Origin: Mobula hypostoma
Taxonomy: Eukaryota
Length of the DNA stretch: 64,000 bases
Direction: 5' to 3'
NCBI RefSeq assembly: GCF_963921235.1
Contig: NC_086097.1
Span: forward strand, 15,686,001-15,750,000
Under the pieces are notes generated by a model. It had not been told where the DNA came from. It made no database searches and saw only the letters and a program-made list of their open reading frames with translations. Within the stretch, counting starts at the first letter, position 1, and each line of letters opens with the position of its first letter. Of this stretch, positions 1-64,000 are shown one piece after another. Position numbers and translations under genes: made by a program.

Positions 1-3000
1 GAATTGATTGGTAAAGAACACTGGCAGGGATGACGGCAGAGCAACAATTGCTGGAATTTCTGGAAGCAATCTGAAAAGCACAGGATATATACATCCCAAA
101 GAGGAATAAGTATTTTAAGGGCAAGATGACACAACCATGGCTAACAAGGAAAGTCAAAGCCAACATAAAAGCCAGAGGGCATATATTAGAGCAAAAATTA
201 TTAGGAAGTTAGAGATATCGAAAGCTTTTAAATACCAATAGAAGGCAACTAAAAACTCATTAAGAATGTAAAGATGGAATATGAAAGTAATTGGAGGAGC
301 AAATCTGCAGAGAGATAGCAGGCAACTGGAGGAAACATAAAGTTGTGGTGGTAGGGGATTTTAATTTTCCATATATTGATTGGGACTCCCATACTGTTAG
401 GAGACTAGATGGTTTAGAGTTTGTAAAATGTGTTCAGGAAAGTTTTCTAAATCAATATATAGAGGGACCAACTAGAGGGGATGCAATATTGGATCTCCTG
501 TTAGGAAACGAGTTAGGACAAGTGACAGAAGTGTGTGTAGGGGACCACTTTTGTTCCAGTGATCATAACACCATTAGTTTCAACTTGATCATGGACAAGG
601 ATAGATCTGGTCCTAGGGTTGAGGTTCTTAACTGGAAGAAGGCCAAATTTGAAGAAATGAGAAAGGATCTAAAAGGCGTGGATTGGGACAGGTTGTTCTC
701 TGGCAAAGATGTGATCGGTAAGTGGGAAGCCTTCAAAGGAGAAGTTTTGAGAGTGCAGAGTTTGTATGTTCCTGTCAGGATTAAAGGCAAACTGAATAGG
801 AATAAGGAACCTTGGTTCTCAAGGGATATTGCAACTCTGATAAAGAAGAAGAGGGAGTTGTATGACATATGTAGGAAACAGGGAGTAAATAAGGTGCTTG
901 AGGAGTATAAAAAGTGCAAGAAAATTCTTGAAAAAGAAATCAGGAGGGCTAAAAGAAGACATGTTGCCTTGGCAGTCAAAGTAAAGGATAATCCAAAGAG
1001 CTTTTACAGGTATATTAAGAGTAAAAGGATTGTAAGGGATAAAATTGGTCTTCTTGAAGATCAGAGTGGTCGGCTATGTGCGGAACCAAAAGAAATGGGG
1101 GAGATCTTAAATGGGTTTTTTTGCGTCTGTATTTCCTGTAAGGAAACTGGCATGAAGACTATGGAATTAAGGGAAACAAGAGATCATGGAAACTGTACAG
1201 ATTGAAAAGGAGGAGGTGCTTGCTATCTTGAGGCAAATTAAAGTGGATAAATCCCCAGGACCTGACATGCTATTCCCTCGGACCTTGAAGGAGACTATTG
1301 TTGAAATTGCAGGGGCCCTGGCAGATATATTTAAAATGTCGGTGTCTACGGGTGAGGTGCCAGAGGATTGGAGAGTGGTTCATGTTGTTCCGTTGTTTAA
1401 AAAAGGATCGAAAAGTAATCCGGGAAATTATAGGCCAGTAAGTTTGACGTCGATAGTGGGTAAATTATTGGAGGGAGTACTACGAGACAGAATCTACAAG
1501 CATTTGGATAGACAGGGTCTTATTATGGAGAGTCAACATGGCTTTGTGCGTTGTAGGTCATGTTTGACCAATCTATTGGAGTTTTTCGAGGAGGTTAACC
1601 AGAAAGTGGATGAAGGGAAGGCAGTGGATGTTGTCTACATGGACTTCGGTAAGGCCTTTGCAAGGTCCCGCATGGGAGGTTAGTTAGGAAAATTCAGTCG
1701 CTAGGTGTACATGGAGAGGTGGTAAATTGGATTAGACATTGGCTCAATGGAAGAAGCCAAAGAGTGGTAGTAGAGAATTGCTTCTCTGAGTGGAGGCCTG
1801 TGACTAGTGGTGTGCCACAGGGATCAGTGCTGGGTCCATTGTTATTTGTCATCTATATCAATGATCTGGATGATAATGTGGTAAATTGGATCAGCAAATT
1901 TGCTGATGATACAAAGATTGGAGGTGTAGTGGACAGTGAGGAAGGTTTTCAGAGCCTGCAGAGGGACTTGGACCAGCTCGAAAAATGGGCTGAAAGATGG
2001 CAGATGGAGTTTAATACAGACAAGTGTGAGGTATTGCACTTTGGAAGGACAAACCAAGGTAGAACATACAGGGTAAATGGTAAGGCACTGAGGAGTGCAG
2101 TAGAACAGAGGGATCTGGGAATACAGATATAAAATTCGCTAAAAGTGGCGTCACAGGTAGATAGGTTCGTAAAGAGAGCTTTTGGTACATTGGCCTTTAT
2201 TAATCAAAGTATTGAGTACAAGAGCTGGAATGTTATGATAAGGTTGTATAAGGCATTGGTGAGGCCGAATCTGGAGTATTGTGTTCAGTTTTGGTCACCA
2301 AATTACAGGAAGGATATTAATAAGGTTGAAAGAGTGCAGAGAAGGTTTACAAGGATGTTGCCGGGACTTGAGAAACTCAGTCACAGAGAAAGGTTGAATA
2401 GGTTAGGACTTTATTCCCTGGAGTGTAGAAGAATGAGGGGAGATTTGATAGAGGTATATAAAATTATGACGGGTATAGATAGAGTGAATGCAAGCAGGCT
2501 TTTTCCACTGAGGCAAGGGGAGAAAAAAACCAGAGGACATGGGTTAAGGGTGAGGGGGGAAAAGTTTAAAGGGAACATTAGTGGGGGCTTCTTCACACAG
2601 AGAGTGGTGGGAATATGGAATGAGCTGCCAGATGAGGTGGTAAATGCGGGTTCTTTTTTAACATTTAAGAATAAATTGGACAGATACATGGATGGGAGGT
2701 GTATGGAGGGATATGGTCCGTGTGCAGGTCAGTGGGAGTAGGTAGAAAATAGTTCGGCACAGCCAAGAAGGGCCAAAAGGCCTGTTTCTGTGCTGTAGTT
2801 TCTACGGTTTTTATGGTTTCTATGGTAATCTAGCCAATAATATTAAAGAGGATACCAAAAGTTTCCTCAGATGCATAAAGTGTGAAAGAGAGGCTGGACT
2901 CGATATCGGATGCTGGAAACCGATGCTGGAGAGGTAGTAATGGGGGAACGATGAAATGGCAGATGAACTGAATAACTATTTTGCATCAGTCTTTACCGTG

Positions 3001-4685
3001 AAAGACAGTGACAGTATGTTGGAAGTTCCAGGTATAAGGGGTCATGAAGTATGTGAAATTATCATTACTCGGGAGAAGGTTTTTGGGAAACTGAAAGGTC
3101 TGAAGGTCGATGAATCGCCTGGACCAGATGGTGTACACCCTAGGGTTCTGAAAGATGTAGCTGAAGAGATTATGGAGGCATTTGTAATGATCTTTCAAGA
3201 ATCACTAGATTCTGGAATGGTTCTGGAAGACTGGAAAATTGCAGATGTCACTCCACTCTTCAAGAAGGGTGTCAGGCTGAAGAAAGGAAATTAGAGGTCA
3301 GTTAGTCTGACCTCAGTGGTTGGAAAGATGTTGGAGTCGATTATTAAGGATGTGGTTTTGGGATACTTGGAAGTACATGATAAAACAGGCCATATTAGTA
3401 TGGTTTCCTCATGGGACAGTCTTGCCTGCCAAATCTGTTGTAATTCTTTGAAGAAATAACAAGCGGGATATACAAAAGAGAATTGATTGATGTTGTGTAC
3501 TTGGATTTTCAGAAAGCCTTTGACAAGATGCCACACATGAAGCTGCTTAATAAGGAACAAGCCCATACTACAGGAAAGATTCTAATATGGATAAAGCAGT
3601 GGCTGATTGGCAAGAAGCAAAGGGTGGGAATGAAGGGAGCCTTTTCTGTCTGGCTGCCAGTGACTAGTGGTTTTGCACAGGGGACTGTGTAGGGACTAAT
3701 TATTTTTATGTTATGTGTCAATGATATGGATGAGGGAATTGGTGGCTTTGTTACAAAGCTTGCAGATGATATGAAGATAGGTGGAGGAGCTGGTAGTTTT
3801 GAGGAAATAGGCTACCGAAGGACTTGCTACAGATTAGGCGAATGGGCAAAAAGTGGCAGATGGAATAAAGTACTGGGAAATGTACAGTCTTGCACTTTGG
3901 TAGAAGAAATGAAAGGGTTGACTATTTTCTAAATGAACAGAAAATATGAAAATCTGAGCTGCAAAGGGATTTGGGAGTCCTTGTGCAGGATCCCCTAAAG
4001 GTTAATTTGCAGGTTGAGTCTGTGGTAAGGAAGGCAAATGCAACGTTAACATTCATTTCAAGAGGACTAGAATATATAAGCAAGGATGTAATATTGAGGC
4101 TTTATGGAGCACTGGTGAGGCCTCACTTGGAGTATTGTGAGCAGTTTTGGGCTCCTTATCTTAGAAAGGATGTTCTGAAACCGGAGGGAGTTCAAAGGAG
4201 GTTCATGAAAATGATTTCAGGATTAAACGGCTTGTCATATGAAGAGTGTTTGATGGTTCTGGACCTGTATTCGCTGAAATGCAGAAGAATGAGGGGTAAC
4301 CTAACTAAAGCTTGTCAAATGGTGAAAGGCCTTGATAGAGTGGATATGGAGAGGAAGTTTCCTGTGGTAGGAGAGACTAAGACCAGAGGACACAGCCTTA
4401 GAATAGAGGGGCGTCCTTTTCGAATGGAGATGAGGAGCAATTTGTTCAGCCAGGGAGTAGTGAATCTGTGGAATTCATTGCCACAGGCAGTGGTGTTGGC
4501 CAAGTCTTCTGTATATTTAAGGCAGAGTTTGATAGAGTCTTGACTGGTCAGGGCATGAAGGGATACGATGGGGGGAGGGGGTGCGGTGGGAGGCAGGAGA
4601 TTGGGGCTTAGAGGAAAAATGGATCAACCATGATGAAATGGTGGTGCAGTCTCGATAGGCCAAATGGCCTAATTCTGCTCCTATC
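1..4685 (+). mobile_element. Older CR1 LINE (ORF2 remnant: 1-290 and ~2827-4685), interrupted by a younger CR1
   Basis: Decayed RT motifs (SPGPDGVHPRVLK, YLDFQKAFDK, KLADDMKIGG, LVRPHLEYC). The sequence before 290 continues after ~2827. Confidence 0.85.
291..2826 (+). mobile_element. CR1 LINE, 5'-truncated (end of APE endonuclease + RT), nested in the older CR1
   Basis: GDFNFP and SDHN (APE); GVPQGSVLGP and FADDTK (RT). Frameshifts and stops present. 3' tail of (GTTTCTATG)-like repeats. Confidence 0.92.
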
Positions 4686-6370
4686 AGAATCAGGTATATT
4701 ATCACGGGCATGTGACATGAAATTTGTTAACTTAGCAGCAGCAGTTCAATGCAATACATAGTCAAGAAGAGAAAATAAATACATAAAGTTAAAAATGATA
4801 ATAATAAATAAAAAGTAAATCAATTACAGTATACGTATATTGAATAGATTAATAAACCGTGCAAAAAACAGAAATACTGTATATTAAAAAGAAAAGAGAG
4901 GTTGTGTCCAAGCTTTCAATGTCCACTTAGGAACTGAATAGCAGAGGGGAAGAAGCTGTTCCTGAATTGCTGAGTTGGTACCTTCAGGCTTCTGTACCTC
5001 CTACCTGATGGTATCAGTGAGAAAAGGGCATGTCCTGGGTGCTGAAGTCCTTAATAATGGACGCTACCTTTCTGAGCCACTGATCCCTGAAGATGTCCTA
5101 GGTATTTTGTAGGCTAGTGCCCAAGATGGAGCCGACTGAATTTACGACCTTCGGCAGCTTCTTTCAGTCCTGCGCAGTAGCCCCTCCATACCAGACATTG
5201 ATGCAGCCTGTCAGAATGCTCTTCACGGTACATCTATAGAAGGTTTTGAGCGTATTTGTTGACATGCCAAATCTCTTCAAACCCCTAATGAAGTATAGCC
5301 GCTGTCTTGCCTTCTTCATAACTACGTCGATCTGTTGGGACCAGGTTAGATCCTCAGATCTTGACACCGAGGAACTTGAAAATGCTCACTCTCTCCACTT
5401 CTGATCCCTCTGTAAGGATTGGTATGTGTTCCTTCATCTTACCCTTCCTGAAATCCACAATCAGCTCTTTCGTCTTACTGACGTTGAGTGCCAGGTTGTT
5501 GCTGTGGCACCACTCCACTAGTTGGCATATTTCACTCCTGCACGCCCTCTAGTCGCCACCTGAGATTCTACCAACAATGGTTATATCATCAGCAAGTTTA
5601 TAGATGGTATTTGAGCTATGCCTAGCCACACAGTCATGTGTATACAGAGAGTAGAGCAGTGGGCTTAGCACACACCCCTGAGGTGCACCAGTGTTGATTA
5701 TTAGCGAGGAGGAGATGTTATCACCAATCTGCACAGATTGTTGTCTTCCGGTTAGGAAGTCGAGGATTCAATTGCAGAGGGAGGTACAGAGGCCCAGGTT
5801 CTGCAACTTCTCAATCAGGATTGTGGGAATGATGGTATTAAATGCTGAGCTATAGTCGATGAACAGCATCCTGACATAGATGTTTGTGTTGTCCAGGTGG
5901 TCTAAAGCTGTGTGGAGAGCCATTGAGATTGCATCTGCCGTTGACCTATTGTGGCGATAGGCAAATGCCAAAGGGTGCAGGTCCTTACTGAGGTAGGAAT
6001 TCAGCCTAGTGATGACCAACCTCCCAAAGCATTTCATCACTGTCGATGTGAGAGCTACTGGGCGATAGTTATTAAGGCAGTCCACATCATTCTTCTTAAG
6101 CACTGGTATAATTGTTGCCTTTTTGAAGCAAGTGGGAACTTCTGCCCGTTGCGGTGAGAGTTTGAAAATGTTCTTGAATACTCCTGCTAGTTGGTTGGCA
6201 CAGGTTTTCAGAGCCTTACCAGGTACTCCATCAGGGCCTTCCATCTTGTGAGTGTTCACTCTCTTTAAAGACAGTCTAACATTGGCCTCTGGGACAGAGA
6301 TCACAGGGTCAGCAGGTGCAGCAGGGATCTTCACAGCTGTAGTTGTGTTCTCTCTTTCAAAGCGGGCATC
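4685..6370 (-). mobile_element. Rex1/Babar-type LINE, 5'-truncated
   Basis: [48 protein letters not shown]. (CTGATT)n tail near 4685. Confidence 0.88.
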
Positions 6371-6737
6371 CTATGTCTTATGGTCTTATAATAGACGGCC
6401 AACATTTCAAGCTGAAGTAATGCATTTGGGCCAAAATGCTGACAATCCATTTTTGCCTCCATTGATGCTGCCTGTTCTGCTGAGTACCTCCAGCATCTTG
6501 TGTGTTGTTCCACAGTGTCTGCAATCTCTTGTGTCTCCGGATGGTTGTAATGGCCAACAGCTTTTCATTGCTCTTTCTTTCCAGTCCAAATGAAGGGCCT
6601 TCATTTCCTTCCATAGATGCTGCATGAACCATTGAGTTCCTTCAGCACTTTGTGAGTTGCTCCAGATTTCCAGCATCTGCAGTCTCTCTGGTGCCTTCAT
6701 TAGTTTTCCAACAGTAAGTGGCCTTTGGAATACCAAA

Positions 6738-6913
6738 CACGAGAAAATCTGCAGATACTGGAAATTCAAGCAACACACATCAACGTTGCTGGTGAACGCA
6801 GCAGCACGAAGCAGAAGTCCTGACGAAGGGTCTCGGCCCGAAACGTCGACTGTACCTCTTCCTAGAGATGCTGCCTGGCCTGCTGCATTCACCAGCAATG
6901 TTGATGTGTGTTT
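6738..6913 (+). mobile_element. Miniature Penelope-derived fold-back element with hammerhead ribozyme
   Basis: Inverted arms aacacacatcaacgttgctggtgaacgcagcag / ctgctgcattcaccagcaatgttgatgtgtgtt. Flanking direct repeat tttgg(a/g)ataccaaa at 6724-6737 and 6914-6927. Confidence 0.8.
6816..6851 (+). ncRNA. Minimal type I hammerhead ribozyme
   Basis: AGUC-CUGACGA-A-GGG(ucucgg)CCC-GAAA-C-GUC|GACU. Conserved core, stem II, stem I AGUC/GACU, predicted GUC cleavage after 6847. Confidence 0.75.
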
Positions 6914-7192
6914 TTTGGGATACCAAAGTGGGTGAAGAACTTCCACATCCCCTTTCTTCTGCCCATCTCAGCCACAGATGAAACTAAAAGCCGCATATTG
7001 CTTCAGTCAATCTTGCTGAGAGTGAATCTTTGATTGCTGAAAGCATTCGGTAATCACTGAAATAATCTGCCACTGGGGATTATGTGAAGTGAGTTTTGGC
7101 TATGCTTGCTTTATTTTCTGTTCATGTGCTTCCACAGAGGATAAGAGATTGTGAAGCACTTCATCCCGGATCCTGTCCTGAATATATCCTAG

Positions 7193-7193
7193 A

Positions 7194-7224
<31 letters not shown>

Positions 7225-7241
7225 TCACTCACTCACTCACT
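7193..7241. repeat. (CA)n followed by (CACT)n microsatellite
   Basis: Directly visible. Confidence 0.9.
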
Positions 7242-7859
7242 TACTTTCTCACTCTCTCTCGCACATTAAGTTCTACTGAGGCCCTCCATTGTTTAGGGCT
7301 AAGCATGGATGTTGCGTCTCAGCTATCTATGTGATTACACAAGCCGGTATGATATGGAGAACAAGCTGTTGTCCGTGTAGCAGGCTCCCCCTCTCCACGT
7401 GGTTGATGCAGTTTGGCACCATCAGCATTGCAGGAGTTGCTAATCAGCATTGAACTCAACATATAACTGCTTCAGGCATTCCAGCTCTGTCCATAACTTC
7501 TGTGGACTTATAAAATATTGGCAGGACTCTCCAACCCGTGTACTTGCCAAATAAAGAGTTTCCAATCAAAATATTTGTAAAAAAAAACACTGAAGTCCCT
7601 TGGTAATGGGCAAGGCCCAGTCCCTGAGGCTAAGGACTCAGCTGTAGATCTGAAAGGAAATTCCTGACAACCCTGAATTTCAAAGTGCTGCTTCTGCTCA
7701 GCTGCTTGGGAGAAAATGCGTCCCTTTTATAGGTTCTATACAACATGGGACAACTGTGGGACAAGAGACTGCAGATGCTGGCATCTGGAGCAACAAAGTT
7801 CAAAGTACATTTATTATCAAAGTATATTGTACTTGACTTTACTTATTGTACTTAGCAAG

Positions 7860-9170
7860 TACTTGACAAGATAGGCAGAACTCAGCATGGATTCCTTAAA
7901 GGAAAATCCTGCCTGACAAACCTATTACAATTTTTTGAGGAAATTACCAGTAGGCTAGACAAGGGAGATGCAGTGGATGTTGTATATTTGGATTTTCAGA
8001 AGGCATTTGACAAGGTGCCACACATGAGGCTACTTAACAAGATAAGAGCCCATGGAATTATGGGAAAGTTACATACGTGGATAGAGCGTTGGCTGATTGG
8101 CAGGAAACAGAGAGCGGGCGTAAAGGGATCCTATTCTGGTTGGCTGCCGGTTACCAGTGGTGTTCCACAGGAGTCCGTGTTGGGGCCGCTTCTTTTTACA
8201 TTGTACATCAACGATTTGGATTATGGAATAGATGGCTTTGTGTCTAAGTTTGCTGACGATACGAAGATAGGTGGAGGGGCCGGTGGTGCTGAGGAAACGG
8301 AGAATCTGCAGAGAGATTTGGATAGATTGGAAGAATGGGCAAAGAACTGGCAAATGAAATACAATGTTAGAAAGTGTATGGTTATGCACTTTGGCAGAAG
8401 AAATAAATGGGCAGACTATTATTTAAATGGGGAAAGAATTCAAAGTTCTGATATGCAACAGGACTTGGGGGTCCTCGTACGGGATAACCTTAAGGTTAAC
8501 CTCCAGGTTGAGTCGGTAGTGAAGAAGGCGAATGCAATGTTGTCATTCATTTCTAGAGGAATAGAGTATAGGAGCAGGGTCGTGATGTTGAGGGTCTATA
8601 AGGCAAGACTCTCTTGGAGTACTGTGTGCAGTTTTGGGCTCTTATTTGAGAAAGGATGTGCTGACGTTGGAGAGAGTTCAGAGAAGATTCACTAGAATGA
8701 TTCCAGGAATGAGAGGGTTAACATATGAGGAATGTTTGACTGCTCTTGGACTGTATTCCTTGGAGTTTAGAAGAATGAGGGGAGACCTCATAGAAACATT
8801 TCGAATGTTGAAAGGCATGGACAGAGTGGATGTGGCAAAGTTGTTTCCCATGATGGGGGAGTCTAGTACGAGAGGGCATGACTTAAGGATTGAAGGGCGC
8901 CCATTCAGAACAGAAATGCGAAGAAATTTTTTTAGTCAGAGGGTGGCGAATCTATGGAATTTGTTGCCACGGGCAGCAGTGGAGGCCAAGTCATTGGGTG
9001 TATTTAAGGCAGAGATTGATAGGTAATTGAGTAGCCAGGGCATCAAAGGTTATGGTGAGAAGGCGGGAGAGTGGGACTAAATGGGAGAATGGATCAGCTC
9101 ATGATAAAATGGCGGAGCAGACTCGATGGGCCGAATGGCCGACTTCTGCTCCTTTGACTTATGGTCTTAT
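7860..9170 (+). mobile_element. CR1 LINE 3' part (RT)
   Basis: YLDFQKAFDKVPH, GVPQESVLGP, FADDTKIGG. (CTTATGGT)n-type tail. Confidence 0.9.
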
Positions 9171-10669
9171 ATATACATTATACAATCTTAAGATTCATCT
9201 ACTTACAGGCAGTCACAAAACAAGGAACCCGAAAGAACTGAATTAAAAAAGACCAACATCCAATGCGCGGAGAGAAAAAGAATCATGCAAACAATAAAGC
9301 AAGTATCAGAATTCAGAACCAAACTGAGTCCATAAACCCGAAGCCCAGAGTAGCCGGGGTAGGCCTGCAGCCTCAGTCTCAGTTCATCACACGGTGGGAC
9401 AAATTGCTGCCAAGCTCACAGACACTGAGCCCAGAGCAGCCGGGGCACAACACAGCCTCAGCCTCGAGGAGAGCGGAGTAACATGTCACGGAGCAGAACC
9501 GGTCCCAACCCTCGCCTTCGGTCCTGACTCCCTGCCTTTTCAGTTCATCTGGTCCGGTGTTTAAATTGTCCAATAACTTAGCAGGTCAAGCGTGGGAGGA
9601 AAGGAATTGTCAACGATTTGGGTTGAAGCCCTACATCAGGACTGCATACATACAGTGCATAGCGGCCTGATTACTGTCATACGGGCAGGAGGGCCATGAA
9701 TGTGCATGGCCGGAAGCGAGGAACATGACTCATTTTGCTGTTTTTGTTTTGTTGTTTATTTTGTCCTCTGGTCTGTTGTGTTCTGTGTTGTTCTGCTGAG
9801 GCTTGTGGGCATGCTATGTTGGCCTCGGAACGTGTAGCAACACTTGTGGGCTGCCCCTAGCACACCCTTGGGTGTGGTGGTTGTTAACGCAAAGACATAT
9901 TTCACCGTATGCTTTGACACACTCTTGACAAATGAGCTTAATTCTTGAATCTTACAGACTAACGTTAGCCTTCTGCACATGGCCTGAGTACCTTTTGCCA
10001 ATATTCTCAGGGTGTTCAGGAATGAACTGCACTTGTCCAGAAAACACACCAAGCAGAACAAACCGAGAACCATCACACTGGTAATAAATAAACCATATTG
10101 TTATAAAATCCTTGGAGACACTAGAAACTGTAGATACTGGAATCTGGAGCAATGAACAAACTGCTAGAGGAATTCAGTGGACTGAGCCATGTCTGTGGGC
10201 GGGAGGAAGATAATTGTCAGTACAAAATGTTGACAATTGCTTTTTTGTCTACAAGTGTTGCTCAGCCCACTGAGTTCCTCCAGCTGATTGTTCTTGCTGA
10301 TTGAACTGTTGTCTGTTAGCTAACGAGGAAGGTAATTTCACTGATGAATAGAGGTGCGTGGGGGTCCGCGTCAGTGGAGGGAGAGATCATGGAATGAGGC
10401 ATTGTTTACAGAGAGTTTCTCCCCTTGCCCTTTACGCTTTCAATAAATAAACTGTCTCCCCAGTCCTCTGGAGAAGCTCGTCAGTGATAACTTAGAAATT
10501 TATTTATCTTGCTTAGCGCTGCAGTGTAGAACAGGCCCTTCCAGCTCAACAAACTGACCCACCTATTTACAGTGTCCCTAACATAATTACAGGACAATTT
10601 ACAATGACCAGTTAACCTGCTAACCCGTATACCTTTGGACTGTGGGAGGAAACGGGAACATCCAGAGGA

Positions 10670-12398
10670 TCTTACACCTCCATTCCCCATCAAGACGGCC
10701 TCAAAGCCCTCCGCTACTTTCTGGATAATAGACCTCACCAGTTCCCCACCACCACTACCCTCCTCCGGTTGGCGGAACTGGTTCTCACACTTAATAACTT
10801 ATCTTTTGGCTCTTCCCACTTTCTTCAGACTAAGGGTGTAGCTATGGGCACTCATATGGGCCCCAGCTATGCCTGCCTCTTCGTTGGTTATGTGGAACAG
10901 TCTGTGCTCCAAACCAATTCTGGTACTGCTCCCCAATTTTTCCTTTGGTACATTGACGACTACATTGGTGCTGCTTCCTGCACCTATGCTGAGCTCATCT
11001 TTTTCATCGACTTTACTTCAAACTTCTACCCGGCCCTCAAATTCACTTGCTGTATCTTGGACACTTCTCTCCCCTTTCTTGATCTCTTGGTCTCCATCTC
11101 TGGAGACAGACTGTCCACTGACATCTTCTACAAGCCCACTGACTCTCATAAATACCTCGACTATACCTCTTCCCACCCCGCCACATGCAAAAATCCCATT
11201 CCCTATTCCCAGTTCCTCCGTCTCCACCGCATCTGCTCCCAGAATGAGGCTTTCCATTCCAGGACATCTCAAATGTCCTCTTTCTTTAAGGATCGTGGTT
11301 TCCCTTCTGCCATCATCAATGATGCCCTCACCCGCATCTCCTCTATTTCCCGCACTTCAGCCCTTACCCCATCCTCCTGCCACCACAACAGGGGCAGAGT
11401 TCCCCTTGTCCTCACCTACCACCCCACCAGCCTCTGGATCCAGCACATTATCCTCCACAACTTCCGCCACCTTCAACAGGACCCCACCACTAAGCACATC
11501 TTTCCCTCTCCACCCCTCTCCGCTTTCCGCAGGGATCGGTCCCTCCGCGACTCCCTTATCCACACATCCCTCTCCACGGATCTCCCACCCAGCAGTTATC
11601 CCTGTAAGCGTAAGTGCTACACCTGTCCCTACACCTCATCTCTTGCCACCATTCAGGGTCCCAAACAGTCCTTCCAGGTGAGGCAACACTTCACTTGTGA
11701 GTCTGTTGGGATCATCTATTGCATTCAGTGCTCCCGGTGCGGCCTCCTCTACATCGGTGAAACCTGACGCAGATTGGGGGACCGCTTCGTCGAGCACCTC
11801 TGCTCCGTCCGCCGAAACAGACAGGATCTCCTGGTAGCCACCCACTTCAACTCTGCTTCCTATTCCCATTCAGATATGTCCATACATGGCCTCCTCTTTT
11901 GCCATAATGAGGCTAAACTCAGGTTGGAGGAGCAACACCTCATATACCGTCTAGGTAGTCTCCAGCCCCTTGGTATGAACATAGAATTCTCCAACTTCCA
12001 GTAATTCCCTCCCCTTCCCTTCCTCTATCCCTATTTCACTCTGCCCCCTCCTCCAGCTGCCAATCACCTCCCTCATGGTTCTGCCTCCTTCTACTACCCA
12101 TTGTGCTTTCCCCTATTCCTTCTTCACCTTTCCTGCCTTTCACCTCCCTGCTCCCCCTCCCCCACCCCTTTACCTTTCCCCTGACTGGTTTCTCACCTGG
12201 AACCTACCAGCCTTCTCCTTCCCACCCTCCCCCCACCTTCTTTATAGGGCCTCTGCCCCCTCTCTCTTCAGTGCTGACGAAGGGCTCCGGCCCGAAATGT
12301 CGACTCATCGTTTCCACGGATGCTGCCCGACCGGCTGAGTTCCTCCAGCGTGTTGTGAGTGTTGCTTTGATCCCAGCATCTGCAGATTATTTTGTGTT
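10670..12398 (+). mobile_element. Penelope-like retroelement (RT + GIY-YIG endonuclease + 3' pLTR with hammerhead), 5'-truncated
   Basis: ORF 10769-11767 has QTKGVAMGT, YIDD, LPFLD, YKPTD, and Cys-rich GIY-YIG IIYCIQCSRCGLLYIGET. After an in-frame stop it continues RLGDRFVEH...GMNIEF to 12004. Perfect 13-bp TSD aacatccagagga at 10657-10669 and 12399-12411. Confidence 0.92.
12270..12305 (+). ncRNA. Hammerhead ribozyme in the Penelope pLTR (slightly decayed)
   Basis: CUGACGA-A-GGG(cuccgg)CCC-GAAA-U-GUC-GACU. Confidence 0.65.
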
Positions 12399-12554
12399 AA
12401 CATCCAGAGGAAATCCACGGGCTCAAGCAGAGAACGTACAAACTCCTTAGAGATGATGCCAGAATTGAAATCTGAACCTCAACACCTCGAGCTGTAATAG
12501 CATCAAACTAATTGCACTACAATCAGAGCGCCTTTGGAATTCACAAATTCTCTA

Positions 12555-13170
12555 AGGTCTTTGCCATTTGTCCTGACTAGACTGCAATACTGCTACGTCA
12601 GACTTTACTTTCTCTCTATCAAATTTCAAGTTGAACTCAATCATATTGTGATCACTGTCTCCTAAGGGTTCTTTTACCTTAAGTTCTCTAAGCCTCGGGT
12701 TCATTACATAACACCCAATCCAGTATATTTGATCCCCTAGTAGGCTCAATGAAAAACTGCTCTGAAAAGCCATCTCAAAGGTATTCAACAAACTCACTCT
12801 CTTGAGATTCATTACCAACATGATTTTCCCAGTCGACCTGCATGTTAAAATCTCCCATGACTACCATAACATTGCCCTTTTGACAAGCTTTTCTATTTCC
12901 TGTTGTACTTTGTGGACCACATCCCAGCTGTGATGAAAGGCCTGTATATAACTGCCTTCGGGGTTCTTTTACCCTTGCAGTTTCTTAACTCAACCCACAA
13001 GGATTTAACATCTTCCGACCCTATGTTGCATCTTTCTAATGATTTGATGCCATTCTTTACCAGCAGAGCCACGCCACCTCCTCTGCCTACCTTCCTATCC
13101 CTCCAATACAATGTGTAACCCTGGACATTCAGCTCCCAGTTACAACCATCCTTCAGCCACGGCTCAGTGA
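12555..13170 (-). mobile_element. CR1 LINE APE endonuclease fragment
   Basis: ITEPWL, GRGGGVALLVK, PLGDSDHNMIEF. Confidence 0.85.
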
Positions 13171-14550
13171 TTGTTGATGGGAATTCCTGGAGACACAAGT
13201 GACTGTAGATGCTGGCATCTGGAGCAACAGATCATGCAGGATTTCAGCCCAAAACGTTGACATTTCCTTTTCTGCTGCAGATGCTGCATCACCCACTGAG
13301 TTCATCCAGTGGATCGACCGATTGGGGAGGCGGGGTGGGGCTCCTCGTCCCCATTCCAACATCTTTCTACAGGAGTACCATCGAGACTGTCCTTTGTGGC
13401 TGGGTCGCTGTGTGTTACAGAATCTGCAAGGCTTAGGATCTCAAGACCCAACAGAGGATAGTAAAAAAACACTGAGAAGATCATTGGGGTCTTCCTCCCC
13501 CCGTTTACGAAATTTACCAGGAGCATTGCAGACACCATCCCACCATCCTTACCTCCCATCTCACAATCTCTTTGACCCATTACCATTAGGGAGGAGCTAC
13601 ACATGCATCAGGACTAGGACCGTCAGACTGGGTAACAGCTTCTTCCTTCAGGCTGTGAGACTAATGAATGCCCTGCCATCACTAAGGTCTCATCACTAGA
13701 ACGGTCAGCTGTTTATTGTTTACCTGTGCTGTGCTTTGCTACATGCATTTTGAATTACATTTTATTAACTTATTTATAGTATAATATTTGGTTTTATGTG
13801 CTGTGTGTGATATATGCTGTGTGGGTACACCTTGGTCCGGGGAGACATTGTTTCATTTGGTTGCATGCATGTACAGTCAGATAACAATAAACTTGAACTT
13901 GAACTTGAATTGATAGCCATCCCTCCAGCTCGATAAAGAAGTATTTCTATTTAATTCAAATTCCAAGGAAGCTCCAGTGTGGTCAGTGCCAGAGCTATAG
14001 TCAATTCCTGCCCACTGGATATTTTTGACACACTTCTGCTGGAATTAATCTCTACTTGGCTGAAAAGCCCTGACCGCTGTGGACAACATAAAAGTAGGAG
14101 ACTGAAGCAGCACAGCCTTGAAATTTGACCACAGCACTGTGCTTACCAGTTTCAGTTTTACCCAAAGTGAATTGTTCTGGAGATCATTTCAGGGTTGAAT
14201 CAAGCATTGTCTCTCAGAAAGATCATGGCTGAAATCTTACCTTCATGCCTCTGTCCTGCACTCATCCCAACCATACCAAATTTGTATGTATAAAATTTGT
14301 ATATTTATAATACATAAACTGTTTCAAAGTAAATATATTATCAAATTACGTATCTGTCACCATATACTACCCCCATCAGCCCTCTTCTCACTGCTACCAT
14401 CAAGGAGGAGGTACAGGAGCCTGAAGATACACACTCAATGTTTCAGAGACAATTTCTTCCCCCTCTGCCATTAGATTTCTGAATGGACAATGAACCTATG
14501 AATGTTAACTCAGTGTTTTTTTCCCGTCTTTTTGCACTACATATTTAATT

Positions 14551-15006
<456 letters not shown>

Positions 15007-15292
15007 CACACAGTTCTTATTTTAATTTATAGAACATAGAAAACCTGCAGCATAATACAGGCCTTTTGGCCCACAAAGTTGTGCTGAACATGTCCCTACC
15101 TTAGAAATTACTAAGCTTACCCATAGCCCTCTATTTTTCTAAGCTCCATGTACCTATCCAAAAGTCTCTTAAAAGACCCTATCGTATCCGCCTCCACCAC
15201 CGTTGCCGGCAGCCCATTCCACACACTCACCACTTTCTATGTAAAAATTTACCCCTGACATCTCCTCAATACCTACTCCCCAGCGCCTTAAA

Positions 15293-15367
15293 GTCCTGAC
15301 GAAGGGTCTTGGCCCGAAATGTCGACTGTACCTCTTCCTGGAGATGCTGCCTGGCCTGCTGCGTTCA
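15293..15367 (+). mobile_element. 75-bp Penelope-derived insert beginning at a hammerhead core, inserted in a minus-strand CR1 3' end (~15030-15445)
   Basis: gtcCTGACGAagggtcttggcccGAAAtGTCgact. TSD ccagc(g/a)ccttaaa at 15280-15292 and 15368-15380. Confidence 0.78.
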
Positions 15368-16281
15368 CCAGCACCTTAAACCTGTGTCCTCTTGTGACAA
15401 CCATTGCAGCCCAGGGAAAAAGCCTCTGACTATCCACATGATCAATATAGATTTATTATTATTAATTGCACTGAATTGCTGTCATGAAACAACAATTTCA
15501 TGACAAATGCCAGGGATATTAAACCTGATTCTGATTCTCAGATTCATTTTTTTGTGGACATTTGCAGCAGAGCAAAGAAAGACAATAGAATCAATAAAAA
15601 AAACACAGACAAAGAATGACAAAAAATGTGCAAAAAGGCAAGCTGTGCAAATACAAACAAATAAATAACTAAAACTGAGAACAGGAGTCATAGAGTCATT
15701 CAAAGTGAGTTCATAGGTTGTGGAATCAGTTCATTGTCAGAGTGAGTGAAGTCATCCACCCTGTTTCAGGAGCCTGACAGTTGAAGGGTAACAACTATTC
15801 CTGTAAGTGCTGGTGTGGACATAAGGTTCCTACACCTCCTTCCCAATGGCTGCAGCAAGAAGAGAGTACAGCCTGGATGGTGGGGGTCCTGGGTGATGGA
15901 TGCTTTTTCCTTCTGGCAGCGCTCCTTGTAGCTGTGCTCAGTGTTGGGGATCTCAGTTGGTCAGGCAGCATCTACGGAGGGAAATGGACAGTCAACATCT
16001 CAGGTTGAGACCCTTCATCTGGACTTAAAGAAAGATGGGAGATAGCCAGTATATAAAGTTTTTATGCTTCTCTTTTTATACGGCCTATCTACTTTTTTTT
16101 CTCTTTCAGTCCAGATGAAGGATATGGACCTGAAATGTCAGTTGTCCATTTCCCTCCACAGATGCTGTCTGACCTGCTGATTTCCTCCAGCTCCTTGTGC
16201 AATGCTCCAGCTTCCAGCATCTGCAGCTCCTTGGGTCTTAAGTTTATGTAGAAGCCTTGCAAAGTAGCAAGGAGATACTGT

Positions 16282-16470
16282 GCAACACACACAAAATGCT
16301 GGAGGAACACAGCAGGCCAGGCAGCATCTATGGAAAAAAGTATAGTCAACGTCCTGCCCAAAACGTCCACTGTACGTTTTTCCATAGATGCTGCCTGGCC
16401 TGCTGAGTTCCTCCAGCATTTTGTGTGTGTTGCTCGGATTTCCAGCATCTGCAGATTTTCTCTTGTTTGT
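16282..16470. mobile_element. Penelope-derived palindromic miniature element (hammerhead core deleted)
   Basis: ~65-bp inverted arms gcaacacacacaaaatgctggaggaa...atctatggaaaaa / tttttccatagat...ttcctccagcattttgtgtgtgttgc. Perfect 13-bp TSD aaggagatactgt at 16269-16281 and 16471-16483. Confidence 0.82.
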
Positions 16471-17159
16471 AAGGAGATACTGTTCAACATTTACATCTAG
16501 ACAGTGGTATGACGTTGTCGTTTAAACTCAGTAAAAGTGTTAACTTTTTTATTATTTGTTTCTGAGATGCAGCATGAAACAGGCCCTTCCAACCCAATGA
16601 GCCATGTCACTCAGTAAACCACTTATTTAACACTCGCTTAATCACAGGTCAATTTACAATGGCCAATTAATCTACTAATTCATGCCTCTTTGGACCATAA
16701 CAGGAAACCAGAGAACCAACATTGTTGACAGGGAGGACATACAAACTCCTTACAGATGGTGCTGGGATTGAACTCTGAACTCTGGAGTTCCTTGAGCTGT
16801 AATAGCGTCGCGCTAACTGCTACACTACCTTGGCATCTAATTTGCCAGCAATCAGCTTTCACAAGCACCTCTCAATTTGACTCTAGAGCATAATGAACGA
16901 GCCTGAGCTTGCAGTCGGTCAGTTTTGCAACTAATGCGACTCAAATGCACGTTGTTGTGCAAGAGGAGGCGTCATTGAACATATAGTCATACCTTCTCAT
17001 CAAAATGCTACATGGTGACTTGAAGTGTCATCGTTGAAAACATACTTTCAATTGAGCTTGATTTCTTTCTCTATTAATGTTGCTCTGTGTTGTAGTTTGC
17101 TCCAATGATAATGGGAAGCTCTACTTGTTTAGTAGACATATCTATTATGGGGCACCATA

Positions 17160-17445
17160 ATGGTAGCCTAGTTGTTAGCGCGACACGATTACAGCTTAGG
17201 GGTGTTCTGGAGTATGGTGTTCCATTCTGACCCCAATCTTTGTACATTCTCCCCATGGAATACGTGGGTTTTCCCTGGGTCCTCCAGTTTCCTTTCACAG
17301 TGCAAAGACGCATTGACTAGGTTAATGGGTCATTGTAAATTGTCCCTTGATTAGGTTAGGGTTAATAGGACTTGTTGAGGGCTACTGGGGCAGCATGGCT
17401 GAAGGAGCTGGAAGGGTCTGCTCTGTGCTGTATTGCAAAATTAAT
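17160..17445 (+). mobile_element. HE1-like tRNA-derived V-SINE
   Basis: A-box-like ggtagcctagttgttagcg, core gtgggttttccctgggtcctccagtttcc...caaagacg, then cattgtaaattgtccc. Related copies at ~16550-16830(-), 24490-24760(-), 37670-37950(-), 41625-41880(+), 43555-43805(-), 46950-47165(-), 47650-47925(+), 48375-48670(+), 48790-49050(-), 56060-56265(-), 57000-57250(-). Confidence 0.75.
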
Positions 17446-20304
17446 TAATTAATGCTGTCTTAATATCTGTAAAATTTCTTCAGAGTAATCATAGTGTTCT
17501 GTTAACAGTATCTTGTCAAACTTGCCAAAGTAAATGTCTCAATTCATTACTGAAATATGTGCAATGCTATCAACACACACACCAATGCACTGATTGTTAA
17601 TTGACACTGATAATTGACAATATTTGCTGCCACTATTGTTTGTAGCTTAGCTACAGTACAATCACAGTTTATCATTTTCTACTTGAACTTCCAGACTATG
17701 AAGGCCTCTTTTCTGTTGTTTGACTTGGCATTGAAATGGTTTTTGTTGCTAGGATTAGCCTTACATCTGCAATCCTTTGAAACGGGAACTTTCTTTTGGC
17801 AGCTGAAACATGTGGCTGTTCTACACTGACAAATGTGTGATGGCTGTTTCAATGAACTGAACTGGAATTCAAAGTTCGAAGTTCAAAGTAAATTTATTAT
17901 CAAAGAAAATTGACTAAAACATTATTAATAACACCTTTTCTGAAGAAATTTGTGGTAAACTATCACTGCAAACAATGAAGAGGTGAGTGAATACAAAGCA
18001 AATTGAGCTGTGTTGGTGCATTGCAAAATCAATGCAGAAAGAGTTGGAATGAACGATTTAGAGAGGAGGAGTCGAGGCAGAGGAGTTTTGATGCCCATCC
18101 AACTAATCCAGGTGCGAGTTTAGATTTCTCTAAGCTCCGAGCTGATTTGGAGTGGTCAAGAATGGCTTTGGGCTGGGCAATGAGGTCTAGGGCCAGAGCA
18201 AATTGCTGAGTGGTGTAGGCCTGGAAATTTTCGCTGTGGTGGGGCCCAGTTCCTAATGTGAGGTATGATCCGGTGATTGGACAATTTAAAGGCTGGCCCA
18301 GATAGACTGGAAAGACGGGTGTCCGGACAGGAGGCGAGAGCTGGGCTGATCTCACTTGCACTCCTGCGATGTTCACTCCTCTCTCCACTGTACTGAGGTT
18401 CTGAGACTGCCCTGGCTGCTGTGCTTCGTGTCTGCGAGATTTGCAGCAGTTTGCCCCACTAATGTAATGAACTGAGACCGAGGCTTTGGGCCTACTCTGG
18501 GGTGCTCTGGGAATTTGGATCTAAGGACTCATTTTGGTTTCTATTGCTGTCTTCTGTTGTTCGCATGATTAGTGTTTTTTCTCTTTCTCTGCGCATTGGG
18601 TGTTGGTTTTCATCTTTTTTAAAGTCGGATTCTTCTGTGTTTTTTGCTCTGTGGCTGTCAATAAGCAAACAAATATCTAGGTTGTATAATTTATACTTTC
18701 TTTGATAATAAATGTACTTTGAATCTTTGAAAGTACATATGTGTCACTCTATATAATCCTGAGATTCATTTCTTATGAGCATTTCCAGTAGATACAAAGA
18801 GACACAATAGATTCAATGAAAGACCACACCAACAGAGCAGACAACCAGTGTGCAAAAGACAACAAACTGCAAATACTAAATAAATAATAATAAATAAATA
18901 AGCAATTACTGTCAAGAACTTGCGATGAAGAGTTCTTGAAAGTGAACCATAGAGTTGTGGGAAGAGTGTTGGGGTGAGTGAAATTATCCCCTTTGGTTCA
19001 AGAGGGGTAATAACTGTTCTTGAATCTGGTGGGGTGGGTTCTGAGGCTTCTGTGAGAAGAAGTTATGGCCTGGATGGTGGGATTCCTTGATGATAGATGC
19101 TGCTTATCTGAGTCAGCGCTCCGCGTGGACGTGCTCAATGGTGGGGAAAGTTTGACCAGTCACTTGGACTTTGTGATATTGGTCTAATGGTGCACTGCTG
19201 TGGGATTAGCGTCTGGGAAGACAAAATTTTCTGCTACTTCGCAATAGAGTCAAAGTCTGCATATAATGCATTTTCCAGCAGATATTTAGTGTGTAATCAT
19301 CAGCAGTTAGACCACAAGATAATGTTTCTACTAGCTCAAGAAAATATCTAGTGGTAACCTAATGAGAAAAAACATGAGAGAACACTGTTGTAAGCATAAA
19401 GTTGTCCCAATCTAACTGCAAGTTCATTAATACCATTTATGTTTCAGGTATTTCACTCAACAGAACCTGACTTTCTGAAATAAAACCAATTGGATAACAA
19501 AGAGCGTCTATAATTGGCTACAGCTTCTCATGTGATTACATAGCTGCTGTGACTTAAACTACAGATTGATAACTTGGAGAATGAGAGATATGTTCGCCAA
19601 TTCGTCTTCAGTGTATTTCTGAGAAGTTTTATCTCATAAATTCTTACTGTGAATGGGTACATCCCAACACTCCCACCAATGTTCCATTCCCAAGGGCACC
19701 GCTATTCCATGGCCAATTAGGAAGGGTTTAATCTTGTCAGTGAGATAGGCATCTTCCCTTTCCAACATATGAGGAGAAATGTTTAAAGAAAACAAAAAGA
19801 ATGACAGTATCTTTAATGCTCATCTGGCATTAATGTTCATCCTTGTGTGCCTGCTACAGTGCCGGAATCTTAATCCTCAATTCCCAAAGATTCCAGGAAA
19901 ATCCTAGAGCATTGGGTTCCAGAATGTGAAAACTAATACTTATTAAAATTCTTTGCTCTTTGTAGGAAATATTCTATTATATTCTACAGGCTGCTTCATT
20001 TAAAAAATACCCACTGGAAATAAATAGTAATACAACTAATTCTCCAGAGAAAGACTATTCAAAGTTCAAAGTAAATTTATTATCAAAATACATATATGCC
20101 ACCAAATACAACCCTGAGATTCATTGTCTAGCGGGCATACTCAATAAATCCATAGAATAATAACCATAACAGAATCAAGGAAAGACCACACGACTTGAGT
20201 GTTCAGAAGACAACAAACTGTACAAATACAATAAATAAATAAATAAACAAACAAACAAGCAATAAATATTGAAAACTCGAGATGATGAGTCCTTGAAAGT
20301 GAGC

Positions 20305-21562
20305 CCATAAGTCATAGTCATACTTTATTGATCCCGGGGGAAATTGGTTTTCGTTACAGTTACACCATAAATAATTAAATAGTAATATGTAAATTACACC
20401 AGGAAATAAGTCCAGGACCAGCCTATTGGCTCAGGGTGTCTGACTCTCCAAGGGAGGAGTTGTAAAGTTTGATGGCCACAGGCAGGAATGACTTCCTATG
20501 ACGCTCTGTGCTGCATCTCGGTGGAATGAGTCTCTGGCTGAATGTACTCTTGTGCCCAACCAGTACATTATGTAGTGGATGGGAGACATTGTCCAAGATG
20601 GCATGCAACTTGGACAGCATCCTCTTTTCAGACACCACCGTCAGAGAGTCCAGTTCCATCCCCACAAAATCACTGGCCTTACGAATGAGTTTGTGGATTC
20701 TGTTGGTGTCTGCTACCCTCAGCCTGCTGCCCCAGCACACAACAGCAAACATGATCGTACTGACCACCACAGACTCGTAGAACATCCTCAGCATCGTCCA
20801 GCAGATGTAAAAGGACCTCAGTCTCCTCAGGAAATAGAGACGGCTCTGACCCTTCTTGTAGACAGCCTCAGTGTTCTTTGACCAGTCCAGTTTATTGTCA
20901 ATTCGTATCCCCAGCTATTTGCAATCCTCCACCATGTCCATACTGACCCCCTGGATGGAAACAGGGGTCACCGGTACCTTAGCTCTCCTCAGGTCTACCA
21001 CCAGCTCCTTAGTCTTTTTCACGTTAAGCTGCAGATAATTCTGCTCACACCATGTGACAAAGTTTCCTACTGTAGCCCTGTACTCAGCCTCATCTCCCTT
21101 GCTGATGCATCCAACTATGGCAGATTCATCAGAAAATTTCTGAAGATGACAAGACTCTGTGCAGTAGTTGAAGTCCGAGGTGTAAATGGTGAAGAGAAAG
21201 GGAGACAAGACAGTCCCCTGTGGAGCCCCAGTGCTGCTGATCACTCTGTCGGACACACAGTGTTGCAAGCACACGTACTGTGGTCTGCCAGTCAGGTAAT
21301 CAAGAATCCATGACACCAGGAAAGCATCCACCTGCATCGCTGTCAGCTTCTCCCCCAGCAGAGCAGGGTGGATGGTGTTGAACGCACTGGAGAAGTCAAA
21401 AAACATGACCCTCACAGTGCTCGCTGGCTTGTCCAGGTGGGCGTAGACACGGTTCAGCAGGTAGACGATGGCATCCTCAACTCCTAGTCGGTGCTGGTAG
21501 GTGAACTGGAGGGGAGCTAAGTGTGGCCTGACCATAGGCCGGAGCAACTCCAGAACAAGTCT
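20305..21562 (-). mobile_element. Young Rex1/Babar-type LINE (second family), nested in another Rex1 element (~20060-22540)
   Basis: FFDFSSAFNTI, GAPQGTVLSPFLFTIYTSD, FSDE, LNVKKTKELVVD. (TATGAC)n tail. Near-identical 3' copy at ~35057-35609. Confidence 0.88.
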
Positions 21563-22239
21563 GGGAAGGTTGAAGTTGAGTGAAGTTATCTCCTTTGGTT
21601 CAAGAGCCTGATGGATGATAATGTTAGTTCTGGGCTCCTGTACCACCTTGCTGATAGCAGCATTGAGAAGAGAGCATCTCCTGGTTGGTGGGGTCCCTCA
21701 TGATGGATGCTGCTTTTCTGTGACAGTGTATTGTGTAGATGTGCTCAGTGGTACGGAGGGCTTTATCTGTGATGGACTGGGATGACATTCAAGGGCAGTA
21801 GAGTTTCCATACCAGGCTGTGATGCAGCCAGTCGATATACTCTCCACTGCACATCCATTGAGGTTTGTCAAAGTTTTACATGTCATGCCGAATCTTCACA
21901 AACTCTTGAGGATGTAAAGACACTGCCATGCTTTTATTCATAATTGCACTTATGTGCCGAGCCCAGGACAGGTCCTCTGAAATAATAACCCCAAGGAACT
22001 TAAAGTTGTTGACCCTCTCCACCTCTGACCCTCTGATGAAGACTGGCTCAACGACCTCTGATTTCTTCTCCCAAAGTCAATAACCAGCTCCTTGGTCTTG
22101 CTGACATTGAGTGAGAGGTTGTTGTTGTGGCACCACTCGGCCAGATTTCTAATCTCCCTCCTAAACGCTGATTCATCTCCACTTTTGATTTGGCCAATGA
22201 CAGTGGTGTCGTCAGCAAATTTAAATATAGTATTGGAGC

Positions 22240-22416
22240 GCAAACAACGGGAACCTTTTGCATCTCCCCCTCCCCCTCCAACTTTCAAATCCCTTACTCA
22301 CTCTTCCTTCAGTTAGTTCTGACGAAGGGTCTCGGCCTGAAACGTCGACTGCGCCTCTTCCTATAGATGCTGCTTGGCCTGCTGCGTTCACCAGCAACTT
22401 TGATGTGTGTTGCTTG
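22240..22416 (+). mobile_element. Penelope-derived miniature with intact hammerhead core (~22315-22350), inserted in a Rex1 LINE
   Basis: agttCTGACGAagggtctcggcctGAAAcGTCgact. Perfect 13-bp TSD atagtattggagc at 22227-22239 and 22417-22429. Confidence 0.82.
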
Positions 22417-23009
22417 ATAGTATTGGAGCTATGCTTAGCCACACAGTCATAAGTGTAAAGCTAGCAGAGCAGGTGGTTAAACACACAACCCTGTGGATCA
22501 CCTGGGCTGGGGAGATGGTGGAGGAGATGTTGTTGCCAGTGTCTAGGTATTGGTATGTGCATTGGTTTATTATTGTTTCATGTGCCAAGATACAGTGAAT
22601 AGCTTGTTTTGCAAACTATTCATACAGATCATATCATTACTCAGTGCATGGAGGTGGAACAAAGTCAAACAATAAATGCAGAATAAAGCGTAACAGAAAA
22701 AGTGAAGAGCAGGTGAACAATAAAGTGTGAGATCATGACAAGGTAGGTTGTGAGGTCAAGAGTCAATCTTAGCATACAAGTGGACTATCCAAGAGTCTGA
22801 TAACAGTGGGATATTATCTTTCCTTGAGCTGGCTGGTATGTCCTTTCAGGCTTTTGTATCTTCTGCCCAGTGGGAGAAGGGAGAAGAGAGAATGAGGCAG
22901 AGAAATGAGGAAGCAGGTGGAAGAAAGTGAGGCAGGGATTCTCAAGCACTTCTTCCAACTTTGCCCATGATACACCCTTATGTTGATAAGACCAAGGTTA
23001 ACTTAGGCA

Positions 23010-23600
23010 ACCACTTAGGCAGAGCAAGGAGATAATACTGAGGTTTTATAAGACACTAGTCAGGCCGCACTTAGAGTTTTGGGTCAACAGAGTCAACAAT
23101 ATCATTGGAGAGAGTCCAGAGGAGGTTCACGAGGATGATTCCAGGAATGAAAAGGTTAACATATGAGGATCATTTGGCAGCTTTGGGCCTGTACTCACTG
23201 GAATTTAGAAGAATGCGGGGGGGATCTCATTAAAACCTACCAAATATTGACAGGATTGAAAGGGTGGTTGTGGAGAGGATGTTCCCCATGGTGGAGGTAT
23301 CCAGAACTAGAGGGCACAGCCTCAAAATTGAGGGGCAACCCTTTAGAACAGAGGTAAGGAGGATTTTTTTAGCCAGAGAGTAGTAAATCTGTGGAATGCT
23401 CCGCGGTGGAGGCCAAGTCCATAAGTATATTTAAGGCAGAAATTGATTATTTCCTAATAGGTCAGGGCATCAAAAGATATGGCGAGAAGGCAGGTGTATG
23501 GAGTTGAGTGGGATCCAGGATCAACCATGATGGAGTGGTGGAGCAGATTCAATGGGCTAAATGGCCTAATTCTGCTCCTAAGTCTTATGGTCTTATGTCT
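23010..23600 (+). mobile_element. CR1 LINE 3' fragment
   Basis: LVRPHLE / ERVQRRFTRM-like coding remnants. Tail gtcttatggtcttatg. Confidence 0.8.
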
Positions 23601-23657
23601 ATTAAATAGTTAAGTTAAAATAGGCAGTGCAAAAAAAAAACAGAAATAAAATAGTAG

Positions 23658-23829
23658 AACAAACAACAGGAATTCTGCAGATGCTGGAAATTCAAGCAAC
23701 ACACATCAAAGTTGCTGGTGAACGCAGCAGGCCAGGCAACATCTCTAGGAAGAGGTACGGTCAACGTTTCAGGCCGAGACCCTTCGTCAGGACCCTGACG
23801 AAGGGTCTCGGCCTGAAACGTCGACTGTA
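23658..23829. mobile_element. Penelope-derived miniature with two back-to-back inverted hammerhead cores
   Basis: ...gtcaacgtttcaggccgagacccttcgtcagg-ac-cctgacgaagggtctcggcctgaaacgtcgac..., a ~36-bp-arm hairpin. Confidence 0.8.
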
Positions 23830-24974
23830 TAAAAAAAGTAGTGAGTGTTCATGGTTTCAATGTCTATTTGGAAATCCATCGGCAGAGGGGAAGAAGCTGT
23901 TCCTGAATCACTGAGTGTGTGCCTTCAGGCTTCTGTACCTCCTTCCTGACAGTAGCAATGAGAAGAGGGCATGTCCAGGGCAGTGGGGGTCCTTAGTGAT
24001 GGATAAGGCACCGCCCCTTCAATATGTCTTGGATACTATGATGGAGCTGAACAATTTTACAAGTTTCTACAACTTAGTTTGACCTTGTGCAGTAGTCCTC
24101 CATACCAGACCCCTATCCCCTCCATAATGATCCATCTGTCTGTTCCATATCAAATTCCACTCATCACCTTCCTTACTTATAATATTCCAGAATCTGCAGC
24201 TCATCAATGTCTCTCCACATCACTTTCCTGTATCTGTCTTTACCTTCACCATTCCCTTCCTCAACCTGGCTGCCTCCTCACCTGGTTCAACCTATCACCT
24301 ACCTTACCCCTCCCCTTCACCTCTTTGCCCTGGTTGTCTCCCCTTGATACTCTCAATCCTGATGCAGGGTCCCCAGCTCAAAAAAATTATCTATCTCTCT
24401 TTGCTTCCACAGATGCTGCCTGTTCTGCTGAGTTCCTTCAGAAGCTTGCTTTCCTTTGCTCCAGTTAAATATTCTTATTAATTAATTTATTATTTTATTT
24501 ATTGAAATACAGCACAGAATGGGCCCTGCCAGCCCAACGAGCCACACCACCCAGTAATCCACTGATTTAACCCCAGCCTAATCACAGGACAATTTACAAT
24601 GACCAACTAACCTACTAACCCATACGTCTTTGAACTGTGGGAGGAAACCAGAGCACCCGGAGGAAACCCATGCAGCAACAGGGAGAATGTACAATACAGG
24701 AACTGAACCTGGGTCATTGGCGTTGTAAAGCTTTATGCTAACTGCTACGCTACTGTGCTGCTCCATTCTGAGATTGCCATATTCCCAGTCAGGGAACAAA
24801 TTAATCTGAAGAATTTACGCCAGCAGCTCTGTTCACCTTTTTCAATTAAGAGCAATGAAACACCGACAGTGTCAGAACCCAGTTGCTTGAAGTATTTGTG
24901 ACCAATTATTCCTGTCACCCTGGGTGCCGATGGCCCCTTGTGCTTTGTTGCTGAAATAACACCAGACAATGTGA

Positions 24975-25390
24975 CCAGATCTCCAAGAGGACTACAACCT
25001 TATCGTAGGGTTTGGAGGCTTGTGAGCCTCAATGACTCAGACAGCTATGTTGGCTGGAGTCAGGACTTTATGCTTTGCCTTTTGGTAGGGTCACCCATGC
25101 CAAACAGGTCAAAGGGTAGAGGCCAGATTAAGAGTGGTCCACGGATCCTCGCGGTTCGGGGGTTCAGCTCAGTGCTAACAACCCAGACTAGTAAAACAAA
25201 ATTGTTACGCAAACAGCAATGAAGAATCCTTCTACACCTGTGCGTGATGGTATTCTTAAGTATCCACCTGGGACTTGCATGACTGACAGTGGTGAAAATC
25301 AAGCTACTGACATGATGAAGGAATTCCTGAGCTCTACCAGAGATGGAGGAGCTTCATTACTGCCCTAAATGCTAGCGGCTTACTGGGCAG
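24975..25390 (+). mobile_element. Non-autonomous element resembling an RTE-clade LINE 5' UTR
   Basis: Recalled similarity to RTE/Rex3-type leader sequence (ccttatcgtagggtttggaggcttgtg...ggtagggtcacccatgcc). No ORF. Confidence 0.45.
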
Positions 25391-26209
25391 TAGGTAATAT
25401 AACCAGAAACATTTCATAAAAGGCAGATGTCGACGTATTTTAAGGAAATAGGCATCCTCTGATGTAAAGAAGTCTACTTTACAACGGACAGCGGATCAGT
25501 AGAGGACCACAAATAATGAAGTGTTGGTTCTTTTTGCGGCTACCCAAGGAGCAGAACCGTTTCTCTGGCCACGATTACTCATTAGCATTGGGAGCAGATG
25601 TAGAGATTGCTGGAGCTAAGTTCTCTGATGTGTGAGGCTAACAGAAAACAGGTGGCCACTGTTAGCGCTGGCGTCCAGCCATTAACAGGCCGCTGCAGAT
25701 GTCAGATAGGTTTGTGCAAGCCTGTGTAACAGCCCATATTGTACTTTGGCTTGTCCGTCATTACACCTTCTATTAATTAAATCTTTATCTTGATGAATTT
25801 CACTGACTATACAAATGATTTCATTCTGTAGAAATGTTTTCATTTTTTCCTTTTACATCTTCCAGAAACAATGAAAATTATTTTGAGAACAAGTCCAAAA
25901 AAGGAATACAGCTTGTGCTCAGAAACAAAATGAATCCATTACTTTTAATCTTCTCTCTGGCCAAGCTCATTCTTAACTGACCCACACTTCAGCTGTCCGG
26001 CTTTCCAATTATCTCTCAAGCATTCTCTTTGTTCAAAATTCAAATTTCAAAGTACATTTATTACCAAAGTACATATGCAGTGTACAACTCTGAGATTCAT
26101 CTTCCCACACCCACTGTATATAGTAGCTGTATGATATACTGTATAGACTGTGTATCTAGTTGAGACGCACTCGCTATTGACTTGGACTTTATAGCTAAGC
26201 AGGGAGGGG

Positions 26210-26471
26210 TGTTGTGTATTTAGTATTTCAATAATATTTGAGTAATCTCGTGTATATATATATATATATATATATTATATAGGTTAAGCATTCTAGTTCA
26301 TTTAAATATTTCATTACGGGTTATATGTATAAATACGTGAATTGCATACATCATGCTACCCCGTGATATGTGCACACCTTATTTAAAGTAAGCTCCAAGT
26401 TAGACCTACATTGCGGCCTCCCATGTCTTTCTTTGAATTACTTTAATGTTTTGAGGTTACAAAACACAACA
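26210..26471. mobile_element. Possible solo LTR
   Basis: TG...CA ends with an 8-bp terminal inverted repeat tgttgtgt/acacaaca. No clear TSD. Confidence 0.4.
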
Positions 26472-27215
26472 TGTTTGATGGTATATCCCGACAGGCAACC
26501 AAAGAGATGGGCATTTGGTGATGCCGAGGAGATTGGGAAAATGGTGGGGAGTGAGATGGAGATTGATGGTGTGGAGTTAACCTGGTAACTCTTCTTCCTT
26601 TGTTTACGCAAATTCTTTATTTCATCTAGATACACCCAGGCATTAAATGGCCCATATCCCACATCAGCTTGGCAAGCACATGTGAATGGAACTCACAGAG
26701 TCATACATTGCTGGAACAGGCCCTTTTGTCCAACTCATCCATCCCAACCAGGATATCAACCTAAGCCAGTCCCATTTGCCCAAATTTGGTACATATCCCT
26801 CTAAACCTTTCCTAACCACGTACTTGTCCAAATTTCCTTTATATGTCTTTTCAGGTTTCTGTTAATCACCTTAAGCTTCTAGATAATTGCAATGGGAAAT
26901 TAAAGCGTGAGAATTGCTGGTAGGTCTTGTGTTTAACCTTCCCCATCCAGGGATTTCTCTGCTCCACATTTCACATCACCAGTACTGCGCTGGGTGGGTA
27001 TGCTTTCAATATTACCTGCATGCTTTGCCCCTCACATCAGGTTTCCCTTCTCAATCTCTCCCAAAGCCATTGCTTTGCTCACCAACCTGTTCAGAATCAG
27101 GTATAATATCACTGGCATATCCCATGAAATTTGCCGTTTGCAGCAATAATACGTGATAATAAAAAACTTTAAATTACAGTAAGAAATGATATATATATAT
27201 ATATATACACATATA

Positions 27216-27372
27216 CAGAACTGTGCAAAAGACTTAGGAACCTTAGATTTTGTATATGGCCTCCACAGAACCTGATCTCAACGTCATTAACACTATCTGG
27301 GATTACCTGGAGAGACAGAAGCAAGGGAGACTGGCAAAGTCTGCAGAAGAACTGTGACAAGTTCTCCAAGAT
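27216..27372 (+). mobile_element. Tc1/mariner deletion-derivative fragment
   Basis: TA|cagaactgtgcaaaagacttagg TIR followed by a transposase C-terminal remnant (PPQNLISTSL-like decay of PPQSPDLN). Homologous to 62510-62908. Confidence 0.7.
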
Positions 27373-28870
27373 GAGCTCAATGCCTTTTATGTTTGCTTTG
27401 AAAGGGAGAATAAAACCACAGTTGTGAGGCTCCCTGCAACATCCAATAACCCTGTGATCTCTGTATCGGAGGCCGACGTAAGGCAATCTTTCAAAAGAGT
27501 GAACCCTCGCAAGGCAGCGGGGTCCGATGTAGTACCTAGTAAGACTCTGAAAACCTGTACCAACCAACCGGAGGGAGTATTCAAAGACATTTTCAATCTC
27601 TCATTGCTACAGTCAGAAGTTCCTGCCTGTTTCAGAAGGGCAACAATTATACCAGTGCCTAAGAAGAACAGGGTGAGCTATCATCCAGTGGCTCTCACAC
27701 CTACTGTGATGAAATGCTTTGACAGGTTGGTCATGGCTACAGGCAACTCTTTCCTCAGCAAGGACCTGGACCCACTGCAATTTGCCTAATGCCACAATAG
27801 GTCTACAGCAAATGCAATCTCAATGGCGCTCCACAGAGCCTTGGATCACCTGGACAATGGAAATACCTACTGCATGTCAGAATGCTGTTTATTGACTATG
27901 GCTCAGCATTTAACACCATCGTTCCTACAGTCCTGATCAAACTGCTACAGAACCTGTGTACCTCCCTCTGCAATTAGAACTCGACTTCCTAACCGAATTC
28001 TGTGTGGATTGGAAATAACATCTCCACCTCGCTGACAATCAACACTGGCGCTCCACAGGGATGGGTGCTTAGCTCACTGCTTTACTCTCGCTACACCCAC
28101 GTCTATGTGGCTAGACACGGCTCAAATGCCATCTATAAACTCGCTGATGATACAACCATTGCTGGCAGAATTTCTGATAGTGATGGAAGGGCATACAGGA
28201 GTGAGAGATACCAATTAGTTGAGTGATGTCGCAGCAATGACCTTGCACTCAACGTCAGCAAGACCAAAGAGCTGATTTACTCAGGAAGAGTAAGACGAGG
28301 GAACACACACCAGTCTTCATGGAGGGATTAGAAGTGGAGAGGGTGAGCAATTTCAAGTTCCTGGGGTGTAAATATCTCTGAGGACCTAACCTGGAAGCAA
28401 CGTATAAACCAGCAGGAGAGTGGCTATACTTCGTTAGGAGTTTGAGGAGACTTAGTTTGTCAACAAAAACACTTGAAAGCATCTACAAATGTACAGTGGA
28501 GAGCATTCTGACTGGCTGCATCACCGTCTGGTATGGGAGAGCTATGGCACAAGATCTAAATAAGTTGCAGAAACTTGTAAAATTAGTCAGCTCCATCTTG
28601 GGTACCAGCCTCCAAGACACCATCAAGGAGCAGAGACTTTGGATGGAGACACCCATCACTAAGGATCCCAACCACCCAGGAAATGCCCTCTTCATACAGT
28701 TACCATTGGGAAGGAGGTACAGAAGCCTCAAGGCACACACTCAGTGATTCAGGAACAGCTTTTGCCATCCAATTTCAAAATGGATATTGAACCTGTGAAC
28801 AGTACCTCACTACTTTTTTATTTCTGTGTTGTTTTTGCACTACTTTTTTTAACTTAACTATTTATTAGGC
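27373..28870 (+). mobile_element. Rex1/Babar-type LINE remnant
   Basis: HPVALTPTVMKCF, GAPQGWVLSSLLYS, LADD, ESILTGCITVWYG, LPLGRRYRS. Confidence 0.85.
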
Positions 28871-28881
28871 ATTATATATAT

Positions 28882-31800
28882 AAGATCATTGGGATCTCTT
28901 CTGGGGAAGGTGGGACCTGTACAGATTGGATGGGTTGCACCTGAACTCGAGGGGGAGCAATATCCTTGCAGGTAGGTTTGCTAGCATGGTTCGGGAGGGT
29001 TTAAACTAATTTGCAAGGGGGATGGGACCCAGAGCGATAGAGCAGTGAAAGAAGTGCATGGAGTAAAGCCAGATCTAACATACAGAGAGGCTTTGAGGAA
29101 AGAGAAGCAGAATAACGGTGTAAAGACAGTAAGGTAGAAGGGCTGAAATGTGTGTACCTCAATGCAAGAAGCATCAGGAACAAAGGTGATGAACTGAGAG
29201 CTTGGATACATACATGGAATTATGATGTAGTGGCCATTACAGAGACTTGGCAGGAATGGATTCTCCATATTCCTGGATTTCAGTGCTTTAAAAAGGATAG
29301 AGAGAGGGGGAAAGGGGAGGATGGGTGGCATTACTGGTCAGGGATACTGTTACAGCTACAGAAAGGGTGGGTAATGTAGCAGGATCCTCTTTTGAGTCAG
29401 TACGGGTGGAAATCAGGAACAGGAAGGGAGCAGTTACTCTATTGGGGGTATCCTTTAGGCCCCCTGGTAGCCACAAAGATACAGAGGGGCAGTCTGGGAG
29501 GCAGATTTTGGAAAGGTGCAAAAATAACAGGATTGTTATCATGGGTGACTTTAACTTCCCTAACATTGATTGGCACCTGATTAGTTCCAAGGGTTTAGAT
29601 GGGGCAGAGTTTGTTAAGTGTGTCCAGGACAGATTCCTGTCACAGTATGGTGACAGGCCGACTAGGGGGAATGCCATACTAGATCTAGTACTAGGTAATG
29701 AACTGGGTCAGGTCACTGATCTCTCAATGGGTGAGCATCTGGGGGACAGTGACCACCGCTCTCTGGCCTTTAGCATTATCATGGAAAAGGATAGAATCAG
29801 AGAGGACAGGAAAATTTTTAATTGGGGAAGGGCAAATTATGAGGCTGTAAGGCTAGAACTTGCGGGTGTGAATTGGGATAATGTTTTTGCAGGGAAATGT
29901 GCTATGAACATGTGGTCGATATTTAGAGATCTCTTGCAGGATGTTAGGGATAAATTTGTCCCGGTGAGGAAGATAAAGAATGGTAGGGTGAAGGAACCAT
30001 GGGTGACAAGTGAGGTGGAAAATCTAGTCAGGTGGAAGAAGGCAGCATACATGAGGTTTAGGAAGCAAGGATCAGATGGGTCTATTGAGGAATATAGGGA
30101 AGCAAGAAAGGTGCTTAAAAAGGGGCTGAGAAGATCAAGGAGGGGGCATGAGAAGGCCTTGGCAAGTAGGGTAAAGGAAAACCCCAAGGCATTCTTCAAT
30201 TATGTGAAGAAAAAAAGGATGACAGGAGTGAAGGTAGGACCGATTAGAGATAAAGGTGGGAAGATGTGCCTGGAGGCTGTGGAAGTGAGCGAGGTCCTCA
30301 ATGAATACTTCTCTTCGGTATTCACCAATGAAAGGGAACTTGATGATGGTGAGGACAATATGAGTGAGGTTGATGTTCTGGAGCATGTTGATATTAAGGG
30401 AGAGGAGGTGTTGGAGTTGTTAAAAAACATTAGGACGGATAAGTCCCCGGGGCCTGACGGAATATTCCCCAGGCTGCTCCACGAGGCGAGGGAAGAGATT
30501 GCTGAGCCTCTGGCTAGGAACTTTATGTCCTCGTTGTCCACGGGAATGGTACCGGAGGATTGGAGGGAGGCGAATATTGTCTCCTTGTTCAAAAAAGGTA
30601 GTAGGTATAGTCCGGGTAATTATAGATCAATGAGCCTTACGTCTGTGGTGGGAAAGCTGTTGGAAAAGATTCTTAGAGATAGGATCTATGGGCATTTAGA
30701 GAATGATGGTCTGATCAGGGACAGTCAGCATGGCTTTGTGAAGGGCAGATCGTGTCTAACAAGCCTGATAGAGTTCTTTGAGGAGGTGACCAGGCATATA
30801 GATGAGGGTAGTGCAGTGAGTGTGATCTATATAGATTTTAGTAAGGCATTTGACAAGGTTCCACAGGGTAGGCTTATTCAGAAAGTCAGAAGGCATGGGA
30901 TCCAAGGAAGTTTGGCCTGGTGGATTCAGAATTGGCTTGCCTGCAGAAGGCAGAGGGTCATGGTGGAGGGAGTACATTCAGATTCGAGGATTGTGACTAG
31001 TGGTGTCCCACAAGGATCTGTTCTGGGGTCTCTACTTTTCGTGATTTTTATTAACGACCTGGATGTGGGGGTAGAAGAGTGGGTTGGCAAGTTTGCAGAG
31101 GACACAAAGGTTGTTGGTGTTGTAGATAGTGTAGATGACTGTTGAAGACTGCAGAGAGATATTGATAGGATGCAGAAGTGGGCTGAGAAGTGGCAGATGG
31201 AGTTCAACCCGGAGAAGTCTGAGGTGGTACACTTTGGAAGGACAAACTCCAAGGCAGAGTACAAAGTAAATGGCAGGATACTTGGTAGTGTGGAGGAGCA
31301 GAGGGATCTCGGGGTACATGTCCACAGATTCCTGAAAGTTGCCTCACAGGTGGAAAGGGTAGTTAAGAAAGCTTATGGGGTGTTAGCTTTCATAAGTCGA
31401 GGGATAGAGTTTAAGAGTCGCGATGTAATGATGCAGCTCCATAAAACTCTAGTTAGGCCACACTTGGACTATTGTATCCAGTTCTGGTTGCCTCACCATA
31501 GGAAGGATGTGGAAGCATTGGAAAGGGTACAGAGGAGATTTACCAGGATGCTGCCTGGTTTAGAGAGTATGCATTATGATCAGAGATTAAGGGAGCTGGG
31601 GCTTTACTCTTTGGAGAGAAGGAAGATGAGAGGAGACATGATAGAGGTGTACAAGATAATAAGAGAAATAGATAGAGTGGATAGCCAGCGCCTCTTCCCC
31701 AGGGCACCACTGCTCAATACAAGAGGACATGGCTTTAAAGTAAGGGGAGGGAAGTTCAAGGGGGATATGAGAGGAAGGTTTTTTACTCAGAGAGTGGTTG

Positions 31801-31990
31801 GTGCGTGGAATGCACTGCCTGAGTCAGTGGTGGGGGCAGATACACTAGTGAAGTTTAAGAGGCTACTAGACAGGTATATGGAGGAATTTAAGGTGGGGGG
31901 TTATATGGGAGGCAGTGTTTGAGGGTTGGCACAGCATTGTGGGCCGAAGGGCCTGTACTGTGCTGTACTATTCTATGTTCTATGTTCTAT
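28882..31990 (+). mobile_element. CR1 LINE with end of ORF1 (SGNH esterase-like) and nearly complete ORF2 (APE + RT)
   Basis: ORF1 end reads FWGRWDLYRLDGLHLNSRGSNILA (~28899-28970). ORF2 has YLNARSIRNK, ITETW, GDFN, SDH, GVPQGSVLG and FAEDTK, with a few lesions. Tail (TTCTATG)n in a TA run. Confidence 0.93.
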
Positions 31991-33744
31991 ATATATATAT
32001 ATATATATATAATTAATGTGACTCAGTTTTTTTCTCTGTATTTATTTATGATGTATTTCATTGTACTGCTGCCGTAGACTTAAGAAATTTTACGGCATAT
32101 GTCGGTGATATTAAATCTGATTCTGATTCTGACTATGAGGTCAAGAGTTCATTTTACTTTGCTAGGGAACAACTGTGTTTTCCATGACTGCAAGAAACTG
32201 CAGAGAGTTGTAGATACAGCTCAGAACGTCAGGGAAACTAGCCTCCCCTCCATGGCTCTGTCTACACTTCTCGCTGCTTCAGTAAAGCAGTCAACGGAAA
32301 CAAAATCCCACCCACCCCAGACATTCTCTCCCCTTTCATTGGGCAGAAGATGCAAAAGCCTGAAAGCATGCAGTGCAATACATAACAAAAATGATAAATT
32401 AAGAAACATATATATTTAAATTAAATTAGTGGGGCAAAAAGAGAGCAAAACAATATAGTGAGGTAGGGTGCATGGGTTCATAGCCCATTCAAAAATCTGA
32501 TGGTGGAGGGGAAGAAGCTGTTCCTAAAATGTTGAATGCACATCTTATGTGGATTATGTGGGATTAGGTCCCAATGCAAGTAATCAGTAGAAGGAAACGT
32601 CTGTTTTCAGCTTCATTGGTAACACCCCCGTAAACCTAGCAGTGCATGCTAAGGTTAGAATTTAAGAATATAAGAAATGGGAACCAGTGGGAGACCCTCA
32701 TCCCTTGATCCTTCTCTACCTTTCAAAAAGATTGAAAATGATCCTGGTCTTGGACTCAGCAACAGTTTCCCATTCTCTCCCCATACTCCTTGACTTCCTC
32801 ATTGTTCTAATGACCTCACCTTCAATAATTCCATCTCAGCACATCTCATGCACAGGGAATTCCACAGATGTATGATGCTTTGAAAGAATAAATTCCTCTT
32901 CCACTCCATCTTAAATGGGTAAACCCTTATTCTGAAACAATGCCCCCGATGATTTTAGATAACCTTATGAGGTGAAACATTCTGTCAATGTCTGCTCCCT
33001 CAATCCCCCTAAGAAATTTATGTTACAATCAGATCAGATCTCATTCTTCAATGAAAGAAGACTGAACTTTCTCAACTTCTCTTTGTTCCCAAACTTCTTC
33101 GTTCCAAGTTTCAACTTAAATTCAGGTTCAGATTCTGATTTATTTATTTATCACATGTACATGGAAACATGCAGTGACATGTGTCATTTACATTAACAAT
33201 CCACACAACCTAAAGGTGTGCTGGGGGACAGCCTGCAAATGTCGCCACAGATTACAGTGCCAACACATGCCTACAATGTTCAGCAGAGCTACACAGAACA
33301 CAACATGCCACACAACAACAAAAGCAAAACATGTCCCTTTCCTCCGTCTCGCCCACCCACACGCATGGACAGTATTCCAACCCCAGTACAGACTTCCAGA
33401 CTTCTGCCATTAGTCTTTGAATTCCAGAGTTCCAATTGACCTTCAGGCTTTGGTATTGACCTTCAGTCTAGCCGATGTGAAAAGCCCAAACTCCAGGCCT
33501 CAAACTCTGGGCTTGATGACCCTCCAGACCTCGTGCCTCTTGCTTTCACAAACATCCTATCCCAGGACCCACTGACCTGAGACGTCCAACGTCTGCAGAT
33601 GTCCTACTGCTGGAAGAACTCAGTGAGACAAGCAATAGTGCTTTCTCTCACAAACTACTCACTTGCTCATGCAGTCAAGCACTTTCTGCTCCATCTTGAC
33701 CTCAGGATGCACAGACTAGAATGGAATCAAGTCATCCTCATTCC

Positions 33745-34330
33745 TGAGGGGCTGTTGAAATTGTATAAGACATTAGTGAGGCCTAATTTAGAAGACCTAG
33801 TTTTGATCATCTACTTACAGGAAAGATATAAATATAGGTGAAAGAGTACAGAGGGAATTTACAAGGATGTTGGCAGGACTGGAGGACGTGAGTTATATGG
33901 AAAGATTGAATAGGTTAGGACTTTACTCCTTGGAGCGTAGAAGATTGAGAGGAGATTTGATGGGTATGCAAGATCAGGAGGGGTATAGATAGGGTAAATG
34001 AAAGCAGGCTTTTTTTCCACTGAGGTTGGGTGGGACTACAACTAATGGTCATGGGTTAAGGGTGAAAGGTGAGAAGTTAAAGGAGAACATGAGGGGAAGC
34101 TTCTTCACTCAGAGGGTCGTGAAGGTGTGGAATGAGCTGCCAGGGCAAGTAGTACGTGGCAACTCAATTTCATCGTTTAAGAGAAGTTTGGGTAAGTACA
34201 TGGATGCTGAGAGTGTGGAGGGCTATGGTCCCGGTGCAGGTCGATAGGAGTAAGCAGTTTAAATGGTTCAGCACAGACTAGATGGGGACAAAAGGGCCTA
34301 TTTCTGTGCTGTACTTTTCTACGATTCAAT
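33745..34330 (+). mobile_element. CR1 3' fragment
   Basis: LYKTLVRPNLE, GHGLRVKG...FFTQRVV. Confidence 0.8.
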
Positions 34331-35056
34331 AACTAACAAGACAAGATGATAAGGAGAAATTCTTTAAACAGATGACTGGATCACTATACGGCAAGCTGAA
34401 ATTTATTATGTCACTTAGTTAATAAAATTTGGTTTTCTGTCTCTAATGGATTGCTATGCTTTGTAATTCCTTAATCTATATTTATGTTCAAATGGTCAGA
34501 TTTCCTCTTTAGAATTCAATGTTTTTACAATAAATTCTACTCAAAACTCTAATATCAGATAAATGGCCATCTGGGAGTTGTGATATGAGCTATCTCACAG
34601 GAGTGGGTAATTACTGTGTTACAACCAAACCAGAAATAACCACAGTTGGAGAAACATATTAATATAATCATTGCAATGGAATCTTCCCACTTGGTGTGTG
34701 TGTGATATTTTTGTAAAAAATAGTTGGAGCCGTGCAGATGTTGGAAAAGAATTCACTGGACGTGCGTCTCAAAAGAAAGATACATTTAGTAATATTTTTC
34801 ACTGGAGATATTGCTTCCATGAATACATAGCTATCGTACCAGCTGATCCTCAGCAGATCAGTTTATCTGCTCTGTTCCTCAAAGACATTGGCTGTATACA
34901 GAGCTTCAAGATCTTCCTTCTGCAGTCAGGCCAATTGACTAAAATGATTTTTGTGTATTTGTGTAGTCTGCAAATCAAATGTGTTTGAATAATATTTTGG
35001 CTCAGTTATTAATTAGCAAGTCAACAAAAATGTACTGACACTCCTGTGCCTAGCAT

Positions 35057-35609
35057 CATAGTCATAGTCATACTTTATTGATCCCGGGGAAAATTGCTTT
35101 TCATTACAGTTGCACCATAAATAATTAAATAGTAATAAAACCATAAATAATTAATAGTAATATGTAAATTATGCCGGGAAATAAGTCCAGGACCAGCCTA
35201 TTGGCTCAGGGTGTCTGACCCTCCAAGGGAGGAGTTGTAAAGTTTGATGGCCACAGGCAGGAATGACTTCCTATGACGCTCTGTGTTGCATCTCGGTGGA
35301 ATGAGTCTCTGGCTGAATGTACTCCTGTGCCCAACCAGTACATTATGTAGTGGATGGGAGACATTGTCCAAGATGGCATGCAACTTGGACAGCACCCTCT
35401 TTTCAGACACCACTGTGAGAGAGTCCAGTTCCATCCCCACAACATCACTGGCCTTACGAATGAGTTTGTTGATTCTGTTGGTGTCTGCTACCCTCAGCCT
35501 GCTGCCCCAGCACACAACAACAAATATGATCGCACTGGCCACCACAGACTCGTAGAACATCCTCAGCATCGTCCGGCAGATGTTAAAGGACCTCATTCTC
35601 CTCAGGAAA
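35057..35609 (-). mobile_element. 5'-truncated copy of the young Rex1/Babar family at 20305-21562
   Basis: Near-identical sequence (ORF 35198-35617 vs 20423-20794). Confidence 0.88.
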
Positions 35610-35625
35610 TTATGCACATACTACG

Positions 35626-36233
35626 TGTAACAGCCTGGGAAAAATTTCGCTGCTAATGTAATGGTCTTTTTGCAGAAACATTGCGAAGGTAATGGTTTTT
35701 CTGTAGCAGCAGTGTTTGGGTTATGGCTAGAGATAACGGGAGCTTTGGAATGGGCACCGTCCAATGAAGGGAGTGTTTTTTTTTCTTGTTGCGTGCCTGA
35801 GACCGAGGTGACCTGGGTCTTTTGTTCGGCGGAAGATGGAAAGAGAAGATGCCAGAATGGAGAGGTCGTAGACACCATAAAGGAGTGGATGGAGTGGGGC
35901 CGGGAGTCGACGAAGCCTAGGGGAAATCGATGGAGGACCAACGGAAGGGAAACCGTGAGCTCCAATGTGCACATTAGACTGTTCTATTAAAATGGGCCCT
36001 TTTCTTTTTGTTTTACTTTACCAACCCTTTAGTCAAATTAAGGATTATAAAGCTAAATCATTTAATTGCATATGGTGCGCTGTTTGTTATTTCGTGGTAC
36101 TGATTTGTAATGGTTTAACACATCACACAGCATCCACACCAGTAGGAGGTTTTGCACCTCAACCTCATACATTTGGTGGGACCAGAGATTGTCTTCCCTC
36201 GAATTATGCAGCCCACAGAACCGTCGGGTCATA
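35626..36233. mobile_element. Probable solo LTR (~608 bp)
   Basis: Starts TGTAACA and ends GGGTCATA (degenerate ...ACA). Flanked by tacg / tatg, a 4-bp TSD with CpG decay. Confidence 0.55.
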
Positions 36234-36249
36234 TATGTATGTAAACTAA

Positions 36250-36795
36250 CTTAAGTTTGAGGAGATTTGGTATGTCACCAAAAACACTCACAAGTGTACT
36301 GTGGAGAGTATTTTAACCGGCTGCATCACCTTCTGGTATAGGGGGTGGTCTACTGCACAGGACCATAGTAAGCTGCAGAGAACTTGTAAAATTAGTCAGC
36401 TCCATCATGGGCACTAGCCTCCATACTATCCAGGACATCTTCAAGGAGCGATGCCTCAAAAAGGTGGCTTCCTTCATTAAGGACCCCCATCACCCAGGAC
36501 ATCCCTCTTCTCATTGCTACTATCAGGAAGGAGGTACAGAAGTCTGAAGACATGGACTCAATGATTCAGGAACAGCTTTTTCCCTTCTGCCATCCAATTT
36601 CTGAATGGACATTGAACTCATGAACACTACCTCATTACTTTTTTATTTCTATTTTTGCACTACTTATTTAATTTAATTATATATATTATTGTAATTAAGT
36701 TTTTTCTCTCTATTATCATGTATTGCATTGTACTGCTGCAGCAATATTAACAAATTTCATGACATATACCAGTGATATTAAACCTGATTCTGATT
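36250..36795 (+). mobile_element. Rex1/Babar 3' fragment
   Basis: ESILTGCITFWY remnant, GRRYRS, (CTGATT) tail. Confidence 0.75.
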
Positions 36796-39004
36796 ATATT
36801 TATTGTGTTCTTTATCTTATTGTGTTTTTTTCTGTACTGTATCAAATCCAGAGTAAAAATTACTTTGTTCTCCTTTATATTTGTGTACTGGAAATCACTA
36901 AAACAATCTTGAATCTTGAATCTAAAATAATTCAGGGGATATTTGTGGAATTTTGAGAAAGTACTAACAACTCACAATTAAAGTTCAGGTTCCACACGTT
37001 ATTCAATAATTGCTTCTGTAAGCACCTGTGGTGTTTTATACAAATGCAGTTTGCTGTTATATATGCTAACAGCATGACTTCCTGCTTAGGAATTGTAAAA
37101 ACGGCATCCTAATTACCTTTGTGCCATTAGCTGAGGAGTCATGCAGGAGTGTGATAGATCAGTTGGATAAGAGATGTTGCAACAATAACCTTGCACTCAA
37201 TATCAGCAAGACAAAGGAACTGATTGTGGACTTCAGGAAGGGGTAGTTAGAAGAACACACAACAGTCTTCATTGAGGAATCAGCAATGGACAGGGTGGGC
37301 AGCTTCAAGTTGCTGGGTGTCAACATTTTGAATGGTCTACCCTGGGCCCAAAACATTGATGTAATCACAAAGAAGGCACATCAGAAGCTCCATTTCTATA
37401 GATGTAGGGTAGATGCATTCGGACTGCCTGCATCACAATCTGGTATGGAGTTTCCAGTGCACAGGATCTCACGAGGCTGCAGAGGGATGTGGACGCAGAC
37501 AGCTTCATCATGGGCCCAACATTCTCCACCATCAAGGGACACTTCCAAGTGGGCAGCATCCATCACTAAGGACTCTTGCCGGCTGGACGTGACCCCTCCT
37601 TGTTACTGCCATCAGGGATGAGGTTCAGGGGCCTGAAGACCCACACTCAGCAACTAGGAACGGCTTTATTTTGTTTTTATTTAGAGATACAGAGCAGAGC
37701 AGGACCTTCTGGCCCAATGAGCCACTCCGACCTGCAACTCACCTATTTAATCCTCGTCTAATCACAGGAAAATTTATGATCATTTAATCTACTATCCATC
37801 TTTGGACTGTGGGAGGAAACCACAAAACCCAGAGGAAATGCACAAATTCACAGGGAGGACATACAAACCTCTTACAGAATGGCACTGGAATTGAACTCTG
37901 AACTCTGATGCCCCAAGCTGTAATAGTGCCGTGCTCGCCATATTACCGGGACACCTAAACTTCTGAACAGTCCATGAGCCCTACTTGGTTATTCCTTTTT
38001 TGGCACTGTAAAATATAGTAATTTTACGTCTTTGCAAAACAACAAATTTCTGCCGTATAAGTTATAATAAACCTAATTTTGATTTTGATTCATTTCAAGA
38101 GTTCAAAAAATTAATGTCATTTGTGCGCTAACACTGGTGTTTATATTTCAGCTGATGTAAACAGGATGCAGACTGAGATTTTGTTATTCATTCACAGCCT
38201 ATGCAGTCCATTTTAATTTGCCTCCATGTGAATACTTCATTTGTGGATTTGAGGATGGAATGAGTTTGATCTGAGATTGTTTGATACAGATGCCATTTGA
38301 GTGTTTGTTTCTTCTTGAAAATGCTGGTCTATAGAGTCATAGAACACTACAGCATAGAAACAGGCCCTTCGGCCCATCGAGTTCATGCCAAACTGTCTAG
38401 CCCCATTGATCTGCACCCAGACCATAGCCCTCCATTCCCCTCCCATCCATATACCTATCCAAACTTCTATCAAATGTTGCAGTTGAAGCTGCACCCACCA
38501 CTTGCACTGGCAGCTTCACTGTTGTAAAGTCTACTGAGAGAATCACTAGGGTCTCCCTCCCCACTACTGGTGACATTTACCAGGGGATTGTATATGAAGG
38601 GCCCAAAGCATTGCTGCGGATCCCTACCAACCATCCCATAATCTCTTTGATCCACTACCATCAGTAAAGAGGTACAGGAGCATCAGGACTAGGACTGTCA
38701 AACTGGATAAAAGCGACCTCCCCCAGTCCGTGAGTCTAATTAATACCCAGCCACCACCGAGGTCTCGTCACTAGAAGAGCAAGCTGTTTACTGTTTACCT
38801 GTGCTGCACTCTTCACATGCAGTTTGGATTATATTTTCATTAACTCATTTGTGATAATATTTTTGTTTTATGTGTGTGATAATATGTATTGTGAATGTAT
38901 CGTGGTCCAAAGGAACATAGTTTCATTTAGCTGTGTGTGCGTATATAGATATATACATATATATACATACACACACACAATTAGATGACAATGAACTTAA
39001 ACTA

Positions 39005-39915
39005 CAAAGTTCAAAGTAAATTTTATTATCAGAATACATACATGTTATCCCGTACAACCTTAAGATTCATTTTTCCATTGGGCATACTCAGCAAATCTAT
39101 AGAACAGTAACTATAACAGGATCGATGAAAGATCAACAAGAGTGCAGAAAACAATACACTGCGCAAATGCAAATATAAATACATAGCAATAAATAATGAG
39201 AATGTGAGATAATTAGATAAGTAGTCCTTAAAGTGAGATCGTTGGTTGTGGGAACATCTCGGTGGATGGTCAAGTGAGTGTAGTTATCCCCTTTGTTCAA
39301 GAGCCTGATGTTTGAGGGGTAGTAACTGCTCCTGAACCTGGTGGTGCGAGTCCTGAGGCTCCTGTACCTTCTACCTAATGGCAGCAGCAAGAAGAGAGCA
39401 TGACCTGGGTGATGAGGATCTCTGATGATGGATGCTGCTTTCCTATAACAGCATTTCATGTAGATGTGTTCAATGGTTGACAGGGCTTTATCCATGATGT
39501 ACTAGGCTGAATTCACTACTTTTGTAGAATTTTCTGTACAATGGCATCAGTGTTTCCATGTCAGGCTGTGATGCAGCCAGTCAATCAATATACTCTCCAT
39601 TACACATCTATAGAAGTTTGTCAAAGTTTTTGATGTCATGCCAAACATCTGCAGACTCCTGAGGAAGTAGAGGCTGCCTTGCTTTCTTCACAATTGCATT
39701 TACATGCTGGGTCCAGGACAGGTCCTCTGAGATAGTGACACCCAGGAATTTAAAGTTACTAGCCCCACCCACTTCTGATCCCCTAATGATTACTGGCTCA
39801 TGGACCTCTGGTTTTCCTCTCTTGAAGTCTACAATCTGTTCATTGGTTTTGCTGACACTGAGTGAGGGATTGTTGTTATGACAGCACTCAGCCAAACTTT
39901 CAATCTCCCTCATTC
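39005..39915 (-). mobile_element. Rex1/Babar 3' fragment, followed by a minus-strand CR1 fragment (~39915-40430)
   Basis: FKFLGVTISEDLSW, LLPLGRRYRSLRTRT, (TTTGAAC) tail. Confidence 0.8.
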
Positions 39916-42219
39916 CACACTCTCACCACCCTTTGAGTGAAGACCGCCCCGGCCCCCAGGTAAACATTTCACCTTTCAACCTCATAGGTAAGAGATTAAC
40001 CTATGACCTCCAGGTCTTTGTAATTTCACCCAACCTTAGTGGAAAGTGCCTGGTTAACACTTACCCAATCTATATCCCTCATAATTTTGTATACCTCTAT
40101 CAAATTTCCCCCCATTCTCCAATTCTCCAGGGAATAAAGTGCTCACCTGTTCGACTTTTCCTTATAACTCAAAACCTCAAGTCCTGGCAACATCCTTGTA
40201 AATTTTTCTCCATACACTTTCAGTCTTATTGATTTCTTTCCTGTAAGTAGGTGACCAGAACTGTACACGATACTCCGAATTAGGCCTCTCCAATGTCTGA
40301 CAAAACTTCAACATAACATTCTAACTCCTGTACTCAATATTTTGATTTATGAAGGCCTATGTGCTGGAATCTCTCTTTATGACCCTATCCACCTATGACG
40401 TCACTTTCAAGAAATTATGGATCTGTATTCTCATGGGTCTGGGATATATCTGGGATGCCATCCGATCTGCCTGTCTTGCTTTTGCATTTCTCTGTCAGAG
40501 TGTTGAGTTTCCTGCAGCTTATCTCAGTCCTTCTAGTGATACCAGGCCAATCAATATACACATTGATGCCGGTGTTCCAATTCTTTACGTTATCCCCAAG
40601 GAGCTGCTTGAAACACATTCCCTGCCCTCCTCCTGACTGCATGGCATTGCCGTACTCAGAGTCTGCAGCCACACAACGTTGCTGGCCCAGCTGGGCTGAA
40701 TTTTGAGGACTACGACCCCAGTATCCGAGAGAATGCTAATGTTGCTTTCTGTGTCTTTAACGTTTCATCTGAAATCTGCCATTGCCATTTGTCAGGCTTT
40801 CCACCAAGCTTCAAGGCTTTCCTTTTCAAAAGGATCCTTTATCAACATCAGACCCCAGTCAGTAGGGATCAGCAGCAACTCCTCAATGATCATCAAGCTC
40901 ACTACACCACAAGGATGTGAGCTTAGCCCCCTGCTCGGGTCTCTTTACACCCTCAGCTGTGTGGCTAAGCACAGCTTCAACACCCCCTGTATGCTACCAT
41001 CAGACAGGAGGTACAAATGCCTGGAATCCCTGGCACCAGGCTCAGGAACAGCTATTTTCCTACAACCTTCAGCACAACCCCAATCCTATCACAGTAATGG
41101 TGCACTATGGACCATTTCTTGATCTACCATGATTATATCTTTTTTAGCATTATATAATAACCATATAACAATTACAGCATGGAAATAGGCCATCTCGGCC
41201 CTTCTAGTCCGTGCTGAACTCTTACCCTATCCTAGTCTCACCAACCTGCACTCAGCCCATAACCCTCCATTCCTTTCCTGTCCATATATCTATCCAATTT
41301 AACTTTAAACGACAACATCGAACCTGCCTCAACCACTTCTGCTGGAAGCTCGTTCCACACAGCTACCACTCTCTGAGTAAAGAAGTTCCCCCTCATGTTA
41401 CCCCGAAACTTTTGTCCTCTAATTCTCAACTCATGCCCTCTTGTTTGAATCTTACCCACTCTCAACAGAAAAAGTCTAACCATTGTTAGACTTGTTTTGA
41501 TTTTGCATTTTCTTTTCACTCTCTTTATACCCTGTATAATATCTCCCTTTCCACAATCAGAAGAGTTTGCATGGGATGCTGAGACAAGAAGGCAACATTC
41601 ATCATCAAGTACCCTCATGATCTATGGTGGTTAGCATGATACTATTACAGCTCAGGCCATTCTGGATATCCGAGTTCAATTCTGGAACCATCTGTAAGGG
41701 GTTTGTGTGTGTGTGAGTGAGTTTCCTCCAGGTGCTCTTGTTTCCTCCCACAGTCCAAAGACGTATCAGTTAATAGGTAAGTTGGTCATTGTAGGTAGTG
41801 CTGTGATCAGGCTAGTGTTAAAACGGAGGGTTGCAGGACCATATGGCTCATTCCATGCTGTATATCTCAATAAATACATTTATTCCATCTTCTCATAACT
41901 ATGATCAGCAGGAGGCACAGAAGCTTTGATTCCCTCCCCACCAGGTTCAAGGACAACAAACTGGTTTCTGAACCAATTTGCTCAGCTCTCATTGCTACCT
42001 CAGCCGAACAACTCTATGGGCACTTTATACTGCAATGGACTTTGTTTTGTTCTGATAGTGTTCTTTCTTATATAATTTAGTACAATTTATGTTTCAGTTG
42101 TATTTTTTTCTTGCAAATGCACCTCTAACGCCATGTGCCTGTGACACTGCTGCCCCTATACATACATGTTCTTCTGCGTATGACATTAACGTTGAGCTTG
42201 ACTTCCTTCTCCTGTACAG

Positions 42220-42342
42220 ATATTGATGAATGCACGGCAGGAACTCACCAATGTAATCCCTCGCAGATCTGCATTAACACAGAGGGAGGCTACAGCTGTT
42301 CCTGCACAGAAGGTTACTGGTTAGCTGACGGGCAGTGTATGG
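42220..42342 (+). CDS. FBLN5: Fibulin-5 internal exon (cbEGF domain; equivalent to human exon 5)
   Basis: Acceptor ttctcctgtacag|A, donor G|gtaagt, 123 bp, phase 1-1. Encodes [41 protein letters not shown], which closely matches fibulin-5 as recalled ([25 protein letters not shown]). Confidence 0.95.
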
Positions 42343-44638
42343 GTAAGTCTGAGTTCATCCTGAGGTAAGTGAAGGAATGAAAGCCGGGGTCCTTGCTCAG
42401 TAACAGAGTCGAGGGCTGATGGCCCATTGCTAGAATTTGCAGTTGGGATGAGAGTTGAGTGGAATTGTTCACAGTCAGCAGGAATCAGAACATATGGGAT
42501 TGCAATTAGATGTCCATGTAGGGGTCAATCAGACAATACAGATCCAATTGATGGCCCTACCCATGAAACAATAAGATATAGAAGCAGAATTAGGCCACTT
42601 GGCCCATTCGAGACTGCACTGCCATTTCATCATGGCGGATCCATTTTTCCTCTCAGAATCAATCTCCTGCCTTCTCCCTGTATCCCTTCATGCCCTGACT
42701 AATCAAGAATCTATCAACCTCTGCCTTAAAATTACATAAAAACTTGGCCTTCACAGCCTGTGGCAATGAATTCCAAAGATTCTGGATGGAAAGTTCTCCT
42801 GATCTCAGCCAGAACCCAATTTCAGACTTGGAAGGACTCCTTCAAGTTGTCATGTCATACAGTAGCTGCCAAACAGATCTGCAGATCCTACCTAGACCCA
42901 TTTCCACTCTTAGCTTCTGACCCCTTGCCAATCCAAGCTGACACTGTTTCTTGCTCTTGACTATCATCCTATTGTCTGGGTTGGACCATTCCCCTCCGCT
43001 TTAGGTTCCAGCTATATACTCTCTTTAAGAGACTTTTGGATAGGTACATGGAGCTTAGAAAAATAGAGGGCTCTAGGTAACCCTAGTAATTTCTAAGGTA
43101 GGGACATGTTCTGCACAACTTTGTGGGCTGAAGTGCCTGTATTGTGCTGCAGGTTTTCTATGTTTCTATGTTTAACCTCTGCACTATTGAAACCAGACTC
43201 CCAGACATTGACCAGCCTATCCTGGCCCTTCTCAAAACCAGATCAAGGTCAGACCACACCACATCACATCCCAATCAATCCCACTGAATGCTCAGACTGA
43301 TCAAAGCCTAGCACTTCAATAAGCTCCCCAAAATCCCAGATATGATTCCTTTGATCAGTGTCTGTTTTGAGATTGAGAAAAGAACCAATGGGTTGCTTTG
43401 CCCTCCAATACCAAAATACTACGGTGCCCCGATTTCAGTCCGTGCCTCCCAGATCATCGCACCTCCCATAAGACCATCAGGCATAGAAGCAGAATTAGAC
43501 TATTTGGCCCATCGAGTCTGCTCTGCCATTCCATCATGCCTGATTTATTTATTTATTTATTTAGAGAACAGGCCCTTCCGGCCCAGTTAGCCGCACCACC
43601 CGGTAACCCACCTATTTAACCCTAGCCTAATCACAGAACAATTTACAGTGACCAATTAACCTACTAACTAGTACACCTTTTGATTGACCCCTACATGGTC
43701 AGGGGGAGAAAGTACAAACTCCTTATACATGTTTCAGAATTGAACTTCAAGTTCCAATGCCCTGGACTGTAATAGCATCGCGCTAACTCCTACACTACCG
43801 CAGCACCTCTCAACTCCCTTCTCCTGCCTCCTCCCTTTCCCTTTGATGTCCGTGCAATTTAAGCACCTATTCCCCTCTGCTTTAAATATACACAATAACT
43901 TGGCCTCCACAGCGGCCTGTGGCAACAAATTCCACAGATTCACCACCCTCTGGCTAAAGAAGTTCCTTCACGTCTCTGTTCTAATGGGACATCCTTCTAC
44001 CTTGAGGCTGTGCTCTGTGGTCCCAGACTCACCTACCATTGGAACCATTATCTGCACACCCACTCTATCTTGGCCTTTTAATGTTTGCTAAATTTCAACG
44101 AAAACTTCCCTCGTTCTTCTTAACTCCAGCGAGTACTGGTCCAGAGCCAACAAACCCTTTTCACACATTAACCCTTTCATTCCTGCAATTATTCTCATGA
44201 GCCTCCTCTGTATCCTCTCCAATGCCAGCACATCCTTAGCTATGGAGTCCAGAATTGTTAACAATGCTCCAGATATGGTCTTACCAATATGTTATAACAC
44301 CTCAACGTTACATCCTGGCTTTTATATTCTGCTGCTCTCGAAATGAATGCTAACATTGTGTCTGCCTTCCTTGTTACTGACTCATGCTGCAGTTAGGAAT
44401 GAAAGGGTTAACTATGACTACAATGATCTGCTAAGCAGGCTCCAGGGTTGATTGGTCTCACCTGGATCCACTTCTTATGATTTATGCTCATTTTCTGACA
44501 TAGAGATGGGCAAATTATTTTTAACATAAGTAGCGGGATTCACTCAAAAGAGTCTTGAATTTCTAATGTATAATATTTCTATCTTCTTGTGGAAGTACAT
44601 CGCTTCTTCACTGACACTGAACTCTGTTCCCCTCTCAG

Positions 44639-44755
44639 ACATCGACGAGTGTCGGCATGGATACTGCCAGCAACTGTGCGCTAACATTGCTGGCTCCTAC
44701 TCCTGCCAGTGTAATTCTGGCTTCCTCCTCAATCCTGATGGGAGATCATGCCAAG
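44639..44755 (+). CDS. FBLN5: Fibulin-5 internal exon (cbEGF; equivalent to exon 6)
   Basis: Acceptor cccctctcag|A, donor G|gtagt, 117 bp, phase 1-1. Encodes [39 protein letters not shown]. Confidence 0.95.
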
Positions 44756-44959
44756 GTAGTGAGATTTCAGTATCAGTTCGCCCAACTCTGTTTGTGTGGA
44801 GATTTTCATTGATTCTATTGTATTTCGTTATTTTACTGTGAATGCCAGCGAGAAAATGAATCCCAAGGTAGTACTGTATATGGTGACATATGTAAATACT
44901 TTGATAATAAATTTACTTTGAACTTTGAAGTGTTACAATACATTGAAGGCCTCCTGGAG

Positions 44960-45632
44960 TAGCTTTAGAAATCAGCTGAGTTCTTGGATGTTGGATGTTG
45001 AGTTCACTAGTGACTTAGCCCTCTGTTGGGTGGGGTCAACCATGGATGTTGGGTCCCAGCTGTCACACGGAAGCCAGTAAGCAGAGTTGAGCGGTATGAT
45101 GTGAGACCAAGCTATTGCCCATGTAACCGACTCCATCCTCCCCCTGCTCCACTCAACTGAAGAATCCGAGGAACAAGAGAAACCGATACAGTTTGACACC
45201 AGTGGTGTCGCAGGAGTTGCCAGTCAGCGTTGAACTCAACGTAGGACTGCCTTTGGGATTCTAGTTCCAGACTTTTCCCTCAGCGTTTATTCCTGAAGCC
45301 TTCCCCATGATTGGGTGTAGCAGCAAGCCAGTGGAGGCTTAAGATCACAGATTTCCTTCTCCTCGGTGATCTGCCAACCACGGCTGACGAGCCGCATCTG
45401 CACGAAGTGACTGGTTTTAAGTCTCCAGTATCCCACCTTCGCCCCTTCTCCTGTCAGTAGAAATGGTTCTGCCAGGCTTAGCAGCATAGCCACACATGAA
45501 GTCCAGGAGCTGGACTTGGTTGTCAGAGGCTATTTGAGACACACACCACTGGGAGCATTTAAGAGGTAGTGGGAGATTATCCCCATTATCATCCCCACCT
45601 CCCACCCCGGCCTATGGCAACCTTAAGGAACT
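44960..45632 (-). repeat. Interspersed non-coding repeat (possibly RTE-derived); partial second copy at ~7280-7490
   Basis: Shared segments such as catggatgttg.gtc.cagct and caggagttgc.a.tcagc.ttgaactcaac occur at both loci. Confidence 0.55.
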
Positions 45633-46271
45633 GTGCTGGTGACCCACAGCCAAGGGGTGTAAAGAGACCCGAGCAGGGGGCTAAGCTCGCATCCTTGTGG
45701 TGCAGTGAGCTTGATGATCATTGAGGAGTTGTTGCTGATCCCTACTGACTGGGGTCTAATGTTGATAAAGGATCCTTTTGAAAAGGAAGGCCTTGAAGGC
45801 TTTGAAGGCCTAAATTATTATTTAGTGTTGCGTTTGTTATGTTATGATTGCACTGCTCCTGAGAAACACTGTCTCATTCTGCCCTGCAGAGCTGATGTAC
45901 AGTTAGAATGACAATAAAGTTTTTTGAATCTTTTGAATCTTTGAAGCTTGGAATCTGCCTAGATGGAATATGTGGTGTTGCTCCTCCAATGTGAGAGTAA
46001 CAGTAGAGGAGGCCATGGACTGACATACCAGAATAGGATTGGGGATTGGAATTAAAATAGCTGGCAGAGCATTCCATAGATTCACTACAGTCTGGCTAAA
46101 AATATTCCTCCTTAACTCTGTTTTAAAGGGTTGCCCCTCAATTTTGAGGAGGTGCCTTCTAGTTCTGGACACCTCCACCATAGGAAACATCCTCTCCACA
46201 TCCACCTTACCAAAATTAAATGCTGTGATTTTTTTTATGTCAGTGGTACAGTGCAATACGTAGGATTACTA

Positions 46272-46338
46272 CAGTACTATGCAAAAGTCTTAAGCTCCCC
46301 TTGCAAAAATATGTCCCTAACATTTTTGTGCAGGACTG
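46272..46338. mobile_element. 67-bp Tc1 miniature (essentially TIRs only)
   Basis: TA|cagtactatgcaaaagtctta...ctaacatttttgtgcaggactg|TA. Same TIR family as 62510-62908. Confidence 0.65.
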
Positions 46339-46535
46339 TATCTTTGACTCTTCGTTATCATCTAAACTTCTGGACAATTTTCTGCAGAGGATAAGGTACA
46401 TTTTATAAATGATGATACAACAGATGACCAAATGAAACTCAGGATCGTGTATAGGGACGTATATGTACTTTGATAATAAATTTACTTTGAACTTTGACAC
46501 TGATGTTCTTTTGATGCCTTGCCATCCTGCTATAG

Positions 46536-46655
46536 ATGTGGATGAGTGCGCTGGAGAAAATCCCTGTGGACAACAATGCATCAACACCTACGGTTCCTTC
46601 CTCTGTCGCTGTGATACTGGATATGAATTAAATTCAGAGGGAATGGGCTGTGATG
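46536..46655 (+). CDS. FBLN5: Fibulin-5 internal exon (cbEGF; equivalent to exon 7)
   Basis: Acceptor ctatag|A, donor G|gtaag, 120 bp, phase 1-1. Encodes [40 protein letters not shown]. Confidence 0.95.
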
Positions 46656-49134
46656 GTAAGCAATGGAATAAGAGGGTTCAATTTTTTATCTTTGAGAGCT
46701 GGCTTTGCCTCCCATTCCTGTCAAGGGTCTCACCTGAACTTAATGTACGAACCACGCTATCATTTTGCTACCACTAATACTTCATGGTTGGTCAGGCGGA
46801 GTTAGGGTTGCCGCTGACAACGATCCCAAGACCATTTCTCATGCATGTCTGTGATGCTCCAGCACTTGGCAACCAAAAACACCCATTTGATTTACAGCCA
46901 GTGAGTTTGCACAATCTTTTATCTGTCGGTCTACTTGCTAAATTGTTTAATTTATTTATTTAAAGATGCAGCACAGTAACAGGCCCTTCCGGCCCAATGA
47001 GCCTGCACTGCCCATTTACACCCTTGTGACCAATTATCCGGGTAACCGTACTAAACCTTTGTAATGTGGGAGGAAACTACAACACCTGGAGGAAACCCGT
47101 ACAATCACAGGAAGAACATACAAGCTCCTTGCTGACAGTGATGGGAACTGAACTCAGGCTGTGGGTACAATAATGTGCAGATTTACTCATGAATTAGGGC
47201 CAGATATCAGAAAGGAAAGATCATTGTATATAATCTTCATTATCTCAGTCTAAGTAGTCTAAAATTTGGAGTGTACCCTGTGAGACAAGGAAAATATCAA
47301 GAAAGACAAAGGAAACACAACCTTGTGATAACGTTCATTATTGTCACTTATTGACTGATTTCTATGAAGTTTGTTTACAACTGTGGAAAATTTTATAAGA
47401 TCTTGGAGTTTGAATCTTGAATCTTGAAACTGTTTAACATGGCTTTGATTCTTTGTCTCATCTTTCTGCTGTTAAAGTATGTTTGATTTTGTAACACAAT
47501 AGCTCTCTCAGCTTTTTGGGTCTTTGCTAACCACACCGAAGCCCGTACATTGGTATATAGGCGCATGAGTTCAGTGAAAGTTTTGACTGTTAACCTTGCC
47601 TTAGCACCTACTCACTTCTTCCCTTAGCTCAATTCACATGCACTGCGCCATGGTAGCGTAGCGATCTGTGCGATGCTATTACAGCTCCGGGTGACACAGT
47701 TGGCAGTTCAATTATGACGCTATCTGTGAGAAGTTTGTACGTTCTCCCTGTGACTGTGTGGGTTTCCTCCGGGTGCTCTGGTTTCCTCCCACAGTCCAAA
47801 GATGTACTGGTTAGTAGGTTAATAAATTGTCTGCTGATTAGTCCAGGATTGAATGTGCTGAGCAGTGTAACTCAGGCCGGGGGGTCTGTTCACGCTGTAT
47901 CGTTAAATAAATAAAAATAAATAAATTGGGGTCAACGAAGCAGGGATTCATTTTCTGCCAGTTGCTTCTGTGGCAATCAAAGGGGATGGAAAAGAAAACT
48001 GTTAAAGTGTTTAATGAATGATGTGCGATTAGTCCAGTTTGTGGATCTACTTAGAGGAGGCTACAAACAGTAGGAGATGTGACATGTTGTGCCAGTTCCC
48101 TTTCACTGTGGTAAAAGTCAGAACCTAGCCCACTTTCTGAGTTCTGAAGTACAGTGAAAGCTTGGGGTACAAGTCCAATTATCCTTGAGTGTGGTAGTGC
48201 CAGTTAATAACATAGGTACAAAGGTGATGGGATACCGATTGTCATTAGTCAGGACATTGAAAAGAAGAGGAGGGAGGGATGTTGAATGAGATGGAGCAGC
48301 TCAGTTATGAAAAGAGACCAGAGGGACGAGGTCTGTTCTCCCTAGAAATCAGGAGAATTAAGAGGAGATGTGACTGGGGCGGCTCAGTAGCACAGCCGTC
48401 AGCACAACCACTTTACAGTGCATGTGATCACCGATCGGGGGTTCGATTCCCACTGCTGTGTGTAAGGAGTTTGTACATTCTCCAAGTGACCACGTGGGTT
48501 TCCTCCCGGTGCTCCAGTTTCCTCCTACATTCCAAAGATGCACGGTGAGAATTAGTGAGCTGTGGGCGTGCAATGTTCGTGCCTGAAGCACAGCACAGCA
48601 CAGCACAATCCTCACTGATCTGAGGAATTTCACTGAGTGTTTCAATGTTTTGATGTACAGGCGATAACTCAAGCTAAATCTAATCTCCTATCATATATAA
48701 ATTTATGAGGTGTAAAGATAATGCATAGGTGGCACTAGCAATGACATTACTGAACAAAACAGTCCATAAACAAATAGCTTAAATAGAATAGATAGGAAAG
48801 GCCGTTCTGGCCCAATGAGTTGTTCTGTTCGGCAACCCACTGATTTAACACTAGCCAGGACATTTTACATTGGCCAATTAACCTACTAACCGGTACATCT
48901 TTGGACTGTGGGAGGAAACCAGAGTGCTCGAAGCAAAGACCCACGCAGTCACGGGGAGAACGTACGAGCTCCTTACTGACGGTGCCGGATTGAGCTCCGA
49001 ATTCTGGAGCGCCACGAGCCACAATAGCAGCGTGCTAATTGCTACGTTACCTTGGAGCCCCGTGTAGTTCAGTCGGCTGCAATGACTTCACTGGGGAAAA
49101 AATCAGCCCATCAAAAATAAAACATATTTTTATT

Positions 49135-52100
49135 CATCAATCATGGGATTGAATTTAGGAGCCGAGAGGTAATGTTGCAGCTATATAGGACCCTGGTCAG
49201 ACCCCACTTGGAGTACTGTGCTCAGTTCTGGTCGCCTCACTACAGGAAGGACATGGAAATCATAGAAAGGGTGCAGAGGAGATTTACAAGGATGTTGCCT
49301 GCATTGGGCAGCATGCCTTATGAGAATAGGTTGAGTGAACTCGGCCTTTTCTCCTTGGAGAGACAAAGGATGAGAGGTGACCGGATAGAGGTGTACAAGA
49401 TAATAAGAGGCATTGATCGTGTGGTGGACTTGACCAGGGGGTGGGCCTTGTCTGCGTAGTTAGAGACCCATTGGGCGTAATATGAAAAGAAGCCCAGGCA
49501 CCTTTTGAGGGCTCTGAGGGTGTTGGGAAGAGGGAGTTCCAACAGGGGGCACATACGGTCAGGGTCAGGGCTAATGACTCCATTCTCCACGACACACCCA
49601 AGGATAGCAAGTCGGGTGGTCCCAAATACACGCTTGTCCTTGTTATAGGTGAGATTGAAAGCTTTTGGAGGTTGTTGTCGTGATCCTGCCGGTCGTGACC
49701 ACTGATGGTGATGTTATTCAGATATGGGAACTTGGCCTTCAGTTGGTACTGGTCCATTATCCGGTCCATTGCCCTCTGGAAGACAGATACACCATTCGTG
49801 TCACCGAAGGGGACGCGCAGGAAGTGATAAAGCCTGCCGTCTGCCTCAAAGGTGGTGTAAGGGCGGTCCTCCAAGCGGATGGGGAGCTGATGGTAAGTGG
49901 ATTTTAGGTCTATGGTCAAGTACACCTTGTACTGTGCTATCTGATTGACCATATCCGCGATGCGGGGTAGAGGGTATGTGTCGAGCTGCGTGAACCTATT
50001 GATGGTCTGGCTATAGTTCATGACCATCCTATTTTTCTCCCCGGTCCGAACAATGACCACCTGTGCCCTCCAAGGACTTGTGCTTGCCTCAATGACCCCC
50101 TCCCTGAGCAGCCGCTGCACCTCCGACTTAATGAAGGCTCTGTCCCCAGCGCTGTACCTCCTGCTTTTAGTTGCCACAGGTTTACAGTCAGGGGTCAGGT
50201 TGGTGAACAGTGTTGGGGGAGGGATCCTGAGGGTGGAGAGGTCACAAGTGGCGTCGGTAGTGCAGCAGTTGACATGGTGTTGGGTGAGATGTGCGGGTCG
50301 GTGTGTGTGTGTGGTCAGTAGCGAGGTATGTGACGTATCCCTACAAAACTGGGGATTTACGACAGTAATTGGTGGGAGGAGCGCATCATACTTCATTGTC
50401 ACGCTTTTCAGGTGGCTCTGAAAGTTGAGCCCCAATAGCACGGGGGCACACAGTTGAGGCATGACCAGTAATGTAAAGTCATGATATTCTGTGCCCTGCA
50501 CCACTAGCATCGCTACACAACCCCCCCCCCCCCGGATGTCAGTTGTATGCGACCCAGAAGTTATGGTGACCCTTTGACTTACCGGCCATATCACGAGTCT
50601 GCAATGCTGCACCGTGTCCGGGTGGATAAAACTCTCTGTGCTGCCTGTGTCAAACGAGGCAGCTCGTCCTGCACCCCTCCACCAGGATGTCCATCATGAC
50701 CTTGCGAGCTGGTGGGGAGCGCTTTGGTCGAGGGTCACGGAGGCCAGGGTTGAGTCGCTGTCGTGGTCTGGCACGGTGGGGTGCCCCATGAGCACCCGTT
50801 GGTGGGAGGGGGTGCCGACCAAGATGGCCGTCCCCATGTCTCGCACGTGGTGGCGGCGTGCAGGGAAAATGGTGGCAGGCAAGATGTCGACCCCCATGTC
50901 TCGCACGTGGTGCTGCTCGATCCCGCTCGCAATTTGGACTTACAGGCCTTGGCGAAATGGCCCTTCTTTCCGCAGCTGGAGCAGGTAGCTTGTCGAGCCA
51001 GGCAGCGTTTCCGGGGGTGCTTCTTGAGTCTGCAGAAGTAGCACTTCGTGGACTCGTGACTGGCGGCAGCTGAGGCTGATTCGCCGGCAGGTTGCGGGGT
51101 CTGCGGCACCCATGAGGCCGTGGGGGGATCACATGCCTGGAGAGCCTCGGAGTTATACAGAGTGGCCTCCAGCGTGTCGGCCAGCTCGATTGCCGAACTT
51201 AAGGTAAAATCGGCTTTTTCCAACAGCTGCTGGTGCACATACACTGACCTGGTCCCCGTGATGAAGGCATCTCTCACTAGGAGCTCTGCATGCTGCGCCG
51301 CCATCAGCTCCTGGCAGTTGCAGGCTCGCACGAGTGTCCGTAGGGCCTGGACGAACTCAGCACTTGATTCCCCGGACCGTTGTTGCCGTGTCGCTAAGCA
51401 ATGCCGAGCATAGACGCTGTTTATCTGCCGCAGGTATTGTCCCTTGAGTGCGCTCACCGCACCGTCGTAGGTCTGCTGGTCTCTGATCATCGAGTAGACC
51501 CGTGGACTGACCCTGGAGAGTAGAACTCTGTGCTTCGCTACAGGGTGGGTTGCTTTAATCTCCTCTAGGTACGCTTCGAAGCAGGCCAGCCAGAGTTTGA
51601 AAGCATTTCCAGCTTCAGGTATTTGCAGATCGGGTCTAACTTGTCGGGTCTCAAAGCATGTTCCATACTTTAAAATGTACAGCGAATAAAATTGAAGTAC
51701 CTTCAATAACTCCAAAAGACTGAGGTTGGGTAAAATACTGAAAGGCTCTTATTCACTGTACAATACGACCTCCACTGTGAGTGTCTGTCCCCGGACTGAG
51801 GGGGAAGGGCAAGGCGAAACAACTTTATTCAGGAACCTGTGGGAGGAGCCACGGGGCAATCAGCAGAGGGGCGTGTCCAGACAGTTAACCCAGTTACAAC
51901 ATATATATGGTTTACCACAGATCGTGTGGATAGTCAGAGGCTTTTTCCCCGGGGCTGAAATGCCTAGCACAAGAGGGCACAGTTTTAAGGTGCTTGGAAG
52001 TAGGTACAGAGGAGATATCAGGGGTAAGTTTTTTACGCTGAGAGTGGTAGTTGCGTGGAATGGGCTGCCGGTGGCAGTAGTGGAGGTGGAATCGATAAGG

Positions 52101-52255
52101 TCTTTTAAGAGACTCCTGGATAGGTACATGGCGCTTAGAAAAATAGAGGGCTATGGGTAACCCTAAGTAATTTCTAAGGTAAGGACATGTTCGGCACAGC
52201 TTTGTGGGCCGAAGGGCCTGTATTGTGCTGTAGGTTTTCTATGTTTCTATGTAAC
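49135..52255 (+). mobile_element. CR1 LINE 3' portion (49135-49424 and 51920-52255), split by a Gypsy insertion
   Basis: LYRTLVRPHLEYC...IIRGIDRV continues as DSQRLF...RGHSFKV after 51920. Tail tttctatgtttctatg. Confidence 0.88.
49425..51919 (-). mobile_element. Gypsy/Ty3 LTR retrotransposon, 3'-truncated (5' LTR, gag, protease, RT; no RNase H, integrase or 3' LTR)
   Basis: LTR begins TGTGGTAAACC at 51919 and ends ...GGTACTTCA at ~51693 (inferred). Gag ATG at ~51666 with two CCHC knuckles (CYFCRLKKHPRKRC, CSSCGKKGHFAKAC). Protease DTGST at ~50635-50650. RT SPWRAQVVIV, IDLKSTYHQ, RVPFG, YLNN. Several frameshifts. Confidence 0.92.
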
Positions 52256-53629
52256 TATATAATTTAAAAAAGATAGATAGGAAAGGGTATTAAAAGGATT
52301 TACTTGCCAACTGAGGATGAATCATTTATTTACAATTAATTTGGGAAAATATCCATCTAGTTCTAGTTAAATCTGGTGAAGTAAATAAATCCTGTAGAGA
52401 AGAGAATTAGCACACCGATAAACGTATATGTTAGAAACTGAATTTTATACCGGCATACTTTATGTGGATATAAAATAAATTTTATTTAATTAAAAAATGT
52501 GGTAAGTGAATAAAATTAAGGTTAAGTATTTTGTTCGTTATGCTCACTGTGATTACTACTAAAGAAGGTCTCTTTTAAAAGCAAACTCTTATTCACTAAT
52601 ATTTTTTAACCAACACCTTGTTGTCTTTAGCAACAAGTGTTGCCATGTTGCTTCAGGCAAGCCACAGCTGTGCGATATAGTTCAGAAATTCTTTCATTGG
52701 GAAAATAAATCCTGCAGGAAATTATGTAATTCAAACTAATATTTTACTTGGGAATTGAGGTGATTAATTTGTACAAAAATGTTTATTAATGATAACATCT
52801 ATTTTTCTCTGGGGATTGACTAATTTATCATTGGGTTTATATTAACCACAGTTAGCTTTGAAACTCTTCTACACAATGCTACTGTTTAGTTTTATTGATA
52901 AAGGCTCAACTTTCTGAGGGCTGCAGGTTATTTTAGTCTTGCGTAAAGTTCACACTATTTCATCATTTTGGTGATTGGAAGCTTTATTGTGGAAACAATG
53001 CCCTCCTCCATTCCTGCTCTTCCCAACCAGACCCTGTTGGCCGAACAAAAAATGCTTTGTTTATCTAATATTTCCTATTGAAGAGAAGAGTAATTACAGA
53101 GAGTTTGAAGGAAACCCATGTGGTCATAGCAAAAAGGTGCACTAACCACTACACTACTGTGACACCCTGGGTTGAATGCACATAGGTTTCCTTCCCAGGG
53201 TTGAGGAACGAAGAACTAGAGGATATGGATTTAGGGAACAGGTTTAATAGGAACTTGAAGGGCAACTTTTTTCACCCAGAAGTTGGTCAACGTAGGGTAC
53301 AAGCTGACAGAGACATGTACATTAATGACATTTATAAGGCACTCGAAAAGGTGCGTGGGTGGGAAAGGTTTAGAGGGGTATGGGCCAAGTATGGACAAAT
53401 GGAATCTTGGACCAGTTGGATTCAAGGATCTGATCCCATGTTGCATGATTCTGTTATAGTCTCTAACATGACAAGCCTGAGTGCTTTCATCCCAAACTTG
53501 AAGGAACACATCCCCTCCCACCCACCCACCCACACACCCACATTTGCAGCAACAGGAAACTCCTACACCTCTTTAATCCTTTATGTATTCAGTGGATATT
53601 TATCTCCTCCTTTCGGGTTGAATTTGAAC

Positions 53630-54760
53630 GTGTAACCCCAGTCAGTACAGATTGGCAACAGCATCTCCTCCACAATGTCCATTAGCACAGGTGCAGTTCA
53701 AGGCTGTGTGCTTAGCCCCCTGTTCTACTAGCGTTACACTCTGGACTCTGTGGCTAAGCACAGGCCCAATGCTATATTCAAGTTTGCTGATGACACCACT
53801 GTCATTGGCCAGATCAAAGGTGGTGATGAATCAGCATATTGGAGGGAGATTGAAAATCTGGCTGAGTGGTGCCACAACAACCTCTCACTCACTGTCAGCA
53901 AAACCAAGGAGCTGATTATTGACTTCAGGGGGTGGAAACCAGAGGTCCATGAGCCAGTCCTCATCAAAGGATCAGAGATGGAGAGGGTCAGTAACTTTAA
54001 ATTCCTCAGAGTTAATATTTCAGAGGATCTGGCCTGGACTCAGCATATGTGCAATTATGAAAAAAAGCATAACAATGCCTCTAATTCTTTGGCATTTGCA
54101 AAGATTTGGCATGACATCTAAAACTTTGACAGACTTCTATAGATCTGTAATGGAGAGTACATTGACTGGTTGCATCACAGCCTGGAAACACCAACACCTT
54201 TGAATGGAAAATCCTACAAAAAGTAGTGAATAGAGCCTGGTCCATCTTGGGTAAAGCCCACCCCACCATAGAGCACATCTGAACAGAGTGCTGTCACAGG
54301 AAAGCAGCATTCCTCATCAGGGACACCCAACTCCCAGTTCATGCCCTCTTCTCACTGCTGCCATCAGGAACAAGGTAGGGGAGCTTCAAGGCTCATACCA
54401 CCAGATTCAGAAACAGTTATTGCCCCTCAACCATCAGGCTCTCGAACGAAAGGGGATAACTTCAGTCAACTTTGCTTGTCTATCACTGAACTGTTCCCAC
54501 AACCTATGGACTCACTTTTAAGGACTCTTCATTTCATATTCTCAATATTTATTTATTGTTTGTTTGTTTATTTATTTATTTATTCTTTTTGCATTTGTAC
54601 ACTTGGTTATCTTTTGCACATTGGTTGTCTACCCTGCTGAATGCAGTCTTTCATTGTTTCTATTATAGTTCTTGGATTTATTGAGAATGCCCGGAAGAAA
54701 ATGAATCTCAGGGTTGTATATGGTGACACTAAAATTTAATTTGAACTTTGAACTTTGAAT
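53630..54760 (+). mobile_element. Rex1/Babar LINE remnant
   Basis: FKFADDTTVIG, VSKTKELIIDFR, (TTTGAAC)n tail. Confidence 0.85.
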
Positions 54761-57429
54761 CCTTCTAAGATTGAAGTAGTGTGCCCTTCTGACAAACTCC
54801 AACTCCTTTTCTAAAGCAACATTATACGTTTTCTGTCTAATTGTCCTCATAGGAAAAGGCAAATTGGTAACGAGGGGCATATTGTCTTGATATTAGGAGA
54901 AGCTGTGTTGATGAAGGGGACAGATCATTAAATAATAATCTTAGGTTAATCATTAATTGTAGGTTGGGCTCATTCTTGACAAGGTTGTTAACCTCAGTAA
55001 TACTATAACTACCTGCTACTTAAGCAAAGCAAAATCCTTGGCCAGGAATGCAGCAAGACAGACAGGCAATTAATATTGGTGATTAGTCTTTCTAGTGCTT
55101 TTATCTCTGAAGTACATTCCTCCCCAAATTGGAATTTAACAGAATGTAGTTAAACAGATAAGAACTTGAGAGTGAAATAAAGTACATATTGCAGCACATA
55201 TTTCCTGAGATTTGTCCTTGAAGAACAATCACAGCAAAAATAAAGATTGAAAATGGATAATAGTGGCACCAACCACCAATGAGCTTCCATAACATTCAGG
55301 TGAAAGTGGTCATTAGCGCCACCCTCTGGCCCTTCCACAACAATGCTTATGGTATAGACTTCATGGTTTTTGCACAGAGGGACAGGATAGCTGAGCTGTT
55401 AGTGTGACCTGCCTCATTTACTGATATAATTATGATTATAGCCCATCCTTCACTAAAATTATCTCACCATTCCATTTTTAAACTGCTAAATCCTCTGTAT
55501 GATTTTAGAAACATAGAAAACCTACAGCACAGTACAGGCCCTTCGGCCCACAATGCTGTGCCAGACATGTACTTACAATGTACTTTTCATTGCCTAATTT
55601 GAAATATTAGTAACTTTAGATATTCTCTGAGGTTTCGCCAGAGGGTGGTAAATCTTTGGAATTTGTTGCCACGGGCGGCAGTGGAGGCCAAGTCATTGGG
55701 TGTATTTAAGGCAGAGATTGATAGGTATCTGAGTAGCCAGGGCATCAAGGGTTATGGTGAGAAGGTGGGGGAGTGGGACTAAATGGGAGAATGGATCAGC
55801 TCATGATAAAATGGCGGAGCAGACTCGATGGGCCGAATGGCCGACTTCTGCTCCTTTGTCTTATGGTCTTATGGTCTACTGTATATAAACTTCTATTTAT
55901 TTCTTACATGGTTTCAATCAGATCTACATCTCACCTATTTGAGATTATTGAGAGAAATAAATAACTGGCTGCTATCTACTCTTGTATTACAATAAAATGA
56001 ACAATTTTTGGAAAGAAAAATGTTAACAAAATTGATTAATTTAATATTGATTTACTGAAACAGAGAATCCAGCAATCCCCCGGTAACCCTAACCTTACCA
56101 CAGGATAATTTACAATGACCAATTAACCTGTAAGTCTTTAGACTGTGGGAGGAAACTGGAACATTCGGAGGAAGCCCACACAGTTATAGGGAGGGCATAC
56201 AATCTCCTTATGAGCAGCAGCGGGAATAGAACCTGGGCTGTTGGTACTGTAAAGTGTTGTGCCCACTTTGTATTCACTAATATAGCAAAATATTTAATGA
56301 AAATAAACTAATTTTTTTTAAATATTAAAAACTTAGATTTCTGTTGTTAATATGGTAAAATGTAATAACTTTTAAATTCAGGAGCTTAGTGTAAGTTATA
56401 CAGTATTTACATGGCATTGTTAATTTAAAAGTGTTCAGCTTAGCATAAATTCTTTGAGTTTTAAGTGGGGATTTTATTTGTTTAATTTTTCATTCTCAGA
56501 GCACAGATGTCATTGGCAAAATTAGCAATCATTGCTCATCCCTAGCTGTCCTTTGAACAAAGAAAGTGGGTAGTTGGGTTAGAGAGCAGATATAATGGCC
56601 AGGCAGATGAGGACAACAGATTTCCTCCCTGAAGGATCCCAGTAAACAAATTTATTTCATTGCAGTCCAGTAGGTTCACCCTCAGGGTCAGAAATTCAAA
56701 AATGTGAACTTGTTTTTTCTCAACTTTATGAATGGAAAATCAGTTTGTCTCTGAAGTTGTTCCATGTCACACTGAGAACATAACTGGGCACTGCAATTTG
56801 GAGTGTTGGTGTTATTTCATTTCACACTAGGAGTAGAGCTGTGTATTTCCTGATGCCATTCCCTATGTAATAGGAAGTCCATGTCTCACAGGATTGATTA
56901 CATTTGGTAGCCTCCCAGATCAACCTTGTTGGATTGGAACCTCTGTAAAAGATCCGAGTAAAGCTCTTCTCATTTTCAATCATTATGCATTTAAATTAGA
57001 ATCAGAACAGGCCCTCCAACTCACTAAACCACGCCACCTAGTGATTAACCCTTGCCTAATCACAGAAAATTTTACAACTACCAATTACCCTACTAACTGG
57101 CACATCTTGGGACTGTGGAAGGAAACTGGAGCACCCGGAGGAAACTCACACTCACACGAGAAGGAACATACAAACTTTCTGGAACTGAACTCCAAATTCT
57201 GACACCCTGAGATATAATAACATTGTGCTAACTGCTCCAATACTGTAGTGCCCAGATCTTTATCTTTAAATGGGATTTCAATGCAGGATTTAGGAGAAAT
57301 GATTGTCAGAACTGATTAAAGTAAGATTAGAAGATTAGTTTTATTTGTCACACGTGCATCAAAACATACAGTGAAATGCATCATATGCATCAAATCAAAT
57401 CAGTGAGGATTGAGCTTGGCAGACTGTAA

Positions 57430-57944
57430 AGGCTGATTTATACTTGTGCGTCAACTCAACGCTGTAACCTACGCAAGTGACCTACACACGTTGTGAGCTT
57501 TTATACTTGTGTGTTGGTGTGTCTGCGTCGCTCTGCAATTCGGGCACATCGCGCATGCGCACACACCTGCCCGTGCAAGGCTTCATGGTCATCGTAGTCT
57601 TTCTCGGGGTAAACAAGTTTAAAGCGAGCGTCTTTTTTCGTAAAAGCGAAATGTGTCCTCCATAATTTCGGAGGACTGTAAAGCTTTATGGGAAGCATTG
57701 CAGCCAGAGTTCCTTCCCTGCCCTTCAGTCGGCCAATGGGAAGCTATTGCAGCGTAGGAGGAAATGCGATGCTACCAGGCGGACCGATCACAATTGCTGC
57801 AGTCTGCGTTGCTGCGAGGCATAGTTACATTCTGGGACAGGTGCGCATCAGGCTACGGCGTAGAGATCCGTGTAAGCTCTGCGTAGGGTTCGTGGCAACG
57901 CCGTACTTACGGCGTCGAGTTGACGCAGAAGTATAAATCAGTCT
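57430..57944. mobile_element. PIF/Harbinger-type MITE inserted in a SINE
   Basis: 28-bp TIRs aggctgatttatacttgtgcgtcaactc (57430-57457) and gagttgacgcagaagtataaatcagtct (57917-57944), 2 mismatches. TAA TSD at 57427-57429 and 57945-57947. Confidence 0.85.
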
Positions 57945-58842
57945 TAAGTGTCGCCACGCTTCCAGCCTCAACATAACGTGCCCACAACTCACTAGCCCTA
58001 ACCTGAACCATACTTCACTGGAATGGGGGCGGAAACGGAGTACATACAAACTCCTTATAGCCAACGGCTACCTTACAACTGGCTATTGTAAAGCGTTGCG
58101 CTAACCACTGCGCTACAAAACAGCGCTTATAAAACAGTATTCATTCAACCTTAAGTAGTTTATCCAAGTGACTGTTGGTTCCAGTAGTCTTGAGTCAATG
58201 CAGCAAAAATAACAAACTTTTATTGTAAATCCATATCAAACTGGCCGCAGGACAACTGAGATGAATTGTACCTAATAGGTTCCATATCTGAGACTGGGAT
58301 TGAAGCGCATTATTTTCTAATTAAGGAGAGGTTCTGAGTTGCATTTAATGTAAAGCAGCAGGAATAAATCTGGCCTTCAATTCAAATGCGATTTGAATGC
58401 ACGCATGTGTCTACAATATACATTCATCTTGTGTGGCTCTCCAAAGTGGTCAAATATAAGTACCAGAGCCAATGTTAGTACAGGGAATCGTGGGCATAGG
58501 AGAAAGCTCTCAGGCGATCTCCAACAAGCTTCTTGACAGGATTTGTACAAGTGCTGAAGCAGCTTACTGAAGTCATACCCCTACACATTTATGAGGGACC
58601 CCCTTCCCTCTGGGAAAATGACAGGAAAAGCCAGTGTATTATGTCCCAGCTGAAATCTGCCAGACCTTGTCCATGAAGAAGCTATGTTTTAATAGAACTT
58701 TCCCACTTTGTATTTACTAAGGTAGCATAATATTGAACTAAAATAAACTTAATTTGTAAAAGATCTAAGATATGTGCATTCTGCTCACTGTTATATGAAG
58801 ATCAAGTGAGTTAATTTATTAAAATACATATTTCAATAAGAG

Positions 58843-59103
58843 TCAGAACAAACATGAGAAAATCTGCAGATGCTCGAAATTCAAGGCAAAACACAGAAAT
58901 GCTGGAGGAATTCAGCAGGTCAGACAGCATCTATGGAAATGAATAAACAGTCTGATGTTGATGATGAGGGATCTCGGCCCGAAACGCTGACTGACCCACT
59001 GAGACCAATAAGACAAGGCAATGTGCAAGTGCTGGAAATCCAAGCAAAACAGATGCTGCCTGGCCTGCTGAGTTCCTCCAGCATTTTGTGTGTGTTGCTT
59101 GAG
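58843..59103. mobile_element. Penelope-derived fold-back miniature with degenerate hammerhead
   Basis: aaatgctggaggaattcagcagg / cctgctgagttcctccagcatttt arms, with gatgaggggatctcggcccgaaacg between them. 11-bp TSD ttcaataagag at 58832-58842 and 59104-59114. Confidence 0.72.
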
Positions 59104-59746
59104 TTCAATAAGAGACTGTTTGTTAAAGTCAAACATGGTGCAAAACACTCTCCTATATGAGGTAATTATAGAAAGTACGTAGAAGCTTTAGGGAGGGTGC
59201 AGATAATGATGGTTCGATTGGAAAGCATGCCTTAAGAGGATAAATTGAGCAAGCTGGAGCTTTTTAGAGGATGAGAAGTGACTTGATTGTGGTGTAAAGT
59301 GACAAGTGTTATAGATCAAGTGGAGAGCCAGAGAAATTTTCCCAGGGTGGAAGTGGCCAATATGGGGGGGGGGGCAGGGTGGCATGATTTTAAGGTGATT
59401 GGAGGAAGGTATAGGGGGGTGTCAGAGGTAAGTTAATTACAAGAGAGTGGTGAGTGCATGGAATACTTGCCCAGGTAGTGGTAGATATATTAGGGACATT
59501 TAAGAAACTCTTATTTAGGCACATGGATGATAGAAAAATGGTGGGCTATAAAGGAGGGAAGGGTTAGATTGATCTTAGAGCACGTCAAAAGGTTGCAACA
59601 ACATCATGGGCCGAAGGGCCTGTACTGTTCTATGTTCTTACGTAAATGTTGGGTGTTGACATTATAGAAAAGCAAGCACCAGGACAGTGCAACAAAATGA
59701 CGTGTCGTTCTCAGTTTCTGACCCAGGTGTTTGTTCTTATTTCGAG

Positions 59747-59869
59747 ATATCAACGAGTGCAGCTTCTCAGAGTTCCTCTGCCAGCATCAGTGTGTGAACG
59801 AGCCAGGCGACTACTACTGCATCTGCCCCCAAGGCTACACCATGTACAGCGACAACAGGAGCTGCCAAG
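59747..59869 (+). CDS. FBLN5: Fibulin-5 internal exon (cbEGF; equivalent to exon 8)
   Basis: Acceptor ttcttatttcgag|A, donor G|gtaaag, 123 bp, phase 1-1. Encodes DINECSFSEFLCQHQCVNEPGDYYCICPQGYTMYSDNRSCQ. The CSFSEFLCQH motif fits FBLN5, and an NRS sequon is present. Confidence 0.95.
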
Positions 59870-60100
59870 GTAAAGCCGCTCGCCAATACCGCGTCAAGGC
59901 TGATGCTCTCTGCTGGTTTCTTGAAGGTTGTTCTCACGGGCCCATGATGGCCCTGGCTGTGGTTAAATATCATCCATCTGCAGGTGTTTACCAGAGGGCT
60001 AGGGCTGAGAGGGAGAAGAATGACTCAAAGAGAAAGGTTCCATGCTCCAACATGAAATAAAACAGGGACACAAGAGATTCTGCAGATGTTGGAAACTTGG

Positions 60101-60102
<2 letters not shown>

Positions 60103-60144
<42 letters not shown>
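60103..60144. repeat. (AC)n microsatellite
   Basis: Directly visible. Confidence 0.92.
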
Positions 60145-60146
<2 letters not shown>

Positions 60147-60692
60147 CAGACATCAGTTCTGGGTGCAGATCTGGTCGCCACACTATAGGAAGGATGCAAT
60201 TGTGCTGGAAAAAGTGCAGAAGCTATTCACCAGGCTATTTACTGGATTGGAACACTTCAAGTATGGGAAGAGATCACTTAGGCTGGGCTTGTCTTCCCTG
60301 GAATTACAGAGGTGGAGATAGATGAAATTACAAGAGGCATAGATAGGATATGACTATAAATGTCAGAGCAAGCATGGACTTCGAGACTTTCCTACCATTC
60401 AACAAATTATAACTTCCTCACCATTTCAGAGTAAGAATCCGGTTTATTATCACTAACATATGCTGTGAAATCTGTTGTACTGTGGCAGCTGTACTGTGCA
60501 AAGCACTGAATATACTACGAGCTACAATGAATAAATGGTGCAAAAGAGGAAAAGTGAGGCAGTGTTCATTGCCCATTCAGAAATCTGATGGTCGAGGGGA
60601 AGAAGCTGTTCCTAAAATACTGAACGTAGACCTTCAGGCTTTTGTATCTCCTCTAAGATGCTAGTAATGAGAAGATTTCTCTGATATCGGAC

Positions 60693-61040
60693 ACCCCTTA
60701 TTCTTAAACTGTGGCCTCTGGGTGAGTCCAGAACCAGAGGCCACAGTTTAAGAATAAGGGGTAGGCCATTTAGAATGGAGTTGTGGAAAAACGTTTTCAC
60801 CCAGAGAGTGGTGGATATATGGAATGCTGTGCCCCAGAAGGCTGTGGAGGCCAAGTCTCTGGATGCTTTCAAGAAAGAGATGGATGGAGCTCTTAAAGAT
60901 AGTGGAATCAAAGGTTATGGAGATAAGGCAGGAACTGGATACTGATTGTGGATGATCAGCCATGATCACAGTGAATGGCGGTGCTGGCTCAAAGGGCTGA
61001 ATGGCCTACTCCTGCACCTTTTGTCTATTGTCTATTGAAT
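60693..61040 (+). mobile_element. CR1 3' end with a fold-back at its 5' junction
   Basis: RGHSLRIRGRPFR...FFTQRVV, tail (TCTATTG)n. 29-bp perfect inverted repeat at 60693-60721 / 60734-60762. Confidence 0.8.
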
Positions 61041-62509
61041 GTCTGAACCTTTACACCACCTGTAATGGAGAATCCTTAAGATTTACCATCCTCTGAGTAA
61101 AGATATTTCTCCTCATTTCTTGGCCAACCCTTTATTTTGACGCTGTGACAGCTAGTTCTAGAATTCATGATCAATGGAAACATCTTCTCTACGTCCATCC
61201 TCCAGGTCCTTGGTCAGTCCAAACAACTCACCACATCCACCCTCTGCATATTTTGTATGTTTCAATGAGGTCACCTCTCATTCTTCTCCCACTAAAGGGC
61301 TGAGACCTAGCCTACTTACTCATTCTCTCCTCATGCGAAAATCCTGCCACCCCACCAATTATGTTGAATCTTCACTGCTATCTGTCACACCTCTCAAATT
61401 GCAGATGCCCTCGTTCCTCATGATTCTTTAATCTCCAGTGTTCCAATTTGTAGCCAGGAACTTTGAATCATTCGTGGGTTGAGTATTTGTTCATGTAGAT
61501 GAATCCACGACCTGTCTATCACAAATCTCACAATGCACCTTTTCCACTTGTATTATTGCTCCGGAAGAAGAAAAAGATGGCGCCTGTTGTGTTCTTTACA
61601 CATACAGTGGGTTACTAAGAACAAACCATATTCTGGAAGAATTAAAACTAGTATGTTTATTTACAACAGCAAACAGCAAGCACATCTTTAACATACAGTT
61701 TTTAGATCATTCTGTCATTTCTATGCATGCTCCGAACTCCGTCCAATCACATTCTTACACGTGACCCCAGCACCAACGAACAATGCTACCACGGGCAAAG
61801 TTCTCCAGATGGTGCACAAAGCTCTTTCTTTCACTTATTTTACATCTTCTTTTTCTTTTAAATGTGGTTCTGGTGCTGTTGGAGCCCGTGATCTATAGTT
61901 TGGTATGTGTTTTTGGGGTGATTGAATGATCTAGTGCTTTGGAGGTTCCAGGAGGTGAGCAGCCTCGAGGCTAAGTTGCTTAGAGATGGGACGTGAGCCC
62001 ATGACTCCATTTCTCATCAATCTCACCGATTAAAGTGTCGAGGAAGATTGAAACATTAAGGCAACCGCGGAAAGCGAGCAAGTGTTCAGGCCGTCTACCA
62101 GCCTCTTGCTGGCTGCTGCAAGAGGAAGGTGAATGCGTGCAATGGTCTCTCACTTGTTGCTCCTGGAAGAAATTCCCTGTGTTTGAATGATCTCTCTTTC
62201 CCTCAGTGCTGTCGGAGGATGGTACCGATATTCCAGGCCTGAAGTTTGTAGACTGGACTAATGAACACTGAACTAAACTGAATATGGACGCTTTCAATGT
62301 TGTGTTTTATTTTCTGTGTTTTTGCTCATTCTTTCTTGTTGCCATTTGTGTGAATTGTTTTTCTTTGCATGTGGGGGGGGCGGAGTGGGGCTGATGTTTT
62401 TCTTTGAACTAGTTCCATGGTTGTCTTTGTTTTGTGGCTGTCTGTGGGAAGACAAATCTTGGGGTTGTATGCACACTTTGACAATAAATCCTTTGAATTT
62501 TATACTGTA

Positions 62510-62908
62510 CAGTGCTGTGCAAAAGTCTTAGGTACCCTAGATTTTTTATATGGTTTCAGGTGGCAAGTCCTCCACAGAGTCCTAATCTCAACGTCATTGA
62601 GGCTGTCTGGGATTACATGGAGAGACAGAAGCAAGCGAGGCAGCTAAAGTCTGCAGAATTGTGGCAAGTTCCCTAAGATGCTTGGAACAGCCTACCAGCC
62701 GATTTTCTTACAAAACTGCATGACAGTGTACCTAAGGGAATTGATGCAGTTTTAAAAGCAAGGGGTGGTCACACCAAATTTTGATCTGATTTAGTACTTT
62801 TACTGTTTACTGCTCTTTATAGTAATTTTTTTGATATTTAGAAACTTTTCATTTGATTATTTAATTGCAGATCTTTTTCCACGTGCCTAACACTTTTGCA
62901 CGGTACTG
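62510..62908 (+). mobile_element. Non-autonomous Tc1 element (internal deletion derivative, 399 bp)
   Basis: TA TSDs. TIRs cagtgctgtgcaaaagtcttagg / cctaacacttttgcacggtactg. Transposase C-terminus remnant PPQSPNLNVIEAVW...IDAVLKARGGHTK. Confidence 0.85.
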
Positions 62909-63301
62909 TATCAGATTTTCATTTAATGTTTTAAGAAACGCTGGAGGATGAGCAGAGTCTAGAGCATAAGTGGGGAGGATTGCAAGCTCAGGCTAGATAA
63001 TGAGACACAAGACTGCAGCTGCCAGAGCAACTAACAATCTGCTGGAGGAATTTAGCAGGTCGAGCAGCAAAAAGTCCCCAGCAGACTGTCTGCTGCTCCA
63101 GGAAATCAGAACATTTGATTTTGCAGTTGGTGCCGGAGAAAATCGTTGGGACAAGTCAAGCTGTGTGGTATTGATCTGAAATGAGCTGAAATGTTCACCA
63201 AGATGTCCAGCTCTACGCCCATTTTACAGGGGCAGATCCCACGGCATGCTCTGCAGAGTTGAGAGTGTGGGACAATATTTGAAATGTTTCCTGTTCTTTA
63301 G

Positions 63302-63428
63302 ATATCGATGAGTGTGAGACGGGTAACCACACTTGCCAAGAAGAACAAATCTGCTTCAACATTCCAGGGACGTACAAGTGCCTGGACCCGGTGCGCTGCC
63401 AGGATCCCTACATACAGCTGAATGAAAA
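63302..63428 (+). CDS. FBLN5: Fibulin-5 internal exon (last cbEGF plus start of C-terminal module; equivalent to exon 9). Not in the ORF track.
   Basis: Acceptor ctgttctttag|A, donor AA|gtaag, 127 bp, phase 1-2. Encodes DIDECETGNHTCQEEQICFNIPGTYKCLDPVRCQDPYIQLNE(N), with an NHT sequon. Confidence 0.93.
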
Positions 63429-63554
63429 GTAAGAACTCTGATGGGCAGCTACATGGCAAAGCAGCATATTAGCTAAGAGGGAACTCAAGCTCGTTAGGAG
63501 ACAGGAAGCTGAATATTATGCTCCATAATGTTTTGCTGCATGTTATAGTTTAGT

Positions 63555-64000
63555 CCTGAACACTACAGCATGGAAAAGGGCCTTTCAGCACATCTAAACT
63601 GTGCTGAACTATTAACCTGCCTAGTCCCATCTACCTGCACCTGGATCATAGCTCTCCATACTCCTCCCATCCAAGTAACCATCTAAGTTACTTTTAAATG
63701 TTGAAATCAAACCCAGATCTATTACGTGCACTGGCAGCTTTTTCCACATTCTCACCACCCTCTGAGTGAAGAAGTTTACCCTCGTATTCCGCTTAAATAG
63801 TTCACCTTTCTCCCTTAACCCATGACCTCTAGCTCTAGTCTCACCCAACCTCAGTGGAAAAAGTCTGATTGCATTTACCCTTTCTATATCCTTCATAATT
63901 TTATATACCTCTACCAAATCTCCCCTCTTTCTTCTACGCTCTAGAGAATAAAGTTCTAACCTATTCAACCTTTCCCTATAACTCAAGTCCTCAAGTCATG
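63555..64000 (-). mobile_element. CR1 3' fragment
   Basis: LYSLERRRKRGDL...RGHGLR...FFTQRVV. Confidence 0.85.

What the first reader, a model, noticed from the sequence alone, without database searches (positions are those of the whole stretch)
51676..51762. Gypsy element lacking a tRNA PBS: the PBS position pairs with its own LTR (self-priming or poly(A) occlusion stem)
Seen: right after the inferred 5' LTR end (...CTTCA, 51693) there is no TGG tRNA-type PBS. The sense RNA reads UUUUAUUCGCUGUACA (51691-51676), which pairs over 16 consecutive positions with UGUACAGUGAAUAAGA in the LTR (51762-51747). Both DNA mismatches are G-U wobbles in the sense RNA, consistent with RNA-level structure. The LTR arm covers an AAUAAA-like signal, and the gag ATG follows 10 nt later. 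Established: Tf1-type elements self-prime through a PBS complementary to their own transcript. Inference: tRNA-independent priming and/or masking of the 5' LTR poly(A) signal.
Basis: partly seen in the sequence, partly recalled or inferred. Interest (0 to 1): 0.7.

Follow-up and report, generated by a model that had tools for sequence, protein, structure and literature searches.

The report
Ray retrotransposon primes with own RNA
This broken jumping-gene copy, apparently in a ray genome, and many distant relatives have no tRNA landing site; the spot where DNA copying must begin pairs with a stretch of the element's own end-repeat, so the group likely starts copying with a piece of its own RNA, as yeast Tf1 does.

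Summary
The stem is real: 16 contiguous pairs join 51762-51747 (inside a 227-bp 5' LTR, 51919-51693) and 51691-51676, one base after the LTR's CA. There is no TGG. The two G-U wobbles do not show RNA-level selection. They look like decay of this dead copy, since 89-100% of laid depth in three runs gives Watson-Crick pairs there. The layout is clade-wide. In 18 of 26 related families the same register (CA + 1 base + TT) pairs 12-18 bases with the family's own LTR, in different letters. Six insertions with two LTRs and 5-bp target duplications fix the LTR end independently. Best reading (0.8): Tf1-like self-priming, with a predicted RNase H cut at a conserved AAA|RCCT site. Poly(A) masking is at most a second job: 6 of 18 arms lack AATAAA/ATTAAA, and two of these carry it outside the stem. 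The clade has no chromodomain (0 of 34) and forms its own RT branch, but a sister relation to chromoviruses is not rejected. Transcript ends and the cut are untested. Ten literature searches showed no report for this clade. This scan has found it before, in this genome and others.

The parts
51693..51919 (-). 5' LTR, 227 bp, TG...CA; the only LTR left in this copy
   Evidence: depth step and loose ends; same junction in two-LTR relatives
51824..51829 (-). TATA-like position (AATAAA in this copy; a TATA box in about 59-100% of laid depth per run); candidate upstream promoter
   Evidence: function inferred
51795..51799 (-). initiator-like TCAGT, 32 bases after the TATA-like site; candidate upstream transcription start (motif recalled, untested)
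51747..51762 (-). LTR arm of the stem, the predicted self-primer; conserved AG at 51757-51756 (11 bases before the predicted cut); poly(A)-type hexamer at 51753-51748
51743..51746 (-). GCCT directly 3' of the arm; predicted RNase H cut between 51747 and 51746 (or one base inside)
   Evidence: R-C-C-T in 17, 16, 15 and 16 of 18 family representatives; cut inferred
51699..51746 (-). inner hairpin in R-U5, stacked on the stem
   Evidence: predicted fold; helix from cut+1 summed over 18 families is 71 against a shuffled mean of 53.9, 0 of 500 reach it
51676..51691 (-). primer-binding-site arm, starting one base (51692) after the LTR's CA; no TGG
50738..51666 (-). gag with two zinc knuckles; broken by a frameshift near 51632
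49424..50690 (-). protease, RT and the start of the connection/RNase H region; frame broken after the RT core, catalytic motif altered; integrase and 3' LTR lost where a host repeat begins

Best explanation
The sequence right after the 5' LTR pairs with a stretch of the element's own LTR in this family and in most related families examined, and it most likely serves as the binding site for a self-primer: the RNA would fold back, the element's RNase H would cut just 3' of the LTR arm (AAA|RCCT), and the freed 3' end would start minus-strand DNA one or two bases outside the LTR end. Shown here: the complementarity, its fixed register, the changed letters between families, the lack of TGG, and the LTR ends in relatives. 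Inferred from Tf1: the fold-back in the cell, the cut and the extension. Also inferred: the poly(A) hexamer sits at or just behind the cut because the 3' LTR transcript must end a little downstream of the cut, leaving a short R for the first strand transfer. Hiding that hexamer in the 5' LTR would be a by-product or second job. The transcription start is unknown. It lies either at the arm's 5' end (primer of about 11-18 bases, as in Tf1) or further upstream (in this family perhaps 51797, giving a primer of about 50 bases). This copy itself is dead.
For: (1) Seven loci with two LTRs and a perfect 5-bp target duplication (six insertions, three families) fix the LTR end without reference to the stem. 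In five loci an exact complement of 13-14 bases starts at end+1. In two it is broken near the start and runs 11 and 17 bases from end+3. The host flank behind the 3' LTR gives 2-5 bases. (2) Among all 64 usable loci, 43 pair at 12 or 13 of 13 positions in the CA+1 register, against 0 of 640 shuffles. An unconstrained stem search lands in this register in 35 of 64 copies and 18 of 26 families. (3) The letters differ between families: own arms pair at 12.7 of 13 positions, arms of different families at 8.2, and 7 of 306 cross pairs reach 12. Stem positions 5-10 and 12 show 3-4 Watson-Crick pair types. (4) Double changes on single copies: C-G to T-A at stem position 14 in L049 and L090. In run X9 both partners differ at 51759 (26 of 32 depth) and 51679 (223 of 228), and 51683 differs (200 of 228) where 51755 mostly keeps the window's letter; these are unphased. 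(5) No TGG follows the LTR end in 18 of 18 representatives. Of the 8 TGG hits among 64 loci, 7 are an ATG-G start. (6) A or T at -11 (14 and 4 of 18) and G at -10 (16 of 18) mark an 11-base core, the length of the Tf1 primer (PMC7175516, passage). (7) The same test is used in print to predict self-priming: at least 10 bases, 0-5 bases after the LTR (PMC6317226, passage).
Against: There is no experiment, and no data on RNA ends. Pairing stays above background to position 16 (17, 16, 11, 12 and 9 of 18 at positions 12-16), so a start exactly 11 bases before the cut does not explain the whole stem. In this family a TATA-like site and an initiator-like motif lie 67 and 35 bases upstream of the arm, which would put the arm inside the RNA, unlike Tf1. 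No TATAAA or TATATA was found upstream of the arm in the 17 other representatives. Eight of 26 families fail the strict stem test. Three of these score 10-11 of 13 in register and look decayed; five score 7-9, which is shuffle level. Representatives were picked by stem score, so their first 11 pairs hold by construction. Many loci come from a few samples, and all families are kin.
Confidence: 0.8

Rival explanations
1. The stem mainly hides the 5' LTR poly(A) signal, because the partner arm exists only behind the 5' LTR, and priming uses some other, unseen primer.
For: AATAAA or ATTAAA lies at the inner end of the arm in 11 of 18 representatives, and in this family by the laid reads. Retroviruses with the signal in R must suppress it at the 5' end, and HIV-1 uses a stem-loop for this (PMC12789967, passages).
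Against: Six of 18 arms lack the hexamer. In L033 and L070 it lies 6 and 5 bases inside the loop, outside the stem. Masking does not need the invariant CA+1 register, and it leaves the element without a primer site.
Confidence: 0.09
2. The site binds a host RNA in trans (a tRNA half, an internal tRNA fragment or another small RNA), and the LTR complement is a structural add-on like the retroviral U5-leader stem.
For: Half-tRNA primers exist in Copia lineages and in fungal Helenus (PMC6317226 and PMC10886601, passages). The core of the site is similar between families. No host tRNA set could be searched.
Against: The site changes letter for letter with each family's own LTR. A different host RNA would be needed for each family, and the LTR arm would compete with it over the whole site. 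There is no TGG for a tRNA 3' end.
Confidence: 0.07
3. The stem is a leader switch for gag translation, dimerisation or packaging, with priming unexplained.
For: The arm ends within about 36 bases of the gag start in the representatives and touches it in some.
Against: The distance to the ATG varies (16-52 bases from the LTR end), while the distance to the LTR end does not.
Confidence: 0.04

Closest known systems
Tf1/Tf2 (Schizosaccharomyces pombe) and Tj1 (S. japonicus): self-primed Ty3/Gypsy elements
   Same: The site behind the 5' LTR is complementary to the element's own LTR, not to a tRNA. In Tf1 the first 11 bases pair with the site and RNase H cuts between bases 11 and 12 (PMC7175516, passage; PMC4600332 and PMC5341516, passages). 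An 11-base conserved core and an adjoining helix are seen here too.
   Different: Here the stems are 12-18 bases long, usually end in a poly(A)-type hexamer, and may not begin at the cap. The clade has no chromodomain, has a two-knuckle Gag and short LTRs (about 120-230 bp), and occurs in animals. Nothing is shown experimentally.
Tf1/sushi group and Tcn1 clade (chromoviruses of fungi, vertebrates, mosses); TAR/Houba/Osr-1 Copia of plants
   Same: Self-priming is predicted from the same kind of LTR complement (PMC6317226, passages). Butler et al. 2001 was seen only as a title in reference lists.
   Different: There is no Chromo or Tf2-type SH3 match in 34 of 34 polyproteins, while two fetched chromoviruses have both. 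The RT forms its own branch, 100/100. The domain order is Gypsy, not Copia.
Mag lineage of Ty3/Gypsy (A, B, C clades; Mag, SURL, Gulliver)
   Same: Two tandem zinc knuckles in Gag, no chromodomain, wide spread in animals. The resemblance is recalled; the lineage is described in PMC6238403 (passages).
   Different: Membership was not tested, because no named Mag sequence was on hand. Mag-type elements are recalled as tRNA-primed. The RT motif here is mostly YLDN.
Saci-2/lennie clade of flatworms
   Same: Non-chromovirus animal Gypsy with a single gag-pol frame (PMC12471100, Results section).
   Different: Those have 4-bp target duplications and tRNA sites. Here the duplications are 5 bp and there is no tRNA site.
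Skipper of Dictyostelium
   Same: The TGG site is replaced by a pyrimidine-rich stretch (PMC5006619, passages).
   Different: Skipper has a chromodomain and no complement in its LTR; this clade has the complement and no chromodomain.

Membership tests
Ty3/Gypsy LTR retrotransposon | PR-RT-RH-IN order, gag upstream, TG...CA LTRs, polypurine tract, target duplication | tested here: met
   Window: gag, PR, RT and one LTR. Relatives: one 1234-aa frame with PR-RT-RH-IN, two LTRs, purine tract and 5-bp duplication. Best PDB match is Ty3 Gag-Pol.
Self-primed elements (works like Tf1) | Site 0-5 bases after the 5' LTR complementary over 10 or more bases to the own LTR | tested here: met
Self-primed elements (works like Tf1) | No tRNA 3'-end site (TGG) | tested here: met
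   0 of 18 representatives
Self-primed elements (works like Tf1) | The primer is the first bases of the transcript | not testable with these tools
   Only contigs could be laid, and they cannot show RNA starts. Sequence hints point both ways.
Self-primed elements (works like Tf1) | RNase H cuts at the primer's 3' end and RT extends it | not testable with these tools
   Needs biochemistry; only a conserved motif at the predicted cut was found.
Self-primed elements (works like Tf1) | Helix next to the primer duplex (U5-IR-like; known to me from a title in reference lists and from recall) | tested here: inconclusive
   Summed signal is above 500 of 500 shuffles, but only 4 of 18 families pass p<0.05 alone.
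Tf1/sushi chromoviruses | Chromodomain at the integrase C-terminus | tested here: not met
   0 of 34 polyproteins; none listed among 120 RT relatives; L060 has none
Tf1/sushi chromoviruses | RT groups inside the chromovirus branch | tested here: inconclusive
   The clade is one branch apart from two unnamed chromodomain elements (100/100), but holding it with them is not rejected (AU p = 0.154). Tf1 and sushi themselves were not in the tree.
Mag lineage | Two tandem zinc knuckles in Gag (feature recalled) | tested here: met
   seen in the window's gag and in relatives
Mag lineage | RT/RNase H grouping with Mag, SURL or Gulliver | not testable with these tools
   No named reference sequence was available; motif searches in papers and supplements found nothing.
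Saci-2/lennie clade | 4-bp target duplication and tRNA site | tested here: not met
   5-bp duplications in 7 of 7 loci with a refined end; no TGG

The most novel reading that the evidence does not exclude
A large animal-wide Gypsy clade outside the chromoviruses invented self-priming on its own, and made the primer out of its poly(A)-signal segment. One helix at the 5' end hides the signal, is cut at AAA|RCCT to give the primer, and leaves a very short R. The uncut primer is copied back into the primer site every cycle, which keeps the two arms perfectly matched and sets each family's stem length by where its transcript starts.
Probability: 0.4. Interest if true: 0.72.

Novelty: new variant of a known kind. 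Interest (0 to 1): 0.55.

Why it matters
Among Gypsy elements, the papers read here tie self-priming to the Tf1/sushi/Tcn1 chromoviruses. If this clade self-primes, the mechanism covers a lineage whose RT relatives reach from rays and sharks to corals, molluscs, insects, spiders, tunicates and flukes. It then either arose again or is much older than assumed, which bears on the proposal that hairpin priming came before tRNA priming (PMC3601003, passage). It would also explain why such elements get no primer site in tRNA-based annotation, and would put them out of reach of host 3' tRNA fragments (inference). The conserved register and cut motif give exact predictions for transcript and cDNA ends. 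The window's own copy is a dead fragment and matters only as a pointer.

Tried and rejected
No whole genome was held, so sister copies could not be aligned. Four protein-based scans of viral contigs found no family member (the two loci match only a zinc knuckle). The metagenome search by alignment found no stretch conserved enough to use; a motif pattern gave 120 of an estimated 370 stretches. Of 131 sequences, 124 had a gag match and 64 had enough upstream DNA; the other 60 were dropped before the counts. Rfam gave 0 matches at E up to 5 over 51500-52300. ARAGORN found no tRNA in the window, so tRNA fragments could not be tested. No RNA holder was listed on record; contig depth of the guessed RNA run X13 says nothing on transcript ends. 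Rejected: G-U pairs as a sign of RNA selection. Within families, single-sided departures were 11 G-U and 21 mismatches (37 gap cells set aside), about what neutral decay gives by my estimate. Rejected: an LTR end at the CA at 51676, because depth steps up only above about 51690 and two-LTR relatives end before the arm. Rejected: Saci-2/lennie as the clade. Naming the clade by motif searches failed; the FASTA supplements of PMC8556966, three more of its files, one scanned file of PMC6238403 and the figure S6 of PMC12471100 could not be seen, and the clade may be named there (for example among the MolGy clades). The Tf1 review PMC6388632 is not held. In the AU test four long-branch rows (L053, L062, L161, L005) were left out.

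Full report
Setting. The window is repeat-rich animal DNA. The nearest gag relatives are from Mobula (83%), Hemitrygon, Hypanus and Mustelus, so the host is probably a myliobatiform ray. No whole genome was held. On the minus strand lies a dead Ty3/Gypsy fragment: a 227-bp LTR (51919 TG to 51693 CA), gag from 51666 with a frameshift near 51632 and two zinc knuckles, then protease and RT. It is cut off at about 49424 by a host repeat, so integrase and the 3' LTR are missing.

Observation. The stem is as described: 16 contiguous pairs, 14 Watson-Crick and 2 G-U, between 51762-51747 and 51676-51691. It folds with z = -5.19. Shuffled LTRs give at most 12 in 3000 trials. It starts one base after the LTR's CA, and there is no TGG. 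The G-U pairs look like private decay. In runs X1, X5 and X13, 99.9-100% of laid depth gives A-U at 51748:51690 and 89-96% gives C-G at 51755:51683. With that, the family's arm holds a canonical AATAAA. In the more distant run X9, both partners of 51759:51679 differ from the window (26 of 32 and 223 of 228 depth), and 51683 differs (200 of 228) where 51755 mostly keeps the window's letter. That is two double changes relative to X1 and X5, unphased and at low depth on the LTR side.

Relatives. RT relatives at 56-88% identity come from rays, sharks, corals, a snail, insects, a spider, a tunicate and flukes (120 of 535 listed). Loci came from GTDB bins (8) and metagenomes (120 of about 370). Of 131 sequences, 124 matched gag and 64 had at least 170 bases upstream; these form 26 families at 80% identity. 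An unconstrained stem search landed in the register CA + one base + TT, with 11 or more Watson-Crick pairs, in 35 of 64 copies and 18 of 26 families. A mismatch-tolerant test gave 12 or 13 of 13 pairs in 43 of 64 copies and in 0 of 640 shuffles. Three of the eight failing families score 10-11 and look decayed; five are at chance level. Seven loci (six insertions, three families) have two LTRs and exact 5-bp target duplications, which fixes the LTR end without the stem. The complement starts at end+1 in five loci (13-14 bases) and is broken near its start in two, while the flank behind the 3' LTR gives 2-5 bases. Arms pair with their own family at 12.7 of 13 positions and across families at 8.2. 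One family shows a phased C-G to T-A change. The 18 representatives were chosen by stem score, so their pairing is partly by construction; searches are the unbiased tests.

Anatomy. Aligned on the stem's inner end, the LTR arm has A or T at -11, G at -10 (16 of 18), ends in AAA, and is followed by RCCT. Pairing stays above background to about position 16. A second helix tends to start right after the arm (summed length 71 against 53.9; 0 of 500 shuffles reach it). AATAAA or ATTAAA lies in the arm in 11 of 18 representatives. It is absent from the arm in 6 others, two of which carry it just inside the loop; the window's copy reads AATAAG. No representative has TGG after the LTR. The distance from LTR end to gag varies from 16 to 52 bases, while the distance from LTR end to arm does not vary.

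Mechanism. An LTR element must prime minus-strand DNA just outside its 5' LTR, because that point defines the U5 end. Here that exact spot is complementary only to the element's own LTR and changes with it. The simplest reading is the Tf1 one: fold-back, RNase H cut at the arm's 3' end, extension (PMC7175516, passage). The hexamer at or just behind the cut would end the 3' LTR transcript a little downstream and leave a short R for strand transfer (inference). Masking of the 5' signal may follow in most families, but it cannot be the common function. If the primer stays on the cDNA, as the title of Atwood-Moore 2006 says for Tf1 (seen only in a reference list), it would be copied into the site each cycle; that would explain clean, sharply bounded stems (inference). 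The start site is open. The -11 motif resembles an initiator (recalled) and matches Tf1's primer length, but pairing runs further. This family also has a TATA-like site at 51829 and TCAGT at 51799-51795, which would give a primer of about 50 bases. I put self-priming at 0.8, poly(A) masking with another primer at 0.09, a host RNA in trans at 0.07, and a leader switch at 0.04.

Comparison. It works like Tf1/Tf2/Tj1, but is not filed as a Tf1/sushi chromovirus. There is no chromodomain in 34 of 34 polyproteins, while two fetched control elements have one. The RT tree puts the window and 29 relatives on one branch (100/100), apart from those two, from four other Gypsy-like RTs and from six caulimovirus-like RTs. 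A sister relation to the two chromodomain elements is not rejected (AU p = 0.154, four long rows left out), so an independent origin is not shown. The two-knuckle Gag suggests the Mag lineage (recalled, not tested). Saci-2/lennie differ in duplication length and tRNA use.

Literature. Ten full-text searches showed no report of self-priming in this clade. The library lacks most subscription papers and Repbase Reports. I saw passages of PMC3601003, PMC4600332, PMC5006619, PMC6317226, PMC6934838, PMC10886601, PMC7175516, PMC5341516, PMC4558846, PMC6238403, PMC13524379 and PMC12789967. For PMC12471100 I saw the abstract, passages and Results. Supplement searches covered PMC12471100, PMC6238403 and PMC8556966, with some files unreadable. 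Levin 1995/1996, Lin and Levin 1997/1998 and Butler 2001 were seen only as titles. This scan has reported the same reading at least eight times, in this genome and others. Those notes are not evidence; my counts are from my own calls.

Verdict. This is a new variant of a known kind: likely self-priming in a non-chromodomain animal Gypsy clade, with the primer overlapping the poly(A) signal. Interest 0.55.

Noticed in passing
window 46436-46774 (+): A host exon coding a calcium-binding EGF domain (E = 1.6e-9). The Gypsy fragment probably lies antisense in an intron of this gene.
   Followed up: partly
window 23760-23825, 60692-60763, 16282-16433, 6786-6898, 6666-6765, 16010-16123: Several near-perfect long hairpins made of head-to-head pieces of host repeats; two have almost no loop.
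   Followed up: no
window about 50250-50330 (-): A stretch of about 40 low-complexity codons (CA-rich) between protease and RT that the invertebrate relatives appear to lack.
   Followed up: no
window 51920-52260 and 49120-49424: Both flanks are pieces of a common host repeat. They look like CR1-type LINE ends by a recalled motif; Pfam gave no hit.
   Followed up: partly
L003-L010: Members of this animal retrotransposon clade sit in bacterial genome bins of the GTDB collection, most likely as host contamination. L003 and L004 are circularly permuted single-LTR contigs.
   Followed up: partly
L177:961-1175: An unnamed chromodomain element whose site after the LTR also matches about 9 bases of its own LTR, some 35 bases after a TATA box (read by eye): a likely classical self-priming example.
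   Followed up: partly
family 0 (L021, L049, L057, L090): At stem position 14, copies show LTR-new/site-old (2) and both-new (2) but never LTR-old/site-new. This fits copy-back from primer to site, and also selection through G-U; the numbers are small.
   Followed up: partly
window 14487-15040: A long tandem array of about 8-base AT-rich units.
   Followed up: no
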